Origin: a virus
Taxonomy: Duplodnaviria; Caudoviricetes
DNA: 38,254 nucleotides
IMG/VR virus record: IMGVR_UViG_3300025610_000007
Location: 1 to 38,254 of that record
Reading direction: 5' to 3' (one strand)
Shown here: piece by piece, positions 1-38,254 of the stretch
How the letters are laid out: each line of letters begins with the position of its first letter
How positions within the stretch are numbered: the first letter of the stretch is position 1
Made by a program: the position numbers and the translations under genes
Notes under the pieces: model-generated
The model's database searches: none
What the model was told of the DNA's origin: nothing
The model's input: only the letters and a program-made list of their open reading frames with translations

Positions 1-127
1 CAGGCAATATCTTGGAAAGTTCTTTATCCAGTGCGGTTGTGATATGCTTTGTTACTTTCTTGCCTTGGTATCTTTCAATAATAGGCATAGCAGCAGCCGC
101 AAGCTCTACTCTGTAATTGAACTGTTC
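1..127. repeat. Terminal direct repeat, left copy (circular assembly overlap)
   Basis: 1-127 is identical to 38128-38254; 127 is a common assembler k-mer length. Confidence 0.95.
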
Positions 128-190
128 TAATCTGAACATGAGTTCGTTTTCTACTTTTTTATGGTCTAATATGTTTATTTTATATTCCAT
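1..190 (-). CDS. 5' part of a hypothetical early gene crossing the junction (about 190 aa in total, MEYKINILDHKK...AAAAMPIIERY...)
   Basis: The frame of ORF 37745..38215 stays open to an ATG at 190, preceded by RBS AAGGACAAAC. Confidence 0.85.
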   Translation of the reverse strand, partial: MEYKINILDHKKVENELMFRLEQFNYRVELAAAAMPIIERYQGKKVTKHITTALDKELSKILP

Positions 191-204
191 GGTTTTGTTT
201 GTCC

Positions 205-480
205 TTATCTTGTTATTAAAAATCTTTGGGCTGTTTCTTCAGCTAGGGCCATAGCATCTTTAAATCTTCTTCTTTGGCCTAAATATCCGTTTTCTATTTG
301 TGCTATTACTCTATAACATTTTTTATAATGATTATTTTTTCTTGAGGTGTACTCAGCTACCTGATGTATATCAAACCTTATGTCATTAATTATCTTATAA
401 TATGAACCGCCATGAGGTGAACAAGCGTGTCTTATCCAGTCAGTACCCCGTAACATTTTAATTTTATTTAAGTTTTTCAT
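205..480 (-). CDS. Hypothetical early protein
   Basis: 91-aa ORF, SD AAGGA upstream, in the leftward operon. Confidence 0.75.
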   Translation of the reverse strand: MKNLNKIKMLRGTDWIRHACSPHGGSYYKIINDIRFDIHQVAEYTSRKNNHYKKCYRVIAQIENGYLGQRRRFKDAMALAEETAQRFLITR

Positions 481-532
481 AAAATTCCTTTGGGCCAGCC
501 ATAAAGACTAGCCCGTTTAAACGTGTTATTAT

Positions 533-1135
533 TTATACTTCCCACATATATGACTCACAACACTGGCCACAAATTGGGGCTCCCTTTGCAAGCATAGTTC
601 TTGACAACCTAACAAAGTATTTTTCTTCGTATTCATTATGGCCGCTTCCACAGTCAGGGCACTCAACTTTAAGCATTCTTGTGCCTTGTTTTTTCCTTGG
701 CTTATAGTCCAAAGCTTCATGAGGATACTTACCTAATTTCTTTTGTATCTTAGCTAGTTTAATATTCATTTCATCACTTGCTATAGTAGCTGTCATTTTA
801 CCAGTAAGGCCAATAGCTTTGGCAATACGTCTAAATGGGCCCCTGTGGCCATGTTTACAATTATCATAAGCGTGTATCATTTCATGAGCTAAAACATCAC
901 CTACCCGACTTTCATCGGCTAAAACTGGATGGATGAATATTTCATTGAATCCGTTTGTTTTATCGTTAAAGCATTGACCGATAGCAGCATTTCTTTTTCC
1001 GCCTTGAGTTGTAAAGCCGCATGATACTTTGACTTTGCTCAAGTCTACTGGGTAACCAGCTGGCTTGAAGAATACTTCGTTTATTTCTTTGGCCATTGCT
1101 ACTAAATATTGTTCCCTAGTTTTAAATTGTCTCAT
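533..1135 (-). CDS. SprT-like zinc metalloprotease with C-terminal zinc ribbon
   Basis: LAHEMIH zincin motif followed by HGHRGPF; CPDC...CGQC at C-terminus; RBS AGAAAGGACAA. Confidence 0.8.
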   Translation of the reverse strand: MRQFKTREQYLVAMAKEINEVFFKPAGYPVDLSKVKVSCGFTTQGGKRNAAIGQCFNDKTNGFNEIFIHPVLADESRVGDVLAHEMIHAYDNCKHGHRGPFRRIAKAIGLTGKMTATIASDEMNIKLAKIQKKLGKYPHEALDYKPRKKQGTRMLKVECPDCGSGHNEYEEKYFVRLSRTMLAKGAPICGQCCESYMWEV

Positions 1136-1180
1136 AATTGTCCTTTCTTTAATGTGCTGAATTGTTCAGCGTTGTGCAAT

Positions 1181-1208
1181 ATTATAAATTAATATATATT
1201 GTTGTCAA
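1181..1208 (-). promoter_or_regulatory. Sigma70-type early promoter
   Basis: TTGACA (1208-1203), 16 bp spacer, TATAAT (1186-1181) on the minus strand, upstream of the SprT-like gene. Confidence 0.8.
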
Positions 1209-1237
1209 TAGTTATTTTAGTTTATTTGTTAAACTTG

Positions 1238-1270
1238 TTGTCAAATGATTATTTTATACAGGTATATAGT
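1238..1270 (+). promoter_or_regulatory. Putative late promoter 1
   Basis: TTGTCA-N21-TATAGT upstream of terS; same spacing at 5220 and 20526. Confidence 0.6.
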
Positions 1271-1305
1271 ATAGTATTTTTCATCAATTAATAGAGTGTT
1301 TAAAC

Positions 1306-1692
1306 ATGTTAAATAGTGAACCAGTAAAAACCGCTAAAAAAGGCCCTAAAACCGCTCAGGCTGGGCCCATTAGGAACGCTAAGGGGCAATTTATGCCCGG
1401 TTCTGTTGTGCCCGGAGGCGGTAGACCAAGAAAGCTTAAGATTCTCGAGGGTGAAAACCGGGAAATGGTTATAAATAAAGCCCTTGGCATTATTCAGGAG
1501 GGCCAAGATAATCCCCTGTATAAAGATGTATTATTAAAGCTTATAGATAAGGTTATACCGTCCTTAAAGGCCACTGAACTCAATATAGATAATGGCTCAA
1601 GCAATTTAGGCGTTATCGTATTGCCTAGCAAAAAGCCGCTTGATGTCTCTACCCGTCTTAGTAAGGCAGATGTTATCGAGGAGGAGGAGTAA
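1306..1692 (+). CDS. terS: Putative terminase small subunit
   Basis: Directly upstream of terL; KGQFMPG...GGRPRK motif typical of small-terminase N-termini. Confidence 0.65.
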   Translation: MLNSEPVKTAKKGPKTAQAGPIRNAKGQFMPGSVVPGGGRPRKLKILEGENREMVINKALGIIQEGQDNPLYKDVLLKLIDKVIPSLKATELNIDNGSSNLGVIVLPSKKPLDVSTRLSKADVIEEEE

Positions 1693-1843
1693 AATTGAGT
1701 CAGGATTGTGTCAGCTATGTGTAGCAATATGAGCGGTTGCATTAAAATTGTTCACGCTATAAATAAGGTGTGGGGTGTGCCGAGGGACAGCGGGGGGTAC
1801 CTGTTGGGTTCCCATGCCCTAGGTCTAAACTACGAGTAAAAAT

Positions 1844-3223
1844 ATGAATGTAGCTTGGCAACCACACGAAGGCCCACAGACCGAAGCATTAAGTCGCAGT
1901 GAATTTGAAATCCTCTACGGAGGTTCAAGAGGTGGCGGAAAGACAGAAGCAGGTCTTGCATGGATGGTAGAACCAGAATTTTTACAAAACGAAATGTACA
2001 GAGGTCTTGTTATTCGTAAGAATGTCGAAGATTTAAGAGACTGGATAGACAGAGCAAAAATATTTTATCGCCCCTTAAACGCTAAATTCATAGGACAGCC
2101 CTCAGAAATACGTTTTCCCGGGGGTGCAATCATTAGAACTGGCCACTTAAAAGACGAAAATGCTTACGAAAAGTATCAAGGACACGAATATCAAAAAATA
2201 TTAATAGAAGAGTTGACGCAAATCCCGCAAGAAGAACAATATTTAAGGTTAGTTTCTTCCGCAAGGTCAACAATAGGCTTAACTCCACAGATTTTTGCTA
2301 CTACAAACCCCGGTGGGCCCGGAATGGGCTGGGTAAAAGCTCGCTGGGTAGACAAAGCACGTGGAAAAACATACGTAGACCCAGTAACTACAAGGACTAG
2401 AATCTTCATTCCCGCTAAAGTAACCGATAATCCCACTTTGATGAAAAAAGACCCCGGATATATCCAATATTTGGATGGCTTACCGGAGGAACTGAGACGG
2501 GCATGGCGTGATGGAGATTGGGATGTCTTTGTAGGACAGTTCTTTAAAGAGTGGCGCAGGGCAGTTCATGTCGTACAACCCTTTAAAATACCAAAAGGTT
2601 GGTATAAATATAGGGCGATTGACTATGGATATAGAGCTCCATTTTGTTGTTTATGGGGTGCTGTTGATTATGATGGTAATGTATATATCTATAAAGAGCA
2701 CTACGAAGCAGAAAAAGAATTATCGCACCATATACGTATGATTAAGCAGCGTAGTGAGGCAGAAAACTATCATTTAACAGTAGGCGACCCTTCTATGTGG
2801 GCTAGAAATCCTGTGCGAGTCACAAAAAGGGATTCAATGATACCAACTCACATGTCTATAGCAGATTTAATGGCACAAGCCGGAATCCCGGTAGTAAAAG
2901 CAAATAATAACAGGCCAAATGGTTGGGCAGCTATAAGAGAGTATTTACATTGGGAGGGTGAAGAAGAAAACCCGACCAAACAACCACAAATATTTATTTT
3001 TGAAAATTGTGAAAATCTTATAAGAACCTTACCAAGTATGGTATTTGATAAAAATAGACCAGAAGATTTAGATACAAAGACAGAAGACCATGCTGTGGAC
3101 GCTCTTAGATACATGATTTTACAATTATACTCACCAAGTAAAAAGGATATAGCCCCATGGCTAGAAAAAGAATTACAAAGACTCGCTTCAACAGACTTCT
3201 ATCTGCCGGGAATAAGGGCATAG
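1844..3223 (+). CDS. terL: Terminase large subunit
   Basis: Q-motif PHEGPQ, Walker A GGSRGGGKT, Walker B ILIEE, motif III ATTNP, nuclease motifs AIDYG and EDHAVDALRY. Confidence 0.95.
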   Translation: MNVAWQPHEGPQTEALSRSEFEILYGGSRGGGKTEAGLAWMVEPEFLQNEMYRGLVIRKNVEDLRDWIDRAKIFYRPLNAKFIGQPSEIRFPGGAIIRTGHLKDENAYEKYQGHEYQKILIEELTQIPQEEQYLRLVSSARSTIGLTPQIFATTNPGGPGMGWVKARWVDKARGKTYVDPVTTRTRIFIPAKVTDNPTLMKKDPGYIQYLDGLPEELRRAWRDGDWDVFVGQFFKEWRRAVHVVQPFKIPKGWYKYRAIDYGYRAPFCCLWGAVDYDGNVYIYKEHYEAEKELSHHIRMIKQRSEAENYHLTVGDPSMWARNPVRVTKRDSMIPTHMSIADLMAQAGIPVVKANNNRPNGWAAIREYLHWEGEEENPTKQPQIFIFENCENLIRTLPSMVFDKNRPEDLDTKTEDHAVDALRYMILQLYSPSKKDIAPWLEKELQRLASTDFYLPGIRA

Positions 3224-3414
3224 AAGTGCTGAATAAAGATACGGGTGAATGGATTTCAATTAAAGATGTGCTCAGTTCAGATGAGTATATAAAATGGATT
3301 GAAGCAGAACAGATAGCTATGCAAATAGCTGAAGCTGAAGATGAAATTTGGGAAATGGGTACGTTAATGTGTGTACCGGGTTTTAGAATAAATAACAACG
3401 AAATGTATAACTAA
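3157..3414 (+). CDS. Hypothetical protein (start uncertain, overlaps end of terL)
   Basis: Fills the gap between terL and portal; stop lies 2 nt before the portal ATG. Confidence 0.5.
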   Translation: MARKRITKTRFNRLLSAGNKGIEVLNKDTGEWISIKDVLSSDEYIKWIEAEQIAMQIAEAEDEIWEMGTLMCVPGFRINNNEMYN

Positions 3415-3416
3415 TT

Positions 3417-5219
3417 ATGGCAGAATATAAATCAAAAGATAAACAACAAACCTCGAAAGAGAAACAGCTTATAAAGCGTATAAACGCAATGTTTGACATC
3501 GCTAAGCGCTCAAGAAGCAATGTAAACAAGCTATGGAGGGAATCCGAAGAAATGTACGCTGGTGAGCACTGGCGTGGTAGTAATATGCCTAAGTATCAAA
3601 ATCAAATGACATTAGACCTTATTGCTTCTGCAATAGATACAATGATACCGATTTTAAGCAGTAGGCCGCCTAAAATAGATGTATTACCATCTTCTACAGA
3701 TGAAGTAGACCGTAAGATAGCGGAAACAATGCAGATACAAATGGACGACCTATGGGAAATGAGAGACATGCAAAATGTCATGTCTGAATGGATTATGGAC
3801 TTTTTAGTGTACGGAACTGGCATAATGAAGACTTATTTTGGTGAAGATGACCTACCGGAGTGTAAAGTAGTAGACCCATTTAGTTTCTTTGTAAATCCTT
3901 CCGCAACAAGATTAGAAAATGCAGATTGGGTTATCTATGCTGCTCCAGTACCGCTACATGAGATAAGACACAAGTATCCAGAAAAAGCACAGTATGTAAA
4001 AGCAGATAGTAACTTAGAAAACTTTGAAGCATTAAGAATAAATGACATAGGGCAGGATAATAGCACTAAAGTAGTTATTAACGACCCTACAACTAATTCT
4101 ACGAGCAGATATTCTAGTGAGGGTGCAGCAGCTGAGGATTTAGAAGAAAGGGTCTTATTGATAGAATGTTGGTGGCGTAGCGGTGAGCATGACTATGTAG
4201 ATGCAGAAAAATCAGACTCACAAGTTTCTAAAATCCCGGGCAGTAGGCTAACTGTTATAGCTGGAGACTGTCTATTACATGATGGGCCGAGCCCTTACCC
4301 GTTCTTAAATAAACAGCATTACATACAGCATCCTTTTCCGTTCGTTGTTGCCAAGAATGGCGGCTCGGCTCACTCTTTTTATGGGAAGCCAGAACCTAAA
4401 AGACTAAAATCATTAAATCTAGGATTAGACAGGGTAGCTTCACAAATTGCTGATAACATCCACTTAATGGCTAATCCAATGTGGGTAGTAGATGAAACAG
4501 CACAAGTTACTGATAGTTTGGTAAATAAACCGGGTAGTGTGGTTCGTAAAAAGGGGCCGGGTACAGTAGCACAAGTATCACCAGCACCAATGCCGGGATA
4601 TGTGTTCAATTTTTACCAAATGATGTATGATATATTTGAAGTTGTATCCGGTGTAAATAGAGCAACACAAGGGCGTGAAGCCCCGAATGTTACCAGTGGT
4701 GTGCAGGCGGAAACATTACAACGTGCAGCAACGACAAAGATAGAGTATAAAAGTAGAGCAATAGATGTTTCTGTGCAACAATTAGGAGCGCAATGGCTTT
4801 CAATGATACAAAATCTATCTACAGAAGAACATGTTGTCAGCGTACCAACAGATGCTGGTATGGAAATGCGTGGATATAAAGGCGTGATGTTTAAAGACCA
4901 ACCAATGAGAGTTAGAAGTAAGACTGGTTCTATGTTACCGGTAAATAAAATGTTCATTGAACAGAAGGTTCTACAACTCTTACAAGCTGGTATTATACAA
5001 GACCCAGAGTTTGTATTAGAAAATATAGAACTTCCGGGTAAGCAACGTATTCTTGACAAACTTAGAGAGCAAAAACAGCTACAAGAAGAAGCAGACAGAG
5101 ACCAAGCATCTCAAATGGCAAAGCAAGAAGAAATACTTAGCACAAGCACTGATGAAGATGAGATAATGAACATCTTGCAACAACAACAAGCCGCAATGGA
5201 GCCATTTGGGCAGGAATAG
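3417..5219 (+). CDS. Portal protein (P22-like podovirus type)
   Basis: 600 aa after terL; motifs YGTGIMK, VDPFSFFVNPSA, FYGKP, SGV...QG...TSG; Gln-rich coiled-coil C-terminus. Confidence 0.9.
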   Translation: MAEYKSKDKQQTSKEKQLIKRINAMFDIAKRSRSNVNKLWRESEEMYAGEHWRGSNMPKYQNQMTLDLIASAIDTMIPILSSRPPKIDVLPSSTDEVDRKIAETMQIQMDDLWEMRDMQNVMSEWIMDFLVYGTGIMKTYFGEDDLPECKVVDPFSFFVNPSATRLENADWVIYAAPVPLHEIRHKYPEKAQYVKADSNLENFEALRINDIGQDNSTKVVINDPTTNSTSRYSSEGAAAEDLEERVLLIECWWRSGEHDYVDAEKSDSQVSKIPGSRLTVIAGDCLLHDGPSPYPFLNKQHYIQHPFPFVVAKNGGSAHSFYGKPEPKRLKSLNLGLDRVASQIADNIHLMANPMWVVDETAQVTDSLVNKPGSVVRKKGPGTVAQVSPAPMPGYVFNFYQMMYDIFEVVSGVNRATQGREAPNVTSGVQAETLQRAATTKIEYKSRAIDVSVQQLGAQWLSMIQNLSTEEHVVSVPTDAGMEMRGYKGVMFKDQPMRVRSKTGSMLPVNKMFIEQKVLQLLQAGIIQDPEFVLENIELPGKQRILDKLREQKQLQEEADRDQASQMAKQEEILSTSTDEDEIMNILQQQQAAMEPFGQE

Positions 5220-5252
5220 TTGTCAAAAACATCTTTATATGGATTGTATAAC
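5220..5252 (+). promoter_or_regulatory. Putative late promoter 2
   Basis: TTGTCA-N21-TATAAC in the intergenic gap upstream of the head operon. Confidence 0.6.
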
Positions 5253-5296
5253 TTTAAGAACTTTGCTTACAGTGTTTAAACAATATAAGGATATTT

Positions 5297-5566
5297 ATGC
5301 CAGAAGGTAAAGGGACGTACGGTTCTGTAAAAGGAAGACCTCCTAAAAAGAAAAAATTAAAAAAAGTTAATCTTAACAAGCCTGTCCTTGCTGGTTTAAG
5401 TGCTGGACAAGTAGTGCAAGCAACTATGTTAGCAAAAGGTAAAAATAAAAAATCTGATGCTGGAAAATTATTAGTTGCTGGATTAGGTACAGATTTAGCA
5501 ACAAGAGCTTTAAAAAAAGCTTATAATAAATATGTAGATAAGGTGAATAAGAAAAGAGGCTACTAA
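5297..5566 (+). CDS. Small basic protein
   Basis: MPEGKGTYGSVKGRPPKKKK N-terminus, Lys-rich, SD AAGGA. Confidence 0.75.
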   Translation: MPEGKGTYGSVKGRPPKKKKLKKVNLNKPVLAGLSAGQVVQATMLAKGKNKKSDAGKLLVAGLGTDLATRALKKAYNKYVDKVNKKRGY

Positions 5567-5568
5567 TA

Positions 5569-5667
5569 ATGCCAAAATACAAAGGGAAAAAATATCCATA
5601 TACCTCTGAGGGTATGAAGGCTTACAAAAAAGCCTTAAAGAAAAAAGTTAAAAAAAAGAAAAAGTGA
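5569..5667 (+). CDS. Very basic 32-aa peptide MPKYKGKKYPYTSEGMKAYKKALKKKVKKKKK (not in ORF track)
   Basis: Starts 2 nt after the previous stop, GAGG upstream, fills the operon gap. Confidence 0.6.
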   Translation: MPKYKGKKYPYTSEGMKAYKKALKKKVKKKKK

Positions 5668-5705
5668 TTAACTAACAGCGTCTAGGTAGACCAACTGGAG
5701 TAATT

Positions 5706-6611
5706 ATGATAGAAGATACAAGTCAAGATTTACAAGAGGATGTCAGTGTAGAAGCAGCAGATAATGTTGCTTATGATAGTCCTACATATAACGCAAAAAT
5801 TACAACAGAGCAACTGGAATCATTATTTGTTTCAGACTCTGAACCTGAACAAGTCAGCGAAGCTACAGTAGAAGCTGACACCGCAGAGACTCCCATAGAG
5901 GAGCAACCAGCAGCGGAAGAGCCTCAAGAAGAGGAAAGTAGCGAACCCGAATTGCAAGGTTTCGTTGATGAAGACGGAAACGAATATACGCTTGAAGATG
6001 TAGAAAGTTGGAGAGACGCAGCAATTAATCGGGATAGATGGCAAAAGTCAAATACGGAGAAAGCTCAAGCCCTTGCTGACGAGCGTAAAAAATGGGAAGC
6101 CTTGAAAGATGATTCGGATTTGGTAGATGCTATACGTGATTACCTTGGAGCGGATGCAGATAAACATCCATTCTTTAATGAACCTGTTGAACTAGAATCG
6201 GAACCTGAAATAATAGAACAAGAGCCACGTGAAAGTACGGAAGTAGATGAACTAAAGTACGAGATGGCTCAAATGAAAGCCGAAATGCAAGTTGAGAAGG
6301 ACATTAAAGAACTTGTTACGAAGTATCCAGAACTACAAAGTAGTGACGATGCAGTCAATGAAGTAATAAATCTTATGCTAGAGCGTGACTTACCAACATT
6401 AGAAGATGCTTATATTATTAATAAAGCTAATGCTGGTGAGCAAAGTGCTTATAGAAAAGCTATTGCTACTATTGAATCTGCTAAACAAAACAAGGAAGTC
6501 CCAGTACAGGATGGTGTTCGTAAAGGTGTAAGAGAGGCAAAAGTGCCTGATTACAAAGAATATCGTGAAATCCGGGGACATGTCCTTGATAACTACGAAC
6601 TGTTTAAATAG
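5706..6611 (+). CDS. Putative capsid scaffolding protein
   Basis: Very acidic and coiled-coil, immediately upstream of the capsid gene. Confidence 0.75.
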   Translation: MIEDTSQDLQEDVSVEAADNVAYDSPTYNAKITTEQLESLFVSDSEPEQVSEATVEADTAETPIEEQPAAEEPQEEESSEPELQGFVDEDGNEYTLEDVESWRDAAINRDRWQKSNTEKAQALADERKKWEALKDDSDLVDAIRDYLGADADKHPFFNEPVELESEPEIIEQEPRESTEVDELKYEMAQMKAEMQVEKDIKELVTKYPELQSSDDAVNEVINLMLERDLPTLEDAYIINKANAGEQSAYRKAIATIESAKQNKEVPVQDGVRKGVREAKVPDYKEYREIRGHVLDNYELFK

Positions 6612-6620
6612 GAGATTTAA

Positions 6621-7724
6621 ATGTCTTTAAATTATGATAATCTGTCTGCTATGACACAGGACGTGTACATACCTAAGCTGGTTGACAATATTTTTAAAAC
6701 AAATATTTTAACATACCGTATGCTTAAGAAGTCCATCCCTCATGGTGGTGGTACTGAAGTTGTACAGCCTGTAGAATATGCGTCTATGGACAGCTCAGGT
6801 GGAAGCCAATCAATGGGTTTCTACTCTGGAGCTGATGCTCTAACTACTAACGAGAAAGAGAAATTCTCTGCTGCAAAATATGACTGGGTGCAAGCTTATG
6901 CAACCATTCGTATCACTGGTAAAGAAGAAGCTCTTAACGATGGTAGTGAGAAGGTACTTGATATGTTAGAAGCTAAAATGAAGAATGCTGAAAGGTCTAT
7001 TCGTGACTTGTATGCAACTACATTATATGGTTCTAATAATGCTGCTGCAACTGGTTTTAACGGACTAGGGCACATTATCCAGAGATATGCACAATCTGGT
7101 GATGGTAGTGCAGCAACTAAGCTTGGTGGTATTGAGCGTGCTACTTCCAGTGGTTATGACTGGTGGAATGCTGGATATGCTAAAGAGTTTAGTGATACTG
7201 GCCATGCTTCAGATGGTTCTGAGCCATCTTTTGCTCAGATAACAACATCTAGCTCTGTTGCTTTAGCTCAAGGTGCTGATACTGCTGGAATGGATAGAGC
7301 AGCTGTTGGTGAATCTATCTACTTACCTAACATTATGCGTGATGCAGTTGGTTCTCTTTCTTATGGAGCTGATAGACCTACGCTTATTGTTACTACTCAA
7401 GTGTTGTTTGATGCTTATGAAGCAACCTTGAATCCAAACAAACGTTTTGTTAATAGCGATATTGCTGATGCTGGATTCCAAACTCTTGAGTATCGTGGTA
7501 TTCCTGTAGTTGTTGACCATCAGTGTCCTGATGGAGAAATGTTCTTCTTGAATGAGAATTACGTTCAATTCAGACACCATCGTAAGAGGAACTTTACGTT
7601 CACTGGTTTTAAAAAGCCAGAAAACTACGATGCAGCATGGGGTCAAATCCTTTGGTTAGGTGCATTAACTTGCAGTGCTCCAAGGATGTTGGGTCGTGTA
7701 AAAGGTCTAGCAGCTAGTTATTAA
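6621..7724 (+). CDS. Major capsid protein
   Basis: 367 aa, strong SD AGGAG, HK97-fold-like motifs (GFNGL, LGGI-R, PTLIVTT, GFQTLEYRGIPVVVD, MFFLN); hairpin follows. Confidence 0.9.
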   Translation: MSLNYDNLSAMTQDVYIPKLVDNIFKTNILTYRMLKKSIPHGGGTEVVQPVEYASMDSSGGSQSMGFYSGADALTTNEKEKFSAAKYDWVQAYATIRITGKEEALNDGSEKVLDMLEAKMKNAERSIRDLYATTLYGSNNAAATGFNGLGHIIQRYAQSGDGSAATKLGGIERATSSGYDWWNAGYAKEFSDTGHASDGSEPSFAQITTSSSVALAQGADTAGMDRAAVGESIYLPNIMRDAVGSLSYGADRPTLIVTTQVLFDAYEATLNPNKRFVNSDIADAGFQTLEYRGIPVVVDHQCPDGEMFFLNENYVQFRHHRKRNFTFTGFKKPENYDAAWGQILWLGALTCSAPRMLGRVKGLAASY

Positions 7725-7741
7725 TCTTTAACCTTTAACCT

Positions 7742-7771
7742 GATAGTTGGGGGCCTTGTGCCCCCTCTATC
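7742..7771 (+). terminator. Hairpin after the capsid gene (weak terminator or mRNA stabiliser)
   Basis: GATAG-tt-GGGGGC-cttgt-GCCCCC-t-CTATC; no good U-tract. Confidence 0.6.
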
Positions 7772-7783
7772 AATTAGGATACT

Positions 7784-8665
7784 ATGGCATACACTTGGAC
7801 AGACTTACAAAACAAAGTAAAACGCAGCTTCAATGATTCTACTACAAATGTAGTTGAATATTTAAAAGAAGCTGAAATTGATTTTGTAGAACGTACACAG
7901 TGTTTAGAAAAAGTAATATGGTTTTTTGTTTCTACAGGAAACAATGGCAAGTTTGAATTACCAAACGATTTAATACGTATCAAAAGAGTTAGTTGGGATG
8001 GAGAAATAATTAAACCGATTCAACCTTACGATATAAATGAATACTACACAGACGGTACCTCTTTAAATAAAGGTCATGTAAATTGTTATTTTACCCATGG
8101 TAATGAGATATATTTTGTAGAAGCTCCTAGTTCTGGTGCTTATGTAGGTATATGGTATAGTTACATACCGGAGGCTTTAGATAGTGCTGGGGCATATAAA
8201 AAAGTAAACTACGATACTCAATCTACAGGCTCGCAAAAACAACGTCTTTTACAAAGTGGTTTAGAGATAAATAATGGCGCAAGTGTTACAGCTACTATTG
8301 TAAAAAATGAATTTGACAACATAGCTGGTACTGGTACTCTTACGTTAAAAGACGTTACAGGCGGTTCTTTTGCAAATGATGAGAAAATTTTTGTTGACGA
8401 TATAACACATGCTAGGGTAAATGGCAGTCAGGCTGATGTTGCTGGTCATGGCACAGAACCAGAGATACCAAACAAGTTTAGATTAAGTTTAGTTGATTAT
8501 GCTAAATATAAATTATACTTAGATGAGGAGGATGAAAATCGTGCTTCAGTCTACTTACAGCTTTACCTTAACAACATTGATAAGGCTAGTGCATCCTTTA
8601 TTAACAGAGACGACTCTGGCCCTTATGTGGTTAGGGACGTAATTAGTCGAAATAATGTTATATAA
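7784..8665 (+). CDS. Putative head-tail adaptor protein
   Basis: Position after capsid gene; helical N-terminus (YLKEAEIDF), ELPNDLIRIKRV, C-terminal PEIP...LVDYAKYK. Confidence 0.65.
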   Translation: MAYTWTDLQNKVKRSFNDSTTNVVEYLKEAEIDFVERTQCLEKVIWFFVSTGNNGKFELPNDLIRIKRVSWDGEIIKPIQPYDINEYYTDGTSLNKGHVNCYFTHGNEIYFVEAPSSGAYVGIWYSYIPEALDSAGAYKKVNYDTQSTGSQKQRLLQSGLEINNGASVTATIVKNEFDNIAGTGTLTLKDVTGGSFANDEKIFVDDITHARVNGSQADVAGHGTEPEIPNKFRLSLVDYAKYKLYLDEEDENRASVYLQLYLNNIDKASASFINRDDSGPYVVRDVISRNNVI

Positions 8666-11088
8666 TGGCAATAATAGAGATAAAGGATTTTCGTCAAGGT
8701 CTTAACACTTTTGACGACCCAGAGGATAGTGGCCAACTATCTGAATATAAAAATTTTAATATAAGAAAATCGGGAATACTAGAGACCCGTAAGGCATTAC
8801 GCCCTGAATATAAAACAACAACATCTGTTGCTATATACGATTTGTGGAGATGGACAAATAGTAATGCAAGTGTCTGGATAGTAACTGACAAATTTGCTAC
8901 CGGAGATGATGTTCTTTTATGGAATGTAAATAATACTTTCACCAGTGTAGCTGATTTTAACAGCGATATAATAAGAGCGATAATAAATAGAGAAGCTTTT
9001 AGGGCAATTCTTGCTGACACCAAGGTTAAAATCATTCAATATATTGACAATGAATATTTTTTTGGGGAGTATGACCCTACTGCTGGGTATATAGCAGGAA
9101 ATGCAGCATTAGAATATCCATTAACATGGAAGTATAATTATGTAAAAACAACTGCGGGTACAGGAGCTATGGCCATAGGCCATCATTATTATAAAGCTGT
9201 GCCTGTTTTTGATGGAGTGCAAGAAGCATTATTTGGCGAAAGTCACGCATATTTAAAGACTACGCAAGCCGATAAAGCATTTGAGATAAGATTAGATATA
9301 GATACAAATAATTTTAATAAGCGTATTACCAGCATTAATCTTTATCGTGCGTTCTCAACATCTATAAATGTTGAACCATCATATTACTTTGTAAAAGCTA
9401 TACCACTAAAAACAAAGAGTACACATAGTGATAGGGCTGATTTAGATGCTGCTAATATTGGACAAATTGTTTATATACCCGGAGAAGATTTTACTCAGAG
9501 TGAATATAACAGTTATACTCATTTTTTCTTCGGATGGACTGGTGGCTCAGGTGAATACGCTACGACACCGGGTGTTACAAGTCCATATCAAATAACTAGC
9601 AAACATAATGAATATTTAGTCCTTACACCACTTTCTGGTACCGCTATTGCTGAAGGCATAGATAACAGTGCATGGGATAGGCCATGGACTATTACAACTT
9701 CTGGTAATGCTAACCCATCAAGTAGTGGGACTAAAAATAGAGCATACGCTGGTAGAGATGTCATAGTAGACCCAGATGGTGATTATAGCTCAAATAAATA
9801 CACGAACTGGGTTGCGTATGACTCATCGGGTAATAACGCTATTATAGAGCAAAATAACGCTAAAGCTTTTAGGTTAAATCAAGATTTTGGCTCATATAGT
9901 TCTAATGTAGATATAGACATAAGCGATGGGTATAGATATGAGATTTCAAGTAATAATGTGTATATCTATATGTACGACAAAGGATATTTAGATGGAGCAC
10001 CACATCACTTAGATGGAGTAAAGTCTGCTAAGGTAAATTATAAGTACGGTGCTGAGTTAAATGGTCGTTTATTTGTAGGTAATGTGATTACCGACCCCGA
10101 TGATGCAGCAGAGGTCTATAACAACTGGTTAATGTATAGTGAAATGAATCAACCAGATGTTATACCTTTAGACAACTTTATCTCTATAGATGACCCTCAA
10201 GGTGGTGAAATTACTGGTGTAATTAATTTTAATGGCGACTTAGTTGTGTTTAGTGAGCGAGGCATATTTAGATTAGATGTACCAAGTTTAGACCCATCAG
10301 GTTGGAGTTTATCTGAAACCTCTCCTAATATTGGTTGTATAGCTCCTGAGTCTATTGTGCAGCACAATGGTATAGCATATTTTATGAGTAAAAAGAATAT
10401 CTACGCTTTAATGCCAAATTTTAATGTAATGCCTATAGGAAACAATATTTTAGATGTTATTGAAAGTGAGGCTATAGCAAGATTAGCCCTTTCTAAGTTT
10501 GAAATAGATTATAAAAATGAAACACTGTTGTGTCGCATCGGTGTAGATGCTAATGAAAATATATATAATATGCACATACCTACATTTCAATTTGGAGAAA
10601 GAACTATATGGGGTAAACATGTGTATAGCGATGATTCTAATTTGCTATTAGCAAGTGGTTTAAACAACATTGTTAATGATGAAAATTTGGAAACATATAT
10701 TCTTACAAATGACTATGAAAATAACTTAACTAAATCATCAAAATTAATAAAAATACATGATGTAAATGGGAACGAGAACAGACATTTTGCTTATAAAACA
10801 AATCATATTCAAATAAACAAAGCCAGTAAAACATCTAAGGTAAGAAAAATTAATGTAACTCATAAGGGTATTCATAGTTCTATAGATGCAAAATTAAAAG
10901 TATATGTTGACAAAAGTTCTAGCGTATTTAAAACATTAGATTTTTCAGATGATGATAATGAAACAGATGGCCAGATAACTACATTTAGAATCGGCTGTAG
11001 AGCAAAGTTCATTCAATTTGAAATATCATCAGGCGCTGCCTCTTCTCGTGATGTAGAAATATCTAAGATTGAAGTAGAATATGAGTAG
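8665..11088 (+). CDS. Putative tail nozzle / DNA stabilisation protein (P22 gp10 or T7 gp12-like)
   Basis: N-terminal DFRQGLN, GRLFV, YSE..PD, ITG...LVVF, NIGCIAPESI beta-propeller-like motifs. Confidence 0.7.
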   Translation: MAIIEIKDFRQGLNTFDDPEDSGQLSEYKNFNIRKSGILETRKALRPEYKTTTSVAIYDLWRWTNSNASVWIVTDKFATGDDVLLWNVNNTFTSVADFNSDIIRAIINREAFRAILADTKVKIIQYIDNEYFFGEYDPTAGYIAGNAALEYPLTWKYNYVKTTAGTGAMAIGHHYYKAVPVFDGVQEALFGESHAYLKTTQADKAFEIRLDIDTNNFNKRITSINLYRAFSTSINVEPSYYFVKAIPLKTKSTHSDRADLDAANIGQIVYIPGEDFTQSEYNSYTHFFFGWTGGSGEYATTPGVTSPYQITSKHNEYLVLTPLSGTAIAEGIDNSAWDRPWTITTSGNANPSSSGTKNRAYAGRDVIVDPDGDYSSNKYTNWVAYDSSGNNAIIEQNNAKAFRLNQDFGSYSSNVDIDISDGYRYEISSNNVYIYMYDKGYLDGAPHHLDGVKSAKVNYKYGAELNGRLFVGNVITDPDDAAEVYNNWLMYSEMNQPDVIPLDNFISIDDPQGGEITGVINFNGDLVVFSERGIFRLDVPSLDPSGWSLSETSPNIGCIAPESIVQHNGIAYFMSKKNIYALMPNFNVMPIGNNILDVIESEAIARLALSKFEIDYKNETLLCRIGVDANENIYNMHIPTFQFGERTIWGKHVYSDDSNLLLASGLNNIVNDENLETYILTNDYENNLTKSSKLIKIHDVNGNENRHFAYKTNHIQINKASKTSKVRKINVTHKGIHSSIDAKLKVYVDKSSSVFKTLDFSDDDNETDGQITTFRIGCRAKFIQFEISSGAASSRDVEISKIEVEYE

Positions 11089-12388
11089 AGAGCAGCGTGT
11101 AACTCAGCGCAAAATAAATCAAAGCAGGAAGAAGCTTAATACGATTAGCAAAGGTTACCCTTCGGCTAATGAGGGCCACGATGGACAAGAGACGATTAGG
11201 TGGGTAGATGGTAAAGGATTGTTTTATTTTGTCAAATATAACGGAACTTGGTACTCACATCAATTTAATCAAGCACCAACAGTAAGCGACCCTAAGTCAT
11301 TTGCAGACGATAATTTAATTTATTCAGACGGTAGAAACGCTTTTACAGGTAATCAATCTCATGGTAATAATAATATAACAAATGTAAACGATTTAGATGT
11401 AAATGGACACACAACATTAGATAAAACAACTGTTGATACTACTGACGGTGTTTTAGATGTATCTGGTTCAAATAACGTACAAGTAACGCCAGAGGCAGAA
11501 ATAACTTTGCAAGCTCAGGGAGCTACAGATGCTCCTAAAAATGTAAAGGCAATCGGAGGCAAGTCTGATTTTACAAAATACGGAGGTGTTTTGGTAGAAT
11601 CTTATAACAAAACAACTGAGTCAGGTGGTACAGACGCTTCTAATTATGCTGCAAATGGAGTGCATATACTAGCCGATGCTGGCAATACAGCTTCAAAGCA
11701 TAACAATATTTTTATAGAGCAGAAAAATACTAACGCTAAAGGTAATGGATACGGTGTAGATATAAAGAGCAGTAATGGAGTAAAGATTAGAACTGCTGAC
11801 AATTCAAGCAGTCAGCCAACTGCAATACACATGCACTCTACTGGAGGAGTTAATATTGGGGTTACTTCTGGTGAGCTTACAGGGCATAATTCTAATTTTA
11901 GAACTCATATTCATGGTAAGTGTCAATTAGATACTTTATATAGACCTAGTGGCCAAATTGCTACAGACATTGATGTTGCCGAAGGTAATGCAGCGGCTGG
12001 AAACCATGTAAAATTTGAAGCAATAAATACTGACAATCTTGTTAAGAACTTTACATACAAAGCTAAAGATTTAACAGTAGCTAACAATGCTTATTTACAG
12101 ATTGTTTCTACATCAGATATAGAAAATACTATAGGGACTATGTATTTAGTTACCGTAGGTATAAGGCAAGGTACGAATAGCTGGCAAAACGTTGCTATAT
12201 GCTCAAGACTTGGATTAACAGAGTGGCAGGTAACTACTATAGGGCAAAGCGGCAGTACATCCAATTATGGCACTATAACAGCTAAAGGTGGGGGTTCTGC
12301 GACAGGGATTAGATGGACAAATAATATTGGCAGTGAGGTTTCAGTTTTTGGTACTGCACAGAGAATTATAGAATCAAGTGATTATTAA
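11081..12388 (+). CDS. Putative virion/tail protein
   Basis: Gly/Asn/Thr-rich beta-strand protein in the tail module. Confidence 0.6.
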   Translation: MSREQRVTQRKINQSRKKLNTISKGYPSANEGHDGQETIRWVDGKGLFYFVKYNGTWYSHQFNQAPTVSDPKSFADDNLIYSDGRNAFTGNQSHGNNNITNVNDLDVNGHTTLDKTTVDTTDGVLDVSGSNNVQVTPEAEITLQAQGATDAPKNVKAIGGKSDFTKYGGVLVESYNKTTESGGTDASNYAANGVHILADAGNTASKHNNIFIEQKNTNAKGNGYGVDIKSSNGVKIRTADNSSSQPTAIHMHSTGGVNIGVTSGELTGHNSNFRTHIHGKCQLDTLYRPSGQIATDIDVAEGNAAAGNHVKFEAINTDNLVKNFTYKAKDLTVANNAYLQIVSTSDIENTIGTMYLVTVGIRQGTNSWQNVAICSRLGLTEWQVTTIGQSGSTSNYGTITAKGGGSATGIRWTNNIGSEVSVFGTAQRIIESSDY

Positions 12389-12410
12389 TAAATACGAAAG
12401 GACAAATAGT

Positions 12411-12617
12411 ATGTCAAAAATATCTAACGTGAAAAAGGCTATATTTGATAATATAGAACCCGTTAAACAAGTTAAACATGGTTTAGATTTAAGCAATGTG
12501 CAATTTAAGGTCGTAAAAGAGTCTAGTATAGGCCCAGATAGACCTTATGAAGACGAAGCTTGGCTCATCATAAAAGATGAGAATGGCAAAGAATGGACAT
12601 TTAAGAACGAGCGATAA
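12411..12617 (+). CDS. Hypothetical protein (start revised to 12411)
   Basis: ATG at 12411 preceded by GAAAGGACAAA; stop overlaps the next ATG. Confidence 0.65.
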   Translation: MSKISNVKKAIFDNIEPVKQVKHGLDLSNVQFKVVKESSIGPDRPYEDEAWLIIKDENGKEWTFKNER

Positions 12618-13243
12618 TGGCAACAACACCAAAAAAACCAAATTTTGACATAGGGAATGTAGTAGCGAGTGCTGTTCCTTATGGCCAAGCAATATACCAA
12701 GGCGGTAAACTTTTATATAACTGGTTAAATCCTGTAAAAAGAGAGCAGTCAAGCGAAGAAAAAGCTTACAGGAATATACTTAAAAACAGAGCAACGCAGG
12801 GTATTTACAGCCCTTCACAGCAGAATCAAATGTTAAATATGGTATCTGCTCCCACAGCTCAAATTGCAAGCAACGCTATTACAAAATCAGAGGGCAAACT
12901 TCAAAGCCAAGGTATTAGTAGTAGTGGTGTAAATACGCAAACTAGAGGACGTATAGAGGCTGAAAGAATGCGTACTATAGCACAGCAAGCTAGAAGAATT
13001 GCTATGGAAAATGAGCAAAGTAAAATAAATGCTCAAGATAAATTAGGTGAAATTGGCTTCAAAGATACAGATAGAGATTATCAAGATGCTTTATCTAGGC
13101 GTACTGCGAACACAAGTTTAATGGATGCTATGGCTGAATCTGCTATTCCTATTGCGCAGCGTAATTTTTATTTTAAGAAGTATGGTGACGATTTAAAAGA
13201 ATGGCCATTAGAAATTTTATTGAATCTATCTAGGACTACATAA
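12617..13243 (+). CDS. Putative internal virion (ejection) protein
   Basis: Gln/Ala/Ser-rich and helical, QGISSSGV motif, upstream of the giant protein. Confidence 0.55.
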   Translation: MATTPKKPNFDIGNVVASAVPYGQAIYQGGKLLYNWLNPVKREQSSEEKAYRNILKNRATQGIYSPSQQNQMLNMVSAPTAQIASNAITKSEGKLQSQGISSSGVNTQTRGRIEAERMRTIAQQARRIAMENEQSKINAQDKLGEIGFKDTDRDYQDALSRRTANTSLMDAMAESAIPIAQRNFYFKKYGDDLKEWPLEILLNLSRTT

Positions 13244-13884
13244 TGGCCCAAAACATATTTCAACAGTTAATACAGGACGAGATAAAAAGACGCATGGGCA
13301 CTGACAATGAAACTGACCCTGTAAAAAAATTAAAAAATCAAGCAGCCAGAAGAATACTAGAGGGAACAGGAACTAGGCAAGATTCCAGTTTTGTTGGTTA
13401 TAAGGTAAGTGATTTAACAGCTGGCCCAAAACAAGCTAAAAAAGATAAAGAAGCAGAGGAAAAGGCCAATAAAAAGATAGCAGATAAAAAGCTAAGTGAA
13501 AAACAAAAACTTGAGGAAAAGGTTGCAGCAATAGCAAATAAGAGCGATAATTTTGAAGACACAACTCCTGAAGAAGATGCGTTAATTGAAAATATACCGC
13601 CAGATAGTATAGAAGCTTACAAGAACAGAGTAATAGAAAGGCAACTAGAAAAATTAAACATTGACTCAAGTAAGGTAAAATCTGAAGCTACCAAGCCTAA
13701 GAAAAAAGAAGTTGGGTTTTTTGAAAGAAATAAACGCAAAAGTGCTGTAAGAAGAATTATAAACAGACAAGACTATAGAGCAGCAAAAGACAATCCTGAA
13801 TTGCAAGCACAAATAATGAAAGCAGAGCTTGCTAAAAAAGGTTATACAGAAGAAGAAATTATTGATATAATACAGGGGCTATAA
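13243..13884 (+). CDS. Putative internal virion protein, charged coiled coil
   Basis: Lys/Glu-rich and translationally coupled in the ejection module. Confidence 0.5.
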   Translation: MAQNIFQQLIQDEIKRRMGTDNETDPVKKLKNQAARRILEGTGTRQDSSFVGYKVSDLTAGPKQAKKDKEAEEKANKKIADKKLSEKQKLEEKVAAIANKSDNFEDTTPEEDALIENIPPDSIEAYKNRVIERQLEKLNIDSSKVKSEATKPKKKEVGFFERNKRKSAVRRIINRQDYRAAKDNPELQAQIMKAELAKKGYTEEEIIDIIQGL

Positions 13885-13889
13885 AGCAC

Positions 13890-16800
13890 ATGCCTCAGTT
13901 ATCTCCTGAAGTTATAAGGATACTAAAAGAAAGTATTCCCCAAGAGGAAGAAAAGAAATCCTTAGTAGAACAAATCCTTAGTGAACCCACTGAGGATGAA
14001 TTACTTGAAAAACAAGAAGAAGAATCTAGTATATGGCGAGATTTTACTCGTGGCACTAGAAGGCTATTTGCTACTGGAGGTATGCAAACTATTGCTCCAG
14101 CTGCAATAGGATTAGGTACTACTAAGCCTAGGGAAGAACAAAGAGTATTTAGTGCTAGAGCAGGTTATGGCTTTACAAAACCTGCTATCTCTACTAAAAA
14201 AGCAGCAGAGATGACTGCTAAAAGCCCTTTATATAATTGGGGTATAGATAAATACACAAAATTACAATTACAACTAAAAGAAAACCCAGAACTCCTCAGA
14301 CCAAAAGAAATTGCAGATTTACCTTATTGGCACCCTAGAGTTATCGCTACCGCTGTAGGTGATGCAGTCCCTAGCTTAATTGAAGTTATGGTACCTACGT
14401 TAGCTGCTGGAGCTGTAGGAGGCCCAGCAGCAGCGATTCCAGTCTTACTTACTACAACCTTTGGTATGGAGTATGGTGGAATGATTGACACAGCGATGGA
14501 GATGGGTCTTACCCCACAAGAAGCCACAAATGCAGCTGTGTTAGTAGGAACAATAAATGCTGCAATAGGAATTATACCCGGTACTAGGGCATTAAAAGCT
14601 TTAGGCTTAATGAGTAAAACAACTCAAACTAGAATTATAAGAGAAATTGTTGATAGAGGTTTATATAAGAATATTAAAAAAGAAGCACTAGGTCAAGGCG
14701 TGACTGAGATGTTTGAGGAGATTGCTCAAGAAAGCGTAAACATGGCTGGCGAAGTTTACGGGCTTGGTGCAGATATAAAATTAGATGAAGCAGTTCGTAG
14801 ATACTACGAAGTAGCTGTAGGAGCTAAAGCTGTAGGTGGTACTACAGGAGCAGTAACAGGTGGGGTAGGGTTTAAGTCAGCAGAGAAAGCGTCAAATACA
14901 GTACAATTTGCGGCTCAAGAAATAACAGAGGATGCTGCAAACGATTTACAAGTATCTATGGTAGAGGGCGAGTCTACAGTGGAAATATGGCCTGAATCTA
15001 AATTCAAAGACACAGCTTATAAGCCAGAACAATTTGATAAAATAGGAGAAAACGAAAATGGAGAAGCAATCTATGCAGTCCAAGTTCAGGGAGCGAACTC
15101 TTCAGAAGGCGGTATATCCATCAGCCAAACAGCGGATAGAAGCACAATTCTTGAAGAAGTTGTCGAATACCGACTCAAAAACCTTGGAGAAAATCAAGGA
15201 ACGCTTATCGAACGCATTCAAAATTGGGCAACAACCCTTAGACAAATAGCAGAAGAAAACAATATACCAATACGTTTTGAAAATACAGTAAACGGTAATA
15301 TTGAATTATTTAGTGATGCTATGGTCTACCATTATGGTGGATACGGTGAATTAAATCCTGAATCAGCTGCTATAACATATATTCCTCCAGATATTGCTGA
15401 GGATTTTATTGGCCAGATGGGTGAAATGTCTGATGGTACTCGTGTATTTGATTATCTAAAAGGTACTGGTCAAGAAGTAGATTCACCAGCTTTTATACGT
15501 CAACAAGTAGACGAAAGTATGCAACAAGATTTTGACGGAGATATGCAGGAAAGAGCACCTCCGGGTGAGACTAAACAAATGATAGCTCCAACTGAAGTTG
15601 TAAAGAATGAAGCGTTTAAACGCTGGTTTAAAGACTCCAAAGCAGTTGATAGCGAAGGTAATCCTGTAATCGTATATCATGGCACTCTTAGTGACATACA
15701 AGAATTTAATTTAGATAAAGCAAACCCAGAATCTGATGCTGGCATGGGTTATTACTTTACCTCCAATCCTGAAGATGCTAGTGATAATTATGGTAGTCCA
15801 TCAGGGCCAGACATTACTCAAAGAGTTGAGCAGTTAGCAGAAAGAGATGAGAATTTTGGACAAGATGATGATGTGGATGCTGCTATAAGAACAAGAATTA
15901 GAAATGAACTTGCAGAGAATGAAGGCGCAGTAATGCCTGTTTTCTTATCTATGCAAAACCCAGCTACCTCCAGAACGTACTTAGAGCCAATGGAAACATA
16001 TAATGAGGAAATAGAAGACTATGATGTAAATGAGGATTCTGATGCGTATATGATGTATGAATCTATTCCTTATGTCTCTAGGGATTTTAATGATATTGAC
16101 TGGGCGGCAGTACAAGGAAAGTTTGCTGAATTAGCATTTGATGAACCTAATGCAATAGAGCTTTTTGACGCATTTAAAAAGAGCGATGAGGTTGCATACA
16201 TCACAGATGAGGATGGTAATTTAGCAAGTGGTGAGTTCGTTAGGCGTGTGTTTGAGGAGGGCGGTTTTGATGGGTTGATATTCGATAAAGCAGACCAACG
16301 TTTTAATATGGATATGCCAGATGATGTCACTCATTATATTGCGTTTAAACCTAATCAAATTAAGTCTGCATTTAACTTAGGAACATTTGACCCAGATACA
16401 GATGATATATCATTTCAACTGAAATATGTTAAACCAGTATGGTATAGTAAAACAATAAAAGAAGTTGAAGATAAATTCCCTCCATCAATGAAAATAGATG
16501 CTGTTAAAAACTTTTTACAAAAAAAATTACAAATACCTAATGCGGAGTACGAGTGGCTTGACATTGATTTTTTCTTAGGAGTGGAAAAATTTTTTGGAAA
16601 GGATAAATCAAAAGTCACTAAAGAAGATTTAACTGATTGGATTCATTTTAATAGTATTGATATAAAAGATAATTTTTATAAAAAAAGACCAGTAAAACAA
16701 ATTGGTGAGGTGATGACATCAGAAGAAATTATAAAAAAATATTTTACTGATAAGACTGATGTTTTGGACTTATATGGTGGAATCACTATTGAAGAAGAAC

Positions 16801-19800
16801 TTCAAGAGTTTATGAATGACGGTCTTTACATTGAACATAGGATATATGAAACGCATAATGGGGATTTAGTTTGGTCATATAAAGATGAAACAAGTGGCAA
16901 TTATGCAGCTATTCCTTTACATAAAAATGAACCATACGTTTATGAAGAGGGCGTAGAAGAAGATGAAGATGGTATATATTATTCAGATGATGGTCTTATT
17001 GGCAGGGATTTTGAGAATTTAGATGCAGTTGTAGACGCTATAAGTTCTTCTGCTAGTAAATCTCCAAAATGGCGATGGTCTGGAATAACTGATTTAACAG
17101 AGCCCGGTAGATATAAAGATTATCAAGAATTAGTATTGACCATAGGTGATATGGATATAAGAGGTAAAACAGAAATGTATTCAGGAAACTATGCACGCTT
17201 TTCAAATAATCATTTCAGTGATATTAATGCTGTAGCGCACATAAGGTACAATAGTAGAATATCTGAAGATGGTAAAAGAGTTTTATTTCTTGAGGAAATT
17301 CAATCTGATTGGGATAAAGACATAAAACAATCCGGAGCTATAAATATAAAACAATTTTCAAATGAAGAAAAAAAACTTGAATGGCGAGATGGCACAGATA
17401 AAGAAACAGAGCCTTATGGAATTGGTATATATTTAGAAGGGACTATGCCTGCGGCTAGAAAATGGGTAGACAGTGAAATAAAAAATAGAGAAGAAAATAA
17501 TATTAGCATTCCAGATTTACGACCTAATCAAGTAAGAAATGGCTATCAAAATTATCATATTACTGAAGAGTTAGATGAAATACCTGAAAAAAGATTTAAA
17601 ACTCATTTAATGAACGATAAAGGAAAAACAAAAGGGCATGTTGGGTTTCCATCTTTAAAAGAAGCAAAAAATTATGTCCAAACAATGCTTAATGCTGCAA
17701 AAATTAATAAAACAGTAGATGGTTTTAAGTCTTACGATATGCCTTATAAAGACAATGTTTGGGTAAGCTTAACTTTAAAAAGAATGCTTCGATATGCTGC
17801 GGAAAATAACTTTGATGCAATGGCGTGGACTACGCCAAGACAACAGCTTCAGCGAAACAGAAGCTCAATACGAAACACAGTAGATGCAATTCACTATATG
17901 AAAAATAGGCGTCTTCGAAAGAATGGATTTGGAGACGTTGTAGGGCACGATGTATTTGTAAAAATAAATGGAATAAAGAATAAAGAGTCAGTCGTAGATG
18001 TAAATGTACCTCTTTTTGGGCAAACGACAATAGATGGTCAAATAACATCATTAGAAGGGTTAGTTGGTAAAAAAATGGCCACTAAAATAAGAGAGGATGT
18101 GAAAAAGGGCAAAAGTGGTATAATCGAAGGTGAAGATTTAGCTTTGGGAGAGCAAGGGTTTATTGACTTATATGAAACTACAATAAAGAAAAGATTAAAA
18201 GATTTAAGCAAAAAAAATAAATGGAATGCAAATATTGGAACATTAGAGATTGATTCTAATACGCTAAGCCAAGAAATGTTCGAAGAATATCAAGAGCAAA
18301 GAGATAAACCTAATCCACTTACTTGGAATGAATTTGCAGCTCAGCTACCTAAAGATAAAAAAGTATTGCTAAATCAGCCATATATAGAAATCACTCCCGA
18401 AATGAAAATGAGTGCTATGGAAGGCATGCCTACCTTTCAACTTACAAAGCCTCAAGATGTGCCGGGATGGGTCTATAATGACGCTGGTAAAAACGCTGGT
18501 AAGCCCAAGATAACTAAAAAACCAGTTGATAGTTGGTGGAATACAAACATTATACCATTATCACAAAGATTAAGACGCATAGATGAAAGTTTAGTATCTC
18601 CTGTACGTATGGTTGATTTTAAGATTTTTACACAAACGGAGGACAATATAAAAACAGTTAAGCCATTCTTAGACACGATGAAAGAAATAAAGAATGAGAA
18701 TGCAGAAGACTATGGCATGATTGATTTAGCAATGAAGAATGGTGACGCTAAAGTATTGGAAAGCATGTTTAAACGTTATAAGTCTAAAAGATTAAACCAA
18801 AAATATCTATTAGTTAGAGCAGTTTTAGACGACATATATATGCGTGCAGAGAACGCTGGTATGGATATGGGTTTTATTGATGAATATTTCCCGAGACAAG
18901 TATCTGACTTTGAGGGCCTTATTAAGCACTTTTATGGAAACTTTGATAAAGGAATACTTGACAAAGAGATTGCAGCTAAAGAAAAAGATTTAAAACGTAA
19001 GCTTACTATGGAAGAAAAAACAGACCTACTAAGTGCTAGACTTAGAGGGTTTGGTAAGAAGGTAAGTAACAAACCGGGGGCTACAAAGAAACGTACTCAG
19101 GAATTTGTAACTAGCGACATGAATCAATTCTATCATTCGCTTGAGCACAGCCTTACACAATATATAGCTACAATGAATAACTCTATAGAGACATCTCTAT
19201 TTTTTGGAGGTAGAAAGACTAAGGGTGAAATATCAGATTCTATGATTGGTAAGAAAGTTGCTGAGCTTATGGATGAAAAGAAAATCAGCCCTGAAAATCA
19301 AGCTGAACTTACACAGGTTATAAAAGCAAGATTTAACACTACTAGCGTTTCTCCAAGTGTGCAAGCATTAAAGACGCTTGGTTACTTAGGTACTATGGGC
19401 AACATATCTAGTTCTATAACGCAGATAGGTGACTTAGCATGGGCAGCATACATAGCACCAAGAGAAACTGCTGGTGCGGTTGGTAAAGCATTAGTAAGAA
19501 AGTCTAAAATAACTAAATCAGACCTAGGTATAGACAAACTTAGTTATGAGTTTAGAGATGATGCTGGTATATCTAAAATTCTAAACTTTGTATTTAAAGC
19601 TACTGGTTTAGACTTTATGGATAATTTAGGTAAGGAGACGTTAATAAATGCTACTATAGCCAAGTATCAGCGTAAAGCAAAAGCTGGCCAATTAGAGGGA
19701 GATAGGCGTTTAAACGAGGCATTTGGTAATGATGTTAATAAAGTTATTGGTGATTTAAAAAGAGGTGTGATTACAGAGCGTGTTAAATACTTAGCATTTT

Positions 19801-20537
19801 ACACCTTAGCTGATTTTCAACCTATATCATACACTGAAGTACCCCAAGGATACACGCAAGGTAACTATACAAGACTAATGTATATGTTAAGAACTTTTAC
19901 AATTAAGCAGTTTGATGCGTTCAGGACTGAGTCAATAAACTTGATACGAAAAGGTAAAAGGCAAAACAATCAAAAACTTGTTAATGAAGGTGTAGGCAAT
20001 ATGGTCAAGTTAGCTTCAGTTTTTGTACTTGCTAACGCCTCAGCTGACGCATTAAAAGATTTAATACATAATCGTAAGATAAACTTAACAGACTATGCTA
20101 TAGATAATATTCTACGTTTATTTGGTGTCAGTAGGTTTATGGCTTACTACTTTAGAAGATATGGCCCAGAGCAAGCAATATTAAAGTTTTTTACACCTCC
20201 TGTACTTGGTATTCCAGCAGCTGTAGGAAAGGACGTTTATGATGGTGTTGTCGCTCGTTTTGATGAAGAAAAGAAATTTAACTGGAATGAGCTCGAGACA
20301 ATAAAGGTCATACCTTTTGTAGGAAAATTATACTACTGGTGGTTTGGTAAAGGTAGGGATTTGGACTTTCAAAATAGAATAGAGTTCGACCCTAATAATA
20401 AAGAATTAGCAGAAATGTACAAACAGCATTTAAAAAAAGCTATTGACAATGGCTGGATGACTAAGAAAGATGCAAGAAGACGATTTTCTAAATTTAAAAA
20501 TAAGAGAAAAGAAGGCTTAAAGAGATTGTCAAAATAA
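13890..20537 (+). CDS. Large internal virion / polyvalent protein with ADP-ribosyltransferase-like domain
   Basis: 2215 aa; hydrophobic Gly/Ala N-region; FKRWFKDSK...VYHGT...GMGYYFT...PVFL...GFDG...PNQIKS; also an LFLEEIQSDW domain. Confidence 0.8.
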   Translation: MPQLSPEVIRILKESIPQEEEKKSLVEQILSEPTEDELLEKQEEESSIWRDFTRGTRRLFATGGMQTIAPAAIGLGTTKPREEQRVFSARAGYGFTKPAISTKKAAEMTAKSPLYNWGIDKYTKLQLQLKENPELLRPKEIADLPYWHPRVIATAVGDAVPSLIEVMVPTLAAGAVGGPAAAIPVLLTTTFGMEYGGMIDTAMEMGLTPQEATNAAVLVGTINAAIGIIPGTRALKALGLMSKTTQTRIIREIVDRGLYKNIKKEALGQGVTEMFEEIAQESVNMAGEVYGLGADIKLDEAVRRYYEVAVGAKAVGGTTGAVTGGVGFKSAEKASNTVQFAAQEITEDAANDLQVSMVEGESTVEIWPESKFKDTAYKPEQFDKIGENENGEAIYAVQVQGANSSEGGISISQTADRSTILEEVVEYRLKNLGENQGTLIERIQNWATTLRQIAEENNIPIRFENTVNGNIELFSDAMVYHYGGYGELNPESAAITYIPPDIAEDFIGQMGEMSDGTRVFDYLKGTGQEVDSPAFIRQQVDESMQQDFDGDMQERAPPGETKQMIAPTEVVKNEAFKRWFKDSKAVDSEGNPVIVYHGTLSDIQEFNLDKANPESDAGMGYYFTSNPEDASDNYGSPSGPDITQRVEQLAERDENFGQDDDVDAAIRTRIRNELAENEGAVMPVFLSMQNPATSRTYLEPMETYNEEIEDYDVNEDSDAYMMYESIPYVSRDFNDIDWAAVQGKFAELAFDEPNAIELFDAFKKSDEVAYITDEDGNLASGEFVRRVFEEGGFDGLIFDKADQRFNMDMPDDVTHYIAFKPNQIKSAFNLGTFDPDTDDISFQLKYVKPVWYSKTIKEVEDKFPPSMKIDAVKNFLQKKLQIPNAEYEWLDIDFFLGVEKFFGKDKSKVTKEDLTDWIHFNSIDIKDNFYKKRPVKQIGEVMTSEEIIKKYFTDKTDVLDLYGGITIEEELQEFMNDGLYIEHRIYETHNGDLVWSYKDETSGNYAAIPLHKNEPYVYEEGVEEDEDGIYYSDDGLIGRDFENLDAVVDAISSSASKSPKWRWSGITDLTEPGRYKDYQELVLTIGDMDIRGKTEMYSGNYARFSNNHFSDINAVAHIRYNSRISEDGKRVLFLEEIQSDWDKDIKQSGAINIKQFSNEEKKLEWRDGTDKETEPYGIGIYLEGTMPAARKWVDSEIKNREENNISIPDLRPNQVRNGYQNYHITEELDEIPEKRFKTHLMNDKGKTKGHVGFPSLKEAKNYVQTMLNAAKINKTVDGFKSYDMPYKDNVWVSLTLKRMLRYAAENNFDAMAWTTPRQQLQRNRSSIRNTVDAIHYMKNRRLRKNGFGDVVGHDVFVKINGIKNKESVVDVNVPLFGQTTIDGQITSLEGLVGKKMATKIREDVKKGKSGIIEGEDLALGEQGFIDLYETTIKKRLKDLSKKNKWNANIGTLEIDSNTLSQEMFEEYQEQRDKPNPLTWNEFAAQLPKDKKVLLNQPYIEITPEMKMSAMEGMPTFQLTKPQDVPGWVYNDAGKNAGKPKITKKPVDSWWNTNIIPLSQRLRRIDESLVSPVRMVDFKIFTQTEDNIKTVKPFLDTMKEIKNENAEDYGMIDLAMKNGDAKVLESMFKRYKSKRLNQKYLLVRAVLDDIYMRAENAGMDMGFIDEYFPRQVSDFEGLIKHFYGNFDKGILDKEIAAKEKDLKRKLTMEEKTDLLSARLRGFGKKVSNKPGATKKRTQEFVTSDMNQFYHSLEHSLTQYIATMNNSIETSLFFGGRKTKGEISDSMIGKKVAELMDEKKISPENQAELTQVIKARFNTTSVSPSVQALKTLGYLGTMGNISSSITQIGDLAWAAYIAPRETAGAVGKALVRKSKITKSDLGIDKLSYEFRDDAGISKILNFVFKATGLDFMDNLGKETLINATIAKYQRKAKAGQLEGDRRLNEAFGNDVNKVIGDLKRGVITERVKYLAFYTLADFQPISYTEVPQGYTQGNYTRLMYMLRTFTIKQFDAFRTESINLIRKGKRQNNQKLVNEGVGNMVKLASVFVLANASADALKDLIHNRKINLTDYAIDNILRLFGVSRFMAYYFRRYGPEQAILKFFTPPVLGIPAAVGKDVYDGVVARFDEEKKFNWNELETIKVIPFVGKLYYWWFGKGRDLDFQNRIEFDPNNKELAEMYKQHLKKAIDNGWMTKKDARRRFSKFKNKRKEGLKRLSK
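15058..15249 (+). CDS. Probable overprinted 63-aa basic protein in the +1 frame of the polyvalent gene
   Basis: AGGAG SD upstream; main-frame Leu is only CTT/CTC across the overlap, which avoids +1 stops. Confidence 0.45.
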   Translation: MEKQSMQSKFRERTLQKAVYPSAKQRIEAQFLKKLSNTDSKTLEKIKERLSNAFKIGQQPLDK

Positions 20538-20558
20538 AATTGGTTGTACATATATAAC
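20526..20558 (+). promoter_or_regulatory. Putative late promoter 3
   Basis: TTGTCA-N21-TATAAC upstream of the fibre operon. Confidence 0.6.
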
Positions 20559-20603
20559 ATTGCAAACTTTTATATCAAAAAATAACCTTATAAGGACTCT
20601 CAA

Positions 20604-20882
20604 ATGAACATTAATTCATTACGTGCAATACAACAAGGTGGAGCTGGATTTGATGTCATAGCTGCTGCCGATGGAGAACAAAGTAATACTAAAAACTGGA
20701 GTGCTATCAAAGCTATTGGTGATGATGCTGATTTAAAAGCTGAAAGCACTGTAGGTGAATCATTTTCAGCTGATGGAGCTTACTCTGGCTCTGCTTTGAC
20801 ACTTGGCCAAGGCGATGTTGTATATGGCTCATTTAGTAAAATAACTGTTTCTTCAGGAACCGTACTAGCTTACAAAATATAA
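20604..20882 (+). CDS. Small beta-rich virion protein
   Basis: GDVVYGSFSKITVSSGTVLAYK C-terminus; SD AAGGA; precedes the LamG genes. Confidence 0.65.
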   Translation: MNINSLRAIQQGGAGFDVIAAADGEQSNTKNWSAIKAIGDDADLKAESTVGESFSADGAYSGSALTLGQGDVVYGSFSKITVSSGTVLAYKI

Positions 20883-20886
20883 AACT

Positions 20887-23601
20887 ATGCTCTCGTTAGG
20901 ACAGGGTATAGCCAAGGCAGCCAAACTGCCACTACAATTTATTAAGGACAACCTTAAACTATACCTCGACTTCAAATCTAATAAGTCAGACACGCTAAAG
21001 TTCCCATCAGAAGGTTCAACAGAGTTTAATGGTAGTAGTAATTACATAGAAACTTTAGACAGTTCTGATTTTGATTTTGGTACAGGAGATTTTTCTATTT
21101 CATTTTGGTTTAATGTAGATGATATTGATTGGAATTGGGCAGTATCAAGAGTAAATAGTGCAAATAGTAATGATGTTTTTAGAGCAGGAATTAATAATAG
21201 TGGGAAAATTATATTTAGAGATATAGTGGGTGGTGTTGATGTTGCAGGAAGCACAACTATTTCAATTAATACTTGGTATCATTTTTTTGCTGTAAGAAAT
21301 AGTGGCACTTTAAAAGTATATCTTAATGGTTCTGAAGATGGAAGTGCTTCATCGGGTGGTAATCTTGATAGTGATAAAGGATTTATAATTGGAAGATGGC
21401 AAGGTAATGGAGATTATTGGAATGGGCAACTTACTAATGTAGCAGTTTGGTCAAGAGCATTAGAGCCAGAAGAAATTCAATCCATAATGAACAAATCCTA
21501 TAGCCAACTAAAAGGTGTAGAAAAAACAAGTTTAGTTAGTTGGTGGGCGTTAGACGATGATACAGTAAATGGTGCTATTAATTCTCATGTACCAGAAGTA
21601 TTAGGAAATGAAATATTCCCTACATCAAATAGTGTGTATACTACAGATGGCTCACACTATACAAAAGATTCTTCTAATCCACCTAATCTTACATATCAAG
21701 ATACAGGAACAGGAACTGTAACAATAAATAATTCAGATTTAGAAGAATCTATAAATATATCTGCTACATATAAATTAACATTTACAATATTTGGTCTTAC
21801 AAGTGGACAAGCTAATTTAAAAGCAGTAAGTACCAATTTTGGAAATACCTATGTTGATGAAACTATGTTAGATAATGGTACACATACTTTTTATTTTATA
21901 AGACCTGCGGGAGGTGGAGATGGATTTAAATTTCGCTCTGATACTGCATCTGGTAGTACATTTACTATATCTGATTACTCACTTAAAAGAATAACTTCAG
22001 ATTCTAACATAGGACACATACGGGGATTAGCAACAACTACCACATCAGTATTTGGTGGCAACGCACCAGTCTTACCTCGTGCAGTTGATGTAGCTAAAGA
22101 AGGACAAGCAGATGCGATTGGAAATGGTAGCCTTACAACATCAAGTGGTGGATATGCTGATTTAGGAAACGATTCATTAATACAATTTGGTGGTAGTTTT
22201 TCTGTTTCTTGTTGGTTTAAAACAATAGATACAACTGCAACTAATGAAATGGTAATAGCCAAATCAGATGATGGTTCAAGTGCAGGTTGGTTAATTAGAT
22301 TAAATAGTAGTAGAAAATTAGATTTTACCTATACTAATTCTGCAAGTGGTGGTGTAGGTGTTACAATAAGCGATACTGGAAGTGCAGTAAATGATGGGGA
22401 ATGGTATCATGTAGCATTTGTACATGAATCTGGAGTAGGTAACAGAGCTTATAAAAATGGTATATTAATTGGTAGTAATTCTACAGGAACAGACCTCGGA
22501 AGTCATACACCAAATCTCCATGTAGGAAATCAAGACTTTTCTACTGCAAGAGCATTAGATGGTTCTTTTGCACAAGTTGGATTATGGCAAGGTGCATTAA
22601 CTCAAGCACAAATACAATCTGTTATGGAATCTACTTCATACTCAAAGATTCCTGCTGATGTAAAGAGTACATTAAGTGAGAATTATGTTACTAATAGTAC
22701 ATTTGATTCTGATATAAGTGGTTGGAGCCAAACTAACTCTACTTCATCAAATAGAACAACATCACATGCTACAATTGATGGTAGGACTTGTATTGATATA
22801 AACGATGCAAGTACATCTGGTCGTTTTAATGCACAGTTTGACCTCGGTAGCAATGCTGTAGATGGAGAACTATATAAAATAAGTTATTATGCAAGAAAAG
22901 CTCAAACAGGTAGTACAAGTAAAGATTTTATTGTTGGTCTTGGTTTTACAAATGTAGGTGGTGATGCAGGAAATGTTGATAAAACAGTTGCAGAATACGA
23001 TACATGGGAATTTCAAGAAATTTATATTGTATGTGGCTCTGCAAATAATTATTTACAATTTTTACCAACTGCTTATGATAATACACATATAGGTAGATTA
23101 TTTCTTGATGACGTAAAAGTACAAAAAGTAACTAACGACATCGTTGCGTACTATCCACTTGATGGTAGTAGTTCAGCAAATGGTGTTACAAATGATGCAA
23201 CTACAGGCGAAGTTTTAGGTAGTGAGTTAATTCCTGATGGTGAATTTACTGATGAAAGTTTATGGGATGCTGGAAGCGATACAGCTATAGGTACAGGAAT
23301 ATCTTTTGTAAATGGACAAGCAGTTTGGGATACATCTGGCACAATAGAATTAAAACAAGATATAACTATTAATAGTGGAAAACTATATAAAGTTGTATTA
23401 GACATAGATAGTGTAACATCTGGAACTATTAGAAATAATGTAGGCTCTTATGGAGGTACGTTTAATACTGCTGGAATTAAAACAGAATATATTACAGGAA
23501 CTGGTTCAAGATTTTATCTTGTTGGGTTCACTGGTTTTGATGGAGTGTTGAATAGCGTTTCAGTAAAAGAAGTTTTATCAAACACAGGAGTGCTTAAATA
23601 A
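20887..23601 (+). CDS. LamG/concanavalin A-like lectin fibre protein 1
   Basis: Repeated FSISFWF...WYH...KVYLNG...W-RAL-EI LamG motifs plus carbohydrate-binding-module-like inserts. Confidence 0.85.
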   Translation: MLSLGQGIAKAAKLPLQFIKDNLKLYLDFKSNKSDTLKFPSEGSTEFNGSSNYIETLDSSDFDFGTGDFSISFWFNVDDIDWNWAVSRVNSANSNDVFRAGINNSGKIIFRDIVGGVDVAGSTTISINTWYHFFAVRNSGTLKVYLNGSEDGSASSGGNLDSDKGFIIGRWQGNGDYWNGQLTNVAVWSRALEPEEIQSIMNKSYSQLKGVEKTSLVSWWALDDDTVNGAINSHVPEVLGNEIFPTSNSVYTTDGSHYTKDSSNPPNLTYQDTGTGTVTINNSDLEESINISATYKLTFTIFGLTSGQANLKAVSTNFGNTYVDETMLDNGTHTFYFIRPAGGGDGFKFRSDTASGSTFTISDYSLKRITSDSNIGHIRGLATTTTSVFGGNAPVLPRAVDVAKEGQADAIGNGSLTTSSGGYADLGNDSLIQFGGSFSVSCWFKTIDTTATNEMVIAKSDDGSSAGWLIRLNSSRKLDFTYTNSASGGVGVTISDTGSAVNDGEWYHVAFVHESGVGNRAYKNGILIGSNSTGTDLGSHTPNLHVGNQDFSTARALDGSFAQVGLWQGALTQAQIQSVMESTSYSKIPADVKSTLSENYVTNSTFDSDISGWSQTNSTSSNRTTSHATIDGRTCIDINDASTSGRFNAQFDLGSNAVDGELYKISYYARKAQTGSTSKDFIVGLGFTNVGGDAGNVDKTVAEYDTWEFQEIYIVCGSANNYLQFLPTAYDNTHIGRLFLDDVKVQKVTNDIVAYYPLDGSSSANGVTNDATTGEVLGSELIPDGEFTDESLWDAGSDTAIGTGISFVNGQAVWDTSGTIELKQDITINSGKLYKVVLDIDSVTSGTIRNNVGSYGGTFNTAGIKTEYITGTGSRFYLVGFTGFDGVLNSVSVKEVLSNTGVLK

Positions 23602-26600
23602 TGGCTACGACAATTAATTCTGGATACGCAAACTCTCCTAAACTTACTGCTAACATTGCAGACCACGCAGATGTACATGGTGGCAGAGCATTAGTATTTG
23701 ATGGGGTAAGTGATTATTTAGAAGTTAACCAAACATTTACTACAGATAATTTTGCTTTAAGTTTTTGGATTAATCCAAATGATGTAACGAGTGATAAATA
23801 TTTATTTGACCAAAATGCAGGTATTTGTAGGTCAGTAATAATTGGCTATCAAAATGGATATATAAATTTTATTAATGATGATAATGATGCAGGAGATTAT
23901 TATCCAACGGGAGATGAAATAGACACTCGAATTCCTGTAAGTGCTGGAGAATGGCAACATTATGTAATGATGACAGATGGCACTAAAGTATATGGATATA
24001 GAAATGGAGCTGAAATAGTTAATGTAACAGGTAAATGGGGAGCATCTGGAGCAGAGAAACTATGGATAGGCAAATACGAAAATGGGTTGCATTACGAAGG
24101 TAAAATGACAGATGTAAAAATATTTGATACTACTCTTACAGAAGCACAAGTACAAGAACTTTACAAGAAACCAGAAAACACACCAAGTGCAGTACAGGAT
24201 AACCTTGTAGCTTGGTATCCTATGATTGAGGGTGGAAAGCCAGAGAGTCCACAATCAATAGTATATGACCATAGTGAGAAGAAGTTGGGTAGTGAATTTT
24301 TTAATACTACCTATTCATCGAATACAGGTAGTTGGACAAAATATGATAACAATGGATTAGAAAATGATAACGGAGCAATAAAAGTAACTTATGTAGATAA
24401 TGCAAATGGTGCGTATTTATATCTAAATAACACAGATGATTTTGACCGCAATACAGATAGCACAGCATTATATAAGTTTACTTTTGAAGCAAAGGTGAAT
24501 ACAGGAACTGTAAAGTTAGCTATTGATGAAAGTGGAGAAAAATCAGCTTTAGACATAACAAATACAGAATTTGAATCACATACAATGTACGTTACAGGTA
24601 TTGGAGGTGGATTATTAAGACAAAAAAATATGGGTTCTGGGCAAATATTTTTTATTAAAAATTTATCTTTCAAAGAAGTCCTCATGGGTAACCACGCTAC
24701 TACAAATTTCTTTGGGGATGAGTTAATTACTAATGGAGATTTTTCAAGTGCTACAGGATGGACAGATGCAAGTAATATAATTTCTAATGATGTTGCTCAT
24801 TTTAACACTACAGGTACTTTGCAATATATAGAACAAGCAAATAAAGCAGTAGTTGGGAAAACATATCAATTAAAATACGATATAACTGAATATACAAGTG
24901 GTACAATAAAAACATATCATAGCCCAACTGTTACATTAAGCACATCAGTTGCAAGTCATACTACAACTTTTGTTGCAGAACATACTAATTTTGGTTTAAA
25001 AAGAGGTTCTGGTAGTGGAACTACTAATATTAAAATAGATAATGTATCTCTCAAAGAAGTAGGAGTATCCTCATCTGGATTTGAGACTGCTGTAAATGAA
25101 CCTGTAGTTCCACAAGTACCATTGATGAAATATAATCAGAAGATGTATTTTGGAGCAAATCACTTATTAAATCAATATGTTAGTACAGGACAAGCATTTA
25201 ATTTTGGTAAAAAAGTAACAATATCAGTATGGTTAGTGCCAGATGAAATTATAAGTGAAAGCAGGACAGGAATTATTGGTGGTCGTTATTATCAAGACGG
25301 AGATTTTCATTTAGGATTGCATAGCAATACAAGGCAAATAATGTTTAGCCCAAGAGCAGGAAATGGTGGTCAATGGAATTTAAGTGCAGACCAATGGGAT
25401 ATAGGTAAATTAGTTCATTTATGTTTAGTGTATGATACTTCAGAACAGGGAAATAGTGGTCAAGATTCTGCTAAACTATATGTTAATAGTATTTTGCAAA
25501 CTTCTCCTGTTGCTGGTAGTGGAGGAACAGTTGATTTAGAAACTACTGGATTAAGTATTGGTCACACAAATCAAATGGAGTATCATGGTTTTCTTGATGA
25601 GGCAAGTATATTTAATTCTGCATTTAATCAAACTCAAGTCCAAGAACTATTCAACGATGGTATCGCATTAGATGCTACTACACATAGTCAATTTATAGAC
25701 ACAACTGATTTATTAGGTGGTAGTTATGATTTTACAGATACAACTCAATGGAATCAAGTTTCTAACGCAACAAGAACATCTGCGACCTCAATAACTGCAA
25801 CAGCAGATAATGGCACTATAAGGACTTTGACTGGCTCTTTTGAAAACGATACAAGATTATATAAAATAAGTATTCAAGGTTCAGTAACTACAGGAAATAT
25901 CGATTTAAAGTCATGGGGTGGGCAAGAAACTTATAAAACAGGAATTACAGGAACATTTAATGAAACTGTTTATGCTAATACATCTTATGGTGGTTTAATG
26001 ATTGCACTTACTGCAAATACTGCTGTAGCTACTATAACAAATTTAAAAATTGAAAGACAATATTTATTAGGATATTGGCGAAATGATGGTGTAACTACAT
26101 GGACTGATAGAAGTGGCGTTGGCAACAATGGCACAGTACAAGGCTCACCAGATTCTATAACAATCAGAGAAGGACTTAACTCAAACAGAGATGGACTTGG
26201 GTTTTACTTTACTAATCCAAGTAGCAATGTGTTAAGGTTAAATGGTGTTGATGAGTATTTAGAAATACCAGACAATAAAGTGTTTAGCTTTGGAGATAGT
26301 AATGGTGATTTACCATTTAGTATTGAGGCTTGGTTAAAACCTAACGATGTTACAGGATTTCCAATAATATCAAAAGGAATATACAATACAAGTGCAGAGT
26401 ATATATTATGGATAAACTTAAGTAATAAATTATCATTTGAATTATACGATGAAAGCGTAAGCAATAATTATATATTAGCTAATTACAATTCCTCTTTAGC
26501 GAGTTATGAAGGTTCTTGGTTTCATGTGTGTGCTACTTATGATGGAAGAGGTGGTTCAAGTGCAAACGCAGGAATAAAATTATATATTAATGGAAGCAAT

Positions 26601-26795
26601 GTTGCAACTACTCTTGACAACTCGGGAACTTATGTTTCTATGGAAAACCTTAGTGCAAATGTTCATGTAGGTAGATATGATAATTATTATGCAGATGGTA
26701 TGATTGATGAGCTAAGAGTCTACAATAAAGAACTATCATTAGCTGAAATTCAGAAAAACTATAAACACCAAAAAGGTAAACACAAAAATGACTAA
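23601..26795 (+). CDS. LamG/concanavalin A-like lectin fibre protein 2
   Basis: FDGVSDY, FSIEAWLKP, WFHVCATYDG, KLYING, GMIDELRVYNKELS motifs. Confidence 0.85.
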   Translation: MATTINSGYANSPKLTANIADHADVHGGRALVFDGVSDYLEVNQTFTTDNFALSFWINPNDVTSDKYLFDQNAGICRSVIIGYQNGYINFINDDNDAGDYYPTGDEIDTRIPVSAGEWQHYVMMTDGTKVYGYRNGAEIVNVTGKWGASGAEKLWIGKYENGLHYEGKMTDVKIFDTTLTEAQVQELYKKPENTPSAVQDNLVAWYPMIEGGKPESPQSIVYDHSEKKLGSEFFNTTYSSNTGSWTKYDNNGLENDNGAIKVTYVDNANGAYLYLNNTDDFDRNTDSTALYKFTFEAKVNTGTVKLAIDESGEKSALDITNTEFESHTMYVTGIGGGLLRQKNMGSGQIFFIKNLSFKEVLMGNHATTNFFGDELITNGDFSSATGWTDASNIISNDVAHFNTTGTLQYIEQANKAVVGKTYQLKYDITEYTSGTIKTYHSPTVTLSTSVASHTTTFVAEHTNFGLKRGSGSGTTNIKIDNVSLKEVGVSSSGFETAVNEPVVPQVPLMKYNQKMYFGANHLLNQYVSTGQAFNFGKKVTISVWLVPDEIISESRTGIIGGRYYQDGDFHLGLHSNTRQIMFSPRAGNGGQWNLSADQWDIGKLVHLCLVYDTSEQGNSGQDSAKLYVNSILQTSPVAGSGGTVDLETTGLSIGHTNQMEYHGFLDEASIFNSAFNQTQVQELFNDGIALDATTHSQFIDTTDLLGGSYDFTDTTQWNQVSNATRTSATSITATADNGTIRTLTGSFENDTRLYKISIQGSVTTGNIDLKSWGGQETYKTGITGTFNETVYANTSYGGLMIALTANTAVATITNLKIERQYLLGYWRNDGVTTWTDRSGVGNNGTVQGSPDSITIREGLNSNRDGLGFYFTNPSSNVLRLNGVDEYLEIPDNKVFSFGDSNGDLPFSIEAWLKPNDVTGFPIISKGIYNTSAEYILWINLSNKLSFELYDESVSNNYILANYNSSLASYEGSWFHVCATYDGRGGSSANAGIKLYINGSNVATTLDNSGTYVSMENLSANVHVGRYDNYYADGMIDELRVYNKELSLAEIQKNYKHQKGKHKND

Positions 26796-27330
26796 TACAT
26801 ATTTAATATTAACAAAAGCAAAGTGGGAGTCAGCATTACCTGCTAAACTTAAAAAAGCTGATAGATTATCTTGGAATGAATACACATATCGAGATGAAGA
26901 GCGTAGTGCTACAAGGATGGTAGATAAATATGATTACTACCCATCAGATGATAACACAAAAGCAGAGATAAAGGCGTATATGGACGATTGTGACGTAGAT
27001 TATTCATCAAGTGATACCAAAGCTGAGTTATTAGAAAAACTCAACGCAGAGCCTCATTCTGTACCGCAAGAAGAAGAAAGTTATACGTACACAGAGCAGG
27101 TGGTAAATACTACTACATTGCAATCTCCAACTTGGAAAGAGTCAGCATTTAAGTTAGGCAAACTTGGAAGTCCAAGATGGAATAACGATGGTAGTAAAGT
27201 ATTAGTTAAATATGAATTACCTATAGCAGATGGAACATTAGATGCAGTAAAAGGCACAAGTGGTATTACTGCTTTATCACATAGTGAAGCTATAGCTGAA
27301 ATGCAAAAGGATGAGTGGTCTAGTGAGTGA
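26788..27330 (+). CDS. Fibre-associated hypothetical protein with HeH/SAP-like insert
   Basis: TKAEIKAYMDDCDVDYSSSDTKAELL helix-extension-helix-like motif. Confidence 0.6.
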   Translation: MTNTYLILTKAKWESALPAKLKKADRLSWNEYTYRDEERSATRMVDKYDYYPSDDNTKAEIKAYMDDCDVDYSSSDTKAELLEKLNAEPHSVPQEEESYTYTEQVVNTTTLQSPTWKESAFKLGKLGSPRWNNDGSKVLVKYELPIADGTLDAVKGTSGITALSHSEAIAEMQKDEWSSE

Positions 27331-27403
27331 AGACATTAAAGACATTATTAAGGTTTTGGCCTTTGTAATACTTGTACTTGGCGGCATCATACTTACTATA
27401 TGA
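27323..27403 (+). CDS. 26-aa hydrophobic peptide (not in ORF track)
   Basis: GTG start, (M)SEDIKDIIKVLAFVILVLGGIILTI; overlaps both neighbours. Confidence 0.45.
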   Translation: MSEDIKDIIKVLAFVILVLGGIILTI

Positions 27404-27723
27404 GCGATGAAAAAACGTACAGGAGTTATGGGGTCACTAAACTTGACGATAATTATCGGATTAGTCTTAACATCAAGTGGCTTGGCCAAATTATTGCTGG
27501 AGTTATTTTCATTAGTCTGGGTTACGTACGTATTGAGAACAGAATTGGAGACCTTGAACGAAGAATGGAACTTGCTAATTCCAGCATTGAAGAGCTTGTA
27601 GAAAAGCATATTGAAGAAGAAGAAGTAAAGATAACACAAATGCAAGAACAATTAAAATGGTACGAAGAAGAATTAAACTTAAATCCCTTGTCGTGGGGAA
27701 AGAAAAAAAGGAAGAGAAAGTAA
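27400..27723 (+). CDS. Membrane-anchored coiled-coil protein (lysis region)
   Basis: One TM segment followed by a coiled coil and a basic tail. Confidence 0.65.
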   Translation: MSDEKTYRSYGVTKLDDNYRISLNIKWLGQIIAGVIFISLGYVRIENRIGDLERRMELANSSIEELVEKHIEEEEVKITQMQEQLKWYEEELNLNPLSWGKKKRKRK

Positions 27724-27784
27724 TCTTAACTGAAGATGACTTTAATCATAATTACTTTATTAACCGGGAACTGCGGAGAGTACG

Positions 27785-27871
27785 ATGACCCCGAATCATT
27801 GTGCTGACTGTGAAAAACCAATTCATGAATTAGATAGTTGGTTGTGTGATGAATGTAAGGAAAAAGAATAA
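27785..27871 (+). CDS. 28-aa zinc-finger micro-protein MTPNHCADCEKPIHELDSWLCDECKEKE (not in ORF track)
   Basis: Two CxxC motifs, GGAG SD, TAATG coupling to the next gene. Confidence 0.5.
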   Translation: MTPNHCADCEKPIHELDSWLCDECKEKE

Positions 27872-28188
27872 TGGATTTTCTAGCGATTTACAGCGAAGCG
27901 GGTATGATAGGTGTCGTAGGGGCTTTGCTAGTGTATATGGTTTACTCTATGAACAAAAGAGGGTCTGCGCAGGCAGAAAGTTTAAACGACCTAAAAACGG
28001 AGAACAGGGGCCAGAGTGAAACCCTTGAGAATACTGAAGGTATGTTAATAAAACTTATAGACAGATGGAATAAAACTGACGAAAGAACTGATAGAAAATT
28101 TGATGATTTAACTAGACAGATAAATGATTTAGATAATCAGGTATCAGAAATAAAAGGAAGTTTGAGTAGAGTAAATGGCAAACACTAA
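27871..28188 (+). CDS. Membrane-anchored coiled-coil protein, holin-like
   Basis: N-terminal TM (GMIGVVGALLVYMVY) followed by a coiled coil. Confidence 0.6.
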   Translation: MDFLAIYSEAGMIGVVGALLVYMVYSMNKRGSAQAESLNDLKTENRGQSETLENTEGMLIKLIDRWNKTDERTDRKFDDLTRQINDLDNQVSEIKGSLSRVNGKH

Positions 28189-28315
28189 AATAAAAAAAGT
28201 AAGTTGGATGTATGGCGGTAAAAAATATTATGGAGATTATTTACGTGAAGACAGTAAATATATTTATGCTCGCACACACAACAACAAAATTAAAAAGATT
28301 GTGAAGAAGAAGTAA
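28175..28315 (+). CDS. 46-aa basic protein MANTKIKKVSWMYGGKKYYG... (not in ORF track)
   Basis: Fills the gap exactly; TAATG coupling to the next gene. Confidence 0.6.
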   Translation: MANTKIKKVSWMYGGKKYYGDYLREDSKYIYARTHNNKIKKIVKKK

Positions 28316-28599
28316 TGAGTTATAAAACACCAGCATGGCAGCGAAAAGAAGGCAAATCCAAATCAGGTGGTTTAAACGCTGCTGGTGTTGCTAGTTATAG
28401 AAAGGCCAATCCCGGTTCCAAGTTAAAAACTGCTGTAACAACAAAGCCCTCAAAACTAAAGAAAGGAAGCAAAGCTTACCATAGGCGTAAAGCTTTTTGT
28501 AAAAGAATGAGCGGCATGAAGAAAAAATTAACAAGTAGTAAAACTGCTAATGACCCAAATAGTAGAATAAACAAAGCCCTTAGAAAGTGGAACTGTTAG
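28315..28599 (+). CDS. Conserved basic phage protein (DUF6321-like)
   Basis: PAWQRKEGK..GGLN..G..SY...PGSKLK...RRKAFCKRM.G...DPNSRINKALRKWNC, recognised from memory. Confidence 0.7.
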   Translation: MSYKTPAWQRKEGKSKSGGLNAAGVASYRKANPGSKLKTAVTTKPSKLKKGSKAYHRRKAFCKRMSGMKKKLTSSKTANDPNSRINKALRKWNC

Positions 28600-28836
28600 A
28601 TGAAGTTGAATACAAATATATCCATAGAAAATATAATTACAATTATTGCTTTAGTATGCTCGATGATTTTAGCGTTTGGATTCATGCAATATGATATAGA
28701 TGCTATAAAAAGAGACATGGAGCTGAAAGCAAGTAAAAGAGATGTGGTTGCTGATAGAGAGCTAATCACATATAAACTAGATATGATGATGGAGGACATC
28801 GCTGAAATAAAACAGATACTCAAGGAGAAACAATAA
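28600..28836 (+). CDS. Membrane protein with coiled coil (lysis region)
   Basis: TM segment IITIIALVCSMILAFGF. Confidence 0.6.
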   Translation: MKLNTNISIENIITIIALVCSMILAFGFMQYDIDAIKRDMELKASKRDVVADRELITYKLDMMMEDIAEIKQILKEKQ

Positions 28837-29069
28837 TGGAATGGTTATCACTTAGTAATGCCGCATACATGCTAGTTATTATACTAGGAGCTGTAGGAAC
28901 AATGGCCGCAGTTAAGTATAAGCCTTTAATAAAAGAGGTTAAAGAAGTAGCACAGAAATATCATGATGCGAAGAAAGATGGCTCTATTAGTAAATCTGAG
29001 CAGCAACAAATAGCAAAAGAATGTATGGATGTTATTGTTGCAATCGGAAAATTAGTTTGGAAGTTTTAA
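28836..29069 (+). CDS. Putative holin
   Basis: Small TM protein immediately before the endolysin. Confidence 0.5.
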   Translation: MEWLSLSNAAYMLVIILGAVGTMAAVKYKPLIKEVKEVAQKYHDAKKDGSISKSEQQQIAKECMDVIVAIGKLVWKF

Positions 29070-29486
29070 GTGCCTAGGTTTGGCAAACGAAGCAAAGAAC
29101 GTTTAAACGGTGTAGACAGTCGTTTAATCAATGTATTAAATGAAGTGGTGAAATACTTTGATATTACTGTCATTGAAGGTTTGCGTTCTGAGAAAAGACA
29201 AAATGAATTGTTGGCGCAAGGAAAATCAAAGACCAAATTTAGTAAGCACTTAGAGGGTAAGGCTGTAGATATTGCACCTTACCCGATAGATTGGAAAGCG
29301 AGGGACGACTTCCATTATCTCGGTGGCTTTGTATTAGGCATAGCTGCAAAAATGGGAGTCAACGTTCGCTGGGGAGGTGACTGGTCATCCCCAAGCTTAG
29401 ATAAAGATGTCATGCGAGGCGCAGAACAACGCACCACAAAAGATAACGGGTTTGACGACCTTGTTCATTTTGAATTAATAGATTAA
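29070..29486 (+). CDS. Endolysin, peptidase M15 (L-Ala-D-Glu peptidase type)
   Basis: EGLRS..RQ, SKH..G.AVD, RWGGDW, DLVHFEL. Confidence 0.92.
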   Translation: MPRFGKRSKERLNGVDSRLINVLNEVVKYFDITVIEGLRSEKRQNELLAQGKSKTKFSKHLEGKAVDIAPYPIDWKARDDFHYLGGFVLGIAAKMGVNVRWGGDWSSPSLDKDVMRGAEQRTTKDNGFDDLVHFELID

Positions 29487-29509
29487 TTTACGTAGTTACG
29501 TAACACCTT

Positions 29510-29553
29510 AAAGCCGGGTTCTTGATTGTTTGTCCTTTCTCCCCGGCTTTTTT
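29510..29553 (+). terminator. Late-operon terminator-like hairpin with a large anti-RBS loop
   Basis: AAAGCCGGG / CCCGGCTTT stem, 23-nt pyrimidine-rich loop, T-tract. Confidence 0.7.
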
Positions 29554-29559
29554 GTATCC

Positions 29560-29574
29560 CAAATCTGACACAAT
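29560..29574 (+). repeat. Putative integrase arm-type site, copy 1
   Basis: CAAATCTGACACAAT, repeated exactly at 29752-29766 on the other side of the att core. Confidence 0.7.
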
Positions 29575-29598
29575 TTTTAAAAAGATTCTCTTGCGGAA

Positions 29599-29645
29599 CT
29601 GCCCTTACAAGGCAGATGTCGGGAGTTCGAATCTCTCAACGCCCA
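29599..29645 (+). mobile_element. attP: attP core: 3' half of tRNA-Val(TAC)
   Basis: CTGCC-CTTACAA-GGCAG anticodon arm, GGGAG-TTCGAAT-CTCTC T arm, AACGCCC-A acceptor strand; no D arm; next to int. Confidence 0.88.
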
Positions 29646-29651
29646 CTCCTC

Positions 29652-29689
29652 GAGAGCCCCTGTTTATTGACGGGGGCTTTTGTGTTTTT
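29652..29689 (+). terminator. Intrinsic terminator downstream of the tRNA fragment
   Basis: GAGAGCCCCTGT / ACGGGGGCTTTT stem followed by T-rich tail. Confidence 0.7.
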
Positions 29690-29745
29690 GGGGGGTTCTG
29701 ATTGTACTTCATTGTCCTTCAAAATATCGCATAAATAGCCATTAC

Positions 29746-29766
29746 CTGACTCAAATCTGACACAAT
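29746..29766 (+). repeat. Putative integrase arm-type sites, tandem pair
   Basis: CTGACTCAA-AT-CTGACACAA, matching 29560-29574. Confidence 0.7.
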
Positions 29767-29768
29767 GG

Positions 29769-30734
29769 TTAAACGAGTTTATCAATATATTGCTTCTGTA
29801 GTTTAAGTCCGCCATGAGCATACTTACTTGCCATCTTACTTGTTGAATGCCCAGTAAGGTTTTTAATATCTTCGAGCCCTAACCCAAGTTCTTGTAGGTT
29901 GGTTGTGAAGGAATGTCTCAAACTATGTAAGTTCCATTTTTTTAATGGGTATCCCATTCCTTCTAATTTTTTTTGTAATAACTCTCTTGATTTATCTCTG
30001 TCTCCTTTATGTATATATATCTCATATATCTCATTACCATACTCTATTAGTTTAGGATGTAAATAAATACCAACATCTCTATCTGTCTTTTTCTGATTAA
30101 CAACACCATTTTCTACATCTTCTTTTTTTAAAGTACCAGCATCAACAGCTCTTAAACCTGTATAATATAAAATGTTCCAAAATATCCTATCTCTTCTTGG
30201 GATGTTTAAACGCATTAACTTTTCCCAAACGTCCTTAGGTATATTTTCTCCATCCTTACTCTTTACATCTCCTATTGTTGCGGCTATCGTAGGATTACTG
30301 GATATATATGTGTTATTGTGGGCATACTCGAACATCTTTTTAATAATAGATAGCTCTTTTTTAACGGTAGTGCCAGCAACAACAGAGAGCCTATTATTAA
30401 TGTATTTATTAATATCAATAAGCCTCACGTTCTTTATTTGTTTTGTGCCCATATATTCTATTAAGTGATTCATTACTATTTTAACCCTGTCAGCCCATGC
30501 TTTTGTTTTCTTAGGAAGTATTTCTAAATTATAATATTCTTTATACAATTCCGCTACGTTTAAACTACTTGTTGCTATTCCGTTTTCTTGGAGCATTATT
30601 TCGGTGTATAATGCCGCTCCTAACTTTTCTGCTATTTTTTTATTGGTAGTCTTTAAAGACTTTCTGACCCTATTGCCTTTTTCGTTGCTACCATATATAA
30701 AATAATAATAACCATTACTTCTTTTTGTAATCAT
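29769..30734 (-). CDS. int: Tyrosine integrase
   Basis: TGLR, K (KKT), HSLRH, TGH and catalytic Y (KYAH); short N-terminal arm-binding-like domain. Confidence 0.95.
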   Translation of the reverse strand: MITKRSNGYYYFIYGSNEKGNRVRKSLKTTNKKIAEKLGAALYTEIMLQENGIATSSLNVAELYKEYYNLEILPKKTKAWADRVKIVMNHLIEYMGTKQIKNVRLIDINKYINNRLSVVAGTTVKKELSIIKKMFEYAHNNTYISSNPTIAATIGDVKSKDGENIPKDVWEKLMRLNIPRRDRIFWNILYYTGLRAVDAGTLKKEDVENGVVNQKKTDRDVGIYLHPKLIEYGNEIYEIYIHKGDRDKSRELLQKKLEGMGYPLKKWNLHSLRHSFTTNLQELGLGLEDIKNLTGHSTSKMASKYAHGGLKLQKQYIDKLV

Positions 30735-30765
30735 AGTTTGTCCTTTCTATTTAATTACTGTTTAA

Positions 30766-31485
30766 TTATTCAGACAACCACCTAATATGTGCAGTGCCAG
30801 TTCCTTTTACCCAGTTTACTCTATATTCAACATTTGCTTTAAATATTGTACCATTTTTATGAGTATATAAAACTGGTATTTCAGCTACAAGCATCGTTGT
30901 ATTCATTTTAATGGCTTTATATGCTCTCATAAAATTATCCATTATGCCAAGCATTTCTTCTTTTTGCTTTTGAGTCCTTAATTGATGAATATTGTGGTCT
31001 TTATAGTCCACCATTTCATCTATTTGTAAAAAATTAATTATTTGTGCTTCAGTATAACCTAATTTTTTAGCCATTGTTGGTATATAACTACTATCTTGAG
31101 AAAGATATTTTACTTTTACCCCGAAATTTTTTATTGACCAACTAAATTTCACTTCAAAAGAAAATACAATATCAGATTGTATACCATCATATACAGATTC
31201 ATCTTCTTTGATTTTACTTTCTAATTGTTCTATCTTTTCTTTTTGCAATTCTATTAAATAGTCTTTTTGATTATTGCTTATTGCTGCACTCTCTATCACT
31301 TCATTTGTCCTTTCTTCTTTTTTGTCTAAAACTTCAAACCTTCTTTTGACCATCTCTGGTACTTCAGTTCTCCCTGATTCATAGTTAGCAACTGTGTTTC
31401 TATGTATACTTAAAATCTTTGCAAATTGGCCCTGAGTATATCCATTTCTTAAACGATAGGCTCTCAATATTTCTTGCATTTCCAT
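30766..31485 (-). CDS. Repressor-like regulator: XRE HTH, coiled coil, PAS-like domain (start revised to 31485)
   Basis: LRAYRLRNGYTQGQFAKILSIHRNTVANYESG HTH; GGAGG SD before MEMQ; divergent from the Xis-like gene. Confidence 0.8.
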   Translation of the reverse strand: MEMQEILRAYRLRNGYTQGQFAKILSIHRNTVANYESGRTEVPEMVKRRFEVLDKKEERTNEVIESAAISNNQKDYLIELQKEKIEQLESKIKEDESVYDGIQSDIVFSFEVKFSWSIKNFGVKVKYLSQDSSYIPTMAKKLGYTEAQIINFLQIDEMVDYKDHNIHQLRTQKQKEEMLGIMDNFMRAYKAIKMNTTMLVAEIPVLYTHKNGTIFKANVEYRVNWVKGTGTAHIRWLSE

Positions 31486-31591
31486 AAAATCCTCCAATTT
31501 TATCTTGCACAATATAGTACATTTATGTTTATATTTGCACATCAATTATGATTCAAATACTAATTAAACCATAAAGATACATAAAGGTACA

Positions 31592-31786
31592 ATGAAAAAC
31601 ATTTTTAATCAAGAAGAAATATATAGCCCTAAAGAAGCTGCTGAAATACTTAAAGTAAGTAAGGCCGCTATCTTAGAAGACATTCATACAAAAAGAATAA
31701 AGAATGTAATTAAGCGTGGCTATCGCACCTTTCGCATACCGGGTGATTCTCTTAATGCTTATTGGAATAGCCAGAGAATTTCCTAA
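31592..31786 (+). CDS. Excisionase-like HTH protein (HTH_17 type)
   Basis: YSPKEAAEILKVSK...G.RTFRIP..SL. Confidence 0.8.
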   Translation: MKNIFNQEEIYSPKEAAEILKVSKAAILEDIHTKRIKNVIKRGYRTFRIPGDSLNAYWNSQRIS

Positions 31787-31794
31787 AAATAATT

Positions 31795-31885
31795 GGAGGG
31801 CCGCATCCCCAATCTCTCTACCTATAGCGTGGCCTTCTGTTCAGCTGCTGAGGTTTCTTATTCCTCCTTTCTTGACCTCAGCGGC
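31795..31885 (+). ncRNA. Candidate two-hairpin structured RNA with an anti-Shine-Dalgarno loop
   Basis: Two 10-12 bp stems whose G-U pairs work only on the + strand; loop 2 contains CCTCCTTTCT. Confidence 0.5.
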
Positions 31886-31912
31886 AAGCTTTAATAACTA
31901 TCAGGAGAAACA

Positions 31913-32767
31913 ATGAATAAAACACCTATTATGTGTAAGATGGTAAGTAGTGGAGGGAATAGATACTACGTGCCTATCAATACAAACTATGTTCAAGAGG
32001 AATATAAATTGGATGACCTTTACCCATGGAAAAAGTTATCCACTACCAGCTTTTTAAATATCTTAAATAAACCGGGGCTTACTGCATGGAAGCAAAACAA
32101 AGGTTGGCTTGCTGGGCCAGAAGGTAAAACAGCTGCACTCAAAGGCACAATTACGCACATTGGTGTAGATAGAATGCACTATGGTGCACCAGTTAATAAA
32201 GAGTGGATAATGATGAAGATTAATAAAAGTAGGTTCACGATGTGGCAGCTTTTTTATGACTCAGCAGATTCTCTTTGTTATGACATACAAAAGCATTTAG
32301 CTGGGTATGTGGCATTTTGTGAAGAAAAACAACCTGAGATACTTGCTAGTGAAATTATGTTGTGGCACCCTAATTATCTATGGGCTGGGACAGGTGATTT
32401 ATTTGCAAGCTTTAAAACACGTAAAAATAATAAGAATAGAGTTAATTGTTACATAGACCTAAAGACAGGCAAACCTAACCCTGAGCACGCCATTCAAGGG
32501 GTTGCCTATGCTATGTTGTGGAACGCTCACTTTCCTGAGCAACAAATCACGCATATAGGAAACGTATATACAAACGATGGATGGTTGAAAGACCCCACAT
32601 ACAAATTAACAGTAAAGCCAATCACAGATGAATTACGTGATGAGTGGATGGCCATTGTAAATCTTTATGAAAAACAAAAGGGGAAGAATTGGCAGCCTAG
32701 AAAACAGCCTGAAGTCCCCGAAGATTTTTCAATATCATATCTTAAACAACAGAAAAGGAGTGCATAG
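31913..32767 (+). CDS. PD-(D/E)xK exonuclease (lambda-exo/Cas4-like superfamily)
   Basis: GTITH, SE, WAGTGDL, YIDLKTG, Q..AY motifs. Confidence 0.8.
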   Translation: MNKTPIMCKMVSSGGNRYYVPINTNYVQEEYKLDDLYPWKKLSTTSFLNILNKPGLTAWKQNKGWLAGPEGKTAALKGTITHIGVDRMHYGAPVNKEWIMMKINKSRFTMWQLFYDSADSLCYDIQKHLAGYVAFCEEKQPEILASEIMLWHPNYLWAGTGDLFASFKTRKNNKNRVNCYIDLKTGKPNPEHAIQGVAYAMLWNAHFPEQQITHIGNVYTNDGWLKDPTYKLTVKPITDELRDEWMAIVNLYEKQKGKNWQPRKQPEVPEDFSISYLKQQKRSA

Positions 32768-32769
32768 CT

Positions 32770-33000
32770 ATGGCACAACAGTACGAAGTAAAGCCTGAAA
32801 CAGGCAGTCTCTTTAAAAATAAAGAGAAGAGTAAACCAACAGCACCAGACCTAACAGGAAACTGTAAAGTGGGTGGCAAGGAGTGGCGTGTAGCCGCTTG
32901 GATGAATGAGTCAAAGAAAGGTGTTAAATACTATTCTTTGAAGTTCAGTGAGCCACAGGCTGGTGATTCAGCACCAAAGGATGATGATTTACCATTCTAA
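32770..33000 (+). CDS. Putative small ssDNA-binding protein
   Basis: GSLFKN...PDLTG...AAW...KYYSL and an acidic SSB-type tail DDDLPF. Confidence 0.7.
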   Translation: MAQQYEVKPETGSLFKNKEKSKPTAPDLTGNCKVGGKEWRVAAWMNESKKGVKYYSLKFSEPQAGDSAPKDDDLPF

Positions 33001-33225
33001 TTGGTGGATTACTCTGGGAGCAAAGCATGGCAGAAATGTGCAAAGAGTTACGCTTTAGCACAACTGGATTATCCTGATGGTATTGGTATCCCTACTACGC
33101 TCCACATTAAACGTAACTACTTGGGGGGCACTGATTTACGTCATGTGCCTCCTGAGAAATTCAGAAAATTACTTAACAAATTTAGACATTATTATATACA
33201 AATGAGGAAGAGTCGTGGAGATTGA
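33001..33225 (+). CDS. Hypothetical protein (start uncertain)
   Basis: Fills the operon gap. Confidence 0.5.
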   Translation: MVDYSGSKAWQKCAKSYALAQLDYPDGIGIPTTLHIKRNYLGGTDLRHVPPEKFRKLLNKFRHYYIQMRKSRGD

Positions 33226-33634
33226 ATTGACAGAAGAACAAGTAGATTGGATTTTAGATGGTCTCAGGGCTGATGGATTTGCTGACAGCAGATTTGATAT
33301 AAACCTTGCCGAGGGCAAGCATAACGAAAACAAACTTTTAAAAACATTACAATTAGATACTATTGAAGTCAAGACAGATTATGGAGCTACAAACACTGGA
33401 AATGTATTTGTGGAATATATGTATAAAGATAAGCCAAGTGGAATATCTGTTACCGAAGCCAGTCATTACGCTATTGTTATACCAGATAAGTCAAATAGTA
33501 AAAACGTTACAATATTAATTGAAACAAAAGTATTAAAGGAAATCATCAGAGACAAAGAAGATAGGATGGGCGGAGATGATAATCAAAGCAAGGGGAAGCT
33601 AATTAAGGTAGAGGAATTGGTTAATTGGATATAA
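33215..33634 (+). CDS. Conserved phage protein, restriction-endonuclease-like fold suspected
   Basis: FDINL..G...E, IEVKTD, TGNVFVEY, PSGI..TEA. Confidence 0.6.
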   Translation: MEIELTEEQVDWILDGLRADGFADSRFDINLAEGKHNENKLLKTLQLDTIEVKTDYGATNTGNVFVEYMYKDKPSGISVTEASHYAIVIPDKSNSKNVTILIETKVLKEIIRDKEDRMGGDDNQSKGKLIKVEELVNWI

Positions 33635-34359
33635 AGGAACCATATTTTTTGTTAGCTAGAAAATTAGAAGAGCATTGGTTATGGCAAGAAAAGCCATTTA
33701 GCAGGGGTCAGGCTTGGGTTGATTTAATCATGCAGGCAGCATTTAAAGACCATGAAACTGTATGGAAGAATCAAGTCATTAATGTAAAACGTGGACAGGT
33801 TCCAAAGAGTTACAGGCAGCTAGGTACTCGCTGGGGGTGGGACAAGAATAAAGTAGGACGATTTCTTACCCTTCTCAAAAAGCGTGGCATGTGTGGGACA
33901 GATTTGGGACAGGGATTCACGCTCATAAGTATCTATAATTACGAGACTTACCAGCTATCACCAAAGGGTGAGTGGGACAGCAACGCACCAGTAAACGGGA
34001 CGCAGGCGGGACACAGGCGGGACAAACAGAATAAAAGTAATAAAAGTAATAAAAGTAATAATACTATATATGCAAAAAAAACAAATACAAAAAAAGCGTA
34101 CAAAGGATTAAGTGATGAGTTTCTTAATAAGTGTAAAGCTAATCCTGAATTTGCCCATATTGATGTAGACCTTATCTACAGAACTTTTACAGACTATTGT
34201 AAACAAAAGGGGGGAAGACCTTATGCAGATTACGAGGCTGCATTTAGAAACTTTCTCCGTAGAGATAAACAGTTTAAACGCCCTAAAGATGAAAGGAGGT
34301 TAAGTAATGTCCCAAAATCAAACGCTAAGTATAGCAGAGGCGGAAAATTACTTGAATAA
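33625..34359 (+). CDS. Replication initiator (replisome-organiser-like)
   Basis: L.RKL.EHWLW..KPFS..QAWVDL, KRGQ..SY..L..RWGW, I.NYE.YQ; internal iterons. Confidence 0.8.
   Translation: MDIKEPYFLLARKLEEHWLWQEKPFSRGQAWVDLIMQAAFKDHETVWKNQVINVKRGQVPKSYRQLGTRWGWDKNKVGRFLTLLKKRGMCGTDLGQGFTLISIYNYETYQLSPKGEWDSNAPVNGTQAGHRRDKQNKSNKSNKSNNTIYAKKTNTKKAYKGLSDEFLNKCKANPEFAHIDVDLIYRTFTDYCKQKGGRPYADYEAAFRNFLRRDKQFKRPKDERRLSNVPKSNAKYSRGGKLLE
33895..34060 (+). repeat. Putative replication origin: GGGAC iterons plus AT-rich tandem repeat
   Basis: GGGAC at 33895, 33906, 33974, 33997, 34008 and 34019 (11-bp period), then (AATAAAAGT)x3. Confidence 0.75.
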
Positions 34360-34831
34360 GCTTATAGACTTTTCAGCTTGTAATCTAACACAAGAGCAAA
34401 CGGACACGTGGATTGAGCTCTTGGGTCAATATAATGATGAAGTTGTTAAAAAAGGTATGGTAGAAATAATATATATCACTGAACAACCTAATGGCCAGAT
34501 GAAAGGTAGACTACCGAGATTGGATAAGGTCAGGAATATTTTGAGTGAGATACGCAGAGAAAGTAACAGTCAGGTACGCAGTGCCTTTATAGACTCATTG
34601 GAAGATGATGAGGAATACTTAACAAACGAACAGCAAAAAGAATTAACAGGATTAATGCAAAGGGGGTTTAGTGCTATACAAAAGAAAGAAATCAATGTTG
34701 ACCAATATTATGACAGGCTTGCAGTCTTTTGGGACAAGATTAATGAAAAAGAATTTGCAGCAGAAAATAGAAGAATTGCAGCTAACTACAGAATCAATCC
34801 AGACTTTGAACCCACTTATGAAGAAGTGTAG
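34307..34831 (+). CDS. Hypothetical replication-associated protein (possible helicase loader)
   Basis: Follows the initiator; strong SD GAAAGGAGG; function inferred from position only. Confidence 0.55.
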   Translation: MSQNQTLSIAEAENYLNKLIDFSACNLTQEQTDTWIELLGQYNDEVVKKGMVEIIYITEQPNGQMKGRLPRLDKVRNILSEIRRESNSQVRSAFIDSLEDDEEYLTNEQQKELTGLMQRGFSAIQKKEINVDQYYDRLAVFWDKINEKEFAAENRRIAANYRINPDFEPTYEEV

Positions 34832-34946
34832 TCACGATAATCTATACTATCAACCGTATGAACCTGAGAATAATGCACCTGAATCTCTTACATGCGAAGA
34901 TTGTGGAATTGATATGAATGAGCCTGAACCAGATTGGAGCGTTTAA
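34818..34946 (+). CDS. Small zinc-binding protein (start revised to MKKCSH)
   Basis: CxH...CxxC, 42 aa. Confidence 0.55.
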   Translation: MKKCSHDNLYYQPYEPENNAPESLTCEDCGIDMNEPEPDWSV

Positions 34947-34948
34947 AC

Positions 34949-35293
34949 ATGGCAAGTAAATCGAAAACAAAAGGAAATACATACGAAAGAGAACTTGTTG
35001 ATTATTTTAAACAGAGAGGCTATGAAACAAAAAGAGCATGGGGTAGTGATGGTAGAAGTATGGGTATGGAAGAGGATGTAGATGGTTACTTTATTAAAGA
35101 TAATGTGATGTGGAAGTTTCAAGCGAAACGCAGAAAGGCGATACCAAAATGGATTGACCCCGGTAATTCTGACATGACCATTATGAGAGCAGACAGGGGT
35201 GAGAGTTATATAGTTATGAAGCTTAGTACATGGGATGATAATCATCCTCTAGGAGCTGGTTTTAAACATAAGGATACAAAAAAGAATGGATAA
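34949..35293 (+). CDS. Holliday junction resolvase-like nuclease (Hjc type)
   Basis: SKTKGNTYEREL...GY...RAWGSDG...D...QAKRRK. Confidence 0.75.
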   Translation: MASKSKTKGNTYERELVDYFKQRGYETKRAWGSDGRSMGMEEDVDGYFIKDNVMWKFQAKRRKAIPKWIDPGNSDMTIMRADRGESYIVMKLSTWDDNHPLGAGFKHKDTKKNG

Positions 35294-35558
35294 AATATTG
35301 AACTGGGCCAGTAAGTATGGCATCATAAAAGAGCGTTTAAACAAGGCAGATTATTTAATACAAGAATATCATGATTGGTTTGCTGGGTTTGTAAGACAAA
35401 TCATGGGCGACATAGTAAAGCTTGAACAACGCAAGATGGGTAATACCCGTTTTATAGCTAATACAGAAAGCTATGCTTATACCGCTTTAAAAAGAATTGC
35501 AGAACTTGAAAAAGAATTAAAAGAATACCACAAACTAAAAGGAAAGGACAAATCATGA
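35286..35558 (+). CDS. Hypothetical protein
   Basis: Coupled ORF with coiled-coil C-terminus. Confidence 0.6.
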   Translation: MDKILNWASKYGIIKERLNKADYLIQEYHDWFAGFVRQIMGDIVKLEQRKMGNTRFIANTESYAYTALKRIAELEKELKEYHKLKGKDKS

Positions 35559-35977
35559 ACCCAAAGAAAGTAGAATACAATGAGGCGGATACAAGTATGA
35601 CGTATGCAGCCTCTGTTTTAAAAGCAAATAGCGGTCATCCTGAATATACAAATGATATACGGGAAGAAATGCAAGACAAATATCCTGAAACAATAGCATC
35701 TTTTAAAGATGTTACGCAGCTCATGTTAGAGCTTTTTTCAGTTAAGCAGTCTTGTTATGGCCCCGGTAATATCAGCATGGGTGGAAATAAAGAGTTGGCC
35801 TTGCTTGCTCTTTCCATCAGGATGAATGATAAAGTGCAGCGTCTTCTAAACATACTCCACAACAGGGATGGTGAGAACCCTATGGAAAACAGTGAATCCA
35901 TTGAAGATACATTCATGGATTTAGCTGTTTATGGTGTTATTGCTATGACCGTATTTAAAGATAAGTGGGGTAAATAA
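35555..35977 (+). CDS. DUF1599 / nucleotide-modification-associated domain protein
   Basis: KQ..YG..NI, IRMNDKVQRL, ESIEDTFMDLAVYGVI; RBS GAAAGGACAAA. Confidence 0.7.
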   Translation: MNPKKVEYNEADTSMTYAASVLKANSGHPEYTNDIREEMQDKYPETIASFKDVTQLMLELFSVKQSCYGPGNISMGGNKELALLALSIRMNDKVQRLLNILHNRDGENPMENSESIEDTFMDLAVYGVIAMTVFKDKWGK

Positions 35978-36219
35978 TGCACATCATAGATTGGATATTA
36001 GAAAAGCAGTCAAGGTTACATAAGGTAAGGACAGTAAAGTTTAGAGCTAAGCGGAATGCGGACGAACTTATCAAATATTGTAAGCCTTGCAATAGGACAT
36101 GGGAGCATGTTAGGCCCGGAAATAATGTAAAGTCTATTGCTCGATATGAGAATCTTCCAACCTATGGAAAGAAAAAAGAGCTTTGCCCAAGATGTAAGGA
36201 AGATGAAGTTAGTAATTAA
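35977..36219 (+). CDS. Zinc-finger hypothetical protein
   Basis: CKPC...CPRC. Confidence 0.65.
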   Translation: MHIIDWILEKQSRLHKVRTVKFRAKRNADELIKYCKPCNRTWEHVRPGNNVKSIARYENLPTYGKKKELCPRCKEDEVSN

Positions 36220-36367
36220 CATTAAGGACGAAGAGACTTTAAGACGAATCCAAACGAAAATATGGCGCATCTGTCAGCAAAATAATTGTCAGGTGCGCCT
36301 TCAACAGCTTCCAAATGAATCAAAAAGACTTAACCCATACCAAGGAATAAACCTAGATGAAGACTAA
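36203..36367 (+). CDS. Hypothetical protein (start revised to MKLVIN)
   Basis: AAGGA upstream; coupled to neighbours. Confidence 0.5.
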   Translation: MKLVINIKDEETLRRIQTKIWRICQQNNCQVRLQQLPNESKRLNPYQGINLDED

Positions 36368-36506
36368 ATCAAAAAGTAATCCGAACATGAGACAGACCAC
36401 GATTGAATCTGTTTATAGACATTTAATAAAAAAATACAGGAATAAGGGTATTCCTACGGATATACTTGAAAATAGATTATATCAATTACTCACTAAAAGA
36501 GATTAA
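36357..36506 (+). CDS. 49-aa hypothetical protein (not in ORF track)
   Basis: MKTKSKSNPNMRQTTIESVYRHLIKKY...; its stop overlaps the convergent stop. Confidence 0.45.
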   Translation: MKTKSKSNPNMRQTTIESVYRHLIKKYRNKGIPTDILENRLYQLLTKRD

Positions 36507-36637
36507 CTCTTTTTAAGCTTGTCTTTGATTGCTAACCCTACCCACTTTTGCAAAGATATACCGCTTTTTAATGCGGCAATCTTTGCGCTAGTGTGTTCTT
36601 CCGGTGTTATTTCAACTTTTATAAATACTGGTTTCAT
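36503..36637 (-). CDS. Ribbon-helix-helix DNA-binding protein, 44 aa (not in ORF track)
   Basis: MKPVFIKVEITPEEHTSAKIAALKSGISLQKWVGLAIKDKLKKS: beta strand, helix, G-x-S turn, helix, as in Arc/CopG/HicB-type RHH. Confidence 0.7.
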   Translation of the reverse strand: MKPVFIKVEITPEEHTSAKIAALKSGISLQKWVGLAIKDKLKKS

Positions 36638-36652
36638 AGCGTTTAAACGTCT

Positions 36653-37048
36653 TTAGTATAAATCTAAATAATCTTTATACCAACGCCTTCCTTTCTTTTG
36701 GTTGTTCTTTGCCTCCTCAAACGCAATACTTAACGTTTGTTGGCCTTCATACGGAACAAAAATAACTTCATTGATACCTAGTTCCGGTCTTTCGATTGGT
36801 ATGGCTATAAAGTCCGCATTTACGTTTTTATCATTTAAATAAATAATAATAGAAGTTTCTGAATTACCTGACGTAGTATGGAACTTTACTTGTAGTTTTC
36901 TTAATATTCCATCTCTCTCGGCTATCATATCGCAGCCATCAATATCTATTAATGGTTGGTAAACTGTCCAGCCTTCTTGTATTATTTTCATGATTGTCCG
37001 GAGCTCTCCGATGGCTCCCTGTGTTGTGGTGCAGTGTTTGTTTGGCAT
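36653..37048 (-). CDS. PD-(D/E)xK endonuclease-like protein
   Basis: G.IGE, GWTVYQP, D..CDMI, LQVK motifs. Confidence 0.75.
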   Translation of the reverse strand: MPNKHCTTTQGAIGELRTIMKIIQEGWTVYQPLIDIDGCDMIAERDGILRKLQVKFHTTSGNSETSIIIYLNDKNVNADFIAIPIERPELGINEVIFVPYEGQQTLSIAFEEAKNNQKKGRRWYKDYLDLY

Positions 37049-37124
37049 GTGGTTTGTCCTTTTCTACTTTTCACTGTGTTTGTCCTTTACTTGTTTAGAC
37101 CGTTTAAACAGTCTCTTTAATTTA

Positions 37125-37655
37125 CTAATGCAATGTCAATTTGTTTTTTATAACTCTTGGTTCTTCGGTTATAGTATATTTAGTTAAAACCCACTCTATA
37201 CACTTATTTAATAGGTTTTCGTAAAGCATTTGTTCTTCTCCGTCATACGCATAATTATAATGCTTTTCAGGGTCTTTTATTAATTGAATAACTTTGTCTA
37301 AATCATCTGTGATATTTGGTACTGTATATCTTATAGCACTTAATTGGCTCGCCCAATGGTCGTTAGATATTCTTGGATTTGATAGAACGGTTCCATCTCC
37401 TCCGCACCACATACATTCATCTGAATCTTCAAAACAGTCTTCATTGTGACAAGGTTTATTTACTTTATGAGCTATATTGCAGTTACCATTATTATAATAA
37501 TCATAGGTAATATTTGTTACCGCTCTCAATACTTCCCCTTCTTTAGTTTTTGCCTTTCCTTCATGGGGTACTAAGGCCTCCATTAAAATATCATAACTTT
37601 CTTGATGTTTGCCGCCATCGTTCCAATATGTTTTATTATCGTCAAAATTTTTCAT
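37125..37655 (-). CDS. Hypothetical early protein
   Basis: 176 aa; YWN.GKHQ...LVP.EG...GEVLRA...YDYYNNG; Cys cluster; RBS AAGGACAAA. Confidence 0.75.
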   Translation of the reverse strand: MKNFDDNKTYWNDGGKHQESYDILMEALVPHEGKAKTKEGEVLRAVTNITYDYYNNGNCNIAHKVNKPCHNEDCFEDSDECMWCGGDGTVLSNPRISNDHWASQLSAIRYTVPNITDDLDKVIQLIKDPEKHYNYAYDGEEQMLYENLLNKCIEWVLTKYTITEEPRVIKNKLTLH

Positions 37656-37695
37656 GTTATTTGTCCTTATCTTGTTTAAACGTGTTTAATTTACT

Positions 37696-37728
37696 AAAAA
37701 AAATCTTTGCCGGGTTTACCCTCCCGGC
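37696..37728 (-). terminator. Hairpin/attenuator within the early operon
   Basis: GCCGGG-N8-CCCGGC followed by AAAGA and T8 on the minus strand. Confidence 0.45.
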
Positions 37729-37744
37729 TAGGGTTTGCGGTGTC

Positions 37745-38254
37745 CTATCTAAAGGCGTACTGATTTGCCTCGTGATTTCTTTGTAGTTTGCGGTACATCT
37801 CTTGTACTTTTTTGTATGTTTCGTTGTTCTCTTTGACTATTGTTTCGCAGTCCTCTAACGCAGCAAAATACTCGTTTCTTATTTTGTGTATTAATTTGTA
37901 GTCTGTGTATCTCTTGTTCCATCTGAAATTTTTTACATCTTCATCTACAAAAGCTTCTTTATCTCCATATTTTATATCAGCCAAATGAATCTCAAAGTAA
38001 TTGCCCCAGCCATGCAGCTCCCTACCGCACTCCTCGCCCTTCAGGCCAGTGCCTTGGAATCTTATGGTATCCTTTGGATTATGATGAGCAAAGCCGCCCC
38101 CTAAATATGTGCCTTTGAATTTCTCTTCAGGCAATATCTTGGAAAGTTCTTTATCCAGTGCGGTTGTGATATGCTTTGTTACTTTCTTGCCTTGGTATCT
38201 TTCAATAATAGGCATAGCAGCAGCCGCAAGCTCTACTCTGTAATTGAACTGTTC
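37745..38254 (-). CDS. 3' part of the hypothetical early gene that starts at 190
   Basis: Open frame continues through the terminal overlap. Confidence 0.85.
   Translation of the reverse strand, partial: EQFNYRVELAAAAMPIIERYQGKKVTKHITTALDKELSKILPEEKFKGTYLGGGFAHHNPKDTIRFQGTGLKGEECGRELHGWGNYFEIHLADIKYGDKEAFVDEDVKNFRWNKRYTDYKLIHKIRNEYFAALEDCETIVKENNETYKKVQEMYRKLQRNHEANQYAFR
38128..38254. repeat. Terminal direct repeat, right copy
   Basis: Identical to 1-127. Confidence 0.95.

What the first reader, a model, noticed from the sequence alone, without database searches (positions are those of the whole stretch)
29510..29553. Terminator hairpin whose loop is antisense to the integrase and early-gene RBS motif
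Seen: a 9-bp stem encloses an unusually large unpaired loop UUCUUGAUUGUUUGUCCUUUCUC. Its GTTTGTCCTTTCT (29528-29540) is the exact complement of the int RBS (13 nt) and matches 9-12 nt of the other AAGGACAA sites. No start codon follows on the minus strand, so it is not itself an RBS. Inference: the 3' end of the late/lysis transcript acts as a trans-acting antisense RNA that shuts off int, early genes and the internal repressor start. Alternatively the minus-strand copy is a decoy for an RNA-binding repressor, and integration at attP uncouples it from int (compare lambda sib retroregulation). I do not recognise this circuit as described.
Basis: partly seen in the sequence, partly recalled or inferred. 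Interest (0 to 1): 0.8.

Follow-up and report, generated by a model that had tools for sequence, protein, structure and literature searches.

The report
Lysis-operon hairpin mirroring early-gene ribosome sites
Right after the lysis gene of a temperate phage that likely infects Marinimicrobia sits an RNA hairpin whose open loop is the mirror image of a ribosome-binding tag shared by its integrase and early genes; distant relatives keep the hairpin with a changed loop that matches their own changed tag, so the late message likely switches those genes off by base-pairing, which nobody has yet tested.

Summary
A 9-bp stem, 23-nt loop and six T follow the endolysin gene. Loop bases 29528-29540 complement the integrase leader, and 9 start sites carry the same tag. 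Eight of the 13 bases equal the host 16S 3' end; only the rest is phage-specific.

Four distant relatives (terminase 56-57% identical) keep a hairpin at the same place, with new stems and a separate terminator behind it. Their loop reads AUUAUCC instead of UUUGUCC, and their early leaders changed to match. In the three whose integrase could be seen it lies 6-7 kb away yet carries the tag. G-U pairs in 3 of the 4 point to the lysin strand as the RNA strand.

This favours a trans-acting anti-leader RNA at the late transcript's 3' end. It argues against sib-like action in cis and against an opposite-strand decoy.

Limits: covariation is one switch between two lineages, three other integrase-bearing relatives lack the system, RNA data are weak, and repression is untested.

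The scan noted this kind of element before in other phages. Cultured Cluster K1 mycobacteriophages show an analogous loop, which offers a bench test.

The parts
29510..29550 (+). Hairpin: 9-bp stem enclosing a 23-nt loop (29519-29541)
   Evidence: the only big-loop terminator-like hairpin in the window under the criteria; identical in 5 of 5 close relatives
29528..29540 (+). 13-nt anti-leader in the loop; its last 8 nt equal the host 16S 3' end
   Evidence: opening cost 1.8 kcal/mol
29548..29553 (+). U-tract: the hairpin likely doubles as terminator of the late/lysis operon
   Evidence: sequence; RNA contigs of two runs stop at 29517 and 29518 (weak hint)
29070..29486 (+). Endolysin, last gene of the late operon
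   Evidence: phrog_465, E 3e-39
29599..29645 (+). attP core: 3' half of tRNA-Val
   Evidence: exact 47-nt match in host genomes, three titled Candidatus Neomarinimicrobiota
29560..29574 (+). Putative integrase arm-type repeat (second copy 29752-29766)
   Evidence: sequence; role inferred from position on both sides of the att core
29651..29682 (+). Ordinary terminator behind the tRNA fragment, similar to the host tRNA-Val terminator
29693..29719 (+). Partial second copy of the 5' arm and loop, without a closing stem
   Evidence: deleted in relative L003
29769..30734 (-). Tyrosine integrase
   Evidence: phrog_1, E 1e-42; PF00589
30736..30748 (-). Integrase leader, 13-nt complement of the loop (predicted target)
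   Evidence: duplex -19.5, net -13.9 kcal/mol
31299..31312 (-). Tag plus in-frame GTG inside the repressor gene (possible internal start)
   Evidence: kept in L003; ordinary SD plus ATG at the same place in G081 and G118
190..206 (-). Tagged leader of a 191-aa gene that runs across the genome origin
1135..1145 (-). Tagged leader of the SprT-like gene (533-1135)
37655..37668 (-). Tagged leader of a 176-aa gene; cassette hairpin upstream at 37709-37728
37048..37087 (-). Two tandem tagged leaders (GTG at 37074, ATG at 37048)
35544..35557 (+). Tagged leader of a 140-aa gene in the rightward replication operon
12398..12413 (+). Tagged leader of a 68-aa gene inside the virion module (the one tagged gene in the late region)
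   Evidence: no PHROG match

Best explanation
The hairpin is likely the 3' end of the phage's late/lysis transcript, and its open loop likely base-pairs in trans with the shared ribosome-binding tag of the integrase and early genes, which would block their translation late in lytic growth. Shown: the complementarity, its conserved place behind the endolysin gene, the matched change of loop and tag between two lineages, the turnover of the stem, and the tag on a relocated integrase. Inferred: that the RNA ends here and is stable (as whole mRNA or a processed 3' piece), that it pairs in the cell, that pairing represses, and the timing. The predicted duplex covers about -17 to +5 of each start, so it would compete with the 30S subunit; the loop is in effect a 16S-tail mimic extended by phage-private bases. 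The likely benefit is to stop integration and early-gene products once virions are being built.
For: Position: hairpin within about 25 nt of the endolysin stop in the window and in G062, G081, G085, G118 (terminase 56-57%, capsid 39-44% identical). Covariation: the window loop gives runs of 10 nt or more with 7 of 11 own AAGGA[CT]A leaders and with 0 of 14, 0 of 11, 0 of 9 and 1 of 4 in the relatives; the relatives' loops give 12 of 14, 11 of 11, 8 of 9 and 2 of 4 in their lineage and 1 of 11 in the window. Stems: five different sequences, 7-9 pairs each; G-U pairs in G062 (2 of 7), G081 (2 of 8), G118 (1 of 7) hold only on the lysin strand. In the four relatives a separate terminator-like hairpin follows, so the big-loop hairpin is kept where it is not needed to terminate. 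Integrase: at the end of the early array, 6-7 kb from the hairpin, and tagged in G062, G081, G085. Tag is rare in the host: 6 hits in 9.9 Mb against 4 for the control pattern. Net pairing energy -13.7 to -17.6 kcal/mol for the 9 tagged starts. Of 36 records screened, 5 had both a repeated leader and a hairpin-enclosed mirror copy. RNA contigs of the late operon stop at the 5' arm in two runs.
Against: No functional data. The covariation is one switch between two lineages, not many events. With the 16S-like core held fixed, the extra match is significant in the window (p 0.007) but not in G062, G081 or G085 singly (p 0.34, 0.14, 0.066). The window loop still pairs with the other lineage's leaders at -15 to -16 kcal/mol through G-U. 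Three integrase-bearing relatives with closer capsids (G056, G057, G064) have neither tag class nor hairpin, and G059 and G008 repeat a leader 5-6 times without a mirror hairpin in what was fetched. The untagged membrane-protein gene before the endolysin scores -13.6, as well as the weakest tagged starts. One tagged gene lies in the late module. The window and G085 fold slightly better on the opposite strand. In deletion variant L004 the int leader lost the private bases while the loop is unchanged. The RNA runs are unstranded contigs of one year and habitat label; one run has a contig across the hairpin to 29569. No Hfq in 5 of 5 incomplete host genomes.
Confidence: 0.58

Rival explanations
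1. Relic of an early-gene cassette. A copy of the repeated [hairpin + leader] cassette landed in reverse beside att and lost its gene; the mirror match is shared ancestry kept in step by recombination, and the structure only terminates transcription.
For: Read on the opposite strand in G062, G081, G085 and G118, a G-C hairpin lies 14-21 nt before the tag, close to the spacing in the early cassettes. The window stem GCCGGG/CCCGGC recurs in the cassette hairpin at 37709-37728. Such cassettes recombine in T4-type phages (PMC2839356, abstract and section 13).
Against: The cassette's conserved CAAGATTT box and start codon are missing. A stem enclosing the tag is not part of the cassettes, yet it is kept in five different sequences with strand-specific G-U pairs. 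The 23-nt loop is identical in 5 of 5 close relatives whose flanks are rearranged.
Confidence: 0.15
2. The tag is a site for an RNA-binding protein or nuclease (RegA-, RegB- or CsrA-like), and the minus-strand copy in the hairpin is a decoy for it.
For: The tag holds AGGA and extends beyond 16S pairing. T4 RegB cleaves GGAG in early mRNAs (PMC1702504, start of abstract). CsrA is present in 1 of 5 candidate host genomes. In the window, int read-through could reach the hairpin.
Against: G-U pairs become mismatches on the tag strand in 3 of 4 relatives. In G081 and G118 an A-run before the second hairpin makes a strong terminator for the convergent strand ahead of the tag. One GGA only, where sponges repeat it (recalled). 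No candidate phage protein was identified.
Confidence: 0.1
3. The loop acts in cis on its own late mRNA or as a general anti-SD: it folds back on the leader of the gene before the endolysin, or binds any SD-like leader.
For: 8 of 13 nt equal the 16S tail. The leader at 28836 pairs at -15.8 (net -13.6) and the exonuclease leader at -14.5 kcal/mol.
Against: The genes before the endolysin in G081, G085 and G118 have no tag. Loops follow the early tag of their own lineage.
Confidence: 0.08
4. The tag is a DNA site (operator or promoter element) that works in either orientation; the copy near att controls late or att-proximal transcription.
For: The early cassettes must hold promoters somewhere (inference from PMC2839356, section 13); the copy lies near att and the repressor gene.
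Against: The tag is asymmetric, coincides with the SD and sits 2-9 nt before start codons. A DNA site needs no enclosing stem with G-U pairs.
Confidence: 0.05
5. Lambda sib-like retroregulation: the hairpin destabilises the int transcript in cis before integration and is cut away from int by recombination at attP.
For: In the window the order is int, att core, hairpin, so integration separates them.
Against: In G062, G081 and G085 the hairpin stays behind the endolysin while int lies 6-7 kb away across a convergent operon. This reading does not explain the match to the other leaders.
Confidence: 0.04

Closest known systems
Start-associated sequences (SAS) of Cluster K mycobacteriophages (PMC3203893, passages; still unexplained in PMC11373665 and PMC12699233, passages)
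   Same: An asymmetric motif at the SD position before many non-structural genes, conserved beyond 16S pairing and rare in the host, with one copy that is not at a start and is reversed to the local transcript.
   Different: Different sequence and host phylum. No RNA partner is named in the passages read. Here the lone copy is in a hairpin loop at the late 3' end and changes with the tag.
C4 antisense RNA of phages P1 and P7 (Rfam RF01695, listed in PMC2864571; mechanism recalled, not read)
   Same: A phage RNA that uses loop-exposed bases to pair in trans near a ribosome-binding site.
   Different: No Rfam match. C4 is a processed multi-stem RNA acting on its own operon; this is one hairpin at an mRNA 3' end with about 7-13 predicted targets across the genome, including int.
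PeSL promoter/stem-loop cassettes of T4-type phages RB49 and phi1 (PMC2839356, section 13)
   Same: The tagged early genes of this family sit in repeated cassettes of G-C hairpin, AT-rich stretch and SD before ORFans.
   Different: No antisense partner is described there. Sigma-70 boxes were not shown here. The post-lysin hairpin has no gene behind it.
Lambda sib retroregulation and OOP antisense RNA (recalled)
   Same: RNA-level control that lowers integrase or lysogeny functions during lytic growth, encoded next to att.
   Different: sib acts in cis through RNase III and OOP is a cis-encoded full antisense; here int can be far away and the match is a short shared tag.
Intrinsic (Rho-independent) terminator
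   Same: G-C stem followed by a U-tract at the end of an operon.
   Different: Loop of 23 nt; in the relatives the U-tract belongs to a second hairpin.

Membership tests
Intrinsic terminator | G-C-rich stem followed directly by a U-tract | tested here: met
   6 G-C pairs then six T
Intrinsic terminator | Short loop (3-8 nt) | tested here: not met
   23-nt loop; not found by the standard scan
Intrinsic terminator | Transcripts end at the U-tract | tested here: inconclusive
   Unstranded RNA contigs stop at 29517, 29518 and 29479 in three runs; one runs on to 29569
SAS-type start tag | Asymmetric motif a few nt before start codons, overlapping the SD and extending beyond it | tested here: met
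   9 of 13 sites before starts; 16S tail
SAS-type start tag | Mostly before non-structural genes and rare in the host | tested here: met
   8 of 9 outside the virion module; 6 host hits in 9.9 Mb against 4 control
SAS-type start tag | The Cluster K 13-bp consensus itself | tested here: not met
   Different sequence
C4 antisense RNA (RF01695) | Match to the covariance model | tested here: not met
   No match at gathering score or at E up to 1
C4 antisense RNA (RF01695) | Loop-exposed complement to a ribosome-binding region | tested here: met
C4 antisense RNA (RF01695) | Repression shown by compensatory mutation | not testable with these tools
   Needs a reporter assay
PeSL cassette | Repeated stem-loop plus SD before small ORFans | tested here: met
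   Early arrays of G062, G081, G085, G118; clear for one window gene; not met by the post-lysin hairpin, which has no gene behind it
PeSL cassette | Sigma-70-like -35 and -10 boxes in the cassette | not tested
   The scan covered only 27000-33000 and found no excess (18 against 23.4)
sib-type retroregulator | Lies on the int transcript beyond att | tested here: not met
   True in the window, false in 3 of 3 relatives whose int was seen
CsrA/Rsm sponge RNA | Several GGA motifs in loops on the transcribed strand | tested here: not met
   One GGA, on the strand that G-U pairs disfavour; CsrA in 1 of 5 host genomes

The most novel reading that the evidence does not exclude
Phages tag integrase and a whole class of early genes with a private extension of the Shine-Dalgarno sequence and silence them all with one 16S-tail-like loop carried on the late transcript: a protein-free early-to-late and lysis-versus-integration switch. 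The same device would explain the start-associated sequences of Cluster K mycobacteriophages, whose lone reversed copy lies in a hairpin loop in the gap where late transcription is reported to begin.
Probability: 0.4. Interest if true: 0.85.

Novelty: new variant of a known kind. Interest (0 to 1): 0.64.

Why it matters
Shared start tags in phage genomes have been on record without a mechanism since 2011 (PMC3203893) and are still called unexplained in 2024 and 2025 papers (PMC11373665, PMC12699233). A late-transcript loop that follows the tag through evolution names an RNA partner and predicts simple compensatory-mutation tests. It would add a multi-target RNA layer to the lytic timing and integration control of temperate phages, in a host group in which no Hfq was found in the five incomplete genomes checked.

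Tried and rejected
Endolysin relatives in the viral collection (80 loci): apart from the close strains, the endolysin is not followed by such a hairpin; most have another gene behind it. Integrase and exonuclease homologue searches gave almost no intermediate relatives. SprT relatives carry the tag only in 2 of 55 leaders printed. Marinimicrobia genomes: 6 of 401 hold the endolysin; the four best were read and none has the hairpin. A fixed-stem pattern scan gave 13 loci outside this phage group, about five families, with anti-SD-like loops; the pattern forced the loop core, no control scan was run, and their loops match few starts, so this is a lead only. Strict hairpin criteria missed the relatives' weaker stems; they were found through their leaders. 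Energy-threshold shuffle test not significant (four of the 45 starts there were entered off position, two were corrected). The palindrome at 29488-29503 is broken in L005. A conserved small ORF on the minus strand was rejected. Rfam gave nothing but weak chance hits and the tRNA fragment. RNA contigs barely cover int and the repressor, but contig depth cannot rank genes, so this is not used. No separate abundant small RNA was seen, which contigs cannot show. Cluster K covariation test failed in DarthP: tag unchanged, loop more generic.

Full report
Setting. The window is a complete circular phage genome: a 127-nt terminal overlap, classed as direct terminal repeats. Terminase, portal, capsid and virion genes run rightward to an endolysin at 29070-29486. 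A tyrosine integrase (29769-30734) and a repressor-like gene converge on it from the right. Between them lies the 3' half of tRNA-Val, 47 nt identical to host genomes, three of them titled Candidatus Neomarinimicrobiota. The phage is therefore temperate and likely infects Marinimicrobia. The sequencing runs that hold it are labelled freshwater metagenome.

Observation. The hairpin is as described: 9 pairs, 23-nt loop, six T. It is identical in 5 of 5 close relatives with integrases 92-100% identical, although their flanks are rearranged. AAGGACAA occurs 13 times against 2.0 expected; 9 copies precede start codons. The loop complements the int leader over 13 nt and the other eight over 9-12 nt. 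The host 16S tail ends in CCUCCUUUCU, so 8 of the 13 nt are ordinary anti-SD. The private part still exceeds chance in this genome: 7 of 51 genes match over 10 nt or more, against 0.68 when that core is held fixed (p 0.007; p 0.049 in the hand-made set). The tag followed by ATG is rare in five candidate host genomes, 6 hits in 9.9 Mb against 4 for the control.

Distant relatives. A capsid profile scan brought in G062, whose early genes carry a different tag, AAAAGAAAGGATAAT, 12 times, with one extra copy not at a start. That copy lies 10-50 nt behind the endolysin stop, reversed, in the loop of a 7-bp stem, followed by an ordinary terminator and a tRNA-Leu fragment. A pattern scan for the cassette leader that left the tag's variable part free gave 106 loci. 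I searched 30 of these records, then 39 more records (from this scan and from the capsid scans), for the endolysin. Four had it: G081, G085 and G118 have the hairpin at the same place, G088 has neither hairpin nor tag class. These phages share 56-57% terminase and 39-44% capsid identity with the window.

Covariation. The window loop forms runs of 10 nt or more with 7 of 11 of its own AAGGA[CT]A leaders and with 0 of 14, 0 of 11, 0 of 9 and 1 of 4 in G062, G081, G085, G118. Their loops do so with 12 of 14, 11 of 11, 8 of 9 and 2 of 4 in their lineage and 1 of 11 in the window. This is one switch between two lineages. With the 16S-like core fixed, the relatives are not significant singly (p 0.34, 0.14, 0.066), because their extension is A/U-rich. 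In energy the specificity is one-sided: the window loop still pairs with the foreign leaders at -15 to -16 kcal/mol, against -18 for its own.

Structure and strand. The five stems differ in sequence and keep 7-9 pairs. G062, G081 and G118 use G-U pairs that hold only on the lysin strand and fold 3 kcal/mol better there; the window and G085 have none and fold slightly better on the other strand. In the four relatives a second hairpin follows, so the large-loop hairpin is kept where termination has another site. In the window the two roles appear fused.

Integrase. In G081 and G085 an integrase (phrog_1), and in G062 its homologue, stands at the end of the early cassette array, about 6-7 kb from the hairpin (for G062 and G085 counted round the record ends), and each carries the tag. 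The record of G118 breaks off before an integrase. So int belongs to the tagged class in both lineages whatever its position, which fits action in trans and not sib-like action in cis. The internal repressor start is plausible, since G081 and G118 have an SD and ATG at the same linker, but it is not tagged there.

Where it is missing. Of 36 records screened alike, 5 had a repeated leader and a hairpin-enclosed mirror copy (G054, G055, G062, G081, G085). G118 was missed because its array is cut short. The other 30 had none, among them G056, G057 and G064, which have integrases and capsids closer to the window. The system is thus patchy and not needed by all temperate relatives.

Expression. Contigs from four metatranscriptome runs cover the late operon. 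Two stop at 29517 and 29518, one at 29479, and one low-depth contig runs to 29569; depth falls from 14-24 to 3-9 across the hairpin in three runs, while a DNA run stays at 4.5-4.6. These are unstranded contigs, the tables are cut, and the runs share year and label, so this is a weak hint of a 3' end at the hairpin. It says nothing on a free small RNA.

Mechanism. Opening the 13-nt loop segment costs 1.8 kcal/mol. Predicted duplexes span about -17 to +5 of the tagged starts with net energies of -13.7 to -17.6 kcal/mol; five of six untagged controls give -9.1 to +3.8, and the gene before the endolysin gives -13.6. The simplest reading is that the late mRNA's 3' hairpin, whole or processed, occludes the 30S site of int and the early cassette genes as late RNA accumulates. 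Pairing in the cell, repression and timing are inferred. Rivals and their odds are listed separately; the strongest is a reversed relic cassette.

Literature. Ten full-text searches found no description of a late-transcript loop complementary to a shared phage start tag; the library lacks most subscription journals. Seen: PMC2839356, abstract and section 13; passages of PMC3203893, PMC4351075, PMC2864571, PMC11373665 and PMC12699233; PMC1702504 and bioRxiv 10.1101/2024.10.31.621285 as listings only (119). No supplements were opened; figures 14 and S3 of PMC3203893 were not seen. The C4, sib, OOP and CsrA mechanisms are recalled.

A cultured analogue. PMC3203893 notes one reversed SAS, not at a start, in four Cluster K1 phages. 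In Anaya it lies in the 10-nt loop of a long hairpin (z only -1.1 in this G-C-rich DNA). The stretch is found in 135 phage records, and 7 of 32 predicted pairs show double changes among nine aligned. In Adephagia it lies between genes 92 and 93, where late transcription appears to start (PMC11373665). Against: the loop is anti-SAS in 5 of 9 aligned, generic in 2 and absent in 2; DarthP keeps the tag with a changed loop; Pixie and TM4 have no reversed copy within two mismatches in the parts fetched.

Verdict. Real and conserved; most likely a trans-acting anti-leader RNA on the late transcript (0.58). It works like loop-exposing phage antisense RNAs but belongs to no catalogued family tested. 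Earlier notes of this scan describe the same kind in other phages; none covers this DNA. They are unchecked and not counted as support.

Noticed in passing
L482:39835-39915 (Anaya 59834-59914); Adephagia 58611-58742: The lone reversed start-associated sequence of Cluster K1 mycobacteriophages lies in the loop of a conserved hairpin with compensatory pairs, in the gap where late transcription is reported to begin; the loop is not kept in all subclusters.
   Followed up: partly
L307:16460-16510, L434:845-885, L436:14775-14810: A second anti-leader loop sits in the early array of G062, G081 and G085, each time behind the same 68-aa gene (MDIH...), on the early strand: possible feedback of the early transcript on its own class. 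The window lacks this gene.
   Followed up: partly
L307:13400-18000, L340:7700-12550, L436:11950-14850; window 37655-37728: Arrays of 8-13 one-gene cassettes, each a G-C hairpin, a CAAGATTT-like box, an A-rich stretch and the tagged leader, before ORFans and ending in the integrase; PeSL-like.
   Followed up: partly
L004:400-1500: Close relative in which the repressor gene and the att core are missing, int follows the repressor's upstream region with an untagged leader, and the hairpin abuts the int stop: deletion variant or misassembly.
   Followed up: no
window 31299-31312; L434 and L454 repressor genes: Possible internal start at the linker of the repressor in both lineages, which would give a C-terminal-only product; the C-terminal domain is swapped in L003.
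   Followed up: partly
window 29693-29719: Partial copy of the hairpin's 5' arm and loop in the right arm of attP, with no closing stem; kept in L005, deleted in L003.
   Followed up: partly
window 12411-12617: A 68-aa gene of unknown family inside the virion module carries the early-type tag and gives the strongest predicted duplex.
   Followed up: no
L306:5720-5760, L434:10450-10560, L432: In G062, G081 and G118 the att region holds the 5' part of a tRNA-Leu-like sequence, where the window holds a 3' half; G085 has another sequence there.
   Followed up: no
L022, L026, L027, L028 at 10001-10039: Unrelated phages have G-C hairpins with large anti-SD-like loops at gene ends; no control scan was run.
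   Followed up: partly
L012, L018: Candidate host genomes hold two or three copies of the tRNA-Val 3' half, so several elements likely integrate at this site.
   Followed up: no

Follow-up and report, generated by a model that had tools for sequence, protein, structure and literature searches.

The stretch of DNA analysed here (the window) spans 38,254 bases and makes up a complete virus record: direct terminal repeats close its ends, and it encodes a terminase, a portal and a major head protein. Its positions 30766..31485, on the minus strand, encode a 239-aa regulator (P0001) whose ORF, domain matches and structural model describe a helix-turn-helix (HTH), a coiled coil and a predicted PAS domain in succession; GGAGG stands 5 nt ahead of its ATG, and the protein is likely the immunity repressor of the phage. 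The gene for a tyrosine integrase (29769..30734, minus strand; PF00589, E 1.8e-14; phrog_1, E 1e-42) begins 31 nt downstream on the same strand. On the other side, an excisionase-family HTH_17 protein (31592..31786, plus strand; PF12728, E 7.5e-9; TIGR01764 over the cut-off) opens a rightward early/replication operon that includes exonuclease, SSB, DnaD-like and resolvase genes. The regulator thus occupies a divergent-switch position beside int and xis, as repressors of the Lambda CI type do, and the 106-bp spacer between it and xis (31486..31591) is the presumed promoter/operator region. Operator-like repeats in this spacer do not rise above chance, the observed values being reached by 41/200 and 188/200 shuffles. 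RNA contigs from two studies start at 31558 and 31559, where a DNA contig continues, a weak hint of a rightward transcription start 33 nt before xis; across four runs, RNA contigs, which cannot show absence, leave the PAS-coding part of the regulator gene almost uncovered. Elsewhere in the window (20900-27900), RNA contigs carry many replaced segments and loose ends within two long late genes, which suggests coexisting tail-fibre variants.

The N-terminal part of the regulator (aa 1-60; 31306..31485, minus strand) is an XRE/Cro-CI HTH, as the original prediction had it: HTH_3 (PF01381) matches residues 7-41 with an E-value of 3.5e-8, over the cut-off, and structural matches to XRE domains reach Z 7-8.7. 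This is the sole HTH_3 match in the complete 38-kb genome. A predicted long helix, likely a coiled coil (aa 71-94; 31204..31275, minus strand), connects it to the C-terminal domain and, in the model, lies between the two modules that related phages exchange. The motifs from which a PAS-like sensor had originally been read, namely a coiled-coil stretch (residues 77-94), an LGY helix (138-150) and a KNG hairpin (202-223), are all in the protein. Lambda CI combines an XRE HTH with an S24 peptidase, and the claim that an S24 Ser/Lys domain is missing here holds well beyond the regulator: the domain search found none in the protein, none in the whole phage genome and none in the 11 related records searched, three of them at least 90% complete, while a control search for S24 gave a match in 9 of 14 genomes.

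What takes the place of the peptidase is a domain (aa 104-239; 30769..31176, minus strand) that a model, a fold search and a profile alignment together predict to be a PAS fold with a 10-residue insertion ahead of its E-alpha helix. The model of residues 96-239, built from 21 sequences (pLDDT 88, pTM 0.80), has the element order E-E-H-H-H-H-E-E-E, as in PAS. VIA-align, run against 48,161 chains, returned 3h9w as the best match (rmsd 2.6, 102 residues aligned) at Z 8.9, a score that barely exceeds the noise range of 7-8; of the 50 matches listed, 47 are, by title or by what is known of the proteins, PAS or LOV domains, the other three being 3clo, 9hkf and 2ykf. Foldseek recovered the same families, yet with no row at E <= 0.001. 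The structure prediction and fold search that the original prediction had proposed for the C-terminal part therefore point to PAS at model level. Profile-profile alignment with 30 host PAS_3 domains scored 25.9 (E 7e-4, probability 27%), against 11.3 +/- 2.4 and a maximum of 19.1 in 30 column shuffles; it pairs the GY..E helix and sets the 10-residue insertion before E-alpha. Pfam PAS models match none of the 21 family members, a sequence search of the PDB with the family profile gave nothing under E 0.19 and so no PAS chain, and a feature search of the ESM Atlas with the PAS part gave no usable match. Because fold and profile match PAS while the Pfam PAS models miss 21 of 21 members, we regard the C-terminal domain as a predicted divergent PAS subfamily.

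The conserved residues of this domain are G143, Y144, Y161, H164, I166, H167, R170, M178, P204, Y207 and Y221. Y161, H164, H167, R170, M178, Y207 and Y221 are each present in 56/56 close homologues, and in a wider set of 26 they persist in 24, 25, 23, 23, 22, 26 and 24 members, respectively. Y207, which is invariant, and Y221, which is nearly so, point inward by the alignment register and might fill a pocket. The PAS domain is under purifying selection, with a median dN/dS of 0.23 (102 of 105 pairs).

The layout of the switch is shared by relatives. Of 46 loci examined, one lacking the gene and nine with less than 1 kb downstream were left out, and among the remaining 36 the integrase stands directly downstream of the regulator in 26, a raw count in which the same phage is partly repeated. 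The synteny survey suggested at the outset accordingly finds the int/regulator/xis arrangement conserved across relatives, with departures: the regulator is kept without an adjacent integrase at 10/36 loci, including a 91%-complete record without any integrase, other gene orders occur at four loci (L048, L050, L052 and L059), and a second, divergent XRE gene is present in L010, L011 and L013. At L052, an integrase-like ORF, recognised by eye (2479-3438), is located upstream, on the regulator's own strand. Right after the regulator in two integrase-less loci stand 3' pieces of tRNA-Leu(GAG) or tRNA-Ser(GGA) (L070:4583-4623 and L062:4518-4573) that match the same host genomes; because such pieces remain, the two loci tested suggest that the integrase was lost recently while attP and the regulator were retained. 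Comparable tRNA pieces were seen by eye in L016, L017, L051, L066 and L072. The regulator is frameshifted in one locus (L003:464-1222, the same as L041) and intact in the near-identical L007/L060; the frameshift may be an assembly error.

A tyrosine integrase beside a host tRNA 3' end marks the window as a likely tRNA-integrating temperate phage. Beyond the integrase lies the 3' part of tRNA-Val(TAC), which, together with the host's downstream hairpin, forms a likely attP (29599..29687, plus strand) recognised by its match to host genomes. An exact 47-nt tRNA-Val match occurs in 12 stretches on 10 genome contigs, three of them titled Ca. Neomarinimicrobiota, a group that NCBI places under Fidelibacterota. 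The attP region matches L029 at 100% over 50 nt; in L019 and L022 the alignment takes in the host hairpin as well and covers 90 columns, with identity reaching 92%. Because this attP matches tRNA-Val of their genomes, the hosts are likely Marinimicrobia (SAR406; Fidelibacterota), of which the window is likely a temperate phage. Fidelibacterota is also the commonest phylum of an Atlas cluster of 796 members that resembles the C-terminal model (TM 0.51) and in which PAS_3 is annotated in 65% and Phage_CI_repr in 58%. Among 401 genomes of the host phylum we found no integrated copy with the regulator gene, and contig comparison gave no phage-host junction among the joints listed; Rfam missed the tRNA pieces, the window's own included, which makes the Rfam test powerless here. 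The host tRNA-Val, which follows lon, is also occupied by other islands (L025/L026 and L020), in which a 1.7-kb insert lies between repeats of the tRNA 3' end and the upstream flank resembles that of the phage attP. Runs with DNA of window positions 29500-32800 carry a freshwater metagenome label, and relatives carry marine labels (tara, uvMED).

The family is mosaic. A word-index search recovered 70 homologues that share 50-99% identity in the C-terminal region. Exhaustive searching with a profile yielded 29 representatives, two of them (P0078 and P0092) apparently spurious, and tblastn against 50,697 GenBank phages gave no match. Both domains are present in 64 of 71 proteins; among these, median identity climbs from 23% in the HTH through 43% in the coil to 74% in the PAS domain, and the HTHs fall into 13-19 clusters, depending on the threshold. 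A PAS identity of at least 80% coincides with an HTH identity below 30% in 281 of 370 pairs, and one identical PAS domain (P0022 and P0025) is joined to two HTH types. Placed on the PAS tree, which was built by a quick method and leaves 27 of 57 inner branches open, 16 HTH types require 37 changes, compared with a minimum of 15 and a shuffled mean of 47.9. Exchange also uncouples the PAS domain from its neighbours. In a cassette comparison that took in 13 loci, L046 and L014 share xis (100%), HTH (91%) and integrase (99%) at a PAS identity of 57%, and the window and L060 share PAS (84%) at identities of 24% for xis, 21% for the HTH and 33% for integrase. These comparisons indicate that related phages swap the PAS tail independently of the remaining cassette. 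No longer fused form appeared among 7,992 candidates scored, a weak negative from a scoring that also missed two host response regulators.

The same PAS subfamily, with H164 retained, occurs in 3 of the 401 host-phylum genomes. Two of the host proteins (L034:1465-2580 and L035:1495-2580, both on the minus strand) are NarL-type REC-LuxR response regulators that adjoin a histidine kinase and carry the PAS domain, in an unusual domain order, as a C-terminal tail. The third (L037:7696-8454, plus strand) is an HTH-PAS gene divergent from a small membrane protein, on a 17-kb host contig that has no visible phage genes and, from a reading of its ORFs, no integrase. RecA was found in 5/5 host genomes and LexA in 45/54, which rules out the idea that S24 is missing because the hosts do not have an SOS response; because the hosts carry both proteins, an indirect SOS route is available to the phage. 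A LexA-box comparison placed host lexA inside an operon and yielded no dyad from 30 upstream regions. In L030:1213-3114 and L116-L145, no separate promoter region precedes host lexA, and an ORF of 390-410 aa that follows host lexA looks, by eye, like a Y-family polymerase.

The regulator resembles several known systems, each in part. Like Lambda CI and LexA-type proteins, it has an N-terminal XRE HTH, shows variable HTHs over a conserved C-terminal domain and belongs to a divergently arranged switch that adjoins the integrase and excisionase genes; unlike them, it has no S24 domain, a predicted PAS domain standing in its stead and a coiled coil between the domains. VqmA-phage of VP882 is likewise phage-encoded, regulates transcription and has a PAS domain linked to the lysis/lysogeny decision, and the host has related PAS regulators. 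However, VqmA-phage has an N-terminal PAS domain and a C-terminal LuxR-type HTH, is a receptor for DPO and activates the antirepressor gene qtip (PMC8284805), whereas in our regulator the XRE HTH comes first and the PAS domain second, the protein holds the repressor's own position, and no separate CI was found. The cI protein of N15 and the TF-smORF modules are also repressors without an autoproteolytic domain, but they need a separate antirepressor or small protein, and the portion of that account available describes no PAS tail (PMC10432266). FG214 and EL222 join an HTH and a PAS domain in one polypeptide, FG214 in the same HTH-then-PAS order and with a signal-driven monomer-dimer switch (10.64898/2026.03.15.711900); both are cellular proteins, bound to heme or flavin. 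Control of HTH DNA binding by PAS domains is established for VqmA (PMC8284805) and FG214 (10.64898/2026.03.15.711900). The available part of a PAS survey refers to phages only once, to cite VP882 (PMC10468136), and that of a single-cell study of Marinimicrobia viruses makes no mention of a regulator of this type (PMC4611503). In the literature that we searched, there is no description of a PAS-bearing phage repressor, although annotation tables could hold some, nor of such a repressor in Marinimicrobia phage regulation. The protein likely works like a CI-type repressor, outside the S24 family, and is neither a LOV nor a VqmA protein.

We posit, with a probability of just under one half, that the regulator is the repressor of a tRNA-Val-integrating Marinimicrobia phage, in which the PAS domain dimerises and reads a host cue, releasing the lytic operon without self-cleavage. 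Its assignment as an immunity repressor would follow from position, uniqueness and HTH diversity, and it would repress a rightward promoter within 31486-31591. The PAS domain would take the place of S24 as both dimeriser and input, and a host-derived cue bound by it would alter DNA binding and free the lytic operon. We infer a host-derived input because the PAS domain moves free of the phage's other genes and is common to host regulators; since it moves in this way, a phage-specific partner is also unlikely. The PAS tail thus likely responds to a cue from the host, and not to DNA damage or to light; our first guess would be a small metabolite or a cofactor from the cytoplasm, bound through Y161, H164, H167, Y207 and Y221. 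A more specific version, in which the repressor PAS, shared with host regulators, binds a host metabolite or cofactor in a one-protein lysogeny switch and PAS alleles pass between phages whatever their immunity type, is a tentative extension. Of the sensor repressor originally predicted, the predicted PAS domain, the missing S24 and the conserved switch position stand, and the light reading falls. Several observations speak against so simple a picture: integrase-less carriers, other gene orders, a spacer with no operator repeat above chance and the failure to find an integrated copy. Exchange of the PAS domain between cassettes could also be neutral recombination.

The strongest competitor, which we consider unlikely but well short of negligible, retains the repressor and denies the sensor: the PAS domain would serve only for dimerisation, oligomerisation or docking, and an antirepressor or protease, governed by host SOS or in some other way, would bring about induction. 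Conserved C-terminal domains beneath variable HTHs fit plain oligomerisation equally well, and VqmA is described as unable to dimerise or to bind DNA unless it has its PAS domain (PMC8284805). Repressors that are non-cleavable and are switched off by a separate antirepressor or peptidase are known (PMC10432266), and RecA and LexA are present in the hosts. The window also offers a candidate protease, a SprT-like metallopeptidase (533-1135, minus strand) with C-terminal CxxC pairs, along with several small ORFs that have no assignment. The SprT-like gene, however, is confined to its own record (1/11; 1/3 of the near-complete ones); being in none of the 10 related records, it was rejected as a conserved ImmA-like partner. 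Antirepressor families are likewise missing from the 24 ORFs scanned and from the other genes domain-searched. A cognate phage antirepressor would, moreover, hinder the exchange of PAS alleles independently of all neighbours, the predicted coiled coil is already there for dimerising, and polar conservation at H164, H167 and R170 probably goes beyond the usual needs of folding.

A signal-dependent regulator that acts at infection, as an integrase activator or lysis timer in a VqmA- or CII-like role, rather than as a maintenance repressor, is improbable. It would account for the intact regulators without an adjacent integrase at 10/36 loci and in a host island without one, and for the second divergent XRE gene in L010, L011 and L013. 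But the regulator is alone as an HTH_3 gene in a complete genome, and the variety of HTH types that share a single architecture resembles immunity groups, a pattern established for lambdoid CI proteins; the tRNA-Leu or tRNA-Ser 3' pieces at the two integrase-less loci tested suggest recent integrase loss.

Doubtful to a further degree is a heme/gas or redox sensor like FG214, FixL or Aer2, with H164/H167 and M178 as ligands. All three residues are unchanged in 56/56 close homologues; FG214, a one-component HTH-PAS heme switch with bis-His ligation (10.64898/2026.03.15.711900), is the 22nd match in the Foldseek search (E 0.02), and SAR406 is reportedly discussed in the oxygen-minimum-zone literature. 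Heme PAS domains are nevertheless not prominent among the fold matches (FixL Z 6.1 versus 8.9 at the top), H167 is lost in 3/26 and M178 in 4/26 distant members, and the PAS_3 histidine aligns to T171, neither to H164 nor to H167.

Finally, a LOV-type blue-light sensor can be set aside with near certainty, frequent as LOV domains are among the fold matches: LOV motifs place a photoactive Cys in E-alpha, the protein contains zero cysteines, its E-alpha helix (residues 165-169) has I166 at the inferred Cys position, as in 55/56 homologues, and in the fold search LOV domains (7-12% identity) have no scoring advantage over the remaining PAS matches. The echo of the LOV motif noted at first does include NFLQ (151-154) and, as was said then, no Cys, yet the resemblance is coincidental, N151 recurring in 6/56 and F152 in 12/56 homologues and the motif lying off register, ahead of the 10-residue insertion. 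Any cue read by the PAS domain is not flavin photochemistry.

A repressor that reads a host cue would bear on a wider question, since natural prophage inducers apart from DNA damage are, according to PMC10432266, an open question. A repressor that is small and soluble and has a sensor pocket of its own lends itself to expression and screening in E. coli even though the host is uncultured, which brings the cue that induces an abundant group of aquatic phages within reach of direct tests. The natural HTH/PAS chimeras provide ready-made controls and a modular biosensor scaffold. If the proposed switch is correct, immunity and the inducing cue would be separately exchangeable modules in these phages.
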